A stretch of 64,000 nucleotides of DNA from Octopus vulgaris. Lineage: Eukaryota. Location: NCBI GenBank assembly GCA_951406725.2, contig OX597839.1, positions 6,510,001 through 6,574,000 of the forward strand, given 5' to 3'. Under the pieces are notes generated by a model. That model was not told the DNA's origin. It did not search any database and was given only the letters and a program-made list of their open reading frames with translations. Both the position numbers and the translations under genes were made by a program. Each line of letters starts with the position of its first letter. Within the stretch, counting starts at the first letter, position 1. Positions 1 through 64,000 of this stretch are shown here, piece after piece.

Positions 1-311
1 TCTCTTGGCTTTATTGAGAAAAATCTATAGTTTGTCAGATATTTGTTTTTTTTTTCTTCAAATTCTGCAATTTCAACCAATCAGTGACGTCTATTGAGGT
101 AAAAAAAAAACATTCTGTGTCGTATGAATATGTCCCTCGTTTAAAAAACAGAATGGGTTTATTTACATTTCTGAAGAAAAAAGATACCCTTCCCCCCACC
201 CCTAACCCTAACCCTAAAACATATTGAACTGCAATAGATCGATACTAGGGTCATAATTATGGGTGACAATTTCATATGACACCGCTAGAAAAAACTGCCG
301 TTCAAACCGAA
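1..311 (+). mobile_element. MITE family A, 3' part running off the window start, with internal (CCCTAA)3
   Basis: Matches the body of the complete copies at 13717-14478 and 34876-35295. Ends in AAAAAACTGCCGTTCAAACCGAA (partial right TIR). CCCTAACCCTAACCCTAA at about 200-217. Confidence 0.85.
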
Positions 312-739
312 TACACACGTTTCTGCGTATTCAGTGTGTGTGCGCGTATGAGTGCAGAGAAAGATCTGTATTGGCTATTAAACAAATTTTAATTCTAAAT
401 CCAGATGTAATCGCATCGTGTACATCTTGCTCCTTCTAATCTTGATTTATTTACATAAGTACTTTTCAATCCAACTTACTTCCTTCTAATTTCCATTTAT
501 ATTGTACTTTTTATTCTGAGAATGGCTCGCTGTACAGAGATAAAGGTCACGCACGTGATGTTTTTGTAAAAACATAATAAGGGTACGGCAGTAACAAATA
601 TGGGTACAGTAAAGAAATAAGGGCATTTTTTTTTCTTTAATGCTTGGTAGTTATTCTATTAGTCTCTCTTGCCGAATCGCTGATTACAAGGCTGCAAACA
701 AACCAACCTCAAGCTATGGTGGGGACAAATCAAACACGA

Positions 740-821
<82 letters not shown>

Positions 822-826
822 CTATA

Positions 827-909
<83 letters not shown>

Positions 910-955
910 ATATATATTATTGCTGTATATCAATCTATATCTATATATATTATTG

Positions 956-999
<44 letters not shown>

Positions 1000-1070
1000 G
1001 CACTCGAAGATATATATATATATACGTATATGTATATGAATGTGTGTGTGTGTGTGTGCGCGCGCGCATA
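740..1070. repeat. Compound (CA)n/(TA)n/(TG)n microsatellite, representative of dozens of such tracts across the window
   Basis: Seen directly. Similar tracts occur at 5865-7520, 10290-13220, 40300-42730, 49310-51460 and 54950-55930, among others. Confidence 0.95.
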
Positions 1071-1689
1071 CATACATCCATATTTCAGACATCTGTATCA
1101 GAAAGTCGAAAGAATACCCGACGATGTCAATCTACAAAGTCTAATCCGCAGAATAAACGTTGTTAGAAATTAAAATATTTGATAAGTATATATGAAGTCC
1201 AATATATTTTAGGCTGCGGGTAAAGAGTGAACGAGAATCCGACAGAAATAGTATAATATGCCTACTTAACACAATACTACAATGGATCAGGTGTTACCGG
1301 CCGATACGGAAATGAAACAATCTCAGTGTTATTCCGTTATTTTTGCCGCGAAGTGTAAAATAACTATTTTCTTAATCGGCCATTGTTTATACTACAGATA
1401 TGCTATACAAACACCAACCGTAAAAGAGTGTGAATCATCACACGCCCTCGGTCTGTTGGTCAATGACCACACTGGTCAGTGTTGACTTGTGTGTTCATTG
1501 TAATCAATGCATGCGTTTGTGTGCAGGTGTGTTTGTGTTCAAACCCACCTGAGGTAGCTTAATGATTTTATTTTATATTATTTTATTTTATTTTATTTTA
1601 TTTTATCCTATCTATTTGTCGTCCTTCTACTCGTCAGTTTCCGTATTTCTCTTTGTATCTATATGTATGTATGTATGTATGTATATATA

Positions 1690-1905
1690 TGTATATATGT
1701 ATTTGTGTATCTGTGTTTGCCCCCTTCCCACAATCGCTTGACAACCGATGTTGGTGTGTTTACGTCCCCGTAATTTAGCGGTTCAGCAAAAGGGTCCGAT
1801 AGAATAAGTACTAGACTTATAAAACAATAAGTCTTGGGATCGATATATCCGGCTAAAGGCGGTGCTTCAGCATGGCCGCAGACAGATGACTGAAGCAAAT
1901 AAAAG
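1690..1905 (+). mobile_element. SINE family B, 3' half
   Basis: CTTGACAACCGATGTTGGTGTGTTTACGTCCCCG...GGCGGTGCTTCAGCATGGCCGCAG matches the full copies at 19914-20340 and 53968-54375. Confidence 0.85.
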
Positions 1906-2145
1906 ACTATATGCGCAGTTGCTTTTGTGCTTGGTTCCCCCTATCATCACGGTTTGTCAACCGGTGTTTGTTTGTTTGTTTACGTCCTTGGTACGGCAAA
2001 AGAGTTCGATAAGTACCAAGCTTAAAAAAAAAGTAATCGGATTGAGGCATTCGATTAAAAATTCTTCAAGACTGTGCTCCAGCACGGCCGCAGTCCAATG
2101 GCTGAAAATGCGTGTATAATAGGTGTATAGTGCCTGCATATATAA

Positions 2146-2288
2146 ACGCGGATGAGGGCGGCAGTAGCATCCATTTCTCTCATTCACTAAATGCCAAATA
2201 TCAGAGGAGGTTTCCTTCGGTGAAGGCGTTGCAAAGCTAATGGTGTTGCCCCAGCATGGCCGCAGCTCACGAGCTAAAAATCTAGTTA
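2146..2288 (+). mobile_element. 3' end of a CR1/L2-like LINE (ORF2 C-terminal remnant plus 3' UTR)
   Basis: Translates TRMRAAVASISLIH*MPNIRGG, homologous to TQMRAAASNSLVDQVLRIRGG at 47441-47667. Followed by GCCCCAGCATGGCCGC and a hairpin. Confidence 0.65.
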
Positions 2289-2804
2289 AAGTGTATATGT
2301 CTGTTCGAGTGTGTGTGTGTGTGCGCGCGCGTATGTGTGTGAATGTATGTGTGCGTATGTGTGCGTATGTGTGCGTGTGTGTGCGTATGTGTGTGAGTGT
2401 ATGTGTGTGCGTATGTGTGTGAGTGTATGTGTGCGTATGTGTGTGTGTGTCAGTGTGTGTGTGCGTATGTGTGTGAGTGTATGTGTGCGTATGTGTGTCA
2501 GTGTGTGTGTGTGTGTGTGTGTCAGTGTGTGTGTGTGTGTGTGTGTGGAGGGGTGTTGTATGTATATACAAGACTATGTTGTGACAGCGATTGCTAGCTT
2601 CGAACCCTCTCCTCGTCCACGCAACCAGCCCTACCACCACCACCACCACCACCACCAGCAGCCCTAAAACCATCCCCGCAATCACTCCCTCGTAAAATTA
2701 GGAAATGATATTTCCATTCTGTCCACTTATTTAACTTACCCTTTCATAAAATAAATACACCCCACCCCCACATAACTGATAAAAAACAAAAAGAACAAAA
2801 ACTA

Positions 2805-3260
2805 CAACCACCAATGCCATGTACCACCACTACCACCTCTCACCATTACCAACGCCCCCTCCATCATCTTACCACCATCACCACCACCGCCACAACCAGG
2901 ACCACCAATAACACTTCCATCACTATCACCATCACCACCACCTCCACTAACACCACCACTAACGCCATCACCACCACCACTTCCACTAACACCACCACTA
3001 ACACCATCACCACCACAATCACTCCTTCCACTCCACCACCACTACTATCACCACCACCACCGCCTCCACTAACACCATCACCACCACAACCAGTCCTTCC
3101 ACACCACCACTACTATCACCACCACCTCCACTAACACCACCACTAACACCATCACCACCACGATCAGTCCTTCCACACCACGACCACGACCACCACTACC
3201 ACGACCACCACCACCACCACCACCACCCCCACCACTAACACCATCACCACCACGATCACT
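2805..3260. repeat. Degenerate (ACC)n trinucleotide region; others at 5070-5710, 17930-18030 and 61400-61880
   Basis: Seen directly; gives poly-T/P/H pseudo-ORFs. Confidence 0.9.
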
Positions 3261-3649
3261 CCTTCCACACTACCAACGCGATTAACGAGATGACAACGAC
3301 GACAACGCCCCCCCCTCCATCGCTGCCGCTAACAACAACAATGTCAACAACAACAACAATAATAGACGAGTCGGGTGCTGAAGACGTATTGTTATTCCAA
3401 TAACTGTCAAAATGTTGGACCAACCTAATCCCTGACGATTCCATCCCCAACCCCTGTTAAATATAATTCCTTGATAGTTGTTCATTAGGGACTGATGCCG
3501 AAACTTACCCTCACACTTTCTCTTCCCCTACTCCCCATCCTTCACCTCGTCACCTCCAACATAAACCCATTAGTTTCTTATTAACCATTTTGGCTTTTCT
3601 ATTCTGTTACTAGATTTAATCATGGTACTACGGCTACACAGGGTCTCTG

Positions 3650-3732
3650 GCAATGGTTCTCACACGGGGCCCACAAGACCCTTGGGGGACCACGTAAGAT
3701 TTTGCGGTTACATTTTGCATACAGTAAATTGC
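3650..3732 (+). mobile_element. hAT-like MITE terminal fragment; homolog at 18352-18440
   Basis: CAATGGTTCTCAC / CAGTGGTTTTCAA starts resemble hAT (Charlie-type) termini. Both copies share GACCCTTGGGGG...CCAC(G/A)TAAGATTTTG. Confidence 0.45.
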
Positions 3733-3776
3733 TTGTCCTGCAACACACGAGACAGTTTTAGCAATTGTTTTTATAC

Positions 3777-3975
3777 AGGCGCAGGAGTGGCTGTGTGGTA
3801 AGAAGCTTGATTCCCAACTACATGGTTCCATGTTCAGTCCCACTGCATGACATCTTGGGCAAGTGTCTTTCACTATAGCATCGGGCCGACGAAAGCCTTG
3901 TGAGTGGATTTGGTAGACAGAAACTGAAACAAGCTTGTCGTATGTGTGGGTGTATTTGTGTGCTTGTGTCTGCGT
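3777..3975 (+). mobile_element. SINE family B, 5' half (tRNA-like head)
   Basis: AGGCGCAGGAGTGGCTGTGTGGTAAG (A box) and GTTCAGTCCC (B box), then CTTGGGCAAGTGTC. Confidence 0.85.
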
Positions 3976-4344
3976 ATATATAAACATATATAAAATAATA
4001 AGTGACAGCAAAAGAATGAGACCTCGATATTAGATAAATAGAGTACTATTTATATTTGTTATAATTTACAACAAACAGTAACTGGCACTATAGTATTCGG
4101 CGTTTCGAATGTCGGAGGGATGAGTTACGATGCATCCTCGTCGGCAACATACGCACAGACACACACACATGTATGCGTGTGTGTGTGGAGGGGGTGTAAA
4201 AAATAACAACAGTTTTATTATAACAACTGTGATTTACTACAGCTGTTTCAAACGTGTTCTGTATTGCGGAAACCAAAGTGTTACATCATGCAAAAAAAGC
4301 CCTTTTCATCAGGTGAATACAGGTAAGAATTAACAATTAGAACT

Positions 4345-4386
<42 letters not shown>

Positions 4387-4842
4387 TGTCCTATACCAAC
4401 ATAGTGCATCTCAAACTGCTAGAAACAATAACCAACTCACTCCCAAATCATTCCATCCCTATTTCTTTACTACCCACAAGGGCTAAACACAGAGAGGACA
4501 AACAAGGACAGACGAAGGGATTAAGTCGACTACATCGACCCCAGTGCGTAACTGGTACTTAATTTATCGAACCCGTGGAAATCATTCCATACCATCTTAA
4601 GGAAACCATAGAGTACTTTGAAATGTAGTCCTAAATATATTCTGTCAACGCTAAAAGCATTTGATCAAAAGTCTGGTCGATCATTGTGGGTTATGTCAGA
4701 CGAGGGCAGCCTCATAGATCTGACAGTTGAAACGAACTTGGAACTGCGTTGTTGCAAAGCGAACCTACTTTAAATATTTTGTTAATCTTGACCCAAGCTT
4801 TATTTAAGCATAGGGACAACGAACAACACCAGTACACTCACT

Positions 4843-5070
4843 ACCTATTTCTTTATTACTCACAAGGGGCTAAACACAGAGGAGACAAACAAGGACAGAC
4901 AAACGGATTAAGTCGATTATATCGACGCCAGTGCGTAACTGGTACTTAATTTATCGACCCCGAAAGGATGAAAAGTAAAGTCGACCTCGGCGGAATTTGA
5001 ACTCAGAACGTAACGGCAGACGAAATACTGCTGAGCATTTCGCTCGACGCGCTAACGTTTCTGCCAGCTT
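4843..5070 (-). mobile_element. SINE family C (a partial copy also lies at 4455-4572)
   Basis: Minus strand reads GCTGGCAGAAACGTTAGC...GAGTTCAAATTCCGCCGAGGTCGAC...GTCGATAAATTAAGTACCAG; same family as 29130-29680 and 62304-62722. Confidence 0.85.
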
Positions 5071-5863
5071 CACTACCGCCACCAGCAATCATCACCACAA
5101 CCACAACTACCAGCACCACCACCACCATAGTCATCATCATCATTATCATCCATCATCATCACTACCACAACCACCGTCACTACCACAACCTCTACTACTA
5201 CCACCACCGCCGCGCCGCTGCCTCGCCTTGGCAGCTACCACTACCGCCACAACCATCACAACCTCCGCAGCCACTGCTTTCGCCACCACCATCACTATCA
5301 CCCTCTCCACCACCACCACTATCACCCTCTCCACCACCACCACCACAGTTGTAATCGTTGTCATCATCATCGTCATTAGCACCACCACCACCACCACCAC
5401 CACCATCACCACCACCATCACCTTCACCACCACCACCACCACCACCACCACTACTGCCGCCGCTGTCATCACCACCACCGCCACCACCACCACCACCACC
5501 ACCACCACCACCACCACCACCACCACCACTACCGCCACCACTACACCACCACCACCACCACCACCACCACTAACACTACCACCACCACCACCACCACCAC
5601 CACCAACTGCCACCATCACCACCACCACCACCGCCACCACCGCCGCCGCCACCACCACCACCACCACCACCACCACCGCCACCATCACCGTCACCACCAC
5701 CACCACCAGCATAAGTGTCATTTGATGTTCTTTTTACTCTTGAGACATCTGTCTCCGGGAAACAGCCCAAGACAGAATTTATAACTTTTCAGGCGGCTGT
5801 TGAAGACAGTTCCTCCCCAACAGGATCTATATATAATGGACGAGTGCGTAACTACGTTCATGT

Positions 5864-5905
<42 letters not shown>

Positions 5906-6239
5906 ACAAATACACACACAAAAACACATACACAAACATACACACAAACACACACAAATACACACATAAAAACACATACACAAACATACACACAAACACA
6001 CACACATACACACACACAAACACATACACACACATATACACACACAAACACATACACAAACACACACATACATAAACACACACACACACACACATACATA
6101 CACATACACAAACACACACACAAACACACACACACAGACAAACACACACACACTTACACAGACACACACACGCAGAACGCACATTGAGATACACACTCGT
6201 CCTTATGTAAACGATGGAGGACTTCCAAAAACTGCAAGA

Positions 6240-6279
<40 letters not shown>

Positions 6280-6765
6280 TCGTGTGTATAAGTACATAAA
6301 TCCCATACACCCATACACACCCATACACACACATACACACAAATGCATATCTGGGGAAGGAGACATGCACACATTCCCTCACACACGCATATACAAAAGC
6401 ACGTACACGCACCTGTTCATATTACACTCAGTCACATTCATAGGGATTCAAATACATATACACATCTCAATGTACACGCACACACACACATACGTACATG
6501 TGTGTGTGTGTGTGTGTGTGTGTTGTAAAACAATCCCCTGCCTAACGTAAATAATATACATTCACACAGGAAAAGATATTATTAGTTACCCAGCCCACAA
6601 TTAAATAACACTTAGATTGGAGGGAACCTATCTATACATGCATGTACATATGTCTACGTGTATACACACGCACGGACACACACACACACACACACACACA
6701 AACGATGTATGTACTTATACACACACACACATAAATACATACGTACATGCATGCATAAATACATA

Positions 6766-6804
<39 letters not shown>

Positions 6805-6808
<4 letters not shown>

Positions 6809-6837
6809 AGATATATGCATCTATATGGATGTATATA

Positions 6838-6868
<31 letters not shown>

Positions 6869-6901
6869 GTATAGATATATGCATCTATATGGATGTATAT
6901 A

Positions 6902-6932
<31 letters not shown>

Positions 6933-6970
6933 GTATAGATATATGCATCTATATGGATGTATATAAATAT
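6805..6970. repeat. 64-bp tandem repeat (about 3 copies) inside a (TA)n tract
   Basis: GTATAGATATATGCATCTATATGGATG recurs at 6805, 6869 and 6933. Confidence 0.85.
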
Positions 6971-7106
6971 ATCTATATATATATATATACATATATATAA
7001 ACATATATATATATGTATATAAATATATATATATGTATATATATCTATCTATCTATATATATCTATCTATCTATATATATATGTGTATATATATATATAT
7101 ATGTAC

Positions 7107-7162
<56 letters not shown>

Positions 7163-7293
7163 CATATTTACATATGCATTTCATGCATGCTCATACTTAC
7201 TGACCATATGTCTATACAGGAGAGGATATATATAAGCATATATACATATATATGTGTGCGTGTGAATCTGTATGTGTGTGTGTGCATGTGCGC

Positions 7294-7362
<69 letters not shown>

Positions 7363-7774
7363 CATATAAAAATATACTCAAATATTTATACATATATATG
7401 TGTGTGTGTGTATATATATCTATATTTATATATGCATACACACGCACATACATAAATATACATATATATATATATGTGTGTGTGTATATACGAATGTATA
7501 TATATATATACACATGCATGGTGGTAGTATTTATGTGACACTATATCCCTGTCCAAGCTAGTTAATCCACAAACGTTGCCTGGTTACCATAACCGGTGAC
7601 TTTTGCAAACTGAGCTTTTGATTGCTTTTCTTTATATACTTTTCAAAGACACACAGACACACACACACATGGACCTATATGTGTGTGTGTGTGAGAGAGT
7701 ATGTCCTTAACTTGACACAGTCTATATGTATAAGGTCTAGAATGTATATACGAGAATATGTGAATACGTTTATT

Positions 7775-7979
7775 CTTTTATTCTTCTATTCATTTACTTG
7801 TTTCACTCAATTGACCGCGGCCATGGTGGAGCATCACCTTTAGTCGAACAAACCGCCCACCCCTCCCAGGATTTATTCTTAGTAAGCCTAGTTCTTATTT
7901 TATCGGTCATTTTTGCCGAACCGACGTAAGTACACCAGCATCGGTTGTCAAGCGATGTTGGATACACACATACACAAAT

Positions 7980-8051
<72 letters not shown>

Positions 8052-8235
8052 ATATATATATATATATATACGACAGGCTTCTTTCAGTTTCTGTCGACCA
8101 AATCCACTCACAAGGCTTTGGTTGGCCCGCTGGTATAGTAGAAAACATGACCAAGATGCCACGCAGTGGAAATGAACCCGGTACAACGTGATACTTACCA
8201 CAGTCCTGCAACGTGGTACTTACCACAGTCCCGCA
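7775..8235 (-). mobile_element. SINE family B copy
   Basis: Reverse-complement match to family B with the central (TA)n(TG)n; small tandem duplication at the head end. Confidence 0.8.
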
Positions 8236-8257
8236 ACTGCATACACACACACACACG

Positions 8258-8357
<100 letters not shown>

Positions 8358-8439
8358 CATATATATACATATATATATATATACATATATATACATATAT
8401 ATATATATATACATATATATACATATATATATATATATA

Positions 8440-8850
8440 AATTAATAAATAAAACATATGCATATATACATACATATATGTACGTACCTACCTCTACGTG
8501 TATATATAGGGTACAGGACACCAAAGAAACGTCGAACACAATGAGAAACGAAAGCATAAACACAAAACCAAGGAACTGGACATTTTTCTTAAACAACAAA
8601 AGAATAGAGTACAGGACATACAACACAAGGGAAATTCCCCTTCTTCAGTCGCCATGGTTTCATCTACTCTGCGTTTCGAAGGTGAAGGCGATACGCATCA
8701 TCGATAGAAACTCTTCTTCCCGCGAAAAGCAAATTAAATAAAATTTGAGATCCTTTTGCGGAGGGGTAAAAATGGTAACAAAAACAGAACAGTAACGACA
8801 GTACAAAATATAAACAGTAAAAGACAGGACAAGGAGAATAACAAGACAAG
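8440..8850 (-). mobile_element. Non-coding repeat family F (putative Penelope-like pLTR derivative); copies at 32914-33753 (+) and 39230-39445 (-)
   Basis: Shared ACATATATGTACGTACCTAC...GAACACAATGAGAAACGAAA...CCTTCTTCAG...TTTCATCTACTC; flanked by (TA)n. Confidence 0.6.
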
Positions 8851-9149
8851 AAGGGCTGTTAAGCCGAACGAGATAAAGTATTACGAACGCTATTTTTGAG
8901 AACGGCGAAGGAGCAACAGAAAATGCCGTCTACACTTCAAAGAAGCCAGTTCAGAAAGACAGTAGCGAAGCTCTCGTCGCGGGTCAACGACGGGAGGGAG
9001 GAGGAGGAGCAGGAGAAAGGGAGAGGTCTAGAATGAGCAGAATCGATGTATAACACTCTCTTTATAGCCAGCTTTTATCAAGGTGGCGTTATAGAAGTCT
9101 GCCTTTTGGTTAAAAATGTCAACATTGGCAGATAATTTAGACAGTCATT

Positions 9150-9530
9150 TGGTTGCCAGCTTTACTGTTGCCAATATAATGAAGAATTTAAATCTCTTAC
9201 CAAAAGCAAATACAACCCACTATCATCACAACATTTCTAATTTATGTTCTCACAACAAAATTGTCTTTTTAGTGGCCAATGCCATTCGAAGACGGTTTTG
9301 TGAAAATAAACCTTAAGAACAGTTCTAAAAGCCGATATATGCAACATAATATTTCCTTCAGATTGACAGAGAGAATCAACTAAATAGCTCAATAAAGAAG
9401 GGTGTAGCTAAAATTTTTTTAACCATATGTAAAACGGAGAGCAGTGTAACATGTGCATTACAGAAAAGTTTTATATCTGATTGAATCAGGTAACATTTCA
9501 TGAAAACAAATTAGTATTTTGCCATATCCT
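9150..9530 (+). pseudogene. Decayed Penelope-like GIY-YIG endonuclease C-terminal region
   Basis: Across frameshifts it reads NCLFSGQCHSKTVL (about 9259), KSRYMQHNISFR (9327-9362) and QCNMCITEKFYI (9442-9477). These match the PLE motifs CPLxGxC, FKxRYxxHxxSF and CxLCLxEKxxI. Confidence 0.65.
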
Positions 9531-10713
9531 GAAACCAACTTCAAAATATCTTGCTAAAAAAATTTCAAATCCCAATTATGATAAAATACTGCTTTATCAG
9601 GTTAAACATTTGTAAGCTAAACTATTATAAAGTGATCTATTAGGTCGCCTCGTTTTCCAGTAAGTAGCTCATAAACTTACCCTCCCTCCAATTTGTCTTC
9701 CTTTATAGAGATTATTACAAGCAACCACCATCATGAAAAGACTATCATGTACTAATGTGCCTTTCATTTTCTCGTCTTCTGAAAGGAGATCCTGTAGAGC
9801 AGAGGTCGGCGAGCCAAGGTAAATTATCCCAAGTGAGGTAAAAATGAAATTCTTGGGGGTAATGAAGACTCATTAGACATATATTTTGGGGTAATTGATT
9901 AAAAAGTTCCATGAACCCTGCTGTAGAGTGACGAAATGTGAGCAGCGTATTACTGGTTTTGTATTCACACATATATGTTTAAGCAAAGAAATATATATAC
10001 ACACACAGAAACATACATACACAGGCAGAGACGTGCATTCACGCACACATACTCTACACAGCATGTGCAGAGTATCATTTCGCTAATTTAAGCAATTCAT
10101 TTGAGATATATAGTTGCTTACGTATATGCATATGTACTCACGTACACCTAAATATGCACACACACATACACACACACACACACACATCTGCATGTATTCC
10201 TTGCTTACAATTACAGAGTATATATACTCGCCGTTTGCTAAATCATGCAGTTCAGATATATAATTGCATGTATCTATGTATGTTTGCTTGCATGCATGTA
10301 TGTATGTATGTATGTATGTATGTATGTATGTATGTATGTATGTATGTATGTATGTATGTATGTATGTATGTATGTATGTATGTATGTATGTATGTATGTA
10401 TGTATGTATGTATGTATGTATGTACGTATGTAAGTACGTGTGTGTTTGTGTATGTATATATGAATGTATCTATGAATGAAAATATATATATTTCTACACA
10501 CGTATATATACGAGCATACATAATGCATCAATGAAAGCGTATATGTATATTTACAATTATGTATGTATGTATGTATGTATGTATGTATGTATGTATGTGT
10601 GTGTGTGTGTGTGTGTATGCATGTATGTGTATGTGTGAGAGAGAAAGAAAGAGAGTGAATGAATATACAAGTTTCCTTGTTTGGAAAACCATGCATTTCA
10701 AATATATACTATT

Positions 10714-10777
<64 letters not shown>

Positions 10778-10844
10778 TCGGGCATGCATACTGCATCAAT
10801 GGAAGCTTGTACATGTTCGTGTGTGTGTATTTCTAGACATATAT

Positions 10845-10905
<61 letters not shown>

Positions 10906-11569
10906 CATATATATATATACATATATACATACATATATATATATATACATACATATATATATATATATATATACATATATACATATATACATATATACAC
11001 TCACATATATATATATATATGTGTATGTATGTTTATATATATATGTATGTATATATATATACTAACTAATATATACGCACATACACACACATATATATAC
11101 ATATATGTGCGTGTGTCACACACAGCGTAGACACCACGACCAAATACCACCACAAACGTCACTGCCCTACCCCATCTCATCATTATCCGCCTCCCCCCTC
11201 TCATATCATCACCATATTCACCACGTCATTATCAACATCGTTAACATTATGTATGAAGCTAAGTTGGAATAAATTTCCTTACGTTTCGTCTATTTTCAGG
11301 CTTTGTTTTCTCTTTAAACCAAAATATTCACCATAAAGAAAGAGGAAAAAACAGTTCGGCGGGGTGGGGGTGTTTGTTTTTTACCTTTGACCTTTGCCAA
11401 ACTAATGTCAATCAGTTTGACCGCATTCAGTAGAGTAAGATATTTGTCTATTGTTTACCCTACATCCACTATCTATCTCTCTATCTCTACTTACCTACAT
11501 ATCTAAATATATATCTATCTATCTGTCTCTCTATGTATCTGACTATCTATATATATCTATCTATCTATA

Positions 11570-11601
<32 letters not shown>

Positions 11602-11607
11602 CATCTA

Positions 11608-11686
<79 letters not shown>

Positions 11687-11907
11687 TTCAGTCTCTCTCA
11701 ATCTATCTCTGTGTATATGTACATATATAAATATACACGGGCACACACACATATACATACATACATGTATATATATATGTGTGTGTATGTATATATGTGT
11801 GTATTTGTATCTATACGCACATGTATTAAACTACACACACATAAATACACACGCACACACAGATGCATAAATATATATACATACATGTATACACACACAT
11901 ATGTATG

Positions 11908-11950
<43 letters not shown>

Positions 11951-13716
11951 ATGTCTCTATATACACATGCATTAACCTACTCACACATAAATGCACACAT
12001 ATACCCACATATATAATTATCCTTCTACTTCTCTCTCAATCCTTGCCCCCCCTCTCTCTGCATTCCATCCCGCTTTATATGTACGTGTGTGTGTTTGTGT
12101 GTGTAAGTGTATGTGTACACGTAGATACGTACTTAAGTAGATATTTGTTTATCCTTTGTCTATGAAACTACACACCTATTCACCCATCTATTTATCCATA
12201 TGTGTGTGCATGTGTGTATTCCTATACATACATACATACATGCACACACATACATAATACATACATACGTACTTACATGCATAATGCATGCACACACATA
12301 CATACATACATGCACACACATACACACACACGCATACACACACTTACACACACATACATACACACATACACACATACATACATACATACATAATACATAC
12401 ACACATACATACACACACATACATACATATATACACACATACATACATACATACATACATACACACACACGCATACACACACTTACACACACATACATAC
12501 GCACATACATACATACACACATGCATATATACATAATACATACACACATACATACACACACATACATATATACACACACATACCCACACTTACACACACA
12601 TACATACATACATACACACATACATACATACATACACACATACACACACACACACACACATACATACATACACACATACACACACTTACACATTCATACA
12701 TACACATATATACACATACATACACACATACATGCATACATACATACATACATACACACATGCACACATACATACATACACACATTCATACATACACACA
12801 TACATACACACATACATACGTACGTACATACATACATACATACATACATACATACATACACACATACATGCATACATACATACATACATACACACATGCA
12901 CACATACATACATACATACATACATACATAAACACATACATACATAAATACATACACACACACATACATACATACATACATACATACATACATACATACA
13001 CACACATACACACATACATACATACACACATACACACACTTACACATTCATACATACACATATATACACATACATACACACATACACATACATACATACA
13101 TACATACATACACACATGCACATACATACATACATACACACATTCATACATACACACATACATACATACGTACGTACATACATACACACATAATACATAC
13201 ACACATGTACGCACGCACACTATAATATCAATGAATAATTCGTGGCTTAAAAAGCATTATGCTGAATATGCATAACTAAAAAATCCGCTGTCAAGACAAT
13301 TCTTCCAAATATATATCTATCTATACGTGTACACATCACTGTCTTTCACCATTCACACGTAAAAAGTCTCCACCCCCCCACCCTGATTATCTTCGTTTAC
13401 CACACGAATAGTTACACACATAAATACATACCACACACACACACACACATACACACACTCAAACATACACGCACTCGCTCGCGCGCGGTTATTATTTGCA
13501 TTCGCACAAATCATCTGAAATGTCAAATCATAAATTGAATGTTAATTAGAAAACTAGAAAAAAGACAAAGAAAATATAATTATGGTAACAACAACAATAA
13601 CAACAGTCGCAATAATAATCCTATGTACTTCAGGCACAAGACCTGATATTTTTTCGGGGGTGGGGGCGTTTGGTGACCGATTCTATCGAATCCATTATTT
13701 GGCTGGTACTCAATTT

Positions 13717-14478
13717 GGATCTTTTCGGTTTGACCGGCAGTTTTTTTAAATAATTTCCACGTAACTAAACACTTTTAAACTTCGTATACTGGTAGAATGT
13801 GTTTATAAAACATCTTTTTCTCTTGGCTTTATTGAGAAAATTCTATAGTTTGTAAGATATTTGTGGTTTTTCTTCTTCAATTTCTGCAATTTCAGCCAAT
13901 CAATGACGTCTATTGAGGTGAAAACATTCTGTGCCGTATTAATATGTCCCTCGTTTAAGAAACAGATTGGGTTTATTTACATTTGTGAAGAAAAAAAGAT
14001 GCCCTTCCCCCAACCCCTAACCCTAACCCTAACTAACCCTAAAAGAGATTGAAATGCAATAGATCGATACTAGGGTCATAATTATGGGTAACGGCAGTTT
14101 TTTTAAATAATTTCCACGTAACTAAACACTTTTAAACTTCGTATACTGGTAGAATGTGTTTATAAAACATCTTTTTTTCTTGGCTTTATTGAGAAAATTC
14201 TATAGTTTGTAAGATATTTGTTGTTTTTTTTTCTTCAATTTCTGCAATTTCAATGACCTCTATTGAGGTGAAAACATTCTGTGCCGTATGAATATGTCCC
14301 TCGTTTAAGAAACAGATTGGGTTTATTTACATTTGTGAAGAAAAAAAAGATATCCTTCCCCCTAACCCTAACCCTAAAACAGATTGAAATGCAATAGATC
14401 GATACTAGGGTCATAATTATGGGTGACAATTTCATATGACACCGCTAGAAAAAACTGCCGGTCAAACCGAAAAGATCC
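13717..14478 (+). mobile_element. MITE family A, complete, with an internal tandem duplication
   Basis: 30-bp TIRs GGATCTTTTCGGTTTGACCGGCAGTTTTTT / AAAAAACTGCCGGTCAAACCGAAAAGATCC. The body is duplicated (second unit starts CGGCAG at about 14092), with (CCCTAA)n in each unit. Confidence 0.9.
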
Positions 14479-15009
14479 TGTAGAGTTGGTGGTTGTGGTG
14501 GAGGTGATGATGTTAGAGGTTGTCAGACAAGGGATCGAAGTTCCTTCCCGAGACTATAAAAAGAAAAAAAATGAACTGATCTACATAAAGCAACGAGAGC
14601 CACAATAAAATTCAACGACAGCAACAACACAAACCACAGAAATAGCAGCCAAATCCCATTCAAATCATACTCGTCTTTTGAAACTGATTGTTGGTCACGT
14701 CTGGATTGTTTTCTCAACGTGAAAATCTACTGAATTACAAGTGACTTGTGGCTAAATTAAATTTTCGCATGAAGCTGTAGCTACAACTAAAACAAGGACA
14801 ACAACAACAACACTAATAAAATAACAATAACAACAACAACTACTGCAGGTAGAACAGGAAGTACGGCGTTCGTAAGTCATCCGTAGCGTAACCATAGTTG
14901 CAACTGATGATTGCTCTCTCTCTTTTTCTCTCTCCTTCTCTCTTTTTGTCTCTCTCTCACCCTTTCTATTTCTTTCCCCTTTCTCTCTTCCAATCTCACT
15001 GTCTCTCTC

Positions 15010-15049
<40 letters not shown>

Positions 15050-15059
15050 CTCTTTTTTC

Positions 15060-15600
15060 TATCTCTTCCTCTCACTGTCTCTCTTCTGCTCCCACTCTCT
15101 TTATATCAAAAACCAGTATAGTCACCATCCTCCTCCTCCTCCTCCTCATCATCATCATCATCATCATATTCATCATCACCATTATCATCATCATTGTCCT
15201 CATCCTCATCGTCATCATCATCATCATCATCGTCGTCGTCGTCGTCATCATCCTCACCACTACCACCACCACAACCACCACCACCACCAATGAGCCATCA
15301 ACCGAAGCAGCAGCAACAGCATCACCTGCAGTAGATTTAATTTATATCACGTGATGCGCAAAACGAGAGATTTCAGTGAATGCTTAGTCTGTTGACATAC
15401 ATTTTTGTGCTGGCTAATCGTCATCATCATCATCATCATCGTCATCATCATCATCTTCATCATCATCATCGTCGTCATCATCATCATCATCATCATCATC
15501 GTCATCATCATCGTCATCACCATCATCATCGTCATCACCATCATCATCATCATCATCATCAACAACAACAACAACAACAATACCAGCAGCAGCGACAATA
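15060..15600. repeat. (CAT)n/(CAA)n trinucleotide tracts; an (ATT)n/(ATC)n tract also lies at 46120-46530
   Basis: Seen directly. Confidence 0.9.
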
Positions 15601-15833
15601 ACAAAGGGCAGCAGCAGTTTTCTAAGCCCTGCAAAAGAACCCCAGAAGGTTCGTCCTCCAAGGAAGGGCTGGCTTCTTTTACCTCTCGGCTACCAAATCC
15701 ACTCACGAGGCCTCGTTCGGCCCAAAGATATTGTAGTAGACACTTGCCCAAGATGCCATGCAGTGGGACTGAATACTGAACTATGTAGTTGGGAAGCAAG
15801 CTTCTTAGCACACAGCTACGCATGCGCCTCTCA

Positions 15834-16069
15834 TTTTACTCTTTTTACTTGTTTCAGTCATTTTGAGTGCGGCCATGCTGGAGCACCGCCTTTAGTCGAG
15901 CAAATCGACCCCGAGACTTATTCTTTGTAAGCCCAGTACTTATTCTATCGGTCTCTTTTGCTGAACCGCTAGGTGAAGTGGACGTAAACACACCAGCATC
16001 TGTTGTCAAGCAATGCCAGAGGGCCAAACACAGACACACAAACATATATACAAACATACATACACACAC

Positions 16070-16120
<51 letters not shown>

Positions 16121-16286
16121 TACGACAGGCTTCTTTAAGTTTCCGTCTACCAAATCCACTCACAAGGCTTTGGTCGGCCCGAGGCTATAGTAGAAGACAC
16201 TTGCCCAAGATGCCACGCAGTGGGACTGAACCCGGAACCATGTGGTTGGTTAGCAAGCTACTTACCACACAGCCACTCCTGTGCCT
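15834..16286 (-). mobile_element. SINE family B, full-length (a second, 5'-half copy lies at 15660-15829)
   Basis: tRNA-like A/B boxes, a CORE-like CTTGGGCAAGT segment, a central microsatellite and a GTAAAAAGAG tail. Resembles the described Octopus tRNA-derived SINEs (OK/OR group; exact family not verified). Confidence 0.9.
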
Positions 16287-16451
16287 GTTTACTAATTTAA
16301 ATAAATGAACAATTAAATAAATGAATGAAAACATGAATGCGATTTTCATTATGAGTAAGCAAAACTAGATGAAGTCTACATTTTTTAAAGATCTGAAGTT
16401 TCAAGTGGTTGGAAGATGTTTAACGAAATCCGTTTTCGTTATGTTTCAGGT

Positions 16452-16993
16452 GTTGATGGTGGGACTTGGAGGCACAAGCGTTGATGGTGGGACTTGGAGG
16501 CACAAGCGTTGATAGTGGGACTTGGAGGCACAAGCGTTGATGGTGGGACTTGGAGGCACAAGCGTTGATGGTGGGATTTGGAGGCACAAGCGTTGATGGT
16601 GGGAATTGGAGGCACAAGCGTTGATGGTGGGACTTGGAGGCACAAGCGTTGATGGTGGGACTTGGAGGCACAAGCGTTGATGGTGGGACTTGGAGGCACA
16701 AGCGTTGATGGTGGGACTTGGAGGCACAAGCATTGATGGTGGGACTTGGAGGCACAAGCGTTGATGGTGGGACTTGGAGGCACAAGCGTTGATGGTGGGA
16801 CTTGGAGGCACAAGCGTTGATGGTGGGACTTGGAGGCACAAGCGTTGATAGTGGGACTTGGAGGCACAAGCGTTGATGGTGGGACTTGGAGGCACAAGCG
16901 TTGATGGTGGGACTTGGAGGCACAAACGTTGATGGTGGGACTTGGAGGCACAAGCGTTGATGGTGGGACTTGGAGGCACAAGCGTTGATGGTG
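16452..16993. repeat. 28-bp minisatellite, about 19 near-identical copies
   Basis: Unit GTTGATGGTGGGACTTGGAGGCACAAGC with only scattered single substitutions and no unique spacers. Confidence 0.97.
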
Positions 16994-17049
16994 TCGGTAA
17001 TAATAATGGTGTTGGTGGTGGTAATGGTGGAGGTGGTTGTGAAAAAGGG

Positions 17050-17246
17050 ATCATAGTCCTTTACCAGGCCTTGGGCTCACAAGGCTGGTCTCCTGGTTTC
17101 TGTGGCTTATATGTTCCCTACTCTGGACCGGAGACGCCTCTCCGTCGCAACGTTACTCATTTTGTCAGCTGAGGGCCTGGAGCATCGTTCGTCCCAGGAA
17201 TCGAAACTACAATCTTACGATCATGAATGCAACATGCTCAACCTTA
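17050..17246 (-). mobile_element. Old tRNA-type SINE with a V/Meta-like central segment; homolog at 18445-18586
   Basis: B-box-like GTTTCGATTCC on the minus strand. The CTGGACGGGACGCCAGTCCA-like segment is shared by both copies. Confidence 0.55.
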
Positions 17247-18847
17247 GTGGTGGTGGTGGTGGTGGTGGTGGTAACGCTTGCGGTGTCGGTTGTGTTGGAG
17301 GTATTTGTGTTTGTGATAGTGATGGCGGTGGTAGTCGTAGTGGTAGCAATGATATTGGTATTAGCAGCTGCAGTACCGGTGCTTTCTTTCTTTCTTTCAT
17401 TCATTCATTCATTCATTCATTCATTCTTTCTTTCTTTCAGTCATTCATTCTTTCTTTCATTCATTCTTTCTTCCTTTCTCTCTTTCTTTCATTCTTTCTT
17501 TCAATCATTCATTCATTCATTCATTCTTTCTTTCTTTCATTCATTCAGTCATTCCTCCTTTCTTTCTTTCTTTCTTTCATTCATTCATTCAGTCATTCTT
17601 CCTTTCTTTCTTTCTTTCTTCCTTTCATTCATTCATTCAGTCATTCATTCTTTCTTTCGTTCTTATTGCCTAGCAACAGTTGCAACTTCCGTCAGAGATA
17701 CTTCAATACTCCTCGTTGTATTCAACCAACTTCCGTTTCAGCCGCGGCAGTTTACATCAGCATAACTTCCGTTTCTGTAGCCGTTGTTGTTTGCTGCTGC
17801 TGTCATTGCTGCTGCTACCACCATTATTGTTGTTGCTGTTGTTGTTGCAAGAACAACAGCAACACCAATAGTAGTAATAATAATAATAATAATGATAATA
17901 ATAATAATAATAATAATAATATTGATGATGATGGTGGTGGTAGTGGTGGTGGTAGTGGTGGTGGTGGTGGTGGTGGTGGTGGTGGTAGTGGTGGTGGTGG
18001 TGGTGGTGGTGGTAGTGGTGGTGGTGTAGCAGTAGCAGTAGCAGCCGCGGCAACAGCAGCAGTGTTAATAGTTGTAGAAGTAGTAGTAATAATAAAAATG
18101 TTTTCTATCTTAACTACTAAAAGCGCACAAAACATTGCCAGCAGTACATAAACAGTTTAGGGGTTTTCATAAAGGAACTCGAGAACCCGCCCACAAAAAA
18201 AACCCCAAAAAACAAAACAGATTCCAACAATGAATGATTGCCCAAAAGAGGGAGACCTCCCAGGGCTACTCGTGGAAACCCCACAAGACCACGGTCACCT
18301 CGAATACTAGCGCAAGTGTGCTCTCCTCCAGGCGACAATCAACCACTAGGACAGTGGTTTTCAATAGAAGTCCATTTGACCCTTGGGGGGCGGGGTCCAC
18401 ATAAGATTTTGTTGTTAACATTTATCTGCAGTAAGTTGGTGATACTTACTGCCCTTTTCAAGCCTAACGAGGCTCATGGGCCCGGTTTCTTGGTTTCTGT
18501 AGCGTATGTGTTCCCCCCAGCTGGACGGGACGCCAGTCCACCGCAGCGTTACTCAAGAAACAGGAAGAAGGAGTGAGAGAAAGTTTCCATGCCCCACCTT
18601 TACCCTGCTTTTCAGGGATAGCTTTCTCTCGACGTATTTCTGAGTGAGATTGGCTACCTTACTCATCATCTTGCATCAGTTCTTCATCTAGAAACCTGGA
18701 TCAAATCAGACAAAAGCGATTTAACCAGTCCGTCCATCCGTCCAAATACTCACAACGTTATTGGACGGCATGGTCCAGCCTTTCTATGTGTCGATCTGCA
18801 AACTAAAAGGAGCAAATGAGGGGGATCAAATAACGTTTTTCTTTGGC

Positions 18848-18848
<1 letters not shown>

Positions 18849-18884
<36 letters not shown>

Positions 18885-19430
18885 CCTTTCTATTGGAGGC
18901 AGAAGGCCTCAAATTTTTTTTTTTTTTTGGCTGGGGGGATGAGTCAATTCCATTGACCCCAGTATTTTACTGGTACTTAATTTATCGACCCCAAAAGAAT
19001 GAAAAGTAAAGTCGACCTCGAAGGAATTTGAACTTAGAAAGACGAAATACCTATTTCTTTATTACCCACAAGGGGTTAAACACAGAGGGGACAAACAAGG
19101 ACAGACAAACGGATTAAGTCGATTACATCGACCCCAGTGCGTAACTGGTACTTAATTTATCGACTCCGAAAGGATGAAAGGCAAAGTCGACCTCGGCGGA
19201 ATTTGAACTCAGAACGTAACGGCCGACGAAATACGGCTACGCATTTCGCCCGGCATGCTAACGTTTTGATAATAACAATAATAATAATAATAATAATGAT
19301 AATAATAATAATAATAAAAATAACAACAACACCAATAATAATAATAATAATAATAATCCTTTCTACTAAAGGCACAAGACCTGGAATTTGAGGGGAGGGG
19401 GATAGCCGACTACATCTACCCCAGTACTTA
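18849..19430 (-). mobile_element. SINE family C tandem copies with (ATT)n tails
   Basis: Repeated GTCGACCTCGGCGGAATTTGAAC blocks; tails (AAT)n-CCTTTCTA...AGGCACAAG on the plus strand. Confidence 0.85.
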
Positions 19431-19913
19431 ACGAAAGGGATAGATAGAAAGAGAGGGAGAGAATGAGAGAGAGTGGGAGAGACAGAGAGAGAAAAGAAGC
19501 AGTCGCAAAGGTGTGAGGATTATTGAATTAAATCAACAAATGTTATGTACAAGGTCAACGTGGGTTTTGAGCGGGTGCGTAGGAAAAAGACTCAAATAAT
19601 GTCGAATGTCTGTGTGTGTGTGTGTTTGTGTGTGGATGAATTGAAGGAATGTTTGTGTAAGAAACAAGCTTGAGAACTGGAAAGTGGAGTAGACAAAGGG
19701 ACAAAAGAATGACAGGCAGACTGACAGTCAGACCGGCAGAAAGTCAAGAGATTGGGATAGTTAACAATGGGTTTAAAACAATGATAAAGATTTTAAGATT
19801 GTTCTGGTCTCTCTCTCTCTCACGTACATACACGTGTGTATGAGTGTATATGTATATATATATATATATATATATTTATACATGTATATATATGTGTGTG
19901 TGTGTGTGTATAA

Positions 19914-20091
19914 AGGCGTAGGAGTGGTTGTGTGGTAAGCAGCTTGCTTACGAACTACATGCTTCTGGGTTCAGTCCCACTGCGTGGCACCTTGGGGAAG
20001 TGTCTTCTACTATAGCCTCAGGCCAATCAGAGACTTGTGAGTGGATTTTATAGACGGAAACTGAAACAAGCCCGTCGAATGTATATATATT

Positions 20092-20130
<39 letters not shown>

Positions 20131-20340
20131 TTGTGTGTCTGTGTTTGTCCTCCATCATCGCTTGACAACCGATGCTGGTGTGTTTACGTCTCCGTAACTT
20201 AGTGGTTCGGCAAAAGAAGAACGATAGAATAAGTACTAGGCCTACAAAGAATAATTCCCGGGGTCGATGTGCTCGACTAAAGGCGGTGCTCCAGCATGGC
20301 CGCAGTCAAATGACTGAAACAAGTAAAAGAGTAAAAGAGT
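19914..20340 (+). mobile_element. SINE family B, full-length
   Basis: Runs from the AGGCGTAGGAGTGGTTGTGTGG head to the GACTGAAACAAGTAAAAGAGTAAAAGAGT tail. Confidence 0.9.
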
Positions 20341-20686
20341 ATATATATATAAATTAAATTAGAGATAAAATCTCTATTAGGCAAATCAAACAGCGAAAAA
20401 CATAAACCAAAACATAAAAATAAAAATAAAAAATATAATATACAAAATATATAAAATATAAAATCAAAAAATTAAAATTATTTAAATTTAAAATTAAAAT
20501 TATTAATTTATATTTATAAATTTTAATTTTTTTATATATATTTTTTATATCAAAAAGTCTTTTTTTATATATATATTTTTTTTTATATCAAAAAGTATTT
20601 TTTTATAAATATTTTTTTTATATCAAAAAGTATTAAAAAGTATAATATGAGATAAAAAGTAAATAATACACACACACACACACATA

Positions 20687-20780
20687 CAGGGTGGCCCAAA
20701 AGTAGGTTTACAGTTATTCAACTATGTCTTTCGCATTTATATATCAACAGTTTAGATCTTACCTTTTTTGTTAATTTAGT
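20687..20780 (+). mobile_element. Tc1/mariner-like terminal fragment
   Basis: TA|CAGGGTGGCCCAAAAGT start resembles mariner TIRs; no partner TIR found. Confidence 0.4.
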
Positions 20781-20783
20781 GAA

Positions 20784-23700
20784 TGAAGTCGAGTTTGACG
20801 AGCTCCCGCCGGTCGTGGAATTAGAAGATTTGAAACCCTTTATGAACATTTAAAAATAAGTAAGTAAAATTTGGACTTCATAAAAAAAAGACGAGGAAAA
20901 TATACTGTTAAAATGTATAAAGAAAAAAGAAAAAAAACGATACTAAAAAAAAAGACGAAGAAAAAGAACAAGCTAAAAAAAGGAAAAAAACTGTAAGATT
21001 GTTTAATTGTAAAAAATGTAATGGCGGTTTCGTCTCGGAGCGGGACCGAGAAAACCGTCTCATATTCCTTATAATTTAATTCATTGTAATTCATTATTTC
21101 ATATGTTTTTTTGTTACCGCATGTTTGTGTATGTCCCCTCTGTATTCAGGCCTTGTGCCTATAATAAAGAGAAAGCTGGTGATTTTCACTAATGGGTGTT
21201 GATTGTGATTTCTTCGATTTGAGTTCAAATTGTTACGTACTGATATTGTAGGTTTGTTGTAGGTTTTCCCGCGCCGGTGAACCAAGATTCTTTGGATTGT
21301 GTAAATTGTTGAATTTCAGTCACTGTCTCGTTTGCACCTGTATAATCCCCGTCTACGGGAGAGTGAAGAAAGGAAGAGAAATGGAGAAACGATACAAATA
21401 AAAGACTAAGAAAAAGAACAAGCTAAAACAAGGAAAAAGAGAAAAAAAACTGTAAGAACGTTTAATTATAAAAAAGAAATCGCGGTTTCGTCTCGGAGCG
21501 GGACCGAGAAAACCGTCTCATATTCATTATAATTTAATTCATTGTAATTCATTTTTTCATGTTTTTTTGTGTTCCCGCATGTTTCTGTATGTCCCCTCTG
21601 TATTCAGGCCTTGTTCCTATAATAAAAAGAAAGCTGGTGATTGTCACTAATGGGTGTTGATTGTGATTTCTTCGATTTGAGTTCAAATTGTTACGTACTG
21701 ATATTGTATGTTTGTTGTAGGTTTCCCCTCGCGGGTGAACCAAGATTCGTTGGATTGTGTAAATTGTTGAATTTCAGTCACTGTCTCGTTTGCACCTGTA
21801 TAATCCCCGTCTACGGGAGGAGTGAAGAAAGATGGAGAATAGACAAAGTTACGCAGCGGCAACGACACAAGGAATAAATACCAACACCCTGGAATTGCAG
21901 GAAATAGAAATTGACACAAGAAAGAGGAAGGAAGGAAGAAAATTTGTAAAAAAGGAGGGAGTCTAAAGCTGACTCCCCCAGAAGAACTGATGAAAAGCAT
22001 AGCGAAGAGGACGGTAGTATACAGAACGTTGTCTACGTCCTCGAACAAGATAGAGTTAGTTCCAACAGAAGAAATAGAGGAATGCCTCGAAAATGTTAAA
22101 AAATTGACCACGTTCTATACACGTGGAAAAAAGTACGGCTCAGTGGAAGTAAGGTTTGGCAACGAAGAAGATGCCATAAACCACTCCACGGACCCGTTAC
22201 GGACAACGAAATGGATACTACTTCCGACGTACTGTGGCAAACGCGTTGCCTAGTGAGAGTTGGAAGAGTACCCCGCGAAATCGAAGAAGGATGGCTGGTA
22301 GCAGTCATAATGCACGATATGAAGAATGGAGTAGAGATCCTCAAGATAACGTGGACCCCCCCAAAGTCCAATTGGTGGAGATATAGCCTCGAAGTGACCA
22401 TGCAGGTATCTTTGGAAGACTTGCATAGTATAACGGAGGAAATAGTACTCCCGGAAGACAGCAGATTTCGAATAACAGTAGAAGTAAGACCACCAACATG
22501 ATTCCTATGTGGCAAAAAGGGGCACAAGAAAGCAAGATGTCTCGAGAAGGAAAACGGAGAGGAGAAGAAAAGTGAAGAAAACAATATCGAAGAGGTAGTA
22601 CCAATGAAAGAGACAGAGAGAGTGGAGGAAACCTTCACAGTAGTAAACACGAGGAAGAGAAAGGAACGGGTGAATTCTCCCCCAGACAGTCAAAAAAGGC
22701 TAAAGGAGATTGTGATGGAAGAAAAGAGAAATAGGTGTGAAGCACCAATAGAAACAGTAGTGAAAGAAGGCACACAAGAAAAAAATACCATTAGAACAGG
22801 GAGAACGGGGGAGCGTTTGTTGAGTTGGTTGTGATGTTTCTGCGCGCCCGAACAGATGAGGACGGGAGCCGAAGCAAGCAGAAGTGAAAAGGAAGAGATA
22901 TAAGTGACATTTGGTCAGGTATTCCAAAAGTAAAGAAGTAGAGAAAACGATTGTAAAATATAAACCGGTAATAAGAGTAAAGCTGCCGCCAGGAAAATAC
23001 CCGGAATACAGTAAAGGAATAGTCATAGATAATGAGAGATTTTTGAAATTGAGAGAGATGTATGGACATTTTATAGACTCGCTGGGGGTTGAAGTCGAGT
23101 TTGACGAGCTCCCACTGGTCGTAGAATTAGAAGATTTGAAACCGTTTATGAACATTTAAAAATAAGTAAAATTTGTACTTCATAAAAAAAAAACGAGGAA
23201 AATAGACTGTTAAAATGTATAAAGAAAAAAGAAGAAAAAAAACGATACAAAAAAAAGGACGAAGAAAAAGAACAAGCTAAAAAAAGGAAAAAGAGAAAAA
23301 AACTGTTAGAACGTTTAATTGTAAAAAAGTAATGGCGGTTTCGTCTCGGAACGGGACCGAGAAAATCGTCTCATATTCATTATAATTTAATTCATTGTAA
23401 TCCATTCTTTCATATGTTTTTTTTTTTTGTTCCCGCATGTTTGTGTATGTCCCCTCTATATGCAGGCCTTGTGCATATGATAAAGAGAAAGTTGGTGATT
23501 CCCACTGGGTGTTGGTTGTGATTTCTTCGATGTGAGTTCGAATCGTTACACACTGATATTGTATGTTTGTTGTAGGTTTCCCCGCACAGGTGAACCAAGA
23601 TTCGTTGGATTGTGTAAATTGTTGAATTTCAGTCACTGTCTCGTTTGCACCTGTATAATCCCCGTCTATAAGGGAGGTGTGAAGAGAGATGGAGAATAGA

Positions 23701-24084
23701 CAAAGTGGAATTAGAAGATATGAAACCCTTTATGAACATTTAAAAATAAGTAAAATTTGTACTTCATATAAAAAACGAGGAAAATAGACTGTTAAAATGT
23801 ATAAAGAAAAAAAAACTAAAAGAAAAAGAGACTAAGAAAAAGAACAAGCTAAAAAAAGCAAAAAAAAAGCAAGAAAAAAGACTGTAAGCACGTTTAATTG
23901 TAAAAAAGTAATCACGGTTTCGTCTCGGAGCGGGACCGAGAAAATCGTCTCATATTCATTATAATTTAATTCATTGTAATCCATTCTTTCATATGTTTTT
24001 TTTTTTGTTACCGCATGTTTGTGTATGTCCTCTCTGTGTTCAGGCCTTGTGCCTATAATAAAGAGAAAAGCTGGTGATTATCAC
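20784..24084 (+). mobile_element. Head-to-tail array of four units of an ORF1-only (gag-like) non-autonomous retroelement
   Basis: Units are 20784-21175 (3' part only), 21190-21633 (internally deleted), 21648-23491 (full) and 23506-24070 (internally deleted). They share 5' and 3' UTR blocks. The junction motif CTGGTGATT(G/T/A)TCAC lies at 21176, 21634, 23492 (degenerate) and 24071. Confidence 0.85.
21832..23159 (+). pseudogene. Disrupted ORF1/gag-like protein with a CCHC zinc knuckle (L1/Tx1-clade-like)
   Basis: Begins MENRQSYAAA, continues through track ORFs 21990-22253, 22211-22501, 22604-22834 and 22911-23159 via frameshifts. *FLCGKKGHKKARC at 22499-22540 is CX2CX4HX4C with the first Cys codon mutated to TGA. 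No RT or EN follows. Confidence 0.75.
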
Positions 24085-24295
24085 ACACTGATGACGGGTT
24101 ACTACCCAGAAATCCAGGTCTGTGTGTATCACGAAAGGCTAGAGATGGGAAAGATATTTCCCGTTGCAAATAATAATCGGGCACAGGCAGTGTGTCATTA
24201 GCCAGCTGGAGGATATGTCTTCCTGGGGCTATAAACAACAGTCGCATCGTGCCCTATGGGTCCGCCACATCTAAATGGCAAATATACTTCACGAT
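24071..24295 (+). mobile_element. HHR-bearing non-coding repeat family E (3' part)
   Basis: Homologous along its length to the reverse complement of 52449-52656; ends AATATACTTCACGAT into (TA)n. Confidence 0.8.
24074..24132 (+). ncRNA. Minimal type I hammerhead ribozyme
   Basis: CACACA-CTGATGA-c-GGGT(tact)ACCC-a-GAAA-tccagg-TC-TGTGTG. Stem I extends with GTGAT/ATCAC. Predicted cleavage is after C24120. The stem II base is non-canonical (C.A). Confidence 0.7.
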
Positions 24296-24305
24296 ATATA
24301 TATAT

Positions 24306-24727
24306 ACTCTTTTACTCTTTACTCTTTTACTTGTTTCAGTCATTTGACTGCGGCCATGCTGGAGCACCGCCTTTAGTCGTGCAAATCGACCCCGGGACTT
24401 ATTCTTTTTGTAAGCCCAGTACTTATTCTATCGGTCTCTTTTTGCCGAACCACGAAGTGACGGGGACACAAACACACCAGCATCGGTTGTCAAGCAATGC
24501 TAGGGGAACAAACACAGACACACAAACAACACACACACATACATATATATATATACATATATACGACAGGCTTCTTTCAGTTTCAGTCTACTAAATCCAC
24601 TCACAATGCTTTGATCTGCCCGTGGCTATAGTAGAAGCCACTTGCTCAAGGTGCCACGCAGTGGGACTGAACCCGGAATCATGTGTTTGGGAAGCAAAGC
24701 TCTTGTCACATAGACATGCCTACGCCT
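24306..24727 (-). mobile_element. SINE family B, full-length
   Basis: Reverse-complement match from head to tail. Confidence 0.9.
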
Positions 24728-24872
24728 ATATATGTGTATATATACACTACTCAAAATCCTATAAACACACAAACCACTCTGTTGACACATAATCAATCAA
24801 CCATAAATCGAAAAATAAGCGCAACCAAATACGAACAAAAGCCATTGTATGCATCGTCACAGTACAAACATA

Positions 24873-25548
24873 AAGAGTGTTCGGGATAAATTTGAGAGCT
24901 TTCATACAAAGAAAAGAAAGCATACTATTTCCTCCAAAAATATAAGTATTTCAAGCAATCAAAGGATCTGTTCGGTTTGAACGGCAGTTTTTTCTAGCGG
25001 TGTCATATGAAATTGTCACCCATAATTATGACCCTAGTATCGATCTATTGCATTTCAATCTGTTTTAGGGTATCTTTTTTTTCTTCACAAATGTAAATAA
25101 ACCCAATCTGTTTCTTAAACGAGGGACATATTCATACGGCACAGAATATTTTTCACCTCAATAGACGTCAATGATTGGTTGAAATTGCAGAAATTGAAGA
25201 AAATTGTGGTGAAAGAGTACAGCAGGGTTCGCCACCATTCCCTGCCGGAGCCTCGTGGAACTTTAGGTGTTTTCGCTCAATAAACATTCACAATGCCCGG
25301 TCTGAGAATCGAAACCGCGATTCCACGACCGTGAGTCCGCTGCCCTAACCACTGGGCCATTGCGCCTCCACGGACAATACTCTTCCATTATTCAGATAGT
25401 TTCCATTCCTCCATGTCAGGTAACTTTTTCTCTACTACGACTTACATCTTCATGCTCTCCAACGCTGTTGAATGTTCACCAATACACCAAGCTGTTCCTT
25501 AAAAAAATGGATGCATAAAAGATCGTCAAATTTATCGCGAACACCCTG
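24873..25548. mobile_element. Old mariner-like MITE interrupted by a MITE A fragment (24963-25203, -) and a SINE D head (25204-25371, -)
   Basis: Imperfect TIRs AAGAGTGTTCGGGATAAATTTGA / TCAAATTTATCGCGAACACCCTG; the left end is preceded by TA. Confidence 0.6.
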
Positions 25549-25599
25549 AATACACTCGCACAGACGTGGAAGTAAACATCCGCATAGAACTTCGACGCA

Positions 25600-25708
<109 letters not shown>

Positions 25709-25973
25709 GTATGTATATCAAAACACACATGAACACGCTTTACGCATATTACACTCATACACAAATATACACACCCGTCATGGAAGTTCTCATTGAGGTA
25801 ATCAGCCATAAGTTTATAATTGAAAATCGAACAATGAATAATGACATTTATATACACACATATATAGCTTCATTTATACACTGATACTTAGGCCTGCATA
25901 TATATATATATATATGTTTTATATATGTTATATATATATATATGTTATACACATATGTTTGCGTTTGTTTGTG

Positions 25974-26006
<33 letters not shown>

Positions 26007-26369
26007 TGTCTGTGTGTCTGTCTGTGTGCTTGTATGCTGGTCTGTGAATATGGGAAAATTCAGCTAGCTATAGACAGGTAATCATAAACAAGTAGATATT
26101 CACGCCTATTAGAAGTCATATATATATATACACCTGCATATATAGTTTCACGCATGGACACACATGGTTGCTCACAAACACTCACACAGGTATTAAGATA
26201 TATATGTATGTGTGTATGTGTTTGTATTTCTGTTTGTGTGTGATTGTGTGCGTAAAATGTATGTGTGTGTGTGTATGTGTGCGTGTGTGCAGGTCTCCGG
26301 GTATAAAGATTCGTTTACCAATCTATCTATCTATCTATCTACCTACCTACCTACGCGTATGTATGTGTA

Positions 26370-26450
<81 letters not shown>

Positions 26451-26525
26451 GTGTCTATATATACATATATATATATGTATGTATGTATGTGTGTCTATAT
26501 ATACATATATATATATATGTATGTG

Positions 26526-26560
<35 letters not shown>

Positions 26561-26669
26561 CTATATATATGTGTGTGTGTGTGTGTGTCTATATATATGT
26601 ATGTATGTGTGTCTATATATACATGTATATATATGTACGTATGTATGTGTGTCTATATATACATATAGG

Positions 26670-26875
26670 TATGTGTGTCTGTGTTTGTTCCTCCAACATC
26701 GCTTGACAACCGATGCTGGTGTCTTTACGTTCCCGAAACTTAACGGTTCGGTAAGAGACCGATAGAATAAGTACTAGGCTTACAAAGAATAAACCCTGGA
26801 GTCGATATGTTCGACCAAAGGCGGTGCTCCAGGATGACCACAGTCAGATGACTGAAACAAGTAAAAGAGTAAAGA

Positions 26876-26877
<2 letters not shown>
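26670..26877 (+). mobile_element. SINE family B, 3' half
   Basis: Matches the family B 3' half, following an expanded microsatellite. Confidence 0.85.
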
Positions 26878-26946
<69 letters not shown>

Positions 26947-26974
26947 AATATACGTACCTCAGTGGTCATGTGTA

Positions 26975-27030
26975 TTCTAAAAACTGAACTATTCTCAACG
27001 TGCCATCACTTCAGCAAATAACTGCTTAAG
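26975..27030 (+). pseudogene. Extreme C-terminus of a Penelope-like ORF
   Basis: KTELFSTCHHFSK*LLK resembles the PLE terminal motif (K/R)xE(L/I)xSxCRHxxKxLL; the match is short. Confidence 0.45.
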
Positions 27031-27600
27031 CTCTGGAGGCTTATGCCACCACCATAAAAAAGACCCAGAACTATCACGCATAACACCTTACCATCTCAAC
27101 ATATTCCCGTCTTCATTTTTTATTATTCTTCATTTTAATCAATATTTCCAAAGTAATTATAGCAGCTTCTGGTTTTTTAATTATAGATTAATTCAAACGG
27201 TTCAGCAAGTTTCTAGCACTTTATGCAAACTAATTTCACACTTTGAATATTTCTAATACTTACAACCTTACACTTCTATCGGCCCAAATAAACATAAATT
27301 GAACTATCAAACAACCACGCTTTGTAAATGTAATCGCGTTTATTTTCCAGGTCGCATCACTTTTTCCAGACCTTTACAACTTACGTATATGCTCTTTTAC
27401 TCTTTTACTATTTTAATTGTTTCAGTCATTTGATTGCGGCCATACTGTGGCACCGCCTCCAGTCGAAAATATCGGGGACGTAAATATACTAGCATCGGTT
27501 ATCAAGTGATGGTGGAGGAGAGATAAACACAGACACAAACTGAAAGAAGCCCATCGTACACACACAATCGTGTACACACACATACACACACACTTCAGTG

Positions 27601-27630
<30 letters not shown>

Positions 27631-27631
<1 letters not shown>

Positions 27632-27833
27632 AGGGAGAGTTTACGAAAAAAACAAAGGACGAAGACAGGTGGTGTACAAAACAAACAGATGTATGAGTAT
27701 AACGCTCAGGAATAGAAAAAGTCTTTTACTTTTCGAGCCTACGCTCTTCTACAGAAAGGGACACAGAAAAAACAAGGAGAGAAACAAGGAGAAAAAAAGG
27801 GAGAGAAAAAAGGAGAGAAAAAAGAAAGAAAAA
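27631..27833 (-). mobile_element. HHR-like repeat family H; copies at 52145-52298 (+) and 53760-53961 (+)
   Basis: Shared CCCTTTCTGTAGAAGAGC(G/A)TAGGCTCGAAA..TAAAAGAC...TTCCTGAGC; ends in (TA)n. Confidence 0.75.
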
Positions 27834-27986
27834 AGGTGCCGGCGTGGTTGTGTGGTAAGAAGCTTGCTTCCCAATCACACGCTTCCGGGTTCAATGTCAC
27901 ATTGCGCAAATGTTTTCTACTATAGCCTTGGGCTGACCAAAGCCTTGACGAAATGTGAAAAAAGGTTACCAAAAATATGTATACCA

Positions 27987-28028
<42 letters not shown>

Positions 28029-28270
28029 GTGCATGTGTGTGTGTGATTGTGTGCGCGCGCGCGTGTGTGTATTTGATTCCCATCTCCACTTGACAACCGG
28101 CGTTGGTGTGTTTATGATCCCATAATTTAGAGGTTCGGCAAGAGAGGTCGATAGAATAAGTTCTAGGCTTACAAAGAATAAGCCCTGGGGTCGATTTGTC
28201 CGACAACAATTCTTCAAGACGGTACCCCAGCTTGGCCACAGTCCAATGACTGAAACAAGTAAAAAATAAA
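27834..28270 (+). mobile_element. SINE family B, diverged
   Basis: Head GGCGTGGTTGTGTGGTAAG and tail GTCCAATGACTGAAACAAGT. Confidence 0.75.
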
Positions 28271-28284
28271 AGATTGCGACGATG

Positions 28285-28572
28285 ACAGCTCCGACTGATC
28301 CTATCACCTAAGAATCTGTTCGTGAAGTTAACGTGAAAGTGGCTGAATACTCCGCAGAAATGTATTCACTAAACGTAGTTCTCAGGGAGATTCAGCGTGC
28401 TTCAGAATGTCACAATGCCGGCGCTGTGAATTACAGGTACAATTAATTTTTACCTGACGAGTGGACAAGAGCAGCGTAAAATAAAGTGTCTTGCTCAAGG
28501 ACACAAGGCGCCGCTGGGAATCGAAATCATGACCTTACGAATATAAGCCAATTACCGTAACCACTAAACCAC
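28285..28572 (-). mobile_element. Diverged SINE related to family D
   Basis: GTGGCTGAATACTCC...CGTAGTTCTCAGGGAGATTCAGC matches 46990-47070; GGGAATCGAAA is a B-box complement. Confidence 0.65.
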
Positions 28573-29129
28573 GTTTCTCGACACACACGCACACGCACAT
28601 GTATGTATGTGTATAACATTGTCCAACGTATTGAGTGCTCTTTGTTTTTGTGAAGCCCCCTCTTGTGTATGTACCGAACATACGTGTATGACTATGCGTT
28701 TAAGTATGTACGCGTATGAGTCTGTCTACTTGTGCGTGTGTATCATCGAAGGAAGAAAGTGTCATCGAAAATAATATGTTGTTTTACTAAACGGAAATGA
28801 AATTGCAAGGAAAAAATGTCACATTTTTATTTAAATACCACAAATAGTTGTTGAAACAATTAAACAAATAATAATTTAAGTCTGAGTATTAACTGACAAT
28901 ACGTGACTTGTTCACAATGACAAAACAATTTATTTAATGGCCATTATTACACAAAAAAAATCTTATTTATTCATTTTTCTTAAATAATAAAACACGCACA
29001 GGACATTAAATTAGTAATTTGTTAAAGTACCTAAGATGTAGATGTTGAAGCTATTTTATATAATTCGTTGGCATCAGATATATGTTTAGTGTGTTCAGTG
29101 TTGATAATTAAGACCAATATTTCAAACGT

Positions 29130-29680
29130 GGAAGAATTTATAGCACGCTGGACAAAATGCTTCGCGGTATTTCGTTCGTCCTTCGTCTGCCGTTACGTTG
29201 TGAGTTCAAATTCCGCCGAGGTCGACTTTGCCTTTCATACTTGCGGGGTCGATAAATTAAGTACCAGTTACGCACTGGAGTCGATGTAATCGACTTAATA
29301 CCTATGTCTGTCTTTGTTTGTCCCCTCTATGTTTAGCCCCTTGTGGGTAATAAAGAAATAGGTATTTCGTTCGTCCTTCGGCTGCCGTTACGTTGTGAGT
29401 TCAAATTCCGCCGAGGTCGACTTTGCCTTTCATCCTTGCGGGGTCGATAAATTAAGTACCAGTTACGCACTGGGGTCGATGTAATCGGCTTAATACCTAT
29501 GTCTATCCTTGTTTGTCCCCGCTATGTTTAGCCCCTTGTGGGTAGTAAAGAAGTAGGTATTTCTTTCGTCCTTACGTTCTGGTCTCAAATCCCGCCGACA
29601 TCAACTTTGTCTTTCATCCTTTCGGGGGTTGATAAAATAAGTACCAGTCATGCACTGGAGTTGCTGGCCTTGTGCCAAAA
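29130..29680 (+). mobile_element. SINE family C with 195-bp internal tandem units
   Basis: GGTATTTC recurs at 29166, 29361 and 29556; each unit carries a GAGTTCAAATTCC-type B box (the third is degenerate). Confidence 0.88.
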
Positions 29681-29789
29681 TTCTAAATGCTTATCTAAAT
29701 AGGTAAGGCAGTGAGATAGCGGAATCGTTAGCACGCTGGAGGATATGGAAACCTTATATATAATATATATATATATAATGGAAACCAGC

Positions 29790-29995
29790 AGTCGCCCATG
29801 CGTACCATCCTCCTCTCTCTATACCACTGATGTTATGCAAGGGAATGGCAAAGGATGATACGTCGCAACTCATTTCTACAGGAACAACATGAAATAAAGT
29901 TTCTTGCCCAAGAGTACAACACACAGCCCGATCAAGGAATTGAACTCACTACCACATGCTTGTGAGCTCGACGCTCTAAGCACTGAGCCAGACGG
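29790..29995 (-). mobile_element. Old tRNA-derived SINE
   Basis: Minus strand reads TGGCTCAGTGCTTAGAGCG (A box), GAGTTCAATTCC (B box), CTTGGGCAAGAAACTTTATTTC. Confidence 0.6.
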
Positions 29996-30387
29996 TTTTG
30001 CGCTTACCTCGCAAATATATAGCTCATGAATAAGTTCTCGCCTGACGATCTTGCTGGCATGAAACTCAAGGCAAGATAAAAGAATAAACTTTGGATAAAC
30101 CATTTTTTATACGATACATACATGGAGTTGTTGATTTCACGTTTGATAAAACTCAACTTTTGCCCATAGTATTATGAGTACACAAGCTTCACACGCACAT
30201 CCGTGTATGTATGTGTGCGTGTGCGTATCTGTATTTGTATATCAATTAATAACAAGTCGGTATGTTTTTAGATGTTTAAGTTAGATTGTTAGATACGTCT
30301 AATATTTGTGAAAATGTTTGAATAGGCATAAACATACATACGCATTCATATGTATATAAATATACATTTATGTGTGTGTGTATATAT

Positions 30388-30497
<110 letters not shown>

Positions 30498-31140
30498 CTT
30501 CTCACAAATACACACACCTATACATACCAGAAAATCACGACCGTACACACACACACACACACTCAAACATACACACACATACACACAGACACGTACACAC
30601 ATATATACATACAAACATGCTTACAAAATCCGTTTAAGGACATACAGGAAACCCACCCCGCTTCAACCCGTTTGCCTGTCAGAGAACCAGTGAAGCGACC
30701 CTACTTTTTTTTTCCTTTCATAAATACACAAAACATATCTTATCAGCGTATCTTTCGTCTCCCACCCGTCCACCATGAAGATCTACCCGCAAATTGATTA
30801 AAGTGAAGACTGTTCACTTTTCTGTCAGTGTGTATGGTTGTCCGTGTGTCTATTGCAGCAAAAGGCGGTGATTGACTGGGGTAGCGATAACGGCGGTGGG
30901 GGTCTTTTCCAGGTGGCAGCGGTTGTAGCATACGGGTGCTATAACAACTGCTACTGTTGGGGGTAGAGCGAATATTATAATTATTGTTTCGCTCCAAAGC
31001 GTTTCTTTTTCTTTCGTTCTTCTTTTACTCGTTTCGGTCTTTGGACTATGGCCATGCTGGGGCACCGCCTTAAAAGGTGTTTGTTGAACAAATCGACACC
31101 AGTACCTATTTTTCTTTTCAAGTCTGCTCCTTACTCAACT

Positions 31141-31351
31141 CTCTTTACTCTTTTACTTGTTTCAGTCATTTGACTGCGGCCATGCTGGAGCACCACCTTT
31201 TAGTCGAGCAAATCGACCCCAGGACTTATTCGTTGTAAGCCTAGTACTTATTTTATCGGTCTCTTTTTTGCCGAACCTCTAAGTGACGGGGACATAAACA
31301 CACCAACATCGGTTGTCGAGCGATGTTGGAATGACAAACACAGACACACAA

Positions 31352-31410
<59 letters not shown>

Positions 31411-31576
31411 CACGACAGGCTTCTTTCAGTTTCCGTCTACCAAATCCACTCACAAGGTTTTGGTCGGCCCGAGGCTATAGTAGAAGACACTTGCCCAAAG
31501 TGCCACGCAGTGGGACTGAACCCAGAACCCTGTGGTTGGTAAGCAAGCTACTTACCGCAAAGCCACTCCTGCGCCT
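31141..31576 (-). mobile_element. SINE family B, full-length (a partial copy lies at 31020-31130)
   Basis: Reverse-complement match from head to tail. Confidence 0.9.
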
Positions 31577-31791
31577 TTTGGTTCCTTTTGACGAACTGCG
31601 AAGTTATGGGGGTCGTAAACAGAGCAATACTGGTTTATCAAGGTTTATATGGTGGTGGTAGTGGAGGTGGGGAAGATACATACACATACATACATACGTC
31701 CATACATACATGCATGCATAAATACACACACACATACATACATACATACACACATACATACACACATACATACATACATACATACAAGCCA

Positions 31792-32095
31792 ATGAAGACC
31801 TCGATAAAATGTAAGCACAACTGACCTGATATAATGATTTGGGATAGAGAAGAGAAACTGTGCACTGTTGTGGAAATTAGCTGCCCAGCAGATGTTAACA
31901 TAAATTTGAAGATCAGTGAAAAAGAGAACACCTATGTTGAACAACTGAGAAATCTGCTGTTACTCTATCCAAGTTCATTATTGGGGCCCTGGGATATGTA
32001 ACACAATGCCTAAATAGCAATCTTGAGAGATTAGGTTTCTCAAAACCAGAAAAGGAAAATGCTAATTCGAAGACTCCTGACCCAATCCATAACAA
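31792..32095 (+). pseudogene. Restriction-like endonuclease fragment of an R4/Dong-like non-LTR retrotransposon
   Basis: KCKHN*PDIMIWDREEKLCTVVEISCPADVNINLKISEKENTY...IIGALG matches the HNRPD..E..CP.D.N...K..EK...Y RLE signature. Confidence 0.8.
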
Positions 32096-32153
32096 TTGCA
32101 TATTCAGCTAAAGATGGGTGCACACAGTTACACACACATGCACATACACACAC

Positions 32154-32184
<31 letters not shown>

Positions 32185-32296
32185 AGCACACACACAGATA
32201 CATATATGTACATAGTTGCATATATATACATAAATGTTAGTATATGTATATACACACATACATACATATATAAATAAATAAATATATATATATTCA

Positions 32297-32490
32297 ACTG
32301 TGGCCATACTGGAGCACCGCCTCTAGAGGAGCAAATCGACTCAAGGACTTATTCTTTGTAAGCCTAGTACTTATTCTATCAGTCTCTTTGGCTGAACCGC
32401 TAAGCTACTGGGACTTAAACACACCAACATCAGTTGTCACGCAATGCTGGTGGGGACAAACACAGACAAAAATACACACACACACTCACT

Positions 32491-32523
<33 letters not shown>

Positions 32524-32685
32524 CCATCAACAGGCTTCTTTCAGTTCCCGCCTACCAAATCCACTCACAAGGCTTTGGTCGTCCGGAGCCTACAGTAGTA
32601 GACACTTCCCCAAGGTGCCACACAGTGGAACTGAACCCGGAATCGTGATATTGGGAAGCAAGCTTCTTACCCCACAGCCACTCCT
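32297..32685 (-). mobile_element. SINE family B
   Basis: Reverse-complement match. Confidence 0.85.
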
Positions 32686-32695
32686 TATATATATA

Positions 32696-33749
32696 CTCTT
32701 TTACTTGTTTCAGTCATTTGACTGCGGCCATGCTGGAGCACCGCCTTTAATCGAACAACTCGACCCCGGGACTTATTCTTTGTAAGCCCAGTACTTATTC
32801 TATCGTTCTTCTTTTGCCGAACCGCTAAGTAATGGGGACATAAACACACCAGCATTGGTTGTCAAGCAATGCTAGGGGGACAAACACAGACACAAAAACA
32901 CACACACGCATATATGTAGGTACGTACATATATGTATGTATGCATATATTTTATTTATTAAATCATTGTATGACTGAGCGCCCTCGCGTCGTTTCGTTTC
33001 GTTTCTTTTCTTTTCTCCAAGTAAGTTTTTATATATAATTATGACGCGAACTCTGTAACCCTTTGCTTGACCTTTCCAGTCTGTCTTCCTCTTTGTCTGT
33101 CTCTCTCCTTCTTATTTTTCACCCTTTCTGGTTTCCTTTCCTCTCTATCTCTCTCTCTCTCTCACTCCTCATCTCTCTCACTGCAGAGTGGACGACCAAC
33201 TTCCTTTCACTCGCAGCTTTCTACAAGTCAACACGACTTTTTCTAGCGCTCTGAATTTTTCCATCGTCTAGGCTTAAAAAAGGCCCTCAATGTTGGTTTC
33301 ATTGTCCTGTTTTTATTCTTTATGTGTATTGTATGTTTTTGTATTTGTATTTTTATTTTGTATTTGTATTTTTATTTGTATTGCTTTTACGTCTTGTTCT
33401 TGTCACATATTTTTCTTTCCTTAATTTTAGCCCTCTGCAAAGGAATTTTATTTAATTCTTTTGCAGGAAGGACTAGTTCGACGGGTCGTGTTCTGTCCTT
33501 ACCTTCGAAACACGCATTCAGTCGAACCAGAGACAGCTGATGAAGGGGAATATTCCTTGTATTGTTTGCCTTGTACTCTGTTTTTTCGATGTTAAAAAAA
33601 CTCCGTTTCCATGTTTGTTTTTATGTTTTCGTTTCTCGTTGAGTTCTACGTCTATTTGTGGTGTCCTGTAATCATATATATATGTATATATACATGTAGA
33701 TGTAGGTACGTACATATATCTATGTATGTATGCATATATTTTATTTATT

Positions 33750-33788
<39 letters not shown>

Positions 33789-33945
33789 GACGGGCTTCTT
33801 TCAGTTTCCGTCTACCAAATACATTCACAAGGCTTTGGTCGGGCCTAGGCTATAATAGAAGACACTTGCCCAAGGTGCCACGCAGTGGGATTGAACCCGG
33901 AACCATGTGGTTGGTAAACAAGCTACTTACCACACAGCCACTCCT
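32696..33945 (-). mobile_element. SINE family B split by a family F insertion in its central (TA)n
   Basis: 3' half at 32696-32910 and 5' half at 33787-33945, with family F between them. Confidence 0.75.
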
Positions 33946-34345
33946 TATATATATATATATATATATACGTTTATATATATATACGTTTATATATATATTT
34001 ATATACTATCTTTCTTGTCATTTGCATAGAAGAGAGCACACCAGAAATGCTACAAGTGGCCATCTTTTAGAACGTTGTCTTGATCGTCCTATCGCATTAT
34101 CTTTTCTGTTTTCTTTCTTTACACCTTCCCCACTTTCTTCAACCTTTCCCTCCACCCCCACCCCCCAAATACATACACTTTGACTTCCATCCTCATCCCC
34201 ACTTTCTTTGTTTCTTTACTTCTCTTTTCTTCGTTTTCCTCCCCCCCCCCCCGCCTCCTCGTCCTTTTATTTTATCGTCCATTTTATCTGTAAGTCAATT
34301 TGACGTTTCGAAAGAAAAACTGTTGGAGTGTGTGAAGTTAGGTGG

Positions 34346-34381
<36 letters not shown>

Positions 34382-34875
34382 CGGTGGCGGTGGCGGTAGC
34401 GGATGAAGAAGGAAGGGGAAAGAGAGAGAGAGAGAGAGAAACGGAAAGCGGCGAGGGAGGGCCCCCGTCAAGTGGTTGCATTGTTCAATGGTGGCGGCTG
34501 TGACGGTGGAGGTAAGTGGCGTTTGTGACAAAGGCACGAGAAAGCGTGGTGAGACAGATGGCTGGCATATAGTAATGGATAATGTATTATAAACGTCTTT
34601 CATCTCCCCCCTCTCCCTTCCTCCCTCTACCTCTCTCCAAACTCTTCCCTCTGCCACCCACTCCCTACTCCATCTCATTCTCTCTTTCTCGTTAAGTCTC
34701 CCTCTTTAACTCTCTCTCTCTCTCTTTCCTTTTTTCTTCTCTGTCTATCCATCTCTCCTCGTACAGCAATGGAGTGAATGATCAGCTGCGTTCAGCCGTT
34801 AGACTGTGGCCATGCTGGAGCGCCGCTTTGAAAGATTTCTTGTCGAATGAATCGAATCTAGTACTAGTTGTTTTT

Positions 34876-35295
34876 CGGATCTTTTCGGTTTGAACGGCAG
34901 TTTTTAACATAATTTCTAGGTAAACTTCGTATACTGGTAAAATGTATTTATAAAACATCTTTTTCTTTTGGCTTTATTGAGAAAATTCTATAGTTTGTAA
35001 GATATTTGTTGTTTTTCTTCTTCAATTTCTGCAATTTCAACCAATCAATGACGTCTATTGAGGTGAAATCATTCTGTGCCGTATGAATATGTACCTCGTT
35101 TAAGAAACAGATTGGGTTTATTTACATTTGTGAAGACAAAAATATACCCTTCCCCCCACCCCTAATCCTAACCCTAACTAACCCTAACCCTAAAACAGAT
35201 TGAAATGCAATAGATCGATTCTAGGGTCATAATCATGGGTGACAATTTCATATGACACCGCTAGAAAAAACTGGCGTTCAAACCGAAAAGATCCG
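34876..35295 (+). mobile_element. MITE family A, complete, inserted in a T-run of an old SINE B
   Basis: CGGATCTTTTCGGTTTGAACG ... CGTTCAAACCGAAAAGATCCG, flanked by TTTTT on both sides. SINE sequence resumes with AAGCCTGGTACTTATT. Confidence 0.9.
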
Positions 35296-35359
35296 TTTTT
35301 TTGAAGCCTGGTACTTATTTTATAAAATTTTACATGTGTGTTTAAATATAAAAATTTAA

Positions 35360-35970
35360 ACCATATGGTCTCGGGTCCAGTCCCACTGCGTGGCATCTTG
35401 GGCAAGTGTCTTCTACTATAGCCTTGGGCCGACCAAAGCCTTGTGAGTGGATTTGGTAGACGGAAACTGAAAGAAGCTCGTCGTATATATGTATATATAT
35501 ATGCATGAGTGTATATGTTTGTGTGTCTGTGTTTGTCCCCACCAACATCACTTGATAACTGATGCTGGCGTGTTTACGTCCCCGTCACTTAGCGGGTCGG
35601 CAAAAGACACCGATATAATAAGTACTAGGCTTACAAAGAATAAGTCCTGGGGTCGATTTGCTCGACTAAAGGCGGTGCTCCAGCATGGCCACAGTCAAAC
35701 GACTGAAACAGTTAAAAGAATGAGATAAAAATCCAAGGCTGCGAAAGATTTTAGGACATCTATAACTCTTTAACTCTTTTTAACTCTTTTACTTGTTTCA
35801 GTCATTTGACTGCGGCCATGCTGGAGCACCGCCTTTAGTCGAGCAAATCGACCCCAGGACTTATTCTTTGTAAGCCCAGTACTTATTCTATCGGTCTCGT
35901 TTGCCGAACTGCTAAGTGACGGGGACGTAAACACATCAGCATCGGTTGTCAAGCAATGCTAGGGGGACAA

Positions 35971-36028
<58 letters not shown>

Positions 36029-36191
36029 GACAGGCTTCTTTCAGTTTCCGTCTACCAAATCCACTCACAAGGCATTGGTCGGCCCGGGGCTATAGTAGAA
36101 GACACTTGCCCAAGATGCCACGCAGTGGGATTGAACCCAGAACCATGTGGTTGGTTAGCAAGCTACTTACCACACAGCCACTCCTACGCCT
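35360..36191. mobile_element. Two SINE B copies tail-to-tail (35360-35725 +, 35774-36191 -)
   Basis: Direct matches to family B in opposite orientations, about 45 bp apart. Confidence 0.9.
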
Positions 36192-36291
36192 AAATAGAAT
36201 GTCTTACAGCTGTTTCCGGGATATTTTATATTATATATCCCTCCATCGGAAAGGGTGTGAGAACATGGTTAAGCAATAGTTATTCTAAATA

Positions 36292-36487
36292 AGATATGAA
36301 ATAGAGAGTGAAGTGGAGGAATGAAAATAGATGTGAGATATTGCATCTGCAGATCTATTATTTAGGCAGAATTGTATACATATAAGATTCAAATACCATG
36401 TATACCACTCTACCAAAATAATGGATCTACAGATGCAATATCCCTACATATCTCACATTTCTCCACTTCACTCTCTAGTTCATATCT
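36292..36487. repeat. Imperfect palindrome (fold-back) of about 200 bp
   Basis: AGATATGAAATAGAGAGTGAAGTGGAG pairs with CTCCACTTCACTCTCTAGTTCATATCT; GATATTGCATCTG pairs with CAGATGCAATATC. Confidence 0.85.
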
Positions 36488-37288
36488 AGACAGAGAAGAA
36501 AAAAGGAAAGAGAGACATAGTTAAATAGGGAGAGTTAAAGAAAGAGAGAATGAGATGGAGTAGGGACTGGGTGGTAGGGGGCGGAAGGGAGAGGGGGAGA
36601 TGAAAGACGTTTATAATACATTATCCATTCGGCAAAAGGGACCGATAGAATAAGTACTAGGCTTACAAAGAATAAGTCCTGGGAGCAATTTGCTCGACTA
36701 AAGGCGGTGCTCCAGCATGGCCACAGTCAAATGACTGAAACAAGTCAAAACAATATAGAGAATAGAGAAAGGGAGTAAGAGAGAGAGAGAGAGGGAAGAA
36801 ATACATTCACCTACAATACAATACCAAGTGAAACCAACCAAGCCGAGAACACACGACTATTAACACTAACGATATCGTGTTTTGCCACAAGGGCAAACGG
36901 AACACAATACAATTGAAAACAATACAAAAACCGAAACAAAAAGTTTAAAAAATAAACAACAAAAACGAAACAAAAATATATATTAATTTGTTTTCCATGG
37001 AGATATTTTTTTTTACTTCGGTCGTGAAAAGGGATGGGGGGTGGGAAACGATGTAGACAATGATAAAAATGGATTAATTATACCTGTCCAATGTCCGCTG
37101 TCAGTTTTATTTTAGATAAAGCGTAGAAGAGATCGTGTGGCGGTTAGGGTAGTGTAGACATGCCATCGTTATCTGACTATTTAAACACACATGTAAAACA
37201 TACATCGACCCGCTTGTGCCTGTCTGTCTGACTTTCAATCGTTCTCACACATACACACATTCACACACACAGTCACACACTGTCGCCC

Positions 37289-37361
<73 letters not shown>

Positions 37362-37523
37362 ATGTGCGTGTGTATGTATGCGTGTGTGCGTGTGTATATA
37401 TACATGTATATATATATGTATGTATATATGTATGTATATATATATATGTATGTATACATATACATATATATATATGTACATTTATATATATTTATATATA
37501 CATATAAATAAATAAATAAATAA

Positions 37524-37597
<74 letters not shown>

Positions 37598-38085
37598 GCG
37601 CGATATAGACATGTACATATACTTTTACGAACGTGCGTATAAAGAAGATTCTCGGAGGCCTGATATAACTGTACAAACCTACACATAAAAAGCATTCCAT
37701 CCGTGATCATCCACCCAATCCCCCACGTGATTCTGAGCAGCAGCGATTAATCTTTGTTCAATAAATCGCTGACTTTTTGAAATAGCGTGACATACATACA
37801 TACATACATACATACATACATACATACATACATACATACATACATACATACATACATACATACATACATACATACATACATACATACATACATACATACA
37901 TACATACATACATACATACATACATGTATGTATGCATGTATGTATGTATGTATGTAGTTGTGCTGAGGCTGACCAAAGAATTTTATTTTTAGATATATCT
38001 GGGGTACTTATATGTACTCATGATTTTTGGTTCGGGTTTTTTTCCATGGGTGCATGTAAGTGTCTTATTTATATCCTTTCGTATG

Positions 38086-38145
38086 TTCTACTGAAGAGGA
38101 AATAATCTATTATGAGATTAATTCCGAAATTGATTCAATATAGAA
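38086..38145 (+). ncRNA. Canonical type I hammerhead ribozyme
   Basis: TTCTA-CTGAAGA-GGAAaTAATCT(attatg)AGATTAaTTCC-GAAA-TTG(att)CAA-TA-TAGAA. All core nucleotides and three stems are present; predicted AUA cleavage is after 38140. Confidence 0.75.
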
Positions 38146-38342
38146 ATAACGAACTTTAAAAAAAAATTCCATCGGCCGGCTTTCCCCGATTTCAGTTCTT
38201 TGCGTTTTTTCCTGTAGCGAATAAATAATATGTGGAAATTGACGATTTAAAAGTCTGTTATCAGCATATTGTCATTGAAGTAATTTTCTTTATCCCTTAT
38301 TTATAAGTTATATACATATATATATATATATATATAAAATTG

Positions 38343-38382
<40 letters not shown>

Positions 38383-38383
38383 C

Positions 38384-38448
<65 letters not shown>

Positions 38449-38876
38449 ATCCATCTGCTGTCTGTCTGAGTGAACCACAAACTTAAAGAAACACCCCCCG
38501 TCTGTACTTGTAGTCACCTGACCGAATTAAAATATTCCAATTCTACTTCCGGTTTTAAGTATTTTTTATTCCATTGTGGTTGTATTACATGCAAATAAGC
38601 ATTCATGCACACAGAAACACACACACATACATACATACATACATACACACACAAGACAAAAAACACATATATACACGCATATACAGAGTCATATTTAACG
38701 TATGGTTACTCAAGTGTATCCAACGAAATAGCATTTGTATGTGTCTTTGGTTTTGTATATTTTTGCATATTTCATGGTCGAATGGATCGGAAATCTTTTC
38801 AAAGTAGAAATAAATATACTTAAGGAATTCATTAAATGTTTTTTTTTGTACCCGTGAAATGATATAAGTTTTGCGC

Positions 38877-38928
<52 letters not shown>

Positions 38929-39025
38929 GTAAGTTAAATTCGTATTTAACCTACAAGTTAAATGGCTTCACAATACATTGAATATACATAATGAGTATGT
39001 ATATGTATGTGTGTTTCTATGTATG

Positions 39026-39056
<31 letters not shown>

Positions 39057-39081
39057 GCTTGTGTAAACATATATGTGTATT

Positions 39082-39141
<60 letters not shown>

Positions 39142-39440
39142 CATGTATGTATGTATTTATGTATGTATATATATATTTATAATATAAATAATATATATAT
39201 ATATATATATATATATGCATATATACATACATATATGTACATACCTACATATATGGGTACAAGACATCAAAAAAAATATTGAACACAATGAGAAACGAAA
39301 ACATAGAAACAAAAACATAGAAAACGAACTTTTTTTCGAACAACGAAAAAACCAAAGAGATAAACGAGACATACAACATTAAGGATATTCTCCTTCTTCA
39401 GTTGTCCCTGTTTCATCTACTCCGCATTACGAAGGCAAGG

Positions 39441-39474
<34 letters not shown>

Positions 39475-39475
<1 letters not shown>

Positions 39476-39706
39476 TTTATTGAGCGAAGACCCTTCAAAA
39501 TGTGACCGCGTGTGTACCGTTGGCGATTTTTTTTCCTCCGTCTTCCCTTATTTGGATCTTTCCTTTTCCTATGTTTCTGACGAAGAGCTCTACTCGAAAA
39601 GTTTAACCCTCCTTCTTACCTTCTTTCCTGAGCGTCCAATAATACTATATTTGTTCCACGTCCTCACGTTGTTGTGTTTTCTCTTTATGTTTTCATGTTT
39701 GGATTA

Positions 39707-39708
<2 letters not shown>
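39475..39708 (+). mobile_element. HHR-bearing repeat family G; copy at 47959-48140 (-)
   Basis: Consensus GTTT-CTGACGA-A-GAGC(tcc)GCTC-GAAA-CG-TT-AAAC (39573-39607; 48060-48094), each copy partly mutated. Both end GGATTAAC into (TA)n. Confidence 0.7.
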
Positions 39709-39771
<63 letters not shown>

Positions 39772-40041
39772 GCATATTTATTTCACAATACATGGATTTA
39801 AGTAATCTGGTGGTAATCATTAAAACACCCCTTGATATATCAGGCTGCTAATCACATAGAACATATAGCCCAATATTATGGAAAAACATTTGGTTAATAT
39901 AAATTATGAAGTATACGATGAATAAAATGTCTTTACTATTGTTATCCATACTTAACCACAATTGTAGCTAAGTAAGGATAGCCAATGGTAAAATACATTT
40001 TATTCATCGCATAATTCCTCTCTTTATAAATAATGTATATA

Positions 40042-40075
<34 letters not shown>

Positions 40076-40301
40076 TAGAAGAAATGAGGTACTCAGAAAA
40101 TCGGATGGTTTATATTTACAGATATTTATTTGTATATTACATTTTTTATACTTCATATAACTCAGATCATGTATTAGCGCTTTCTCCCATTCTAGTGGGG
40201 TTTTCAAATCAAACTAAGTTCTTGTGGGAAAAGTTTTGACCATTTTATAGTGGTATTGAGTTTGTAGTGGTGGGGAGGAATATAAGACAGTACAAGAGGG
40301 T

Positions 40302-40426
<125 letters not shown>

Positions 40427-40437
40427 GATATATAATA

Positions 40438-40650
40438 GGAGGCGCAATGGCCTAGTGGTTAGGGCAGCGGACTTGCGGTCGGAGGATCGCGGTTTCGATT
40501 CCCAGACCGGGCGTTGTGTGTGTTTATTGAGCGAAAACACCTAAAAGCGCCACGAGGCTCCGGCAGGAGGTGGTGATCCCTGCTGTACTCTTTCACCACT
40601 CTAAAAGGCGGTGCTCCAGCATGGCCGCAGTCAAATGACTGAAACAAGTA
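40438..40650 (+). mobile_element. SINE D head fused to a SINE B tail
   Basis: GGAGGCGCAATGGCCTAGTGG...CTTTCACCACTCT, then AAGGCGGTGCTCCAGCATGGCCGCAGTC. Confidence 0.8.
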
Positions 40651-41339
40651 CAGAAAAAAAAAATATATATATATGTATGTGATATATATATATATATATA
40701 TGTATGTACATATATACGTATATATATATGTATATACAAACATATATATATATACATTGTGTGAATATATATATATCTATATATGTATGTATGTATGTGT
40801 GTATGTATGTATGTATGCATGTGTCTATGTATATATGTATGTATGTAAGTATGTATGTATGTATGTATGTATGTGTGTATGTATGTATGTGTGTATGTAT
40901 AGAAATCTAGCATTCATATTGTATGCCCAGTTTCCTGTTTGACTTGTCAACAGAACATTCTCACACTTCAACCAAGACACCGTGTCCAAAGCTCCTCATT
41001 CTTGCCTTCAAATCTAATATTTTCTCAAAATTTTTCACATTCACTGAACCACACACACACACACACACTTACATACACGCATGCACACACCCACATACAA
41101 AGACAGTTGCATACGTACGTACATATATGCATACATACATACATATAACGTGACATCCATACACATGTAAACGAAGAAATATAAGCATGTGTGCCATTAT
41201 GTGTAAATGTGTGCATGCGTGTGTATGTGTGTATATATATATACATATGTGCGTATGTATATATATTTACGCACGTATATATACATTTTTTTTACATACA
41301 TACATACATATCCATACATAAGTATGAATATCTGCAATA

Positions 41340-41372
<33 letters not shown>

Positions 41373-41463
41373 GCATATGTATGCATATGTATATGTATGT
41401 ATGTACATGTATGTATATACATATATGTATATATATATACATACATATGTATATATATATATG

Positions 41464-41567
<104 letters not shown>

Positions 41568-42093
41568 TAATACATACACACACACACATACACATATATA
41601 CATATATATATATACACACAGACGCACATACACATTTGCGTATATATATATAATAGATATAAACACCCCCAATAGGTATATATATATATATATGCACACA
41701 CATACATACACACACACGCACATATTCATTGCTGTCACAACTTCACATATCTCCGTGTCTCCATCTCCTCTCGCCCATTCACCTCCCACTCCTTGTCCCC
41801 ATGATAAGATGTTTCCTTTAATGCTGGCAATCATATCACAGTGTGACTAGTGTTGGAAACTCTGCTGGTAGTGACGCTGGTGGTAGTGGTAGTGGTGGTA
41901 GTTGTGGTGGTGGTGGTGGTGGTGTTCGTTGATGTTACGGTGATGGCGGTTTTTTTTTTTAATGGTGGGGTGCTCCCCTCAGTATCTCACTCAACATGAG
42001 TTATCATGTCGTATCACATGTCTTCAATGTAACTACGAAACAGAACAAAACATTGCGGTATTCTTGCCATGCACATTCGCATAACCCTCCCCG

Positions 42094-42159
<66 letters not shown>

Positions 42160-42254
42160 AACACACACAGAGCCATACACATATGCGTACCATCGCAGGC
42201 AGTGATACATGCATACCCACAAAAGATCAAGGACATACATTGACATAAAAACAC

Positions 42255-42331
<77 letters not shown>

Positions 42332-42343
42332 CCTACCTACCTT

Positions 42344-42387
<44 letters not shown>

Positions 42388-42455
42388 CCTACCTATCTAT
42401 CTATCTATCTATCTATGTATCTATCTATCTATCTATCTATCTACCTACCTACCTT

Positions 42456-42551
<96 letters not shown>

Positions 42552-42563
42552 CCTACCTACCTT

Positions 42564-42615
<52 letters not shown>

Positions 42616-42656
42616 CCTACCTACCTTTCTATCTATCTATCTATCTATCTATCTAA

Positions 42657-42721
<65 letters not shown>

Positions 42722-42730
42722 CATCTATCT
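42255..42730. repeat. (ATCT)n tetranucleotide array; others at 11470-11710 and 50665-51020
   Basis: Seen directly. Confidence 0.95.
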
Positions 42731-42825
42731 GTGTATCTAACGGTTTATATGGCTATCTGTCTATTTGCTGTTTGTGTAGATGTCTCTTTCTGTTTATAAA
42801 TATGTTGATATATATACATACATAA

Positions 42826-42873
<48 letters not shown>

Positions 42874-43143
42874 CGTGGCGCTCCAACGTGTCCGCAGTCA
42901 AATGAATGAAACAAGTAAAGCAATAAAAGAATATATATATATATATGTCGATATATATATATATATATAAACAAGGGCAAAAGAAAAAAAATGCCAATGC
43001 CAAATATGCCGAAATAGACTTAATCGTCAATAACCATATAATTTATCACTATTTTGCCCTTGTTTATAAATTTAACCTTTAAATGTGTTTTTTTAATATG
43101 CTGGCCATTGATAAAATTGTTTCGAAAATTTTCTCCTGTATTA

Positions 43144-43196
<53 letters not shown>

Positions 43197-43201
<5 letters not shown>

Positions 43202-43550
43202 ATATTTCGGAATGGTCATATTGCCAGTTTAGCCAATAAAAACACACGCACTATATATTTGGTGTTATTTTGCTTCAGTGATATTTATTTTTTACATTAA
43301 TCTTAATCTTATTTCGGCCAAAGTTCTTTCGTCACACTCCTGTGACCGCATCAGTGGTCCTTTGTTTTCTTCTCACTTACTTGTGTCTCTCCTTACTAAC
43401 CGTCAGCCATTTTGTATTTCTATTGTATGTCTTCATTTGCGCATGCTTATATCTCTATGTGCGTCTATGTTTATTTAGTGTGTGTGTGTGGGGATGCCTG
43501 TAATATTTTATTGGCTAAACTGGCAATATGACCATTCCGAAATATAACAA
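43197..43550 (-). mobile_element. 354-bp element with perfect 45-bp inverted ends and an internal HHR-like motif
   Basis: IR at 43197-43241 / 43506-43550. Minus strand 43360-43316 reads GGaCCA-CTGATGC-g-GTCAC(aggagt)GTGAC-GAAA-GaaC-TT-TGGCC. Confidence 0.7.
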
Positions 43551-43594
43551 TATCTGTTTCAACACACGACTTCACATAAAAAATCTTGCACAAC

Positions 43595-43675
<81 letters not shown>

Positions 43676-44759
43676 GTATGTATGTATGTATGTATGTATG
43701 TATATACAGAGAGAGAGAGAGTATATAAGAAATGGATCATTGGTGTTTTAAAGTCAGTGTTTAATTTAAATTAAATTAAATTAAAGAAATAGGTTATCTA
43801 TAGGTTAACACTAAGGCTGAGGAATACTAGGCTTTTCAACGAAAAAGGAAAAGAAACTGTCCCCAAATTCATTCTATTAGTGGCACAATGAAGATCTGTG
43901 AGACAATTCAGATTTTTCTTCTGATATTCATCTAATGAATACAAGCATACTCTTGGTCTTGTGCATTAACAACTCAACCAAACTACCAAATCAACACCAT
44001 ACCCACAAACGCCGCTATCTCTCTTAAATTAAAAAGTCATGTCACTTTGTTAGCAACTGGATTGAACTCTCTCAAGAAGCACTTAAATAAATTTGAAGGT
44101 AAAGCATACAGAACATAGAGTCAGTTTTGCACCTTTCTAGAAACATGAGCGATCTAAACTGAATACGAGTCCGTGAACTTACACAAAACAAACAGAAATA
44201 TTAAATATAATAAACGTTGAAATAAACAAGTTTTTCCCACGTAAGAAGACATCATGTGAATATCACAACCTAGAATATAGACGAGCTAGTATTCAATGTC
44301 AAAAGATTTTTAATTTTCAGCACATTTTCTTTCGATGCTATAAGTTATTGTATCAAATCTGTGAACAGAAATTCCAACTTGCTCTGCATATGAATTGTTT
44401 TCGGATTTAATAAAGCTTGGCATAGAAGGAAAATCTTATGAAATAATTGCATATTTTCTCACAGAATATTATTTTGTCACACTTGTATGTAGCATTAGTC
44501 CAGAAGAAACCTTGGAATATGGGAAAAAAGGAAACCTAGCATTCATACATATACAAGCATACATAATAAAAAGTATACATACATTCATGAATATATATAT
44601 ATATATATAAATGTACATACATACATGAACATATATATATGTATACATATGTATATATATATAAATAAATAAATAATATATATATATATATATATAAATG
44701 TACATACATACATGAATATATATATATATATGTATATATATGCATATATAAATAAATAA

Positions 44760-44814
<55 letters not shown>

Positions 44815-45303
44815 AAATACAAAACATACACAATACGATACAGAAAGAATTATGCATACAGAAACTATTTCTCCATGATCCTAACACACACACACACACA
44901 CACTTATACCTACACACGGACACATATCAACACGTTCACACACATATGTCCATGTATTCACCCTCTTGCCTTAAAACACACTGCGTCTTCCACACGTTTT
45001 CCTCTCAGTCATTTACCAGCATGCAACCGTACAGCACGTGACTTCCTTCGCCTGGCTGACCTTGCCTTTTTAAAAATATTTTCATGTTTGTCCCCTCATT
45101 TCATTTTCCACTTTCTCCTAGTATTTCTTCCTCTCTCTTTTTTTTTCTCAGTATGTGAAGAAAGAAAATATCCGAAACGTTATAGCCATTAACTACTTTC
45201 TCTGCCCTGCCCATAAAATTAGTTTACATCATTTGCGAAATATTTCCATCATTTGTTGATTTGTTTTGTATTTAGTCCATTTCTACGCCTTATATAAAGA
45301 TGC

Positions 45304-45557
45304 GTGGAGGCGCAATGGCCCAGTGGTTAGGGCAGCAGACTCGTGGTCGTAGGATCGCGGTTTCGATTCCCTGACCGGGCGTTGTGAGTGTTTATTGAGC
45401 GAAAACACCTAAAAGCTCCACGTGGCTCCGGCAGGGGGTGGTGATTCCTGCTGTACTCTGTCACCACTCATTCGAAGGCTAAAACAATGTAAACGCATTG
45501 TGACCAGCGATGTGTAATAACATCTGATGGTCTGGTCGGTCACGTGATCACGTGATA
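45304..45557 (+). mobile_element. SINE D head with an alternative 3' tail
   Basis: Head matches 53056-53220; the tail diverges and ends GGTCACGTGATCACGTGATA. Confidence 0.75.
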
Positions 45558-46157
45558 TAAAGAGCAGTGGAAACGCATCTGTAATCAGGTTACAATGTGT
45601 ACATGGAAAATTTTAACACCAAATAATAAACATTTAAGTAAAGCCGATAAATTTTATGTGGCTTCCAATGACTAATAAGTTCTTTCTATACTGTACTTAT
45701 TTTGATTCAACACAGCGTCTCAGATCGACTATATTTCCGAAATGCATGTCCACAGCAGTTGGACGGAAATGTATAAAACTATAGAAGAATATATTGCTTC
45801 GGTCGCTAGACAGCGGACATGCTGGGGTACCGTCTTGAAGAATATTTAGTCCAATGTATCGACTCCAGTACTTATTTTTTGTAAAGCCTAGTACTTGTTT
45901 GATCGTCTCTTTTGCCAAACCGGAAAGTCGTGGGAACGTAAACACATCAGCACCGGTCGGTCGTCAAGAGATGGTGGAAGACGAGCACAGACACAAATAC
46001 GCACTCATAAATATATATATATCCATTTATATGTATATATGCATATATATATATCCATATATATATATATTTATATATGCACACAAATATAATACATCTA
46101 TACACATGTATATATATGCATATTATTTTTGTTATTATTATTGTTATTATAATTATA

Positions 46158-46231
<74 letters not shown>

Positions 46232-46289
46232 CATTATTATTATTATTATTATTATTATCATCATCATCATCATCATTATTATTATTATT

Positions 46290-46369
<80 letters not shown>

Positions 46370-46430
46370 CATCATCATGATCATCATCATCATCATTATT
46401 TTTATTATTGTTATTATTATTATTATTATT

Positions 46431-46474
<44 letters not shown>

Positions 46475-46479
46475 TATTA

Positions 46480-46517
<38 letters not shown>

Positions 46518-46916
46518 GCTACTACTACTATAGTCGTAGCAATCTGAGGAGAGATACCCTTATCTCTTTGGTATTGATGTTAACTTCATTATGTGACACG
46601 CAACATGGCGGACAAACAGGTACTTAAAATAAGAATGCTCCACGCCCATTTATTGCCTGAGATTTTTATTACCCGGTTACTAATCAATACAAAACATCAA
46701 TATTTATAACATCCACCTTACTAGTATGTTTAATATTTCACGCATTTCCTTTAAGTATTTAACATGATGTTGGCAACTATCCAAACAGCATTTGAATTTT
46801 TCTCTTGGAAGTCGTCTTATTCTTCACGTTTAAGAATTGAAAATAGAGAATATTCGGTTGCTTCCATTGCATGGCTATGATAATTAAATATGATAGATAT
46901 CGTTTTTCGTATATAT

Positions 46917-47304
46917 TAGAAGAAGCACTCCGTCGGTTACGACGACGAGGGTTCCGGTTGATCCGAATCAACGGAACAGCCTGCTCGTGAAATTAACGTG
47001 TAAGTGGCTGAGCACTCCACAGACACGTGTACCCTTAACGTAGTTCTCGGGGATATTCAGCATGACACAGAGAGTGACAAGGCCGGCCCTTTGAAATACA
47101 GGTACAACAGAAACAGGAAGTAAGAGTGAGAGAAAGTTGTGGTGAAAGAGTACAGCAGGGATCACCACCATCCCCTGCCGGAGCCTCGTGGAGCTTAGGT
47201 GTTTTTCGCTCAATAAACACTCACAACGCCCGGTCTAGGAATCGAAACCGCGATCCTATGACCGCGAGTCCGCTGCCCTAACCACTGGGCCATTGCGCCT
47301 CCAC
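46917..47304 (-). mobile_element. SINE family D, full-length, 10-bp TSD
   Basis: tRNA-like head TGGCCCAGTGG / GTTTCGATTCC; TCGTATATAT is duplicated at 46907-46916 and 47305-47314. Confidence 0.9.
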
Positions 47305-47306
47305 TC

Positions 47307-47359
<53 letters not shown>

Positions 47360-47365
47360 TATATA

Positions 47366-47667
47366 AATCCTTAAATTCTTTAAAATGTTTTAGCCCGAAG
47401 GCCGCGGCCATGCTGGGGCACCACCGCTAAATGAGCTACACTAATTTGTAGATCCACCTCTGATACGTAGCACTTGATCAACAAGGGAGTTCGATGCTGC
47501 TGCCCGCATCTGTGTCTCCTGTCGTGAGGTAGGTTCATCTGGGACTCCCGACAAGAAGAGATCCAGTTTAGTTTTAAAGAAACCCACATCCATACCATGT
47601 AAGTCTCTCAGGCATTTAGGGAGGATGTTAAAGAGCTGTGGTCCTCTGAAACCCAAGCTGTTGCAGT
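47366..47667 (-). mobile_element. CR1/L2-like LINE 3' end (ORF2 C-terminus plus 3' UTR)
   Basis: NSLGFRGPQLFNILPKCLRDLHGMDVGFFKTKLDLFLSGVPDEP matches the CR1/L2-type N.LP...FK..LD C-terminal motif. The stop is at 47441-47443, followed by a short UTR. Confidence 0.8.
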
Positions 47668-47916
47668 ATATATATTCTTTTATTCTCTCACTGGTTTCAG
47701 TCATTTGACTTTGGCCATGCGGGAGCACCACTTTTAGTCGAATGAATCGATCCAGTACTTTTTTTTTTAAATCCAGGTACTTATTCTATTCTCTTGCCGA
47801 ACGGCTAAATTGTGGGGACGTAAACACACCAACACCGGTTGTCACTCTGTGGTGGTGGGCAAACACAGACACAGATAAACATGCAGGCATACATACATGC
47901 ACACACTCACACCACA

Positions 47917-47962
<46 letters not shown>

Positions 47963-48409
47963 ATCCAAACATGAAACCACAAAAAAAAAACACAACAACG
48001 CGAGGACGTGGAACAAATATAGTATTATTGGACGCTCAGGAAAGAAGGAAAGAAGAAGGGTTTAACGTTTCGAGCGGAGCTCTTCGTAGGAAACATAGGA
48101 GAAGGAAAGATCCAGAGAAGGTAAGACAGAGGAAAAAAAAAAGAAAAAAATATGAATATGTATATATATATATATTGAGAAAAAGGAAGAAGTCAGAATT
48201 TGGGATAATTTTTTTTATTAGCGATTTCGTTCGTTAACAGAAGTCTTCAAGACAAAAATCAAAACCAATATACTTATGCATATATATTCTTATTCGTTTA
48301 TACCGCCAATGTAATCTCTTTCAATGGCCATTCTTATGGGATCGGCTTTTGGTGAAGGGTGGAGTTTGACAATACTGCCCTCTTTTGATTCTCTTTCCGT
48401 GATATAACA

Positions 48410-48515
48410 TCATATCGGATCTTGGACAGCTGGACTTCAAGGTGTTTCTCACAAACATCTAACCCTACTCCATGGAGATCCCTCATGTGTTTTGGCAAGG
48501 CATTAACTAGCCTCT
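48410..48515 (-). pseudogene. Second, older CR1/L2-like ORF2 C-terminal fragment
   Basis: RLVNALPKHMRDLHGVGLDVCEKHLEVQLS aligns by eye to QLFNILPKCLRDLHGMDVGFFKTKLDLFLS. Confidence 0.6.
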
Positions 48516-48559
48516 AATTACAAGTCTGTAGTATTAAAGCCGTTACTTCTCAATGTGGA

Positions 48560-48742
48560 AATGTAACTGCTCAACCTAAAGAGACACCCTGATATCTGAG
48601 CTGCGTACCCTTTTGAATAGGGTTGCTCCAGAGATCCTACGGAAGAGCCCTCTTTCAGTGTATTGTATTTGTGATCGTCCCCTTTCGCTCATTACCCAAC
48701 ATTCATTGCGATAGATGAGGATAGTCACGTAAACAGATTTAT
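48560..48742 (-). pseudogene. RTE-clade LINE ORF2 C-terminal fragment
   Basis: KSVYVTILIYRNECWVMSERGRSQIQYTERGLFRRISGATLFKRVRSSDIRVSL matches the RTE motif LxYGxExW...E..F.RRI.G.T..D.VR..DIR. Confidence 0.8.
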
Positions 48743-49311
48743 TTCCCTTACGTATTTCGTTGAGGATGTCCAATAGTACCATAACATGTCCAATGTTATC
48801 ACCGTACTTAGCAAAGGTCAGGGAGTTACTCCTCCATTGTATCCACATTCATTCAACTTTTAATCACTTCGAATTCCTGAATTGTCTCCCTTACTTTCAC
48901 GACAGAAATTATCATTGGCGCTCCTGAAATTTTTCTTTTAATCATAGCTGCCATTTTAATTGATTAAACAATTTCTTTAGATCATTATATTGAACACGTT
49001 CGCCCTGTAATTAAATAAAAGGTAGATTATATTCGATCACAGCTTTCTCACAACTGAACAACAATAACAACAGCGGCTAATGCTAAAAAATAATCGTATA
49101 AATATATATAAAAAAATGTAGTAGGCGGATATGGGAGGAGAAAGATGGGAAAAAAGGAAAAGGCTGAACTATGCTCATCCCTTTATAGGTTTAAATATAA
49201 TAATTATACACTAATCCTTCGAGTTTTTCTGTTAATCCTGCTAGTTTTATGGCGTCCTGGGCAGCTTTTAGTGATTGGTTGCGTCTGATGATGGTAGGTA
49301 AGGGATAGCGC

Positions 49312-49351
<40 letters not shown>

Positions 49352-49394
49352 ATATATATATATGTACGTATGTCTATATACGTGTATGTGTGTG

Positions 49395-49433
<39 letters not shown>

Positions 49434-49530
49434 GTATGCATATATATGTGTGTGTGTGCATATATATATGTACGCATGTATATATATATGTACGCGTGCG
49501 CGTTGGTGTGTGTGTGTGCATATATATGTA

Positions 49531-49575
<45 letters not shown>

Positions 49576-49934
49576 GTGTGTGTGTGTGTGTGTGCATATA
49601 TATATATGTACGTATGTATATATATGTGTGCGCGTGTGTGTGTCTGTGTGTGCATATATATATGTACATATGTATATATATGTGTGCGTGTGTGTGTATG
49701 TGCATATATATATATATATATATATGTACGTATGTATATATGTGTGTGTGTGTATGTGTATATAGTGTGTGATATATGTATATATATGTGCAGGATGAAA
49801 AAGGAAAGGGGGAAAAGAAGAGCAAAGTACTGAGGTTATGAAAAGTATATTGAGTACAAAGGTGTCTATATATAGACACGTATACATGTGTGAGTTATAC
49901 ATGTGTAAGTCTTTAATGTATCTTTATATACATA

Positions 49935-50207
49935 CTCTTTTACTCTTTTACTTGTTTCAGTCATTTGACTGTGGCCATGCTGGAGCACTGGCTTTAGTCG
50001 AGCAAATCGACCCCAGGACTTATTCTTTGGAAGCCTAGTACTTATTCTATCGGTCTCTTTTTTGCCGAACCGCTAAGTTATGGGGACGTAAACGCACCAG
50101 CATCGGTTGTCAAGCGATGCTAGGGGGACAAACACAGACACACAAACATATACACACATACATATATATTATACATATATATTATACATATATACGACAG
50201 GCTTCTT
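49935..50207 (-). mobile_element. SINE family B, 3' part (further degenerate copies at 45800-45995, 47675-47880 and 51905-52120)
   Basis: Reverse-complement match. Confidence 0.85.
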
Positions 50208-50669
50208 GTATGTATGCATGTATGTATGCATGTATGTATGTATACATGTATGTATGCATGTATTTATGTATGTATGTATGTATTTATGCATGTATCTATG
50301 TATGTATGTATATATATATATATACACATATATATATATGTGTGTGTGTATTTATATGTATATATATGTATGTATATGTATGTACCTATGTGTACATGTA
50401 TATATACATATATGTGTGTGTGTGTGTGTGTATGTATGCATGTATATATACATATGCATGTCTTATCTATGTTTTCTTGTCTCAATCTTTTAAAGGTTTA
50501 TACAGACAATCTTCACGGAAAATTTCAATTGACCCCCAAACAAAAACAGAGATGTAATCATATACATAACAAATATGCATACAAGGACACACACACACAA
50601 ACAGATATACGTAGATGCATGCATGCATACATACATACATACATACATTATTACATACATAAAGATCTA

Positions 50670-50726
<57 letters not shown>

Positions 50727-50751
50727 GTCTGTCTGTCTGTCTATCTGTCTT

Positions 50752-50934
<183 letters not shown>

Positions 50935-51236
50935 GTCTGTCTGTCTGTATGTCTATCTGTCTATCTATCGATCTATCTATCTGTCTGTCTGTATGTCTGT
51001 CTGTCTCTCTATCTATCTACATACAAACATATATATACATATGCATATCGGAAGTTATATAGATATAAAGGTAGATAGATACATACACGCATACCTAAAA
51101 TTTAATATACATATGCATAAATATATACACAAATACATATATGTATATATACATATATACACAAATACAGGCATACACGCTTACATATATGTTTCCATTG
51201 ATAAATATACTTGTGTATGTAGTACGTACATATATA

Positions 51237-51314
<78 letters not shown>

Positions 51315-51374
51315 TATACATATACATAAATATATATATATACGTACATATATAAACATATATGTATATGCATA

Positions 51375-51464
<90 letters not shown>

Positions 51465-52326
51465 CAAGAACATATATGGAAGCATGTGCGTCCAATCAAA
51501 TATTAACATTTCCTTTGTATGACCTAAATTCTACGAATTTGTGCGCGGAATCTGTACGTCTGTCCTAGATATGGAACAGGATAAGCTTCATGTCTCCTAT
51601 TTGTCAGTGAAATTGTCCATGCTACAATATGTTCTACGCGAGGCATCTCAATTTATCTTGATTCTCCAATCTGCTTGTATGAACATCCATCTGGCTAATT
51701 TAGACATATATTGTGACATCTAGAATACACACAAACACAGACACAACCACAAACAAAAGCACATGCAGACACATTCGCCGACACATGTATGTATGTATAT
51801 ATATGTACGTATGGGTATATATATATATATATATATATTATTTGTATATGTCGGTGTGTATGTATTTCACGGTATGTATATATGCTTATAGGTATGGTAC
51901 GCTTTTTATTCTTTCATTCTTTTACTTGCCTTAGTCATTAGACTGCGACCATGCTGGAGCACGGCCTAGAATTATTTAGTCGAATGAATCAACCCCAGTA
52001 ACTCGTTTTTCAAGTCTGGCAGTTATTTCATCGACCTCTGACGCCAAACCGCTAAATTAAAAGGATGTAAACACACCAACACCGGTTGTCAATCGGTGGG
52101 GGCGGATAAACACAGATCCAAAGGCACACGCACAAACATATATGTTTCTCTCCTTGTTTTTTTTCTGTGTCCCTTTCTGTAGAAGAGCGTAGGCTCGAAA
52201 CGTAAAAGACTTTCTATTCCTGAGCATTATAATAATACATTTGTTTGTTTGTACTCCGCCTGCCTTCGTCTTTTATTTATTTTCGTAAACTTTCCCTTTA
52301 TATACATATATATATATATATACATT

Positions 52327-52419
<93 letters not shown>

Positions 52420-52448
52420 CATACATACACACATATATATATATATAT

Positions 52449-52798
52449 ATCGTGAAGTATATTTGCCACTTAAATGTGGATGCCACTGTAGCTTGTAGCC
52501 CCAGGAAGACATCATCTCCAGCTGTCTATTGACACAATTTCTGTGCCCTATCAGTTTTGCAAAGGGAAGTAATCTTTCCCATTTTCAACCTGACGTGATA
52601 CACATGGATCCGGGTTTCTGGGTATTCACCCGTCATCAGCATGTGACAATCACCAGTTGTCGACGCAAAATGCCTTCCCAATGCAAATATATATATTCTT
52701 TTTCTCGAAAAAGTGTAAACAAGCAATAATGAATGTCTGAGCGAGGTACGAACAGTAGCTGCCCGACATCGTGAAGTATATTTTCCACTTAAATGTGG
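52449..52798 (-). mobile_element. Repeat family E, one 319-bp unit plus a 31-bp terminal direct repeat, containing an HHR
   Basis: ATCGTGAAGTATATTT(G/T)CCACTTAAATGTGG at 52449 and 52768; homologous to 24071-24295. Confidence 0.8.
52595..52653 (-). ncRNA. Minimal type I hammerhead ribozyme (family E)
   Basis: CACATG-CTGATGA-c-GGGT(gaat)ACCC-a-GAAA-cccgga-TC-CATGTG; stem I covaries with the 24082 copy. Confidence 0.7.
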
Positions 52799-53055
52799 CT
52801 AACCCTTAAGGGTCAATACCCGCCCTGATGCAATACCAGGCACTGGCTCTCGTGGCTTCTGATCTTAACCGATTGGAAGTGTTATCATATACATTGTTTT
52901 CTCTTGGTATGAAAGATGGGCTACAGCAAATATTCTGCTCAATACCACAGCAGACGGAATACTCAGCCACTTTGGTTGCCATATTATAAAGAGATCTGCA
53001 GCCTAATGGAGGGCGACGAGCGCTCAATATAAGTGGCGTTGTTTGCAAATAAACA

Positions 53056-53440
53056 GTGGAGGCGCAATGGCCCAGTGGTTAGGGCAGCGGACCTGCGGTC
53101 GTAGGATCGCGGTTTCGATTCCCAGACCGGGCGTTGTGAGTGTTTATTGAGCGAAAACACCTAAAGGTCCACGAGGCTCCGGCAGGGGATGGTGGTAGTC
53201 CCTGCTGTACTCTTTCACCACAACTTTCTCTCGCTCTTACTTCCTGTTTCTGTTGTACCTGTATTTCATAGGGCCAGCCCTTGTCACAGTTTGTGTCACG
53301 CTGAATATACCCGAGAACTACGTTAAGTGTACACGTGTCTGTGGAGTGCTCAGCCACTTACACGTTAATTTCACGAGCAGGCTGTTCCGTTGGTCGGATC
53401 AACCGGAACCCTCATCGTCGTAACCGACTGAGTGCTTCCG
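53056..53440 (+). mobile_element. SINE family D, full-length, 13-14-bp TSD
   Basis: TTGCAAATAAACAG at 53043-53056 and 53441-53454; tRNA-like A/B boxes. Confidence 0.92.
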
Positions 53441-53967
53441 TTGCAAATAAACAGCATGAAGATGTAATCTGTCCATGGGATAATTTCAAGAAATTAAAAG
53501 TTTTTTTGTCTCAAAACTTCTTACCATCGTTATTTTACCTTCGTTGCTGAATATACGGTACCTTGCAAAAGTCCTCGGTCGCTTTAAACTATTGTAAATT
53601 TCTGCTAATTGCCAACTTATAGACCATAACTAACATTGCAACCTTGTACTATATATGACTTTCTGTATACATACTTGCGTGTACATATACATTACCTTAT
53701 ATATAAACACTCACACATACATATCTAACATACATGCATACATATATACATATATATAGTCGCCATGATAGATCGTTAGCCACTACACACATTTTTTCTC
53801 TCCTTGTTTCTCTCCTTGTATGCTTCTGCGTCCCTTTCTGTAGAAGAGCATAGGCTCGAAACGTAAAAGACTTTTTCTATTCCTGAGCGTTATACTAATA
53901 CATCAGTTTGTTTTGTACACCACCTGTCTTCGACTTTTGTTTTTTTTCTTAAACTCTCCCTATACAT

Positions 53968-54139
53968 AGGCGCAGAAGTGGCTGTGTGGTAAGTAGCTTG
54001 TTTACCAACCACATGGTTCCGGGTTCAGTCCTACTGCGTGGCACCTTGGGCAAGTGTCATCTACTATATCCTCGGGTCGACCAATGCCTTGTGAGTGGAT
54101 TTGGTAGACGGAAACTGAAAGAAGCCAGTCGTATATATG

Positions 54140-54170
<31 letters not shown>

Positions 54171-54375
54171 TTGTGTTTCTGTGTTTGTCCCCCTAGCATT
54201 CCTTGACAACCGATGCTGGTGTGTTTATGTCCCCGTCACTTAGCGGTTCGGCAAAAGAGACCGATAGAATAAGTACTGGGCTTACAAAAGAATAAGTCCT
54301 GGGGTCGAGTTGTTCGATTAAAGGCGGTGCTCCAGCATGGCCGCAGTCAAATGAGTGAAACAAGTAAGAAAAAAA
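53968..54375 (+). mobile_element. SINE family B, full-length
   Basis: Direct match from head to tail. Confidence 0.9.
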
Positions 54376-54377
54376 TG

Positions 54378-54419
<42 letters not shown>

Positions 54420-54946
54420 AGTGTGTGTATATATATGTATGCATGTATTTTATCTCACCACATAATTGCCAACTTATAAGTGGATGTTTCACATTGCGTT
54501 TTTTTTTACAGATCTATCATTAGGCCTGTTGGAGTCATTTCCATACCAATTCACTATATTTTGTGGTAGGAGTTCTGAACGAGAGGGGAAGATGCGAAAC
54601 GACCACCAAGAACGGCCGTGCAAAACATTTCGGCCACCTCATATCCTAGTCAAGACACTGTTTTAAAACTGGAAAATGTTTTCTTTTCACTCGTCTTTTA
54701 AACAGAAACACAGAAATATATATAGATACACACACACACATACACACAAATATGTATGTACACACACACATACGCACACACACACACATACTCACACACT
54801 AACACACACACCACCTGCTCAACACAGATTTGGTGAAAGCAATGTTCCTGACATTGACATCAAGGCAGTCTATAGACCATGACTGGCATTACAACCTTGC
54901 ACTATATATGACTTTCTGTACACATACTTGCGTATACATAGACATT

Positions 54947-54991
<45 letters not shown>

Positions 54992-55034
54992 TCACACATA
55001 TATATTTAACATACATGCATACATACATACATAC

Positions 55035-55105
<71 letters not shown>

Positions 55106-55133
55106 TGTATGTATGTATATATATATATGTATG

Positions 55134-55165
<32 letters not shown>

Positions 55166-55205
55166 TATATGTATGTATGTATATATATATATATATATAT
55201 GTATG

Positions 55206-55237
<32 letters not shown>

Positions 55238-55238
55238 T

Positions 55239-55315
<77 letters not shown>

Positions 55316-55727
55316 TGTATGTATGTATGTATGTATATTCACGCCATATGTCTCTCGTCTTTTGGACAGGAAGTTCCCTGTCAGGACATTCCATTTGTGT
55401 GTGTGTGTCGACTGAGTTCTTGCTTGCATGCATTTTAATCAGTTCTGGCGTCCATAACTGCGTGTGCTCATGACTGACACACACACACACGTACACACAA
55501 ACACACACACGCACGCACACACACATATACACACACATACACACACACACACGCACACACGCACACACGTACTCACTCACACTCACACTTTCACATGAAC
55601 ACAACGCAAACACAAACATACACAAATTTGTATATAAGTGTACATCGACGTGTTTATCTGTATATGTATGTGTGTATATACATACATACACACCCACACA
55701 CACACGCACACATATATACACACACAT

Positions 55728-55760
<33 letters not shown>

Positions 55761-55820
55761 CACACATATATATATATGTATATGTATATATATATGTATG
55801 TATATATGTATGCATGTATG

Positions 55821-55856
<36 letters not shown>

Positions 55857-55869
55857 TGTATGTATGGCG

Positions 55870-55922
<53 letters not shown>

Positions 55923-56345
55923 ATATATATGAATATGCGTATATGTGTACGCAGGGTACTACGTTTCTATTTGGTTGTAGAAAAGAAAGAATACATCTTT
56001 TATCGTTGATACCCTAGCTGATGACCTCCTCTTTCGCCTATTTGGGATGCGAAACTTCAAGTCATTGAACAAACAGCAGTCATGTTAACTCTTGCCGACC
56101 TTTACACCTCGTATCAAGCTTACATTCATGGTCATTATCTTGATAACCCACCCAGCGCTATGAAAAAAAATGTCATCTTCTTGACTTCCATCGTGTATTT
56201 GTAGATGAACGCATTCATTCACATGGCAAGGATCCGTTTTAACACTTTGCCAACCAAGTCTGTTTTGGCACAATATTTTCTTTTGCATCACCGTTCTAAT
56301 TTTGTTATAAAATGTGCATTTGGGTAAACAATTTTTAACCAAAAT

Positions 56346-56504
56346 AGGCGCCGGTTTGGCTGTCTGTTAAGAAGTTTGCTTCCAAACCACATGGTTCCGG
56401 ATACTGCCCTATTGCGTAGCGCCTTGGGCAAGTGTCTTCTACTATAGCATTGGGCCAACAAAAGCTTTGTGAGTAGATTTGCTAGACGGAAACTAGAAGC
56501 CCAC

Positions 56505-56505
<1 letters not shown>
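56346..56505 (+). mobile_element. SINE family B, 5' half (another lies at 62005-62137, -)
   Basis: Diverged head and CCTTGGGCAAGTGTCTTCTACTATAGC. Confidence 0.8.
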
Positions 56506-56575
<70 letters not shown>

Positions 56576-56622
56576 ATGTGTGTGTGTGTGTGTATATCAA
56601 TTAAGTCTGGATTTACTCCTAA

Positions 56623-56674
<52 letters not shown>

Positions 56675-56727
56675 TTATATATATATATTTATATATATAT
56701 TGTTGCAAAATTATGTGCACACAATCT

Positions 56728-56784
<57 letters not shown>

Positions 56785-56787
<3 letters not shown>

Positions 56788-56860
56788 AGCTTCTACAGGA
56801 CTAGAACTGGTTCATTCAAGAGAAATCTTCAGAAACAGTTCTAGTCCTGTAGAAGCTCCT
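56785..56860. other. Perfect 25-bp stem hairpin with a 26-nt loop
   Basis: AGGAGCTTCTACAGGACTAGAACTG (56785-56809) is the exact reverse complement of 56836-56860. Confidence 0.9.
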
Positions 56861-56940
56861 TCTATATAATAAATTAATTTTACTCTGCTATGTATTGAGT
56901 ACCTTATTTACTGTGGTTAACCCCGAATCAACCCGGGACC

Positions 56941-57322
<382 letters not shown>

Positions 57323-57480
57323 CATATACATATATGCAAACGAAGCCGGCTATGCGCAAAATGAAACCAAAAAGGAAAAATTCAGTAGCCACTAATTGTG
57401 ACTAAGGGTGCAGGGTAGCACCTATATTGCTAGAAATAAGAGTTAAAATAATCTTAGAGCATATTTTCATATATATATAT

Positions 57481-57513
<33 letters not shown>

Positions 57514-57561
57514 ATATACATACATACATGCATACATATATACATACATATATACATATAC

Positions 57562-57596
<35 letters not shown>

Positions 57597-57771
57597 TCAT
57601 TTAATCCATATGTGTATGTATATGTATAAATATATATATATATATGTATGCATGTACACTCACATATATTCATGTTTGTTTGTCTCTCTCTCTCCCTATC
57701 TCTTCCTCTCTCTCCATACCTCCCCCACACATACATACCCATACATGTATATACATGCAAATTCACACACT

Positions 57772-57805
<34 letters not shown>

Positions 57806-58375
57806 CTCACACACACACACACACATACATATATAAATTTGTGCATATGTATCTCCATGTAGAGATATTTCTCTCTTGTTCTCTCACTAGAGGGTAACAT
57901 TTCAGCTTTAGTTGTGTGTGAAGCTGTAAAACGTTTTTGTAAATCCGTCGAATGTTAGTTTTGAAACCCAAGACCGAACAGCAGCTTGCCCTCCTCATCC
58001 ATTCACCTCATCTTCGTTTGTCGTTCTCCTCCATCACACTTCAGTCAGCGATTCTCATTCCATTGTCTCAAAGAACTATTTCTCCACCCATTTCTTGTCC
58101 TACGCCTCCACCTTCTCTCACCGATATCCTAATCCCCATCCTCACACAAAAACCCTACCCGGTCTTTTCTCACACCTCCCACATCAGACGTGTTTTTGTT
58201 TCTTTTTCAGGATTTTGTGTCTTCATATCTTCACTCCATTATTATATTGAGTTTATATTCCTTCATCTTCCAATTTGTTTTGTTTGCTGTTGTTTACAGA
58301 TCTGACGGAGCATTCCCTTGATCAAAAACGTTCCACCCATGACCATCGTATATTACTTTCTTCAGAAACAATTTT

Positions 58376-58472
58376 AGGATCTTTTTGGCTTGAACGGCAG
58401 TTTTTTTAAAACGGGCCGACCAAAGCCTTGTGAGTGGATTTGGTAGACGGAAACTGAAAGAAGCCCGTCGTA

Positions 58473-58523
<51 letters not shown>

Positions 58524-58875
58524 TTGTGTGTGTCTGTGTTTGTCCCCCTAGCATTGCTTGACAACCGATGCTGGTGTGTTTATGTCCCCGTTACTTAGCG
58601 GTTCGGCAAAAGAGACCGATAGAATAAGTACTGGGCTTACAAAAGAATAAGTCCCGGGTTCGAGTTGCTCGATTAAAGGCGGTGCCCCAGCATGGCCGCA
58701 GTCAAATGACTGAAACAAGTAAAAGAGTAAAAGAGTAAAGAGTAACTAAACACTTTTAAACTTCGTATACTGATAGAAAGTGTTTATAAAATATCTTTTT
58801 CTCTTGGCTTTATTGAGAAAATTCTATAGTTTGTAAGATATTTGTTGTTCTTATTCTTCAATTTCTCCAATTTCA
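58376..58875 (+). mobile_element. MITE family A 5' part, interrupted by a 5'-truncated SINE B (58412-58744)
   Basis: Left TIR AGGATCTTTTTGGCTTGAACGGCAG, then the SINE, then GTAACTAAACACTTTTAAACTTCG resumes the MITE body. Confidence 0.85.
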
Positions 58876-59040
58876 CTGTCTCATCCTCAAGATGGAGAAA
58901 TGTTGGAGTATATTTCCTGTGCATTTTACACTTGTGCAACGTTATTTATGTTGCTTCCGTTATTAACTGTCTATTTTTTTGTGGAGAATTCTCAAGAGTA
59001 CATACGTGCTCCTCTAATATGTTCCTATCTAGTTTTGCTT

Positions 59041-59568
59041 TGTGTTGTATATGTAGTGTATTTCTGTTGCTTCTCTTTGCAGGAGCATTGTGTTGTGTAT
59101 GTAGTGTATTTCTGTTGCTTGTCTTTGCAGGAGCATTGTGTTGTGTATGTAGTGTATTTCTGTTGCTTGTCTTTGCAGGAGCATTGTGTTGTGTATGTAG
59201 TGTATTTCTGTTGCTTCTCTTTGCAGGAGCATTGTGTTGTGTATGTAGTGTATTTCTGTTGCTTGTCTTTGCAGGAGCATTGTGTTGTGTATGTAGTGTA
59301 TTTGTGTTGCTTGTCTTTGCAGGAGCATTGTGTTGTGTATGTAGTGTATTTCTGTTGCTTCTCTTTGCAGGAGCATTGTGGTGTGTATGTAGTGTATTTC
59401 TTATACTTCTCTTTGCAGGAGCATTGTGGTGTGTATGTAGTGTATTTCTGTTGCTTCTCTTTGCAGGAGCATTGTGTTGTGTATGTAGTGTATTTCTGTT
59501 GCTTCTCTTTGCAGGAGCATTGTTTTGTCTATGTAGTGTATTTCTGTTACTTCTCTTTGCAGGAGCAT
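59041..59568. repeat. 48-bp minisatellite, 11 copies
   Basis: Unit TGTGTTGTGTATGTAGTGTATTTCTGTTGCTT(C/G)TCTTTGCAGGAGCAT; 528 bp equals 11 x 48. Confidence 0.97.
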
Positions 59569-60275
59569 TAGAAACCGACTGAAGTGTGTCGTATTCAGAC
59601 GAACAATAAAACAGCTACAGTCGTGAAGTTTGAAGCGTTCTCATTTACTATCGAATTTGTACATCAGACTAGCATTAATTTGTTCATTATTAACGTTAAT
59701 TTATAGTTTAGTGCCATGCAATTTGTATAGTTTAACGAAACTGTAGATAAAGTGTTCATACAGTCTATACTTTGCGTTTATGCGTTTGATTCACTTAACG
59801 CGTGGTTAGTATTATTCTTATAAAGTCTGATGTTTGTTATATTTATAGCGGTTTATTTTTCTTGTATCATTCTGCGGCTTGGTCTATTAGTTTATCAGAC
59901 AAACCATGTTCATTAACTTTTTGTTTTAATTCTGTAGATTTCTATAGCTAGTGTTTCTTCTATGGAAGAGAATCTAAATATTCTATGCATAGATTTCATC
60001 AGCGACACACTGTGTCTGTGTGCATATTCATGGTCTCCATGTAACGATATGCATTTATTTGTATCTTTAGTGCAAACGGATGTGTTGCATTGTATCTGAT
60101 ATTTTTTATAAGAATGTTTGTTTACATCCTTATGTCTAGAAAGGGAAGTGCATGTATGTATGTATGTATGTATGTATGTATGTATGTATGTATGTATGTA
60201 TGTATGTATGTAGGTACGTATATACACATATACATATATATATGTACATATATATATATATACAAATATATATAT

Positions 60276-60319
<44 letters not shown>

Positions 60320-60970
60320 CAATACATATATTCATTATATAATATGTATTATATAATATATATATATATTTATTATATAATATATTATATAATATATATG
60401 TATTATATAAAATGAAAATATATGCTTCAATTTATATGTGCATACATAAATACACACAGATATACATTCTTACATACATACGTACATACATACACATATA
60501 CGTACATATTATGTAATATATATATATATTTTTTTTGGGGGGGGTATTTACTGATTGTGGGAAACCTGCAAATAGTTTGAGAAAAAAACCGCATTTACAA
60601 GTAAACATGTCCATCAATCCACCCTCATCAGCATCATAAATCGCAAGCATATACAATCATAGATACACATGTAGCTGTGTGTAAAGACACACAGATTCAC
60701 AAACATATTTTTGTATTTGTGTACAAGTGCATTTGTGCATGTGCGTGTTTGTGTGGGGGTGTATCTATATATGTATATGTATAAGTGTGTATTTGTATGT
60801 GCAGGGGATGTTTTTATGAATATGTATGTGAATTCGTGGCTGTATGTGTGTTTCATTTAGGCATGTGCGTGTTAGTTCCTGCTTGGATGAATGTGACAGA
60901 GTAGAAACGTTTCCATATAGGTGTGTGTGAATTCTTCACAATCTGTACGTCCATATATATACACGTAAAG

Positions 60971-61005
<35 letters not shown>

Positions 61006-61401
61006 CACACACACATTTATATATATATATATATATACAATATACACACGTACACAGAGAAATATTTCTCAAATGCAAAGTAGAAGGAAAACAAAAAACA
61101 AAAAGAGTGAAACACAACGAAGCGAATATTTCAGTTCCGCTTAATTGTAGCACAACAAAGAGTTGAAACAACAACTACAACAATGGTAACAACAACAACA
61201 GCAGCAACAACAACAACAACAGCAGCAGCATTGACTGCATTAAGAACAACAGCAGCAATAACAAGAATAAAAACCACGTTACGAAACAGTCTTAAGCATT
61301 CAGACGTTGTTAAAAACATATCAAAGCTATCTTAATTAGCGTCTAAGCAGCTACAGTTCCTTAACTGTGGAATTGTTATTGCAATACAGTAGTAGCAGTA
61401 T

Positions 61402-61449
<48 letters not shown>

Positions 61450-61948
61450 CAGCAGTAGTAGTAGTAGCAGCAGTGGTAGTAGTGGCAGTAGTAGCAGCAG
61501 TAGTAGCAGGTGGTGGTAGTGGTAGTGGTAATAGTGGTGGTGGTAATAGTATTGGTGGTAGTGTTGGTAGTAGTAGAAGTAGTAGTAATAGTGGTAGTGG
61601 TGGTGGTAGTTGTAGTAGTGGTAGTAGTAGTGGTTTTAGTGGTGGTACTGATGGTGGTAGTAGTTTTAGTGGTAGTGGTGGTGATAGTGGCAGTAGTGGT
61701 GGTGATGGTAGGAGTAGTAGTAGCGCTAGTAATAGTGCTGGTGGTGGTGGTGGTGCTGATACTAGTACTAGTAGTTGTAGTAGTTGTGGTGTTGGTGTTG
61801 TTGTTGGTGATGGTAGTAGTAGAGGTAATAGTAGCAGTAGTGGTGGTGGTGGTAGTGATAGTTGTAGTTGTAGTAGTGGTATTTATTGCTGGGTGATGTG
61901 GTGGCATTTACATATATTTCTATATATATATAGGTGTGTGTGTGTATA

Positions 61949-61990
<42 letters not shown>

Positions 61991-62303
61991 TGCACATACA
62001 TAGAGCTCTTTCAGTTTGTACCAACCATATCAAGATTTTGGTCGGTCCGAGGCTATAGTAGATGACATGTGACACAGTGGCACTGAACCCGGGACCATGC
62101 GGTTGAGAAACAAACTTCTTACCATACAGCTACGCCTAAACGTATTGTGTTAAAGACACAAAATACTTAATAACGAAGTGAAACAAATTCGCATCTCAGC
62201 TGCCTATTTCTGAGATGATACGATTTCTCAATATCATGTAATCATGTCCCTTCCAAAACGAGCTCTAATCAGTTAGTCTGAAATATATAGCTTTATTTTA
62301 TAT

Positions 62304-62722
62304 CTATTTCTTTACTACCCACAAGGGGCTAAACACAGAGAAGATAAACAAGGATAGACAAACGGATTAATTCGATTATATCGACCCCAGTGCGTAACTG
62401 GTACTTATTTAATCGACCCCGAAAGGATGAAAGGCAAAGTCGACCTCGGCGGAATTTGAACTCAGAACGTAGCAGCAGACGAAATACCTATTTCTATTTC
62501 TTTATTACCCTCAAGGGGCTAAACACAGAGGGAACAAACAAAGACAGACATAGGTATTAAGTCGATTACATCGACCCCAGTGCGTAACTGGTACTTAATT
62601 TATCGACCCCGAAAGGATGAAATGCAAAGTCGACCTCGGCGGAATTTCAACTCAGAACGTAACAGCAGACGAAATACCGCTAAGCATTTCGCCCGGCGTG
62701 CTAACGTTTCTGCCAGCTCGCC
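62304..62722 (-). mobile_element. SINE family C, two tandem units with an intact head
   Basis: Head GGCGAGCTGGCAGAAACGTTAGC on the minus strand; duplicated body. Confidence 0.9.
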
Positions 62723-63780
62723 TCCTTTAAAAACCCTCATCCCTTTATTTGATATCGCTTAGCATTCTTGAAACGGGAAGTTTAGTCTCACCAAGAAGCA
62801 GTAGGAAGAAAAACAACCGCAAAGACAAGAAGACACAGTAAAAGATAGAATGTGTACAGAACACAATAGCACTAAACAACATGGCGGACGTGGTTTTAAC
62901 GATGTTCTGAACGGTAGAGAAATATCAAAATACATATCTTACAAGTGTATTTTTGTATTTAAATATTTCTATACATTAATACATACATCCATAACTACAT
63001 ACATACATACATACATAAATACACACAGAGATAAGTACATACATATATACATATGTTTTCACAAACATATATGTAACTGTGTATGTATAGCTAATGTGTG
63101 TATGTACTTTGGTGTGTTTATAATGAACACATAATTTGTATCGGTGTGGGAACAACATCAATAGGTATGTCATAGGTAAAGTGCCTGGGTGCAGTTAGTT
63201 TTCCCACGAATATAGTTTTTTTCCCATTTCTGTATTTTACCGCATCCGAGTGTTTTTGTCTCCTTGTGTGAAAAAAACCCTATCCCTTTATGCAAATATA
63301 TATGTATGTATGTATATGTATATCTATACATTTACATGCCTGTGTGTGTGTGTGTATTTGAATATATAACTGTATATTCACATATACAAGCATATATGCA
63401 TCCATGCAACTCTCAAGCATTCGCCCCCACTCCCCACGCACATCCAAAGCACTGTGAACCATAAATGTCCTCAAAATCATGTGTGAAACATATGAATATA
63501 TATTTATATACACAGCTGTATATAAATTTTCATGTTCAAAAGGCACTGAAAAAGAAACAGTAAATAATGGAATGAATTAAAGCCAATGTAGTCAAACCCG
63601 GATATTTGATCACGTTATAAGTTTAATCATTATAGCATTACAGAAAAGCAATGCCCGCCCAAAGACGTAACAGATTTATCGTCCAGTAAAATAAATCCAC
63701 AATCCGGACGTATAATGCATCACAGGACATAAATACTTCTTAATATTATAATAAGTAAATACGGAGTAGTAGTAGTAGTA

Positions 63781-63818
<38 letters not shown>

Positions 63819-63821
<3 letters not shown>

Positions 63822-64000
63822 CTTTCAAAATACAAAGACCTGGAAATAGAGGTAACCAGAATGTGGAATCTAAAAGCAGAAACAAGCCCTATCATAATAG
63901 GTGCATTAGGCATTAATAATAATAATAAACTTTCAAAATACAAAGACCTGGAAATAGAGGTAACCAGAAGTGGAATCTAAAAGCAGAAACAAGCCCTATC
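63819..64000 (+). pseudogene. Tandemly duplicated R4/Dong-like RLE C-terminal fragment embedded in (TAA)n
   Basis: KLSKYKDLEIEVTRMWNLKAETSPIIIGALG at 63819-63911; the second copy starts at 63927 with a 1-nt deletion. Both are preceded by (TAA)n. Confidence 0.8.

Follow-up and report, generated by a model that had tools for sequence, protein, structure and literature searches.

ORF1-only LINE units stacked in front of a predicted hammerhead retrozyme in Octopus vulgaris

According to the available text of PMC4494074, SINEU-3 and Tx1-Mar insert into Mariner-N4_AMi, and Xenopus Tx1L inserts into Tx1D. HAL1 is a mammalian, non-autonomous L1 derivative that encodes ORF1 only (PMC5753468). Targeting by position has been described for the L1-type elements TRE5-A.1 and TRE5-A.2 of Dictyostelium and for yeast Ty3, the latter inserting at the start site (PMC3159450, PMC5911963), and newt satellite 2 is transcribed from an internal snRNA-type promoter (PMC2220036). 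For octopus, a repeat paper lists 13 recently active L1-Tx1 families, its available text making no mention of ribozymes (PMC13282606); LINEs that target retrozymes were not found in the papers searched, which were mostly open access. Here, we analyze a 64-kb window (the whole stretch of DNA studied, 64,000 nucleotides) in which a stack of an ORF1-only element and its derivatives stands before a repeat that we call family E. We consider it probable that this element borrows the machinery of L1/Tx1-type LINEs, and that the composite of element and E was moved by a Penelope-type route.

The original prediction of four tandem units, each followed by a 14-nt motif, proved real (Table 1). The units lie head to tail, their shared parts being 85–91% identical, and a motif scan of the 64-kb window found five matches against 0.35 expected, a number (five or more) reached in 0 of 100 shuffles. 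The last part of the unit 1 3' UTR is a poly(A) signal with a short A-rich run. Unit 4 represents a mobile subfamily, because its breakpoint recurs identically in L032/L305, about 0.7 Mb away. Inspection of the left flank bore out the predicted absence of the upstream half of E: to the left of 20784, neither E sequence nor a duplication was found, and no target duplication was seen around the window stack or 12 truncated composites. The minus-strand motif and hammerhead had been taken for an empty site, and they do lie in an E unit without insert.

Table 1. Coordinates of the stack, the predicted hammerhead and the empty site within the window.
Feature	Position	Strand	Remarks
Unit 1	20784..21175	+	5'-truncated; last ORF1 codons and 3' UTR
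Target motif copy 1	21176..21189	+	duplication probably begins 2 nt before
Unit 2	21190..21633	+	internal-deletion derivative; 5' UTR ~1-192 fused to 3' UTR
Target motif copy 2	21634..21647	+	
Unit 3	21648..23491	+	full-length ORF1-only element, 1.84 kb
ORF1 of unit 3	21832..23159	+	~440 codons; frameshifts and stops; homologous to autonomous ORF1s
Target motif copy 3	23492..23505	+	
Unit 4	23506..24070	+	derived by internal deletion; positions 4-202 of the element fused to position 1474
Target motif copy 4 and predicted type I hammerhead	24071..24132	+	
Predicted hammerhead stem I, 5' strand	24074-24087	+	formed by motif
Predicted hammerhead core	24088 onward	+	
Predicted cleavage	after 24120	+	
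Predicted hammerhead stem I, 3' strand	24121-24132	+	
Remaining downstream half of retrozyme family E	24133..24306	+	TA microsatellite at end
Empty family E unit	52438..52811	-	~45-nt terminal redundancy; motif 52656-52643, then hammerhead

Together, the units represent an ORF1-only (HAL1-like) branch of a large radiation of L1/Tx1-type LINEs. As had been proposed, the element is non-autonomous: no RT was found in unit 3, and full copies, unit 3 included, run from 5' UTR through ORF1 to a 330-nt 3' UTR, lacking any ORF2 after ORF1; the 3' end consists of a poly(A) signal plus ~6 nt. Full-length copies have exact 5' junctions. ORF1 has a single CCHC knuckle (near 22499-22545 in unit 3), the first Cys of which is replaced by a stop in the window, with frameshifts elsewhere; in copy L052, a natural 394-aa open stretch matches zf-CCHC PF00098, barely above the cut-off. 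Over ~140 aa, ORF1 is 30–39% identical to ORF1s that precede an APE+RT ORF2. ORF1 of this lineage is under constraint, as seen from a median dN/dS of 0.16 in the 24 unsaturated pairs out of 78. The lineage is old and diverse, with 12,950 candidates at first look. A protein search with ORF1, confined to 2467 candidates of near length, gave two matches, with homologues in two Octopus species only, and an Atlas search returned unnamed CCHC clusters and ZCCHC3-like rows at ~0.9 only. In an ORF1 tree, sequences of the ORF1-only lineage group together, with a support of only 0.75, apart from the ORF1s of hammerhead-targeting autonomous LINEs, so descent does not identify its partner.

The host repeat comprises ~385-nt permuted, non-coding units (30 loci), within the 170–400 nt of non-LTR retrozyme units, and is, by its predicted type I hammerhead, a retrozyme. 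Rfam gave no hammerhead match in the 64-kb window and stayed below threshold for hammerheads throughout 20 flank loci, with U2 in L286 only; single-sequence folding was weak (z −1.8 and −0.9). In an alignment of 18 sequences from families E, F and G, however, the hammerhead fold paired 87% of cells, with two-sided changes in 14 of 17 pairs; the last motif copy forms the 5' strand of stem I, as originally proposed. Slid controls paired 18–49%, and none of 500 shuffles matched the observed fraction, a result that is not a probability because the sequences are related. A Penelope partner was sought among 30 of 6136 GIY-YIG candidates, and none of these loci had a terminal repeat in common with E, F, G or H. 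Newt satellite 2 is another repeat that carries a hammerhead.

To survey 3' ends, we used a query lacking the motif, scored 40 of 185 candidates and fetched 30 ends. The motif followed 28 of these (24 of 26 when the four ends in the window are set aside), with E behind 18, another unit behind eight and a different element behind two, in support of the predicted site preference. This proportion, like the 14/14 of the autonomous L267 family described below, lies above the >20% of flanks used for Tx1 target preference in PMC4494074. The 14-nt motif is a target duplication, neither an element terminus nor a recombinase core. Copies in other targets lack it and have their own duplications, of 14 nt in an unrelated hammerhead host (L114/L169) and of 15 nt at a non-hammerhead site (L126/L085), which supports a duplicated target and speaks against a mere terminus of the element; the truncated copy L070 has E on both sides with a common rare variant. 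Target duplication together with 5' truncation is thus seen within the ORF1-only family at L114, L126 and L070. Left and right motifs of a copy are unlike in some cases, and in the ORF1-only family a permutation comparison of left with right duplications across eight loci, two of them mis-registered, fell short of significance (11.4 vs 10.7 matches of 16, P 0.11).

Full-length copies have E on the left in 16 of 19 cases. The E flanks diverge more than the elements they hold (0.193 vs 0.124) and fall into five clusters that do not track the elements (residual Mantel r 0.01, p 0.44, 20 of 30 loci, a test that has low power when trees are star-like). The site is also used by at least six other ORF1-only copies at 32–50% identity. 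Host divergence and clusters point to repeated insertion as the probable course, in keeping with the explanation preferred below. The original prediction had read every copy as a separate targeted insertion, which the data do not support in this form: composites and multi-unit stacks were probably also copied whole, as in L104, L182 and L036, where inverted 5' segments of Penelope type hold the element 3' end together with E. Moreover, 23 of the 28 truncated copies lack both E and a duplication on their left, the truncated window stack likewise lacks the upstream half of E, and an internal junction is identical at two loci and, in L305, unlike the local target. Part of the apparent repeat targeting is therefore likely to reflect carriage of element+E composites. 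Later deletion may also account for missing left halves, given that 3' parts are lost at seven of 19 full-length 5' ends.

The same stretch of E is used by autonomous APE+RT LINEs, by other ORF1-only families and by deletion derivatives, and mixed stacks of different elements occur at the site. Of the two kinds of autonomous partner considered beforehand, APE+RT or RT with tyrosine recombinase, the search found the former at the common target: L164 holds an ORF2 C-terminus with a junction identical to that of the ORF1-only family, and L285, L287, L279 and L284 are ORF2-bearing LINEs within E, whose duplications fit the variant of each locus. In the autonomous partner, ORF2 contains PF03372 (APE), PF00078 (RT) and PF13966 (C-terminal zinc motif) and ORF1 PF00098; the best solved relative is human L1 ORF2p (E-value 2e-66, vs 1e-24 for R2), and we class the partner as L1/Tx1-type only, with no named Tx1 reference among the 120 homologues listed. 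Related LINEs have also inserted in three further hammerhead families and a U1 fragment. L267 has an intact ORF1 and an ORF2 with APE, RT and zf-RVT; its family (≥97% identity) lies in hammerhead family G at all 14 loci, and all 11 readable duplications carry the local variant. A relative at 95% identity is located behind a U1 5' fragment, and one 3' UTR family (L219-L235) occurs in E, F, G and non-hammerhead sites of unlike sequence. Overall, a hammerhead directly follows 16 of 54 LINE 3' ends, 11 of them recognized with the descriptor alone and the others by BLAST or eye (background 93 in 20000 windows), all in sense and with none elsewhere in E, F or G; the remaining 38 lie away from hammerheads.

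Junctions lie 9–33 nt upstream of the hammerhead core, shifting by family and in dissimilar sequences. The ribozyme had been predicted as the recognized target; these registers, and the L267 relative at the U1 fragment, suggest that its sequence is probably not the recognized feature. The proximal element of an snRNA-type promoter would be expected ~55–60 nt upstream of the start. By eye, a 7-nt box stands 57 nt ahead of position +1 in two U2 genes; in E, F, G, H and I, its distance to the duplication is 57–64 nt (judged with no null), and for the window's ORF1-only family it is 66 nt. The box is exact in E and one F, has one to two mismatches in the remaining hosts, and was not clear upstream of U6 genes (20 loci) or the U1 fragment; E, F and G are not independent instances, because they may be homologous. 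From this spacing, the insertion sites appear to lie near the predicted start of an snRNA-type transcription unit. ORF1 as a TRE5-like targeting factor is disfavored, since ORF1s at 32–50% identity use one register, which indicates ORF2 instead.

In the probable course of events, elements first insert in sense with a 14–17 nt target duplication, a step that the data show in outline. Because this duplication restores the target and keeps stem I intact, more elements can stack. ORF2 would be supplied in trans by an autonomous subclade with a common 3' terminus and register (of the L164, L248, L256 type), ORF1 being kept for use in cis, and the site would be chosen by its position near the snRNA-type unit start and not by ribozyme sequence. 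Finally, as the structures suggest, read-through or circular RNA of E plus insert may be reverse-transcribed from the 3' side of E, yielding composites whose 5' ends are inverted or truncated; the window stack would be such a composite copy or the product of later deletion. A wider version, which we put forward tentatively as possible rather than probable, holds that an octopus LINE clade targets snRNA-type promoter starts, and that the old ORF1-only lineage, with its thousands of copies, rides in and is then spread as retrozyme cargo. Targeting by position would let the clade pass from one hammerhead retrozyme family to another and to snRNA genes, while the ORF1-only lineage would take over the retrozyme promoter, its kilobase cargo moved by a Penelope-type route: a parasite served by two unrelated reverse transcriptases in turn.

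It is unlikely, in our estimate, that plain sequence-specific Tx1 targeting, as originally proposed, accounts for the data, with each ORF2 endonuclease reading its own short target in or beside stem I, all junctions arising by separate insertions, and missing left halves being later deletions. The strict single site of the L267 type, the one register of the ORF1-only family across five host clusters, the target shifts within one host known for Tx1 (PMC4494074) and the common losses on the 3' side all fit such targeting; however, the unlike sites of the L219-L235 family and the 95% identical relative at U1 do not, and the inverted composites and the L305 internal junction need composite copying. 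Distinctly less probable is homing guided by RNA, in which hammerhead-cut read-through RNA with ~50 nt of host end would pair with nicked repeat copies, so that any element landing upstream of a hammerhead would keep returning there. Sense junctions close upstream of an intact core, exact full-length 5' junctions and sometimes unlike left and right motifs are as this model would have them, but the right duplicate has the local variant (11/11 in G, 4/4 autonomous in E), element and host flank do not covary, and the U1 site is left unexplained. That the retrozyme route alone multiplied one or a few initial chance insertions into E is very improbable and already largely refuted: inverted composites and the left half of E missing from most truncated copies agree with it, yet the hosts are more diverged than the elements and belong to several subfamilies, and many unrelated families share the identical site and form mixed stacks. 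Ngaro/PAT-like split direct repeats around a GTGA-nnn-TCAC tyrosine-recombinase core, suggested by the short inverted repeat with 3-nt spacer in the motif and by the precise ends, can practically be dismissed, because the spacer corresponds to an unpaired bulge in stem I, copies elsewhere have ordinary duplications and no motif, ORF1 is homologous to LINE ORF1s preceding APE+RT, and a search of unit 3 for Ngaro/PAT/DIRS split repeats found none, with no tyrosine recombinase partner and with duplications that such elements lack.

Hammerhead retrozymes thus join the known hosts of site-preferring LINEs, and an ORF1-only lineage also uses such sites. The intact, near-identical L267 family and the natural target switches give a handle on the long-standing question of how APE-type LINEs choose sites, whether by endonuclease reading of sequence, promoter-bound factors or RNA flanks. 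If carriage is true, retrozymes can move coding cargo of ~2 kb, and targeted insertions are fewer than the number of 'site-specific' copies in such hosts suggests. For tools of targeted gene insertion, a LINE that lands at the promoter start of an abundant repeat outside genes is likewise of interest.

Family E resembles metazoan non-LTR retrozymes and Penelope pLTRs in its hammerhead, partial tandems, inverted 5' parts and microsatellite ends (PMC7229834, PMC8557442, bioRxiv 10.64898/2026.07.22.740005); the available text of these sources mentions neither LINE insertion nor kilobase cargo, and a cognate Penelope was not found here among the loci searched. Like newt satellite 2 (PMC2220036), E may be transcribed from an internal snRNA-type promoter, predicted for E from spacing. 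The proposed positioning at small-RNA promoters and mobilization of an ORF1-only derivative in trans recall TRE5-A (PMC3159450, PMC5911963); however, TRE5 integrates in the opposite orientation, ~50 nt upstream of tRNA genes, and its ORF1 binds TFIIIB, whereas the octopus insertions are in sense, at or just past the predicted start. Like HAL1, the octopus element is ORF1-only, non-autonomous and of L1 type, but its ORF1 is of the CCHC type and its copies form stacks at fixed sites, site-specificity of HAL1 not being described in the available text of PMC5753468. It works like HAL1 without being a member, lacking mammalian L1 origin and a long poly(A) tail. As in the SINEU-3/Tx1-Mar systems, a rider and a Tx1-type partner favor one site and tandem copies flank the duplication (PMC4494074). 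In contrast to these systems, the rider here encodes ORF1, insertions occur in several host families with registers that shift between them, and the host is a hammerhead retro-repeat apparently able to move its rider.

Self-comparison of the window bore out the predicted series of four head-to-tail ORF1-only units, each followed by a 14-nt motif that occurs five times in the window against 0.35 expected. Elsewhere in the 2.8 Gb genome, the copy at locus L052 retains 394 open codons including the CCHC knuckle, and a protein search with ORF1 returned homologues from two Octopus species only. An AT-rich imperfect palindrome (20340-20640) lies directly upstream of the stack, with the end of a high-copy repeat after it near 20690-20726. 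At 16420-17076 and 58830-59614 there are two minisatellite arrays in which several phases have long open frames.

Units of the ORF1-only element in the window stack
Feature	Position	Strand	Source
Unit 1, 5'-truncated	20784-21175	+	self-comparison of window
Unit 2, 5' UTR joined to 3' end	21190-21633	+	self-comparison of window
Unit 3, full-length, 1.84 kb	21648-23491	+	self-comparison of window
Unit 4, 5' UTR joined to 3' end	23506-24070	+	self-comparison of window
ORF1 of unit 3, broken in window	21832-23159	+	

When element 3' ends were fetched with a 3' UTR query excluding the motif, 28 of 30 loci ran on into it, as the original prediction of motif-bounded copies had proposed, and from there into the hammerhead repeat E (18), another unit (8) or another element (2). 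The idea that the motif is merely the element's own terminus fails, as it is uninterrupted in empty E copies, and elements inserted outside E carry duplications of their own in its place, 14 nt long in an unrelated hammerhead (L114/L169) and 15 nt long where no hammerhead is present (L126). Exact sites numbered 34 empty versus six filled, with search patterns similar, not equal, in strictness. Judged from these flanks, the motif is the target duplication of the ORF1-only element. Some of the left motif may be the element's own sequence, matched through microhomology, because a close relative in hammerhead family F (L290, 79% DNA identity, own duplication) has a longer 5' end that takes in the last five letters of the motif. 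One locus (L075) has half of the motif only, and comparing left with right motifs at eight loci by permutation gave no significant result (P 0.11). In L092, this E site also holds a stacked non-coding element of 490 nt (8614-9101, minus strand) that belongs to a different family.

The fourth motif copy continues into a predicted type I hammerhead, which Rfam did not match and which covariation supports (87% of cells paired, two-sided changes in 14 of 17 pairs). The once-suggested GTGA-nnn-TCAC recombination core dissolves into this fold, its three variable letters being the bulge of stem I. Host repeat E, with 1819 first-look candidates in the genome, has a unit of about 385 nt with variable start and end, and its copies show partial tandems, inverted 5' parts and TA-microsatellite ends (30 copies); stem III loops are mostly palindromic. 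This architecture fits both non-LTR retrozymes (PMC7229834) and Penelope-type insertion structure (PMC8557442), and a 2026 preprint links retrozymes of this kind to Penelope elements (bioRxiv 10.64898/2026.07.22.740005). Intact Penelope ORFs are present in the genome, and a terminal repeat common to Penelope loci and E, F, G or H was found at none of 30 loci. L315, L320 and other loci hold numerous near-identical, intact Penelope-type ORFs of 781 aa, each followed by tandem subrepeats; a pattern search found no hammerhead there. In a further hammerhead family, I (L169:5640-5715), stem III is longer and stem I contains an inserted hairpin.

Once 10 truncated loci were dropped from the 30 filled ones, the hosts at the remaining 20 are more diverged than the inserted elements and form five clusters, and host flanks do not track the elements, which argues for the repeated insertion originally predicted. 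That part stands, with the amendment that some composites and stacks were also copied whole, probably carried by the host's own Penelope-type route. Of 19 copies with an intact 5' end, 16 have E on the left (BLAST detected 12, and four that are divergent were recognized by eye), and E and duplication are both absent there in 23 of 28 5'-truncated copies (three in this class were likewise judged by eye). Later deletion accounts for some missing halves, since seven of the 19 copies with intact 5' ends have lost their 3' side. Deletion does not account for the inverted segments in L104, L182 and L036, which contain the element's 3' end together with E, or for the identical internal junction that L301 and L305 share and that is unlike the outer duplication of L305; composites and multi-unit stacks were therefore, at least in some cases, copied as wholes. 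With its truncated left side and the TA repeats at its end, the window stack fits carriage, but deletion may instead have removed the left side. All four of its junctions start like the local E subtype, consistent with units that inserted one after another at a single site.

The ORF1 query gave 12,950 first-look candidates, of which 150 were scored. A tree was built from 40 natural ORF1 stretches (four loci yielded no stretch of sufficient length). In it, a single clade (support 0.75) unites 19 ORF1-only sequences and is separate from the hammerhead-targeting autonomous clade (support 1.00), while four other ORF1-only stretches fall outside the 19-member clade; E-resident copies spread over at least four branches. 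Together with a median dN/dS of 0.16 (24 unsaturated of 78 pairs), this placement marks, on sequence grounds, an old lineage whose ORF1 was kept working and rejects a reading as recent debris. Because unlike ORF1s use one register in E, we infer that a borrowed ORF2 complex chooses the site.

Between the two autonomous partners envisaged, the search recovered the APE+RT type, not the tyrosine recombinase. One of the six exact filled sites (L164) is an ORF2 C-terminus with the same junction, and a zf-RVT search found many intact ORF2s of 1130-1148 aa carrying APE, RT and zf-RVT, with human L1 ORF2p nearest among solved proteins; the preceding ORF1s are 30-39% identical to the window-family ORF1. 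Examination of 60 LINE loci gave 54 3' ends, three probably mis-called. Sixteen of the 54 adjoin a hammerhead belonging to E, F, G or H; every one is in sense and 9-33 nt upstream of the core, and no end among the 54 falls at any other position in E, F or G. A single event may account for more than one of these 16, three of which are within 0.5 Mb of each other on C1. The cleanest case of hammerhead targeting is the young L267 family, with 14 of 14 near-identical loci in G, as singles and tandem arrays, and the local variant on both sides in 11 of 11 readable duplications; L269, a truncated copy, has both flanks. In E, four LINEs that carry ORF2 are inserted about 9 nt upstream of the position used by the ORF1-only family, each with a locus-matched duplication. 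Otherwise non-specific LINE or ORF1-only 3' ends (L198, L203, L205, L217, L184) lead into one common non-hammerhead repeat, either another target or another element's 5' end. A common SINE (L132, L177, L196) was probably mobilised by the LINE radiation and the ORF1-only families, given the 3' tail that it shares with both (LINE tails in L189-L200).

A 7-nt box, recognized by eye, precedes two U2 genes in L286 by 57 nt and, with up to two mismatches, precedes the duplications of families E, F, G, H and I by 57-64 nt, accompanied by a TATA-like run near -30; the ORF1-only family inserts some 8-9 nt behind the predicted start, again by eye. The box had no clear match upstream of U6 genes or the U1 fragment, and E, F and G may share ancestry, hence would not be independent instances. 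Chances are about even that the insertion site is the predicted transcription start of the host repeat, the box spacing being an estimate by eye. PMC2220036 cites a newt satellite that has an internal promoter of the snRNA type. L286 (G000:C15:21147800-21155799), 95% identical to L267, follows a 17-nt 5' fragment resembling U1 and is flanked by two U2 snRNA genes in convergent orientation; U1 does not continue in its right flank. A tandem array at L347-L351 (G000:C1:139.42 Mb) comprises five U6 gene variants that have octamer and TATA elements.

A literature search outside Repbase and most subscription papers found no account of LINEs in retrozymes, of an ORF1-only rider of a retrozyme site or of carriage by the host. 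Riders with tandem duplication-flanked copies, ORF1-only derivatives and promoter-positioned targeting are each already known. Targeting of the last kind is described in PMC3159450 / PMC5911963, and HAL1 (PMC5753468), a LINE derivative, and TRE5-A.2 (PMC3159450 / PMC5911963) each resemble the octopus element in encoding ORF1 only. SINEU-3/Tx1-Mar (PMC4494074) offers the likeness in arrangement, its non-autonomous riders forming tandem copies separated by duplications inside a host transposon.
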